Positions 1 to 17,787 of a stretch of 17,787 bases of DNA are shown in pieces. Below the pieces are notes generated by a model that was not told the origin of the DNA, searched no databases, and worked only from the letters and a program-made list of their open reading frames with translations. Each line of letters opens with the position of its first letter. The first letter of the stretch is position 1. The translations under genes were made by a program, and so were the position numbers. This DNA comes from Nitrospinales bacterium (GTDB lineage: Bacteria > Nitrospinota > Nitrospinia > Nitrospinales > JAJDAT01): assembly GCA_046757665.1 (NCBI GenBank), contig JBHHYO010000057.1, forward strand, positions 1 through 17,787, read 5' to 3'.

Positions 1-30
1 CGGTCATTTTACAATTTAATCCGTCCGTTT

Positions 31-53
31 GGGACTTTTTCAGCAACCTGCTA
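31..53. mobile_element. Probable terminal inverted repeat (right end) of an IS5/IS1182-like element or derived MITE
   Basis: GGGACTTTTTCAGCAACCTGCTA resembles the common '...TTTTTCAGCARCCTGCTA' IS end (reads DFFSNLL in one frame). It directly abuts a 5'-truncated AT-rich ORF. No transposase is in the window. Confidence 0.5.
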
Positions 54-519
54 TATAGCAATAGGAATACGCCGTCAAATCAAAGTTGATAAACAGAGTA
101 TTTCTTTCGCCCGGTTGCTAAAGGAACTTGCCGAGACCCCTTCAATATTATCCAGAAAATACTATACGGGTCTATACAAAAACGAGGGCCTAAAAAGTCT
201 GGATTTTGACCAATTCTGCACAAAAGAAGAAGGAAACCATATCTCACCAAAAATGGTCGAAGCTGACCTCGAAAAGTTAAAACGGATAGCCTCTAACGTG
301 GAAGGCTTTGCGGATAAACGAGTAGCGCACCATGACAGAAAACCGCCAAAAATACTACCCACATTTAATGAGGTAGATGATTGTTTAAAAGTGCTTGACG
401 AGTTGTACGTTAAATATCATTTGATTTTTCACGCAGAGAGTATGGCTTCGCTAATGCCTACATATCAGTACGACTGGAAGGAAATTTTTGAAGTGCCTTG
501 GATTGATTCCAAGGAATAA
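52..519 (+). pseudogene. 5'-truncated HEPN/AbiU2-like protein (C-terminal part)
   Basis: The frame is open upstream of the TTG at 115: from 52 it reads YIAIGIRRQIKVDKQSISFARLLKEL..., later FADKRVAHHD. The IRRQ...SIS..LL and 'DKRVAH' pattern recalls AbiU2-like HEPN domains. AT-rich compared with the core genes. No convincing RBS or start codon. Confidence 0.45.
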
Positions 520-565
520 CCGGAGTTTCATTTCAAGGGGTAGACGAAAATGATCCATCAGAATC

Positions 566-618
566 CGGGTAGAGCTTGAAACGGGTTTTCATGATTTCGC
601 GGGCGATGGGGGCGGCGG
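566..618 (-). repeat. Diverged direct-repeat copy of the mrdA 3' end (matches 943-995)
   Basis: 584-618 is identical to 961-995 (35 bp). 566-618 vs 943-995 has 5 mismatches in 53 bp. The minus strand reads AAPIAREIMKTRFKLYP against mrdA AAPIAREIMKTYFKLYP. Confidence 0.92.
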
Positions 619-686
619 CGATCCCGAGTGCTGGATTGCGTCGCTACGCTCGCAATGACGATTTTTGGGGTCTTTCGGCAACCGGT
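611..686. repeat. REP/MITE-like palindromic element (GGATTGC...CTCGCAATGAC family), partial
   Basis: ctggattgcgtcgctacgctcgcaatgacga (631-661) forms an attgcg/cgcaat hairpin and matches 15770-15803. A left-arm remnant ggcggcggcgatcc (611-624) matches 15728-15743. It is followed by ctttcggcaacc, which resembles the IS-like end at 31-53. Confidence 0.65.
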
Positions 687-755
687 AATCAGTTCGCGGG
701 CCTTGCGACCCAACTCCGGAGGAAATCGCTATCGTGGAGAACAACGCCGCGCGAA

Positions 756-920
756 ATGAACATGATACGAGTAAGAATCTACTATGACCGCGAAGGCGAC
801 CTTTTGGAGGTGTTATTCTCCGACGAGGCGTGGTTTATGCGCGAAACCCACCACGACGACGTGATGGAGCGGGTCAGCCGTCATGACAAGGAAAAACCAC
901 TCGTGGCAAACCTGGTCTAA
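756..920 (+). pseudogene. DUF2283-like small protein remnant (often TA-associated), probably with an internal deletion
   Basis: IRVRIYYDREGDLLEVLFSDEAWFMRETHHDDVMERV fits the DUF2283 N-terminus (YD.EGD.LEV.F....RET..D.VME.V). The usual 'D..G.I.GF.I' segment appears to be missing. No clear RBS. Confidence 0.5.
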
Positions 921-930
921 CGGGAGCAGT

Positions 931-2775
931 TCAGGAGGAGAGCGGATAGAGTTTGAAGTAGGTTTTCATGATTTCGCGGGCGATGGGGGCGGCGGTATGG
1001 CCGCCGTGCCCGCCGTGTTCGACAATGATGGATACGACGATCTCCGGCCGTTCGTACGGGGCGAAGGCGATAAACCAGGCATGGTCACGAAAGCGGTAAG
1101 GGATTTCTTCCTTGTCGAGTTCCTCGTCGCCCTTTTTCATGCCAACCACTTGCGCGGTGCCGGTTTTGCCGGCGACCAGGACGTTTTTGAGGCGCGCCGA
1201 GCGCGCCGTGCCATGCGGCTCGTTGACGACTCCCCGCAAGGCGTCGCGGATCAGCGTCAGGGTTTCCGGCTGGATGTCGATTCGCCGTTCCACCCGCGGA
1301 TGAAATTCCTCCACGACATTTCCATCGGGGTCCTCGATGCGCTTGACCAGGTAGGGCCGGAGCAGGATGCCGCCGTTGGCCACGGCGGCCATCAGGTTCG
1401 CCTGCTGTAACGGGGTGACCAGGTTATAGCCCTGGCCAATGGAAGCGGAGATGGTTTCCCCCGGCAACCAGGATTCGCCCCGCGCCGACTTTTTCCACTC
1501 GGAGGTCGGGATGAGACCCGGTTTTTCTCCGGTCAGGTTTATTTTCGTGTAGCGACCCAACCCGAAGGCCCCGGCATAGCGGGCCAGCCGGTCGATGCCG
1601 AGGTGGTGTCCGACGGTGTAAAAAAACACGTCGCAGGACTGCTTCAAGGCATCGTAAACGGTGATCGCCCCGTGTCCGCCTTTTTTCCAGCAACGATAGG
1701 TTCTGCGTCCGAGACGAAAACTTCCCGGGCATTTGATGACGGTTTCCGGAGTGATGATTTTTTCCTGCAAACCGGCGTAGGCGGTAATGATTTTATAGGT
1801 CGAGCCGGGAGGGTATTGTCCGTCGATCGCCCTGTTTTGCAGGGGGTGCATGGCATCGGCTACGAGGTCCCGCCATTCCGCTCGGGATATACCGGTGGCG
1901 AACCGGTTGGGGTCGAAGGACGGTTTGCTTGTGATGGCGAGGATTTCCCCGGTATGCGCCTTCATGACGACGACGGAGCCCGAGACGGGGTTTTCCGGTG
2001 TTCCGGCCATTAACCGCTCCACCGTTTGCTGAACGCGCTGGTCCAGGGTCAGGATCAAGTGGTTGCCGCTTTTCGGCGGAAGCCGGTTCACGACCCGGAG
2101 GTCTCTTCCGGAAACGTCCACCTCGACTTCCTGGTAGCCCTTTTGTCCGCGCAGGAAATTTTCATAGACGCTTTCGAGCCCATCCTTGCCGATCAGGTCG
2201 CCTTGCCGGTAATTGGCGTACCGGGGGTTTTCCAGCTTGGCCCTGGAGATTTCTCCCAGGAAGCCCAGGGTTTGGGAGGCCATGTCGTCATACACATAAT
2301 TTCTCAAGGGCACCACTTTGAGGTTGACGCCCGGCAGGCTCAATTTATTTTCCTCCAGGATGGCCACTTCCTGGCGGCTGATGTCCGCTTTCACGAGGAC
2401 GTCCTGGAACGGGCGGGCCTTGCGGAGGTTTTGTTTTGCCTTGTCGCCGTCGAAGTCGATTTTCCGCGCCAGCGCGGTCAGGGTTTTCGACAGGTCCTTG
2501 ACATCTTCCGGCCGGATGTAGAGGTTGAAGGACGGGCGGATGTTGACCAGGGTTTCACCGTTCCGGTCCTTCATCATTCCCCGGTAGCCGGGCAAGGAAA
2601 CCAAACGGATGCGGTTGCTTTCCGACATGCCGCGGAAATGCTGGCTTTTGATGATTTGCAGGTACCAAATCCGCATCCACAAACCCAGAAAGCCTACAAT
2701 CACCAGGATCGCAAAAATCTTGATCCGCTTGCGGACATCCTCGGAAACATCCGCCTTGTACTGGTAAAGACTCAT
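931..2775 (-). CDS. mrdA: Penicillin-binding protein 2 (elongation transpeptidase)
   Basis: N-terminal TM, dimerisation domain and catalytic motifs SxxK (PGSTYK), SxD (SCDVFFY) and KTG (AGKTGTAQ). Follows mreD with a 4-bp ATGA overlap. Confidence 0.96.
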   Translation of the reverse strand: MSLYQYKADVSEDVRKRIKIFAILVIVGFLGLWMRIWYLQIIKSQHFRGMSESNRIRLVSLPGYRGMMKDRNGETLVNIRPSFNLYIRPEDVKDLSKTLTALARKIDFDGDKAKQNLRKARPFQDVLVKADISRQEVAILEENKLSLPGVNLKVVPLRNYVYDDMASQTLGFLGEISRAKLENPRYANYRQGDLIGKDGLESVYENFLRGQKGYQEVEVDVSGRDLRVVNRLPPKSGNHLILTLDQRVQQTVERLMAGTPENPVSGSVVVMKAHTGEILAITSKPSFDPNRFATGISRAEWRDLVADAMHPLQNRAIDGQYPPGSTYKIITAYAGLQEKIITPETVIKCPGSFRLGRRTYRCWKKGGHGAITVYDALKQSCDVFFYTVGHHLGIDRLARYAGAFGLGRYTKINLTGEKPGLIPTSEWKKSARGESWLPGETISASIGQGYNLVTPLQQANLMAAVANGGILLRPYLVKRIEDPDGNVVEEFHPRVERRIDIQPETLTLIRDALRGVVNEPHGTARSARLKNVLVAGKTGTAQVVGMKKGDEELDKEEIPYRFRDHAWFIAFAPYERPEIVVSIIVEHGGHGGHTAAPIAREIMKTYFKLYPLSS

Positions 2776-3278
2776 AACGAGAACGTGGGGTTCTTCCGTT
2801 GGAAACGTTTTTTGATCCGGTTGAGAACGAGAAACAGCAGGGGGCCGGCAACGGCGTTATAAACGGCAAAAACCGGGAGCGAGGTGAGGAAAAATCCCTC
2901 GGGCATCCCCCCCTTTAACAAGATAGCGGAAACGGCATAGTAAACCAAGCCGTCAAAAAAAGCAGCCAGGGCCAGCAACAGGCAAACCGTGGGGATATTT
3001 TCGAGCAACAACTGGTCTTTCAGGTTGGAGATGAACAGGCCGATCAGGCTTTTGGAAAGCATGTTGACGCCGAGCAGTCCCCCGGAAAGGCAGTCTTGCA
3101 GGAACCCCGTGGCTCCCGCCAGGGCCACTCCGGTATTCCCCTGAAAATAAATCCCGCAATACAGGGCGAAGATCAGCGCCAGGTCGGGCGTCACTCCGGC
3201 GACGGAAAACAGGCCGAGCCAGGTGGTCTGGACGGCAAACAGGAGAATTAAAAACAGGGAATAGCCTAAAAAAGCCAT
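2772..3278 (-). CDS. mreD: Rod shape-determining membrane protein MreD
   Basis: 168-aa hydrophobic protein with PDLALI and G..QD..S.G.LG motifs, lying between mreC and mrdA. Confidence 0.92.
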   Translation of the reverse strand: MAFLGYSLFLILLFAVQTTWLGLFSVAGVTPDLALIFALYCGIYFQGNTGVALAGATGFLQDCLSGGLLGVNMLSKSLIGLFISNLKDQLLLENIPTVCLLLALAAFFDGLVYYAVSAILLKGGMPEGFFLTSLPVFAVYNAVAGPLLFLVLNRIKKRFQRKNPTFSL

Positions 3279-3282
3279 GGCG

Positions 3283-4110
3283 TTATTTTTCCATTCCGCG
3301 CAAAAGCACGAGCACTTCCTCCAGCCGGGCGAGGTCGGCGTTTGGGGTGGCGGTAATTTTCTGGAACAGGCCTTGTTTCTTTTTCGTCACCCGGGCCACG
3401 GTACCCACGACCAGCCCCTTGGGGAAAATGGCGCCCATGCCGGAGGAAATAATTTTGTCGCCGACATGGACGACAGCGTCGATGGGCACAAACCGCACGT
3501 CGCACTCTTCCCCGCCGGTTCCCACCATCACGCCGGAAACGCGGGACCCCTGGAACAGGACATCGACGGCGCTTCGACTATCGGTGATCAGGAGGACCTT
3601 GGAGGCATTGGCGCCGGCCTGAATCACGCGCCCGACCACTCCCAGGTGCGTGACCACGGCGTAATTTTCGCGGATGCCCCGGTTGACCCCCTTGTCGATA
3701 AAAACGACTTTCGACCATTGCGTCGCGTCCCTGCCGATGACGGACGCCGCCTCGACCCGCCCCTCCCGGCCGCCTTGACGCTCCAGGAGGTTACGGATTC
3801 TTTCATGATGGAGCAATTGTTCCCGCAAACGGTTTTTCTCCTGCTTCAAGAGAGCGACTTGCCGTTTCAGGGCTTCATTTTCCCTGGAGACCTCGACGAG
3901 GAAGAGATAATGGTTCACGACCTCGGAAACCGAGTCGACGGCGCTTGTGAAGAGGGACTGAAAAGGCGAAACGATCCAGACAAAAGGGGACTCGAGGAAG
4001 TCCGCGGTCTTGTCGGATTTGATATTGATGGTGATCAGGGCGAAGGCGATCAGGAAAATCGAGGAGAGGACAACGACGAGGTTTTTTCCTTTGGCTTCCT
4101 TGTTCAACAC
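3283..4110 (-). CDS. mreC: Rod shape-determining protein MreC
   Basis: N-terminal TM, coiled coil (ENEALKRQV), ASVIGRD, IDKG, GVVGRV and SSGMGAIFPKGLVVGTV motifs. GTG start. Confidence 0.95.
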   Translation of the reverse strand: MLNKEAKGKNLVVVLSSIFLIAFALITINIKSDKTADFLESPFVWIVSPFQSLFTSAVDSVSEVVNHYLFLVEVSRENEALKRQVALLKQEKNRLREQLLHHERIRNLLERQGGREGRVEAASVIGRDATQWSKVVFIDKGVNRGIRENYAVVTHLGVVGRVIQAGANASKVLLITDSRSAVDVLFQGSRVSGVMVGTGGEECDVRFVPIDAVVHVGDKIISSGMGAIFPKGLVVGTVARVTKKKQGLFQKITATPNADLARLEEVLVLLRGMEK

Positions 4111-4112
4111 AA

Positions 4113-5144
<1,032 letters not shown>

Positions 5145-5203
5145 TTAAAGGTCTGCGTAACTATTTGTTTTTTAATTTTTAAGTAAATCCCAGCTCGTTT
5201 ATC

Positions 5204-5232
5204 TTTATAACAAGCGGCATGGTAAATTTCAA
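5204..5232 (-). promoter_or_regulatory. Sigma70-type promoter for mreBCD-mrdA
   Basis: Minus strand TTGAAA (5232-5227), 17 bp, TATAAA (5209-5204), with an extended -10 TGn. Confidence 0.65.
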
Positions 5233-5305
5233 CCTAAAACCAAAGCCGCCAGCGGGTACGGCTCCGCGAAACCGGGTGAACCGGCCTGTTTTACTTTATT
5301 AAAAG

Positions 5306-5335
5306 TTGTGTTCCACCGCCGACGTTGTATATAAT
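5306..5335 (+). promoter_or_regulatory. Sigma70-type promoter for ppiD
   Basis: TTGTGT (5306-5311), 18 bp, TATAAT (5330-5335). RBS AAGGAG at 5371-5376 precedes ATG 5386. Confidence 0.55.
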
Positions 5336-5385
5336 GTTTAGTTCAAAATTATTCTGAAAAGACCTACGCAAAGGAGCCTTCCCTA

Positions 5386-7326
5386 ATGTTGCATCTCGTG
5401 AGAAAACATGCCGATTCCTGGCTGATTAAAAGCATATTATGGGTTATCGTTTTTGCCTTCGTCGGCACCATTTTTTATTCCTGGGGCATGGGCGGGGCAT
5501 CCTCATCGCGTGGGGGAGTTGTGGCAACCGTCAACGGCGTCAAAATCAACCAGGGTGAATACCAAAAAACCTTCAACAGCCTGATCGATTATTACCGGAA
5601 CCAGTTCCGGAACCAGTTTTCGCAGGATATGATCGAAAAGCTGGATTTGAAAACCGCCGCCCTGGACGGTTTGATCCAGAAAAAACTTCTGCTTCTGCAA
5701 GCCAGTGAAAATCACATCCGCGTCACCGACGATGAATTGATCGGTCATATAAAGAAAATTCCCACTTTCCAGAGAGACAACAAATTCAATTCCCGGATTT
5801 ATCAAAACTACCTGAAATACCAGCGCACCAGCCCCCAGGAATTCGAATCGAACCAGCGGGAAGCATTACTGATGGGAAAAGTCGAGCAACTGATCAAGGA
5901 CCAGGTCGTCGTCTCGGAAAATGAAGTGCTCGAGGCGTTCAAGCAGGAAGAAGACAAAGTAAAGTTCGATTACGTCGTGTTGCCCGAGGACTATTTCAAG
6001 GCTCTTGGAAAAATCACGGAAGAGGAGAAAAAAGAATTTTACGAGAAAAACAAATTCCTCTTCGAAAAACCCGAGCAGATCAAGGTTCAATACGTCAAAC
6101 TGGACAACAAAAAGTTTTCGTCCGAGATCACGCCCAGCGAGGAAGACATCCAGGATTATTACAAATCCCAGGTTGCCCTGTTTTTCCAGGAGGAAAAATT
6201 CCGGGCAAGCCACATTCTATTCAGTATCCGCCCGCCGGATTTTGATGAAAACGCTCCCAAGGAGGAAAAGGAAAAGAAGCTGAACGAAGAACGGGAGAAA
6301 GCCAGGAAAGAGGCGGAAACGGTTCTCAAAAAAATCAGGGGCGGCGTGGATTTCGCCAAGATGGCCAAAACTCACTCCGATGACAAGGCGTCGGGAGCCG
6401 TCGGCGGCGACTTGGGCCAGTTCGGCCGCGGCACAATGGTTGCGCCGTTTGAAAAAGCCCTGGACAAGTTGAAACCAGGCGAGATCAGCGATCCGGTGCT
6501 CACGCCTTTCGGATACCATATCATCCGGCTCGACGAAAAAAAAGAAGCGAGAACCCAGCCCCTGGAAGAGGTTCGGGACACCATCATTCAAAATTTGAAA
6601 GAAATCAAGTCGCGTCAAAGGGTCCGCCGAATCATCAAGCGCATCAGCCGTTCCGCAAGGGCCGACAACGACCTGGCCCGCGCCGCCATGGAACAGGAAA
6701 GCGAAGTCAAAGTCACCGACTTCATCTCACGCGAAGAGCATGAAGTCGCGGATATCGGTGTCGTGCCCGAGTTTTTCAATACGGCTTTTCTGCTCAAGGA
6801 CCATCAGGTGAGCGACCCCGTTTTCACCGCGGAGGCTTCTTATCTCCTGAAAATCAAGGAAAGGAAACCCGCTTATATTCAGGACATCGCCGATGTGCAG
6901 GAACTGCTGACCGAAGCCATTCGCCGCGAAAAGAGCACGACGCTCACTGCCGAAAACGTCAAAGTATTTGCCGACCAGATCAAGAAAAACAAAACCCTCA
7001 AAAAAGTCGCTAAAAGCGCGGGGCTCGAGATCAAGCACACGCCCTTTTTCAGCGCCTTGGACTCCATCCCGGGCATCGGCGCCGTTCAATCCATCAAGGA
7101 TGAAGTGTTTGCCCTGGATAAAGAAGACACCACCATGGCGTTCGCCAACAGAAAATATTACCTGATTCAGGTAACCGACAAGCTACCCGCGGGCGAACCC
7201 GACGAAACGCAACTCAAATCCATTTACACGCGATTGCGAAAATCCAAGGGCGACCTTATTTTCAACGACTGGATAACTGCCTTGCGGGAAAACTCCCAGA
7301 TCATGATCGACCGGACGTTGCTGTAA
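5386..7326 (+). CDS. ppiD: PpiD-like membrane-anchored periplasmic chaperone / parvulin peptidyl-prolyl isomerase (SurA N-terminal domain)
   Basis: 646 aa. N-terminal TM, VATVNG, and parvulin motifs ASHILF, SDD..S...GGDLG.F.RGTMV.PFE and TPFGYHII. Confidence 0.88.
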   Translation: MLHLVRKHADSWLIKSILWVIVFAFVGTIFYSWGMGGASSSRGGVVATVNGVKINQGEYQKTFNSLIDYYRNQFRNQFSQDMIEKLDLKTAALDGLIQKKLLLLQASENHIRVTDDELIGHIKKIPTFQRDNKFNSRIYQNYLKYQRTSPQEFESNQREALLMGKVEQLIKDQVVVSENEVLEAFKQEEDKVKFDYVVLPEDYFKALGKITEEEKKEFYEKNKFLFEKPEQIKVQYVKLDNKKFSSEITPSEEDIQDYYKSQVALFFQEEKFRASHILFSIRPPDFDENAPKEEKEKKLNEEREKARKEAETVLKKIRGGVDFAKMAKTHSDDKASGAVGGDLGQFGRGTMVAPFEKALDKLKPGEISDPVLTPFGYHIIRLDEKKEARTQPLEEVRDTIIQNLKEIKSRQRVRRIIKRISRSARADNDLARAAMEQESEVKVTDFISREEHEVADIGVVPEFFNTAFLLKDHQVSDPVFTAEASYLLKIKERKPAYIQDIADVQELLTEAIRREKSTTLTAENVKVFADQIKKNKTLKKVAKSAGLEIKHTPFFSALDSIPGIGAVQSIKDEVFALDKEDTTMAFANRKYYLIQVTDKLPAGEPDETQLKSIYTRLRKSKGDLIFNDWITALRENSQIMIDRTLL

Positions 7327-7356
7327 ACCGCCGCACACGGCGCGCCGCCGGGCAAA

Positions 7357-8709
7357 TCAAATCGCCCGGTTGATCCGCAAAACCTTATCCACCAGGGACT
7401 CCACATCGTCGGCGATCACCCGGATCATCTCTTCCTTCCCCATGCCGCCGAGGTCATAGATAATGTCCGGAACTTTTCCGTAATCGCGGATGGCCTTTGC
7501 CGTTCCCCATTCCAGGCTGGACCCTTCTCTTGTCCTGACATGCCGGGGTTCGTTCGAGCGGCTGAAGGAAGCGATTTTGAATTTCAGGCGCTTGCAGATT
7601 TTCAAAATGGCGCCGCTATACTTGAGGTTCATTACGGCCCGCTTGGAAGGGTCGAACCGCATCACCGTCAAGACAATGTGCGCGACATGTTTGGAAGCGC
7701 CAAATTCCGGCGGCGCGGGGACGAGGATATCCCGCCCTTTTTTTACGATGCGCGCCGGGAAAGCGATGACATCGCCCTCAACGCTTGCCGCCCTCAGGCC
7801 CACGCCGATGTTGGACTGGACTTCCGGGATCAATGCGCCGATTTTATTTTCCCGCAAAACTTCTACTGCCGCGGCAACACGCTGAAACAAGTCGAGCCGC
7901 TCCCGGCTCTCGTAAAGCGACGACAAGGGTTCCAGGTTAGTTGCGCCGTTTCCCGCTTGAACGGCCTGCCCTGCTTGCAGGATCGCCTGGCTGATGAATT
8001 TCTTGGCTTGCCGGACCGCCGACGGCAAGTCCTGCCCCGAGGCCAGCCCCGCAACGATAGCCGCGGAAAACACACAGCCGGTTCCATGCAGGTTGCCGCG
8101 AGCCAACCGCCGGGACTCCAAAATCACCGCGTGGCGGCCATCGTAGAACAGGTCGTCGGCGTTGCCTCTGGCATGACCGCCCTTGATCAGGACATTCTTT
8201 ACTCCGGTTTTCAGGATCGCCCGTGCCGCCTTGATCCGATCCGCCGGAGTGACGATCCGCAGGCCGGACAGGGCCTCCGCTTCCGGCAGGTTGGGCGTAA
8301 CCAGCAAGGCGAGCGGCAGTAATTTCGATTTCAACGCTTCCACGCCTTTGCCGGACAACAAGGTTTTCCGGCTTGAGGAGCGGATCACGGGATCGACCAC
8401 GATTTTTCTTATGCGGTAACGCCGCAATCGATCCGCCACGCATTCTACCAATGTCTCGTTGCCCAGCATCCCGGTTTTCACCGCCGAGGGCCTTGAATCG
8501 GAGAAAACCGAATTCAACTGCGCGGCGACCACTTCAACGGGAAGGTCGTAAGTTTCCTGAACGCCTCGAGAATTCTGCGACGTGACGGAGGTGATGACGG
8601 AAACGCCGGGGACCTCATGCGCCGCGAAAGTTTTGAGGTCGGCCTGGATTCCCGCGCCGCCGGACGGATCGGAGCCCGCTATGGTCAAAGCCGGTTTTGT
8701 CATTTTCAT
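7357..8709 (-). CDS. thiD: Bifunctional HMP/HMP-P kinase ThiD fused to ThiN-type thiamine-phosphate synthase (ThiDN)
   Basis: ThiD motifs: [49 protein letters not shown]. The C-terminal ~185 aa has ThiN motifs: [51 protein letters not shown]. Start could be 8703. Confidence 0.9.
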
Positions 8710-8722
8710 TTTTCGTTTTTTC

Positions 8723-10543
8723 TTATCCCACGGTCACGGATTTGGCCAGGGCGCGCGGTTTGTCGATGTTGCGCTTGAGAGACGTCGCCGTAAAATACGC
8801 GAACAACTGGGCGATCACCATTTGCAGGAAAGGCGCTATGATCGGGGAAACGGAGGGCAGGATCAATTCTTCGCTGAACAGATTCTTGTTTTTTCCCCGG
8901 GCGCCGAAATGAATCCCCAGAACAAAACCGGAGCGCGCGCGGATTTCCTCCAGACTGCGCAGTGTCGATTCGTAAAGGTCTTTTTCGCATTCCGGCGGGA
9001 AAAAAATAATGGAATAGATGTCCTCGTCGATCATAGCCAGGGTGCCGTGTTTCAGGAACCCGCCCGGCATCCCTTCCGCATGGACATAGGCCACTTCCTT
9101 CATTTTCAACGCCGACTCCAGGGCGATGGGATAGTAAACGCCGCGCCCCAAGTACAGCCAGTGCTTGACGTTTCGGTATTTGTGGGCGATTCGGTGAATG
9201 AACCCGGAGCGTTCGTTCAAAATGCCGTGAATGATTTCCGGCAGTTCGTGAAGTTCGGCGATGGATTTGTCAAATTCTCTGCGCGTGATTTGCTTTTTTT
9301 TCACGGCCAGGCGCAGGGCGATCATCAGCAGGATCACCATTTGCGAAAAAGCCGCCTTGGTGCTGATAACGCATATTTCCGGTCCCGAGCCTTGCAGAAT
9401 GGTTTTATCGACAAGCCGCGCCATGGACGACCCCATCATATTGACGATGGCCGCGGTTTTTGCCCCCCGCGTCCTGGCGTATTTCAACGCCGCGAGGGTA
9501 TCGTAGGTTTCGCCGGATTGGGAAATCGCCAGGACCGCGCTTTTCCTGTTCACCTTGGCGAGGGAAGCGAATTCGTCGGAACTGATGGACGGCAGGAACT
9601 CTCCCGCCAGGCTGGAAAACGCATACTTGCCGAATTTTGCCACATAATAAGTTGTTCCCACCCCCACCAGATACGCGGTGTCGCTGTGCAGAATCATTTC
9701 CGCCACGTCATCCAGGACCTCCGGGTCCGCCTCCAGCGCGTTGATGACCGTTTGCGGTTGCTCGTAAATTTCCTTGAGCATGTAATGGGGATAGCCGCTC
9801 TTCTTGGAGGCTTCGCCGTCCCATTCGATTTTCATAATCGTTTTGGGTATTTCTTCCCCGGTCACCCGGTTTTTTACGATATAGCTGTCCTTGGAAAGAA
9901 TGGCATATTCCCCATCCTCGATAATGACGGCGTTCTTCGTAAAATCGATGAATGAGTTGAGGTCGGAGCCGACGAACTTCTGTTCGTCGCCGATTCCCAG
10001 CATCAGCGGCGACTCGCGCTTGGCGCAGAAAATCTGGCCCGGTTGGTGAACGCAAAGAAATGCCAGGGCAAAGGTACCGTCCAACGAATCCAGGGTTTTC
10101 CTCAAGGCCGATTCCACATCATGGTCCTCGCGGAAAAATTTCTCCAGAAGATGCGGGATAACTTCGGTGTCGGTCTCGGAGACGAATTGATGCCCTTCCT
10201 CCCGGAGCGTTTCCCTCAAGGCCCGGTAATTGGAGATGATGCCGTTGTGAACCACCGCGAAACTTTTGTCGCAAGAGGAAAACGGATGGGTGTTGTCCCG
10301 CGTGACCGTGCCGTGAGTCGCCCATCGGGTATGGGCAATGCCGATCTTGCTTTTGTGCCGCAGGACGTTGTCTTTTCGATAAAATGTTTCAACGTCGCCG
10401 ACGTTCTTTTTAAGAACGAGGTGTCCCCGGTTCATGAGGGCGACGCCGCAGGAGTCGTACCCCCGATACTCCAGGTTGCGAATACACTGGAACAACGAGG
10501 CCGAAATATCTTTCAATCCGACAATGCCACTGATGCCGCACAT
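8723..10543 (-). CDS. glmS: Glutamine--fructose-6-phosphate transaminase (isomerizing)
   Basis: N-terminal MCGI (catalytic Cys), [43 protein letters not shown] and C-terminal [10 protein letters not shown]. Confidence 0.94.
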
Positions 10544-10563
10544 GAGAAGGGCTCGCTCGACGG

Positions 10564-11769
10564 TTAACGGGTAGTAACGGAATAACGGGCGGGTAATGTT
10601 TTGTTCGGGGCAATCACCGTTCCGGGCCGGAGGGTATTGCCCGCCCCAATGATTACGTTATCCCCTATGAACGCTCCGAGTTTCTCCCGCCCGGTGTTGA
10701 TGATGTTTTTGCCGACCTTGACGCGGACCGGTTTCCAGTCAACGGCGCGGTTCACGGTCATGGACCCCGCGCCGAAATCCACGTTTTCTCCAAGAACGCT
10801 GTCGCCGATAAAGGATAACCGGCCGACGCTGGTATTGCCGAACACCACGCAGTTTTTCAGCTCGACTCCGTAGCCCACCGAACAATTGTCGCCCAGGGAC
10901 GTGTAACTGCGAACCAGGGAGTTGTTGCCGATGTAGCAGTTTTTACCGATGGAACAAGGCCCCTCCAAAACCGCTCCCGCCTTGATGACCGCGCCCTCGG
11001 CGATTTTGACGGTGCCGAGAATCGTGACGTTGCCTTCCATAACGGCGGATTTGGCGATCGAGGACTCCTCCCAGGAATCCATGATGATTTTGTTGGCGGT
11101 CAGGATTTCCCAGGGATGCACGATATCCAGCCACTCGTCTTCCCACATGGAAGCGCGGAGTCCCTCCTCTTCCAGCATACTGCCAACGGCTTTTTCCATG
11201 GAGCACTGGTTTTCCTGCAAATGCCGGAAAAAGCTCGAGGGCAGAATGTACGCTCCAGCCAGAACATAATTGCCCAGCTCGCCGCCTTTGGGTTTTTCGA
11301 TGATTCGGGTGATTTTCATTTGCGCGTTCAAGAATACGTTGCCGAACATCTTGTTCGACGGCGGCAGGCAAATCGACGCGACCGGACTCTTGAACGAATG
11401 GAAGGACTGCTCGATCTTGGCGAATATGTTGGCGGAGGTGACCGTATCGCCATAGACCAGCAGGAAATATTCCCCTTGAAGAATTTTGTTCTTCATCTGG
11501 AACACGGCACGGCCGATTTCGCCGATTTTTTTCTGTTCCACATATTGGATGTTCAACCCATTGTGGACATGCTCGCCGATGTGCTCGATCACTTTTTCCT
11601 TCTGGTGCCCGACGACGACAAAGATATCGTTGATTCCCGATTTTTTCAACAGGTTGATGGTGTTGTCGAAAAGATAGTTCCCGGCGACGCTGACCATGGG
11701 AATGGGGCGTGTCTTGGAGAACGGGGATAAATTGCTCCCCTTCCCGGCGGCAAGGATGACGGCTTTCAT
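10564..11769 (-). CDS. Archaeal-type GlmU-like sugar-phosphate nucleotidyltransferase + left-handed beta-helix protein with substituted catalytic motifs
   Basis: 401 aa. MKAVILAAG, YGD, EKP, W.DI..PW.IL.AN, hexapeptide repeats, GVELKNC, LSFIGDSVLGENVDFGAG and KLGAFIGDNV match the ~400-aa archaeal GlmU architecture. Confidence 0.85.
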   Translation of the reverse strand: MKAVILAAGKGSNLSPFSKTRPIPMVSVAGNYLFDNTINLLKKSGINDIFVVVGHQKEKVIEHIGEHVHNGLNIQYVEQKKIGEIGRAVFQMKNKILQGEYFLLVYGDTVTSANIFAKIEQSFHSFKSPVASICLPPSNKMFGNVFLNAQMKITRIIEKPKGGELGNYVLAGAYILPSSFFRHLQENQCSMEKAVGSMLEEEGLRASMWEDEWLDIVHPWEILTANKIIMDSWEESSIAKSAVMEGNVTILGTVKIAEGAVIKAGAVLEGPCSIGKNCYIGNNSLVRSYTSLGDNCSVGYGVELKNCVVFGNTSVGRLSFIGDSVLGENVDFGAGSMTVNRAVDWKPVRVKVGKNIINTGREKLGAFIGDNVIIGAGNTLRPGTVIAPNKTLPARYSVTTR

Positions 11770-11803
11770 GACAGGCTCTTGATGTTGGCGTGACGAGGTT
11801 TTA

Positions 11804-12550
11804 TCAGAAGGGACGACCGGTCAAAATCCGCTCCGCTCTTTTTAAATCTTCCTCGCAATTGATGCCGAGGACCTCATCGGCATCCCCGGTTTGAACGAAT
11901 TGAACGGCCGATCGATGGCGCGCAAGGTTCCGGATGGTGTCGGTCAAATAATATTCCGCTTGTGAATTATTATTGTCGAGCTGATTTATGGCTTCAAAAA
12001 CCAGGTCCTTGTCAAAACAATAAACGCCGGCATTGTATTCGTCAATAGTTTTTTGCCGGGCATCGGCGTCACGGTTTTCGACGATACCGGCAATCCGTCC
12101 CTTTTCGTCGCGGAGAATCCGCCCGAAATCCCTGGGCTGTTCCGTCTTGAGAATCAACAAGGTGCAATCGGCATCGGTTTTCCGATGATGCGCCATCAGG
12201 TTTTCCAGCGTGGACGCCTTGATAAAAGGCATGTCGCCGCACAAGACCAGGAGGTCGCCCCGAAAATCGCGCAATGCCGATTCCGCCTGCAAGACGGCGT
12301 GCCCCGTTCCCTTCTGCTCTTTTTGCTCCACAAACTCGATGCGGGGGTCTGGAAACGCGGCGGCCACGCGCTCCGACTGAAAACCCACCACGACAATCAC
12401 CCGGTCCGGGGCCAGCGCAAACACCGTGTCCAGAACGTAAGCTAACAGCGGTTTCGAGGAAAGTGGATGGAGGACCTTGGCAAGAGGAGAGTTCATTCTG
12501 ACTCCCCTGCCGGCCGCCAGAATGACGGCCGCTAGGGCTTTTTGCCGCAT
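11804..12550 (-). CDS. glmU: Stand-alone GlmU N-terminal domain (probable GlcNAc-1-P uridylyltransferase), lacking the acetyltransferase beta-helix
   Basis: AVILAAGRGVRMNS..AKVLH, Q.EQKGTGHAV, LCGDMP, FGRILRD, IVE.RDA, EYNAGVY, NNNSQAEYYLTD and GIN..EDL motifs. Ends after the linker helix at 248 aa. Confidence 0.85.
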   Translation of the reverse strand: MRQKALAAVILAAGRGVRMNSPLAKVLHPLSSKPLLAYVLDTVFALAPDRVIVVVGFQSERVAAAFPDPRIEFVEQKEQKGTGHAVLQAESALRDFRGDLLVLCGDMPFIKASTLENLMAHHRKTDADCTLLILKTEQPRDFGRILRDEKGRIAGIVENRDADARQKTIDEYNAGVYCFDKDLVFEAINQLDNNNSQAEYYLTDTIRNLARHRSAVQFVQTGDADEVLGINCEEDLKRAERILTGRPF

Positions 12551-12798
12551 TTTATTTTGTAATCCTTGATTTTTTTGCTCAAGGTGTTGCGGTTAATGCC
12601 CAGGATATTGGCCGCCCGGGTGCGGTTGCCCCCGGTCTCGGTGAGCACGATCTCCACCAGGGGTTTTTCAACCCCGCCGACGATGAGTTCGAAAAGCCGG
12701 CCGTTCTGTTTTCCATCCATCTTGGCGACGTATTGCTTGACGCTTATATCCAGCCACTTTTCCAGGAAGGAACGAACATCTTGTTTTACTTTTTTCAT
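12532..12798 (-). CDS. fis: Fis-like helix-turn-helix DNA-binding protein
   Basis: 88 aa with VEKPLVEIVL..TGGNRTRAANILGINRNTLSKKIK (HTH_8/Fis signature). Overlaps the next gene by 19 bp. Confidence 0.75.
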   Translation of the reverse strand: MKKVKQDVRSFLEKWLDISVKQYVAKMDGKQNGRLFELIVGGVEKPLVEIVLTETGGNRTRAANILGINRNTLSKKIKDYKIKCGKKP

Positions 12799-12885
12799 GC
12801 GGCGGCACGGGGGTTGAGGCTCAGGCGCAACGATTTCCGGAAAATCGAGGAAACCCCTTTCTCTGCGTCGAAATCGGATGAAGCG

Positions 12886-12914
12886 ATTCTAACAAACTCG
12901 TTTTTTTCGGTCAA
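12886..12914 (-). promoter_or_regulatory. Sigma70-type promoter for the fis-glmU-glmS-thiDN operon
   Basis: Minus strand TTGACC (12914-12909), 17 bp, TAGAAT (12891-12886), with an extended -10 TGn. Confidence 0.65.
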
Positions 12915-12955
12915 CAATAAACCGGGCCTTATCCCGTTACACCCCGATTTACAAG

Positions 12956-12985
12956 TTGATTCATCCGCCGAGCCTGGTCTATGAT
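12956..12985 (+). promoter_or_regulatory. Sigma70-type promoter for the mtaB operon
   Basis: TTGATT (12956-12961), 18 bp, TATGAT (12980-12985). RBS GGGAG at 13015-13019. Confidence 0.55.
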
Positions 12986-13027
12986 GACTTTATCGCGCAA
13001 ATCTGCGTTTCAATGGGAGCAGATAAA

Positions 13028-14368
13028 ATGAAGGTCGCCTTCACCACACTGGGTTGCCGTTCCAATCAACACGATACCGCGGAAATGCAAACCCTGCTGG
13101 AACATGACGGTTTCCGTATCGTTGACGCCCGGGAAAAGGCCGACGTTTACGTCGTCAACTCCTGCACCGTGACGGGGAAAAGCGATTACAGCTCCCGTCT
13201 GGCGGTCAAAAAATCCCTTGGCATCAATGAAAATGCGCGGGTGGTCTTTACCGGTTGCTACGCGCAAAACAGTCCGGCGGAGGTCGCGGAGATACCCGGC
13301 CTCGATCTGGTTCTGGGCAACGCCGACAAGCTCGACATTGCGTCCGCCATCAAGCGGTTGCTCACGGCGGCACGCACCGGCGAGCCCCCGGCGGCGGAGA
13401 AACCCGGCGCGCCGCTCGTCCGCATGTCGGACCTTTCCCGTAGCCGGGTCTTCACAACCGTTCCCGTAACTCATTTCCCGGGGAAAACGAAGGCGTTCAT
13501 CAAAGTGCAAACCGGTTGCGACGAACGCTGTTCCTTCTGCACCGTCGTCAAGGCGCGCGGCCGATCTCTCAGCGACGCCCGGGCAAACGTTCTCCGCAAC
13601 GTGCAAACCGCCGCCGACGCCGGCTACAAGGAGATCACCCTGACGGGCATCAACCTGGGAACCTACGGCATGGACTTCGACGTTCCCCAAACCTTCTCCG
13701 CGCTGGTCGCGGATGTTATGAAACTGCCGGGCGATTTCCGCGTGCGTTTGAGTTCCATCAACCCCATGGAAATCGACGACGCCCTCATCCGCCTGATCGC
13801 GGAGCATGAAAACCTGTGTCCGCACCTGCACGTTCCCCTGCAAAGCGGCGACGACTCGGTGCTGGCGCGGATGCGGCGCAATTACCGTTCACAGCAGTAC
13901 CTCGACGCCGTCCACCGCGCCCTGGACGCCATCCCCAACCTGGGCCTGGGCGCGGACGTCATCGTCGGCTTTCCCGGCGAAACCGACGCCATGTTCGAAA
14001 ACACGTTGAAGCTCGTCGAGAGCCTGCCGTTTTCCTACCTGCACGTTTTTTCCTATTCCGGCAGGAAGGGAACGGAAGCGTATTCGTTGAAAGACGCCGT
14101 GCCCAAGGCGGTCAAGAAAATGCGCCACAAACTGCTGACCGATCTGGGGAACCGGAAGGCCTTGCAATTCCGCCGGCGGTTTTTGGGGCGGACGGTCTCC
14201 GTGCTCATCGAAACCCGCGCCGACCCCGTTTCCGGGCTGTTCCGGGGCCGTTCGGAACATTATATTCCCGTCAGCGTTTCCGGCGGCGAAGCGTTCGTCA
14301 ACCGGATCGTCCCCGTCACCGTCGAGCAAGTCTCGGAACGGCAAGTTTCCGGATGCGTCCCATCATAA
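13028..14368 (+). CDS. mtaB: tRNA t6A37 methylthiotransferase (radical SAM, MtaB/MiaB family)
   Basis: TLGCRSNQ, VNSCTVT and TGCYAQ (UPF0004 domain), KVQTGCDERCSFC (CxxxCxxC), HLHVPLQSG, YLHVFSYS.R.GT and a C-terminal TRAM-like region. Start moved to ATG 13028, which has an RBS. Confidence 0.88.
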   Translation: MKVAFTTLGCRSNQHDTAEMQTLLEHDGFRIVDAREKADVYVVNSCTVTGKSDYSSRLAVKKSLGINENARVVFTGCYAQNSPAEVAEIPGLDLVLGNADKLDIASAIKRLLTAARTGEPPAAEKPGAPLVRMSDLSRSRVFTTVPVTHFPGKTKAFIKVQTGCDERCSFCTVVKARGRSLSDARANVLRNVQTAADAGYKEITLTGINLGTYGMDFDVPQTFSALVADVMKLPGDFRVRLSSINPMEIDDALIRLIAEHENLCPHLHVPLQSGDDSVLARMRRNYRSQQYLDAVHRALDAIPNLGLGADVIVGFPGETDAMFENTLKLVESLPFSYLHVFSYSGRKGTEAYSLKDAVPKAVKKMRHKLLTDLGNRKALQFRRRFLGRTVSVLIETRADPVSGLFRGRSEHYIPVSVSGGEAFVNRIVPVTVEQVSERQVSGCVPS

Positions 14369-15156
14369 CCCTCACCACCGATTTCGGCCTCGACGATCCT
14401 TTCGTCGGCATCATGAAGGGGGTCATCCTGCGCATCGCGCCGACGGCGGAGCTGGTCGATATCACCCACCGGATCGAGCCGCAAAACGTCCGGCAAGCCG
14501 CCTACACCCTGCAATCGGCCTTTTCCTGGTTTCCGGAAAACACGGTGCACCTGGTGGTGGTCGATCCCGGAGTCGGCGGCGGGCGGCGGGCGCTGGCGGC
14601 GAAAACCGGCGGGCACCGCTTCGTCGCCCCCGACAACGGGGCGCTCACGCCGATTCTCGACGCGGACGCCGGACGGGTTTACGAATTGACGCAGTCGAAA
14701 TATTTTTTGCATCCGGTGTCCGCGACCTTCCATGGCCGGGACGTGTTCGCGCCCGCCGCCGCGTGGCTCGCCAGGGGAACGCCCTTGTCCAAAATGGGCG
14801 CCCGCGTCCGCGATCCCAAAACGCTCGCCCTGCCCCAGCCGTCGTTCCAGCGCAATACATTAAAAGGAGAAATTGTGCATATCGACCGGTTCGGCAATTT
14901 GATGTCCAACATTTCCGCGGAACTCCTGCACCGGTACTTTGCGGTGAAAACGGATGCCCTGAAAATCCGCGTCGGCGGCAAGTCCGCGGGAGCGATGGTG
15001 GACAGTTATTCGCGGTGTCAAAAAGGAGAGCCGGGGTGTATCCTGAACAGCTGGGGATGCCTGGAGGTTTTTTGCCGCGAGGCCGCGGCCGCCGAACGTT
15101 TCAAAAGCCGGGTCGGCGCCGCCATCACCGTCACCGCGAACCGGACCGGGAAATGA
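14353..15156 (+). CDS. DUF62 SAM hydroxide adenosyltransferase (SAM hydrolase; chlorinase/fluorinase superfamily)
   Basis: Starts MRPIITLTTDFG at ATG 14353, overlapping the mtaB end. VDITH, VVDPGVGGGRR, TFHGRDVFAP and HIDRFGNL motifs are present. The Asp-Arg-His triad of the hydrolase subtype is present. Confidence 0.9.
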   Translation: MRPIITLTTDFGLDDPFVGIMKGVILRIAPTAELVDITHRIEPQNVRQAAYTLQSAFSWFPENTVHLVVVDPGVGGGRRALAAKTGGHRFVAPDNGALTPILDADAGRVYELTQSKYFLHPVSATFHGRDVFAPAAAWLARGTPLSKMGARVRDPKTLALPQPSFQRNTLKGEIVHIDRFGNLMSNISAELLHRYFAVKTDALKIRVGGKSAGAMVDSYSRCQKGEPGCILNSWGCLEVFCREAAAAERFKSRVGAAITVTANRTGK

Positions 15157-15620
15157 ACGGGATCAAGATCGTCTGCCAGAACAAAAAAGCCCGCCACAAC
15201 TATTTCATCGAGGAAACCCTGGAGGCGGGCCTGGCGCTCCTCGGCACCGAGGTCAAATCCATGCGCCAGGGCAAGGCCAACCTGGTGGACAGCTTTGCCG
15301 ACATCCAGGGCGGCGAGGCGTACCTGGTCAGCGCCCACATCAGCCCTTACGAAGCGGGCAACCGGTACAACCACCATCCCACGAGAAAACGCAAACTCCT
15401 GCTTCACAAAAAAGAAATCGACCGGCTCATCGGCAAGGTGCGGGAGCAGGGCTATAACCTGATTCCCCTGAAACTGTATTTCAAGGAGGGCCGGGCAAAA
15501 GTCGAGCTGGCTCTCGCCAAGAGCAAAAAACTCCATGACAAACGCGCCGCCATCAAAAAACGCCAGGCCGACCGCGAAATCGACTCCGCCATGAAAAGCC
15601 GCCGAACCGGCTCCCACTGA
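15153..15620 (+). CDS. smpB: SsrA (tmRNA)-binding protein
   Basis: NKKARHNY, EAGLALLGTEVKS.R, R.RKLLLHK.EI and KKLHDKR motifs. ATG 15153 overlaps the upstream TGA (ATGA). Confidence 0.97.
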   Translation: MNGIKIVCQNKKARHNYFIEETLEAGLALLGTEVKSMRQGKANLVDSFADIQGGEAYLVSAHISPYEAGNRYNHHPTRKRKLLLHKKEIDRLIGKVREQGYNLIPLKLYFKEGRAKVELALAKSKKLHDKRAAIKKRQADREIDSAMKSRRTGSH

Positions 15621-15653
15621 CCCTCGTCATTGAAGAGCCAATCCCCCAAACCC

Positions 15654-15677
15654 CCCTTCGGAGAAGGGTTTTTTTTT
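15654..15677 (+). terminator. Rho-independent terminator after smpB
   Basis: cccttc-gga-gaaggg stem-loop followed by a run of 9 T. Confidence 0.7.
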
Positions 15678-15832
15678 GCATAAGTTGAGATTCTTCGCCG
15701 CCCCCGGTATCATCGCGAGCCGCGGCCGGCGGCGTGGCGATCCAGCCGGGCCACGCCCGGAGCGCTTTTCTGGATTGCTTCGGCTCCCGCCTCGCAATGA
15801 CGATCAAACAAGGGGGCTTGCGCAAGAGTCTC
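15674..15832. repeat. MITE/REPIN-like nested inverted-repeat element
   Basis: Outer imperfect IR ttttgcataagt (15674-15685) / gcttgcgcaaga (15816-15827). Inner REP doublet tcatcgcgag...ggcgatccag (15710-15745) / ctggattgc...ctcgcaatga (15770-15800). Central hairpin ccggg...cccgg (15746-15760). Confidence 0.65.
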
Positions 15833-15849
15833 TCAAGGAAGGAGGCTTT

Positions 15850-16992
15850 TTACACGCTCAAGAAAGCGTCCAAAATAACAGGATCGAGCTCTTTGCCTTT
15901 CCGGGCTTTCATTTCCTTGAAGACTTCTTCACTTGAAAATTCTTTCTTGCCGTCACGTTCACCGGTCAAGACATTGAAAGTGTCCACCACCGCGACGATC
16001 CGCGCCAGCAAGTCGATCTCTTCACCCTTCAGGCCCCCGGGGTAACCGGAGCCGTCATAGTGTTCATGATGCTGTTCGGCAATGACGGCCACCCTGGAAA
16101 AAAAGTCATTGTTGCCGTTCCTGAGAATCTCGCCGCCTTTTACGGTATGCGTTTTCATGATTTCCCATTCATCGGGGGCCAATTCCCCCGGTTTGTTCAG
16201 GACGCTGTCCGCAATGCCGACATTCCCCACGTCGTGCAAAACGGCGCCGGCGTCGAGGGCTTCCATATCATCTTCCGACAACCCCAGCTTCCGACCCAAC
16301 ACGCGGCAATGCTTGCGCATTTTCGTGATGCGATCGGCGCAATTCCCATTCCTGCCTTCCGCCGCCTTGGCCAGCATCATGACCACTCCCCGTTCCATGC
16401 GGCTCAAATCCTCGCGGGGAATGAACATGCCTTGAGCCGGAAAGAAAGGGTTCCTGACAAGAGCAAGGTTCGATGAAGCGATCAAGCCATAACGCCTGCC
16501 GTTCACCAGCTTGCCGATGACTTGACGATAGGCATCCACCTCTCCATAAGCTTTAAATTTTTTCAGAATTTCCTCGGTTTCCTTTTCATCAAAACCGAAC
16601 TCCGAGCGGAGATCCTTTATGTTCATCCCGATAAGGTCGTGATAAGCCAATTGCCGCCCCGGCGAGTCTCCGATAATTTTGTTTATTTCATCCACCAGCT
16701 TGTTGCTGACAAAAACCACCCTGCCCTTGCGGTCCACCATGTAAAAAGCATTTTTAATGTTGCGCAAGGCCAGGTAGATGGACGTGAAAAACCGTTGCGA
16801 GTACAACGCGACGATAAAAGGCACCATATAGTTCGCGGAAATTTTCCAAAAACTTTCCCAGGAAAACGAAGCCGATTCAAGCAACATGGCGATGTATTCG
16901 CCGTTATTGACCAGATTAAGAACCGTGCCGACGACGAGGGCTGTCAGGAAGGCTTTTTTTGAAGCTTCATTTTTTATATTCCGCAAGCTCAT
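15850..16992 (-). CDS. Membrane-anchored HD-GYP domain protein with N-terminal NrtS-like membrane hairpin and PAS-like region
   Basis: aa ~12-65 ALVVGTVLNLVN.G...WKI.ANY.VPF.V..YS (NrtS-like). aa ~80-190 FYMVDRKGRVVFVS...LIGMNI (PAS-like). C-terminal LHDVG, KPG.L...EW.IMK.H and HHEHYDGSGYP.GL.GEEI...ARIVAV.D. Confidence 0.85.
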   Translation of the reverse strand: MSLRNIKNEASKKAFLTALVVGTVLNLVNNGEYIAMLLESASFSWESFWKISANYMVPFIVALYSQRFFTSIYLALRNIKNAFYMVDRKGRVVFVSNKLVDEINKIIGDSPGRQLAYHDLIGMNIKDLRSEFGFDEKETEEILKKFKAYGEVDAYRQVIGKLVNGRRYGLIASSNLALVRNPFFPAQGMFIPREDLSRMERGVVMMLAKAAEGRNGNCADRITKMRKHCRVLGRKLGLSEDDMEALDAGAVLHDVGNVGIADSVLNKPGELAPDEWEIMKTHTVKGGEILRNGNNDFFSRVAVIAEQHHEHYDGSGYPGGLKGEEIDLLARIVAVVDTFNVLTGERDGKKEFSSEEVFKEMKARKGKELDPVILDAFLSV

Positions 16993-17086
16993 GGAGTTTT
17001 TTTAATGTTGTGTCATAATTTGAAAGTTTTCTCGGATATTATAGCCGTTTTGATCGGTTTTTTTGGGAAAAATGAAACGGGGAAAA

Positions 17087-17134
17087 TTGTCACCTCGAGC
17101 TTGTCGAAAGGCGCCGATGTCCGCGGGGTGGCAA
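17087..17134. repeat. Degenerate REP-like element (GTCACCCTGAGCTTGTCGAAGG family)
   Basis: gtcacctcgagcttgtcgaaagg (17089-17111) plus a partner arm cggggtggcaa (17124-17134) that can pair with ttgtcacctcg. Confidence 0.45.
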
Positions 17135-17404
17135 CGGCTCTATTTCCCCGCTGGAAATCAGGTCGGGAAACCTGCCATTTCAGCCGATGGCAAGGCAACC
17201 CAACGCCGCACGGTTTAAAAATACCGGCGATTTATTTAAAAACTGGTTGGCGACTGGTCCGCACCGGCTCCCATGCCGAGCTTTTCGAGATGTAGGCCAG
17301 TCTCTTGCAATTGATGGGGTTTTTCTTCGGCAGTGCCTGCCCTTATCCTGCAAAGCCAACCGCACATAACAACAAATATCCATTATTTGCAAAATTATCA
17401 AATT

Positions 17405-17447
17405 ATTGTATTCTTGTGGAAGAGATTCAGTATAAGGAGAATACAAT
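17405..17447. promoter_or_regulatory. Inverted repeat, candidate autoregulatory operator of the TA operon
   Basis: Perfect 10-bp IR attgtattct (17405-17414) / agaatacaat (17438-17447), enclosing or overlapping the RBS AAGGAG (17434-17439) and the ATG. Confidence 0.55.
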
Positions 17448-17709
17448 GCGCCGTCTTTCCATTGAGATCACCCCGGAACAGCATCAACGTCTCAAAGCCG
17501 TGGCCGCACTCGCCGGTAAAAGCATCAAGGACTATGTTCTGGAACGGGCCTTGCCGCCTCTTCCCGACAGGGACTCTTTGTCTGAAGAAGAGGCCTTGCA
17601 AAAACTGGAGGAGTTTCTGAAACCCCGTATCGAGGCGGCGGAGCGCGGGAAAACGTCTTCCCGGTCCGCCCGCCGGATTTTTAAGGATGTCCGGCGGAAA
17701 CCGAAATAA
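17446..17709 (+). CDS. Ribbon-helix-helix antitoxin (ParD/DUF1778-like)
   Basis: MRRLSIEITPEQHQRLKAVAALAGKSIKDYVLER RHH N-terminus, 87 aa, RBS AAGGAG. TAATG-coupled to the toxin gene. Confidence 0.85.
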   Translation: MRRLSIEITPEQHQRLKAVAALAGKSIKDYVLERALPPLPDRDSLSEEEALQKLEEFLKPRIEAAERGKTSSRSARRIFKDVRRKPK

Positions 17710-17787
17710 TGCCGCTTTACGAATTAACGGAGGATGCGGATTCCGATCTGGAGGCAATCGTCCGGTACACCATCAGGGAGTGGGGGA
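17709..17787 (+). CDS. parE: ParE/RelE-family toxin, 5' part (runs off the window)
   Basis: ATG 17709 reads MPLYELTEDADSDLEAIVRYTIREWG, the typical ParE start (Y.LT..A..DL..I..YT...WG). Confidence 0.8.
   Translation, partial: MPLYELTEDADSDLEAIVRYTIREWG

Follow-up and report, generated by a model that had tools for sequence, protein, structure and literature searches.

A GlmU homologue without catalytic residues as a putative dedicated partner of one GlmS subtype in Nitrospinota and other bacteria

Introduction

Both peptidoglycan and lipopolysaccharide draw on UDP-GlcNAc. The committed step of its synthesis is catalysed by GlmS and is under tight control, for which each of the well-studied lineages has a device of its own. 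In Bacillus subtilis, GlmR (YvcK) is described as a UDP-GlcNAc-binding protein that interacts with GlmS (PMC7525490, PMC6171935). The role proposed here is the same, namely that of a protein partner of GlmS whose action depends on a pathway end product, but GlmR belongs to the CofD family and has no homology to the GlmU-like protein of this study. To our knowledge, the GlmR gene is not an obligate neighbour of glmS.

Catalytically silent relatives of nucleotidyltransferases are known as regulators in other pathways. GMPPA, a paralogue of GMPPB without catalytic activity, is reported to bind GDP-mannose and to restrain GMPPB (PMC11228364). It shares with our protein a nucleotidyltransferase plus left-handed beta-helix (LbH) superfamily fold, and the GMPPA-GMPPB entries 7d72-7d74 are among the PDB matches of the latter; the logic is also the same, namely that of a product-binding pseudo-enzyme controlling a pathway enzyme. 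GMPPA, however, regulates its own catalytic paralogue, whereas the partner predicted here is the unrelated GlmS at the pathway entry. The gamma and epsilon subunits of eIF2B, GalF and GlgD are likewise catalytically silent nucleotidyltransferase(-LbH) proteins that act as regulatory or scaffold subunits; they serve as analogies only, and their partners are paralogues or translation factors, not GlmS.

The enzymes against which the present locus has to be compared are the bacterial bifunctional GlmU (E. coli; family TIGR01173) and the archaeal bifunctional enzymes of family TIGR03992, represented by ST0452 of Sulfolobus tokodaii (PDB 2ggo). Within the library searched, the literature yielded nothing relevant on a GlmU-like partner of GlmS, and we know of no solved complex of GlmS with a GlmU-like protein. 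Here we describe a locus of a Nitrospinales bacterium in which glmS lies beside two GlmU-like genes. The window, that is, the whole stretch of DNA analysed, comprises 17,787 nucleotides (contig JBHHYO010000057.1 of assembly GCA_046757665.1).

Results

Three genes of the locus are considered here, and the two GlmU-like ones carry recognizable signature segments:

11804..12550, minus strand: half-GlmU (P0002, 248 aa), a stand-alone bacterial-type GlcNAc-1-P uridylyltransferase domain matching TIGR01173
12476..12514, minus strand: intact nucleotide-binding signature AGRGVRMNSPLAK of the half-GlmU (from the translation and the alignment with E. coli GlmU)
10564..11769, minus strand: pseudo-GlmU (P0001, 401 aa), an archaeal-type GlmU homologue (TIGR03992) without the catalytic residues of both domains
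11701..11745, minus strand: degenerate nucleotide-binding loop GKGSNLSPFSKTRPI of the pseudo-GlmU, with Asn13 for Arg and Ile23 for Lys (from the translation)
10765..10824, minus strand: beta-helix site GRLSFIGDSVLGENVDFGAG of the pseudo-GlmU, with Arg317, Phe320 and Asp331 replacing His, Tyr and Asn (from the translation)
8723..10543, minus strand: glmS encoding a "type B" GlmS (P0003, 606 aa; TIGR01135, 620.6 bits), the sole glmS above cut-off in the genome

The half-GlmU reading frame is intact. TIGR01173 covers it at model positions 2-237 of 452 only, with 260.6 bits against a cut-off of 366.85, and the chain ends there with no C-terminal LbH acetyltransferase domain in the same polypeptide. 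When 15 uridylyltransferase positions of E. coli GlmU were examined, 13 could be aligned and 11 of these were identical, including R18 and K25. An earlier sequence-only reading of this DNA had proposed that the 248-aa protein keeps the uridylyltransferase signature and stops before the acetyltransferase, and this description holds: judged by these comparisons, the protein is a bona fide N-terminal uridylyltransferase half of the bacterial GlmU family. The half-length match recurs in 78 of the 81 Nitrospinota genomes searched, none of which gave a full-length TIGR01173 match; in the present genome (97.6% complete), a profile search returned no glmU match above the family cut-off, so a canonical full-length glmU elsewhere, which the sequence-only reading had thought might make the gene pair dispensable, did not turn up.

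The pseudo-GlmU reading frame is also intact and encodes both domains (Pfam NTP_transferase at residues 2-228, followed by Hexapep). It scores 312.5 bits against TIGR03992 (cut-off 292.1), aligns with ST0452 over residues 1-387 (E 9.4e-53) with the same two-domain architecture and length, and is modelled by AlphaFold2 with a pLDDT of 91.9 and a pTM of 0.91. Several ST0452 residues are matched (D99, E146/K147, D208, N331 and K337), but those that we take to be catalytic are all replaced: Arg13 by Asn13, Lys23 by Ile23, His308 by Arg317, Tyr311 by Phe320 and Asn322 by Asp331. The protein thereby departs from both the G-x-G-x-R ... K signature of TIGR03992-type enzymes and the acetyltransferase His/Tyr pair (H308/Y311 in ST0452, H363/Y366 in E. 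coli). Alignment with GlmU of MG1655 gives the same result, with His363, Tyr366 and Asn377 falling on Arg, Phe and Asp. The substitutions originally read from the letters of both domains thus stand against both reference enzymes.

These replacements extend to the whole clade. Among 121 close homologues, the commonest forms have N, H, K or Q at position 13, never R, and I, N, T or L at position 23, never K; of 19 clade representatives, 1 has Arg at the equivalent of R18. The equivalent of T82 is I or V in 19/19 and that of N169 is L in 15/19, and the T80 and N169-type sugar contacts of ST0452 are likewise hydrophobic in the pseudo-GlmU. Since T82 and N169 of E. coli GlmU presumably make polar contacts with the sugar, which are thus removed, binding of UDP-GlcNAc in the old mode is doubtful. 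Much of the remaining pocket is kept, namely the equivalents of Q76, D105, G140 and E154 on the nucleotidyltransferase side and, in 17-19 of the 19 representatives, the phosphate-binding equivalents R287, K305 and K363 together with E303 and N340. All through the clade the motif GRLSF[IV]GDS is retained, but position 331 is variable, with E, D, Y, N, K and other residues. Conservation is marginally higher in the beta-helix (0.64) than in the N-terminal domain (0.60).

The pseudo-GlmU was found in 79 of the 81 Nitrospinota genomes. In a tree from which the trait columns had been left out, the 29 rows with Arg all grouped with 8 further His-less rows in a single 37-row group (SH-aLRT 86), separate from ST0452, inside which P0001 belongs to a 14-row clade (SH-aLRT 100). 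On the evidence of these alignments, the His-less clade is old, and the substitutions are ancient and clade-wide rather than private to one decaying genome, a possibility that had been raised at the outset. Compared with the proteins of the window, median identities are 69.6% for the pseudo-GlmU (67 loci), 70.7% for GlmS and 54.6% for the half-GlmU, and the pseudo-GlmU value exceeds that of the half-GlmU in 57/57 loci; by this measure, the pseudo-GlmU is under strong purifying selection and as conserved as GlmS. Its catalytic residues are lost and its fold is retained under selection, as is characteristic of a regulatory pseudo-enzyme. Carrier loci include Binatia, Tectomicrobia and Margulisiibacteriota records, with a patchy distribution: in a sample of the wider GTDB phylum of one Binatia-type carrier (G083), 1 of 41 genomes matched, this being G083 itself, and in its order 12 of 31 genomes carry the gene. 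The 19 relatives that lack it indicate that it is dispensable at the level of the order. A search of the ESM Atlas returned only automatically named GlmU-like clusters and nothing new.

The two reactions of GlmU can be assigned to other proteins. On another contig (C3), a stand-alone LbH protein, P0005, has the canonical His/Tyr/Asn site and adjoins a phosphohexomutase-like gene, an arrangement that recurs in 12/12 loci. It matches the C-terminal part of TIGR03992 (152.5 bits), its residues equivalent to R333, E349, K351, H363, Y366, N377, A380, N386 and K392 match those of E. coli without exception, and it was found in 77 of the 81 Nitrospinota genomes. By sequence, P0005 is a stand-alone archaeal-type GlcN-1-P acetyltransferase with a canonical site; unlike in bacterial GlmU, the acetyltransferase of Nitrospinota is thus a separate, archaeal-type protein. 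The sequence-only reading had concluded, from the lack of a canonical acetyltransferase in the operon, that the route to UDP-GlcNAc is non-canonical. P0005 takes away the support for this conclusion, as the chemistry can be ordinary and spread over separate proteins: GlmS, a mutase, the stand-alone acetyltransferase and the half-GlmU would together make up the route in this genome. Outside Nitrospinota, 4 of 5 carrier genomes also encode a full canonical GlmU, as do 11 of the 12 carriers in the order of G083; the pseudo-GlmU, unlike ST0452, therefore coexists with enzymes that cover both GlmU reactions.

A pattern search gave 399 loci in species-representative genomes, and the genomic context was taken from 80 of these. 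In 78 of the 80, which span several phyla, glmS lies directly downstream of the pseudo-GlmU, and the remaining two end at a contig edge, so that the synteny noted in the window proves to be conserved. The gaps are 8-126 nt, most of them below 30 nt; in the window, glmS starts 20 nt past the pseudo-GlmU stop codon. The order glmU-glmS is also that of E. coli MG1655 and of 8 of 18 type-A loci; being an ordinary operon order, adjacency alone could be inherited. In the order of G083, all 12 carriers have an adjacent type-B GlmS (52-56% identity to P0003), whereas the 19 non-carriers have type-A GlmS only (35-39%); type B always adjoins the pseudo-GlmU there, and type A never does. In the four genomes G000, G081, G083 and G084, the GlmS adjacent to the pseudo-GlmU is the only one above cut-off. 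As for the described control devices, an Rfam scan of the window gave no family match and hence no glmS ribozyme, and the GlmR/YvcK family (PF01933) had no match in the genome, in a search whose control matched 11 of 14 reference genomes; by Pfam search, P0001 itself has no CofD-like (PF01933) domain.

Structure prediction of heterocomplexes, one of the checks suggested with the sequence-only reading, came out in favour of a pair of pseudo-GlmU and GlmS, which scored 0.69 against 0.00 for the best of three controls. Of 157 solved complexes, 116 attain the mark for this score, as do 2 of 215 mismatched pairs; these figures are a rough guide here, with our own alignments used. At least 87% of the contacts recur between runs, and the partners have a pLDDT of at least 87. 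The predicted contacts involve three segments:

11140..11430, minus strand: pseudo-nucleotidyltransferase part of the pseudo-GlmU, residues 114-210, with most of the predicted GlmS contacts
9752..9829, minus strand: inter-domain linker of GlmS, residues 239-264, a predicted contact of the pseudo-GlmU
9191..9229, minus strand: GlmS segment, residues 439-451, with the tightest predicted contacts

On the pseudo-GlmU side, the predicted interface consists of residues 114, 117, 120-127, 135, 137, 139, 145-151, 164-168 and 206-210, among which N167, Y168, W209 and E210 are at least 92% conserved (alignment A2); taken as a whole, this surface does not exceed the remainder of the protein in conservation (0.65 vs 0.61 in A2, 0.44 vs 0.50 in a wider set). 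On the GlmS side, N443, E444, S446 and G447 do not vary within type B, and type A has other residues there. Of 32 interface positions, 12 combine conservation within type B with a difference from type A, compared with 90 of 574 elsewhere (Fisher p = 0.003). The complex model supports binding of GlmS by the pseudo-GlmU.

Discussion

We propose that the 401-aa protein descends from an archaeal-type GlmU, is catalytically disabled and has become a dedicated partner of type-B GlmS, and we give this reading a rough probability of 0.55. Of the suggestions made from the sequence alone, that of a pseudo-enzyme coupled to GlmS in a regulatory or scaffold role agrees best with the synteny, the co-occurrence with type B, the coexistence with GlmU and the predicted complex; for the suggested alternative of a partnership with the half-GlmU, the support found is an adjacency confined to part of the phylum. 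On our reading, the pseudo-GlmU would be a non-catalytic and probably ligand-sensing subunit of GlmS. Its pseudo-nucleotidyltransferase domain would bind GlmS across the hinge that links the glutaminase domain to the isomerase domain; the retained pockets may still bind a pathway metabolite, for which UDP-GlcNAc, GlcN-1-P/GlcN-6-P or acetyl-CoA are candidates, and such binding would tune GlmS activity, as feedback or feed-forward control. More tentatively, and with the odds somewhat against it, type-B GlmS might depend for its activity on forming a hetero-complex with a dead GlmU, whose fossil active sites would sense end products or co-substrates (UDP-GlcNAc, acetyl-CoA, GlcN-phosphates).

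The strongest competitor, which we nevertheless regard as unlikely, is that only the nucleotidyltransferase domain is dead and that the protein catalyses acyl transfer by a changed chemistry or on a changed substrate, acting for example on the GlcN-6-P leaving GlmS or with another acyl donor, and using Arg317 and a nearby acidic residue in place of the His-based mechanism. Some LbH N-acetyltransferases (QdtC, WlbB) do function without a catalytic base. The strictly kept Arg317, Ser319, Phe320 and Asp323 of the GRLSF[IV]GDS motif, together with the phosphate triad R287/K305/K363 and with E303 and N340, would suit an altered active site just as well as a sensing pocket; the slightly higher conservation of the beta-helix points the same way, and the tight coupling to GlmS would also fit substrate channelling. 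Yet the general base His has become Arg throughout the clade, and the equivalent of Asn377 is variable. Carriers, moreover, have either a full GlmU or the canonical stand-alone acetyltransferase, which leaves no vacant step in the pathway, and it is hard to see what use GlcNAc-6-P would be as a product beside a GlmU that requires GlcN-1-P.

A slightly less probable reading gives the pseudo-GlmU a purely structural role, as an obligate subunit of type-B GlmS that supports the stability or assembly of the enzyme and neither senses a ligand nor regulates. The strict co-occurrence with type B (12/12 carriers vs 0/19 non-carriers), the short intergenic gaps and the predicted complex are all consistent with such a subunit, as is the precedent of eIF2B gamma/epsilon, in which the same fold serves as a scaffold; eIF2B epsilon is among the PDB sequence matches. 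What argues against it is that pocket residues without a structural role are conserved (Q79, D108, G143, E158, R287, E303, K305, N340 and K363), which suggests that a ligand is still bound.

The default database annotation would make the protein the missing acetyltransferase half of a split GlmU that works with the half-GlmU, and this we consider very improbable. The gene does adjoin the half-GlmU in 66 of 68 Nitrospinales-type loci, the product scores above the TIGR03992 cut-off, and relatives are named GlmU or bifunctional transferase in the sources; the catalytic His and Tyr, however, are absent, 77 of the 81 genomes of the phylum possess the canonical-site acetyltransferase, the half-GlmU is a neighbour in 0 of 12 loci outside Nitrospinales, in five deeper Nitrospinota genomes the pair is divided between different contigs, and the pseudo-GlmU coexists with full GlmU. 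That it is a decaying relic without function, as the loss of catalytic residues in both domains might suggest, is refuted by its conservation, with the reading frame intact in 79 of 81 genomes and as conserved as GlmS, the clade spanning several phyla and the fold confidently predicted, so we give this explanation practically no weight.

If the pseudo-GlmU indeed acts as a GlmS subunit, it would be a new device for controlling GlmS and a clear instance in which the last enzyme of a pathway has come to govern the first. On the more tentative reading given above, that last enzyme would have been recycled as an allosteric feedback subunit, and GlmS control would have a third, protein-based solution in addition to the glmS ribozyme and to the systems GlmY/GlmZ-RapZ and GlmR. 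For bench work, a partner strictly paired with a single GlmS subtype offers a simple two-protein system. Annotation is affected as well: the pseudo-GlmU is named GlmU, glucose-1-phosphate thymidylyltransferase or bifunctional transferase in the sources, with the result that metabolic reconstructions of Nitrospinota (marine nitrite oxidisers) and Binatia-type genomes assign the GlmU steps to the wrong gene and also overlook the true stand-alone acetyltransferase.

Some neighbouring genes deserve mention. We considered a single long mutase family that would link both genomic contexts and rejected it: the 715-aa PGM-like protein of this genome and a 736-aa one encoded after glmS in a Binatia locus share only 23% identity over about 390 residues. 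Downstream of glmS in the window lies one further gene:

7357..8709, minus strand: ThiD-ThiN fusion gene (Pfam Phos_pyr_kin and ThiN), 13 nt after glmS

This gene follows glmS in most of the 68 Nitrospinales-type loci and in none of the 12 others, and it is an operon neighbour in the Nitrospinales-type loci only, and probably not part of the system. Finally, the scan of P0006, an rmlA_long protein, includes the NCBIfam model "GalU regulator GalF".

Results

Four genes lie close together on the minus strand of the window, with intergenic gaps of 34, 20 and 13 nt (the first four entries below); the remaining entries are their neighbours.

11804-12550, minus: half-GlmU (P0002), 248 aa
10564-11769, minus: pseudo-GlmU (P0001), 401 aa
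8723-10543, minus: GlmS (P0003), 606 aa
7357-8709, minus: ThiD-ThiN fusion, a hydroxymethylpyrimidine kinase plus archaeal-type thiamine-phosphate synthase ThiN (Pfam and profile matches)
4113-5132, minus: MreB (Pfam)
3283-4110, minus: unassigned ORF, presumably mreC
2772-3278, minus: MreD (Pfam)
931-2775, minus: PBP2 (Pfam)
12956-15156, plus: MiaB-like radical SAM methylthiotransferase (UPF0004, Radical_SAM, weak TRAM), then SAM hydroxide adenosyltransferase (Pfam)
15850-16992, minus: HD_5 (HD-GYP-like) protein (Pfam)

P0001 contains both GlmU domains (Pfam), passes the archaeal GlmU model TIGR03992 (312.5 bits; cut-off, 292.1) and aligns with ST0452, the GlmU homologue of Sulfolobus tokodaii (PDB 2ggo; E 9.4e-53); its AlphaFold2 model is a confident two-domain structure (pLDDT 91.9, pTM 0.91). 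Relative to ST0452, Arg13 is replaced by Asn, Lys23 by Ile, His308 by Arg, Tyr311 by Phe and Asn322 by Asp, and the equivalents of D99, E146/K147, D208, N331 and K337 are retained; in the alignment with E. coli GlmU, His363, Tyr366 and Asn377 correspond to Arg317, Phe320 and Asp331. We take the catalytic roles of these positions to be those described for GlmU and ST0452. The two alignments thus agree with the sequence-only reading, which had described a protein with both domains and with both catalytic sites substituted. P0001 shares its fold and descent with ST0452-type GlmU, but two defining catalytic features have no match in it, so that it should not be classified as a GlmU.

The adjacent P0002 matches the bacterial glmU model at positions 2-237 of 452 only (260.6 bits; full-length cut-off, 366.85), and its translation retains AGRGVRMNSPLAK. 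Fifteen uridylyltransferase positions were examined against E. coli MG1655 GlmU; 13 could be aligned and 11 of these are identical, R18 and K25 included, and P0002 is indeed a protein with the uridylyltransferase signature and without the acetyltransferase half. This half-length form occurs in 78 of 81 Nitrospinota genomes.

The substitutions in P0001 are old and under selection rather than private decay. Among 121 close homologues (homologue-search matches plus P0001), the commonest forms have Asn, His, Lys or Gln at position 13, never Arg, position 23 is Ile, Asn, Thr or Leu and never Lys, and GRLSF[IV]GDS is present in 85, the other 36 falling outside the strict pattern. An exhaustive search of representatives yielded 439 proteins (E <=1e-30). 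A set of 138 rows of near-full length, made up of P0001 and 137 of the best 150, has His at the catalytic position in 95, Arg in 29 (19 Arg-Phe, 10 Arg-Tyr) and another residue in 14. When a tree was built without the two trait regions, all 29 Arg rows and eight of the "other" rows, with no His row, formed one 37-row group (SH-aLRT 86, not starred), and P0001 was placed in a 14-row clade (SH-aLRT 100). In the 19 Arg-Phe representatives, a group for which counts of Arg and Phe themselves are circular since both residues define it, the triphosphate loop is degenerate (R18 equivalent Arg in 1), T82 is replaced by Ile or Val in all 19 and N169 by Leu in 15, and Q76 (17), D105 (18), G140 (17) and E154 (13) are mostly kept. 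Also kept are the beta-helix equivalents of R333 (18), E349 (19), K351 (17), N386 (19) and K392 (19), and the N377 equivalent is variable. Of 81 Nitrospinota genomes, 79 carry the pseudo-GlmU gene, and the two that lack it are 90% and 83% complete. Measured against the window proteins, median identity is 69.6% for pseudo-GlmU (67 loci), 70.7% for GlmS (62), 54.6% for half-GlmU (63) and 58.9% for ThiDN (56), and pseudo-GlmU exceeds half-GlmU in 57 of 57 loci.

The names that close homologues bear in their sources put the source assembly (97.6% complete) in Nitrospinota. A search of this assembly and of 81 Nitrospinota genomes found no full-length glmU above the cut-off. The archaeal-model search of the assembly also hit P0005, an ORF of 269 aa on C3, another contig (62073-62879, minus), which matches TIGR03992 over the C-terminal part alone (152.5 bits) and is identical to E. 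coli at the equivalents of R333, E349, K351, H363, Y366, N377, A380, N386 and K392. True orthologues of P0005 (E <=1.5e-70) occur in 77 of the 81 genomes; three of the remaining genomes have only a cross-match to pseudo-GlmU and one has nothing. The proposal that the operon's lack of a canonical acetyltransferase implies a non-canonical UDP-GlcNAc route is thus not supported. A phosphohexomutase-like gene of about 715 aa precedes P0005 on the same strand in 12 of 12 Nitrospinota loci examined; in the source assembly it lies directly upstream, at C3 ~62880-65020, minus (L060:127-2274). The best matches of its product are two phosphoglucosamine mutase models, both partial: the glmM and Arch_GlmM models match only the N-terminal part, at about 100 bits. 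It is a candidate for an unusual phosphoglucosamine mutase with some 250 extra residues; no canonical glmM above the cut-off was found in the assembly, which has a PgmG/Arch_GlmM-like gene (456 aa) on contig C94. With GlmS, a mutase, P0005 and half-GlmU present, the ordinary reaction sequence would be covered without P0001, as judged from sequence similarity. A PGM/PMM-family gene for 724-736 aa also follows pseudo-GlmU and GlmS in three of three Binatia-type loci examined (L131, L136 and L138, ~9020-11230); we rejected it as the Nitrospinota long mutase, as it is only 23% identical and of a different subfamily, its position being similar.

A pattern scan of species-representative genomes gave 399 loci that encode relatives, and the analysis continued with the best 80. 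The next gene downstream is glmS, on the same strand, in 78 of them, and the other two end at a contig edge; record titles among the 80 include Binatia, Tectomicrobia, Margulisiibacteriota and "delta proteobacterium". The suggested synteny with glmS is thus borne out, and that with half-glmU only in part: half-GlmU adjoins pseudo-GlmU in 66 of 68 Nitrospinales-type loci but in none of 12 others, and in five deeper Nitrospinota genomes (G035, G041, G044, G046 and G077) the two are on separate contigs. Of five carriers from outside Nitrospinota, four encode a full canonical GlmU (505-520 bits) elsewhere in the genome. In genomes G081, G083 and G084, as in the source assembly, the glmS beside pseudo-GlmU is the sole one above the cut-off.

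Within the GTDB order of G083, pseudo-GlmU is found in 12 of 31 genomes. In all 12 carriers the adjacent GlmS is 52-56% identical to P0003 (type B), and the 19 non-carriers have only a GlmS of 35-39% identity (type A), which lies beside a canonical glmU in 8 of 18 loci. Both kinds occur together in one carrier (G146). Full GlmU was found in 29 of the 31 genomes, 11 of the 12 carriers among them; without one non-carrier flagged as unpublished (G155), the counts become 12/30 and 29/30 and the outcome is unchanged. The two types differ at 19 positions, each at least 90% conserved within its own kind, and both retain the catalytic Cys1, the SGET motif, the E488/H504-type residues and the C-terminal Lys. 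The subtypes are sharply separated within this one order (window 8723-10543, loci L152-L181). Several of the 19 positions ring the isomerase active-site loop (a 13-letter segment versus AEAYAAGELKHGP); at the end, type B has Gly and type A has Glu.

GlmS (alignment A3, 22 rows) was folded together with P0001 residues 1-394 (alignment A2, 36 rows). The complex scored 0.69 (runs 0.69, 0.77 and 0.65) and the best of three controls 0.00, with at least 87% of contacts shared between runs and partner pLDDT of at least 87; of 157 solved complexes 116 attain the score mark, and of 215 mismatched pairs 2 do so, a calibration that is rough here because our own alignments were used. As a prediction, the model supports binding of P0001 to GlmS. 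We know of no solved complex of GlmS with a GlmU-like protein, so a pass from model memory seems unlikely. The predicted contacts of P0001 lie in the pseudo-nucleotidyltransferase domain (43-45, 114-127, 135-151, 164-168 and 206-210), and those of GlmS at 195-207 in the end of the glutaminase domain, at 239-264 in the inter-domain linker with the first isomerase helix, and in segment 439-451, where type B invariably has N443, E444, S446 and G447 and type A has other residues. GlmS positions at which type B is conserved and type A differs make up 12 of 32 at the predicted interface versus 90 of 574 elsewhere (p = 0.003). On the P0001 side, conservation is no higher at the predicted interface than in the remainder of the protein.

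Discussion

The explanation that best fits P0001 is descent from an archaeal-type GlmU with loss of catalysis and conversion into a dedicated partner of type B GlmS. Of the options first put forward, a regulatory or scaffold pseudo-enzyme tied to GlmS fits best with the glmS synteny, the co-occurrence with type B and the predicted complex. Structural work on GlmS and GFAT suggests that P0001, if placed on the GlmS hinge, could control the domain closure needed for GlmS catalysis. The pockets of P0001 are partly preserved, which suggests continued binding of some metabolite of the pathway; P0001 might activate or inhibit GlmS. No glmS ribozyme was found in the window (Rfam) and no GlmR-family protein in the genome, which leaves room for another GlmS control device. 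The main rival is that P0001 is an acyltransferase with altered chemistry, physically coupled to GlmS; such an enzyme would account for the conserved beta-helix site, but the base is lost, the Asn377 equivalent varies and no pathway step is vacant.

For P0001 as a GlmS partner, the nearest functional analogues are GMPPA, which has the same fold and is described, in excerpts of PMC11228364, as a pseudo-enzyme that binds GDP-mannose and restrains GMPPB, and GlmR, likewise a GlmS partner, which is UDP-GlcNAc-dependent according to excerpts of PMC7525490 and PMC6171935. What is new is the tie between the first enzyme of the pathway and a dead copy of its last; no report of a GlmU-like GlmS partner was found in the full text of a limited literature collection.

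Several minor observations concern the surroundings. In a Tectomicrobia record (L135; 1085-3193 and 10884-13203), a second, longer GlmS-like ORF (702 aa, 37% identity) is 3 kb upstream of the pseudo-GlmU/GlmS pair, and a P0005 homologue fills the first ~250 residues of an ORF that runs on into a UvrD-type helicase, perhaps as a fusion, perhaps through an artefact of ORF calling. In the window, the ThiD-ThiN gene starts 13 nt past glmS, a place that it also occupies across the Nitrospinales-type loci L061-L128 but not outside this set. The rod-shape cluster spans 931-5132 (minus), and the plus-strand ORF at 3277-4116, with no Pfam match, is probably spurious. The SAM hydroxide adenosyltransferase probably starts near 14365, since its Pfam match does not begin until residue 184 of the ORF as listed. 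By consensus match alone, the best sigma-70-like site of the region is at 12886-12914, minus (TTGACC, 17 nt, TAGAAT, with an upstream TG; 10/12), approximately 336 nt upstream of the half-GlmU start, and could be the operon promoter.
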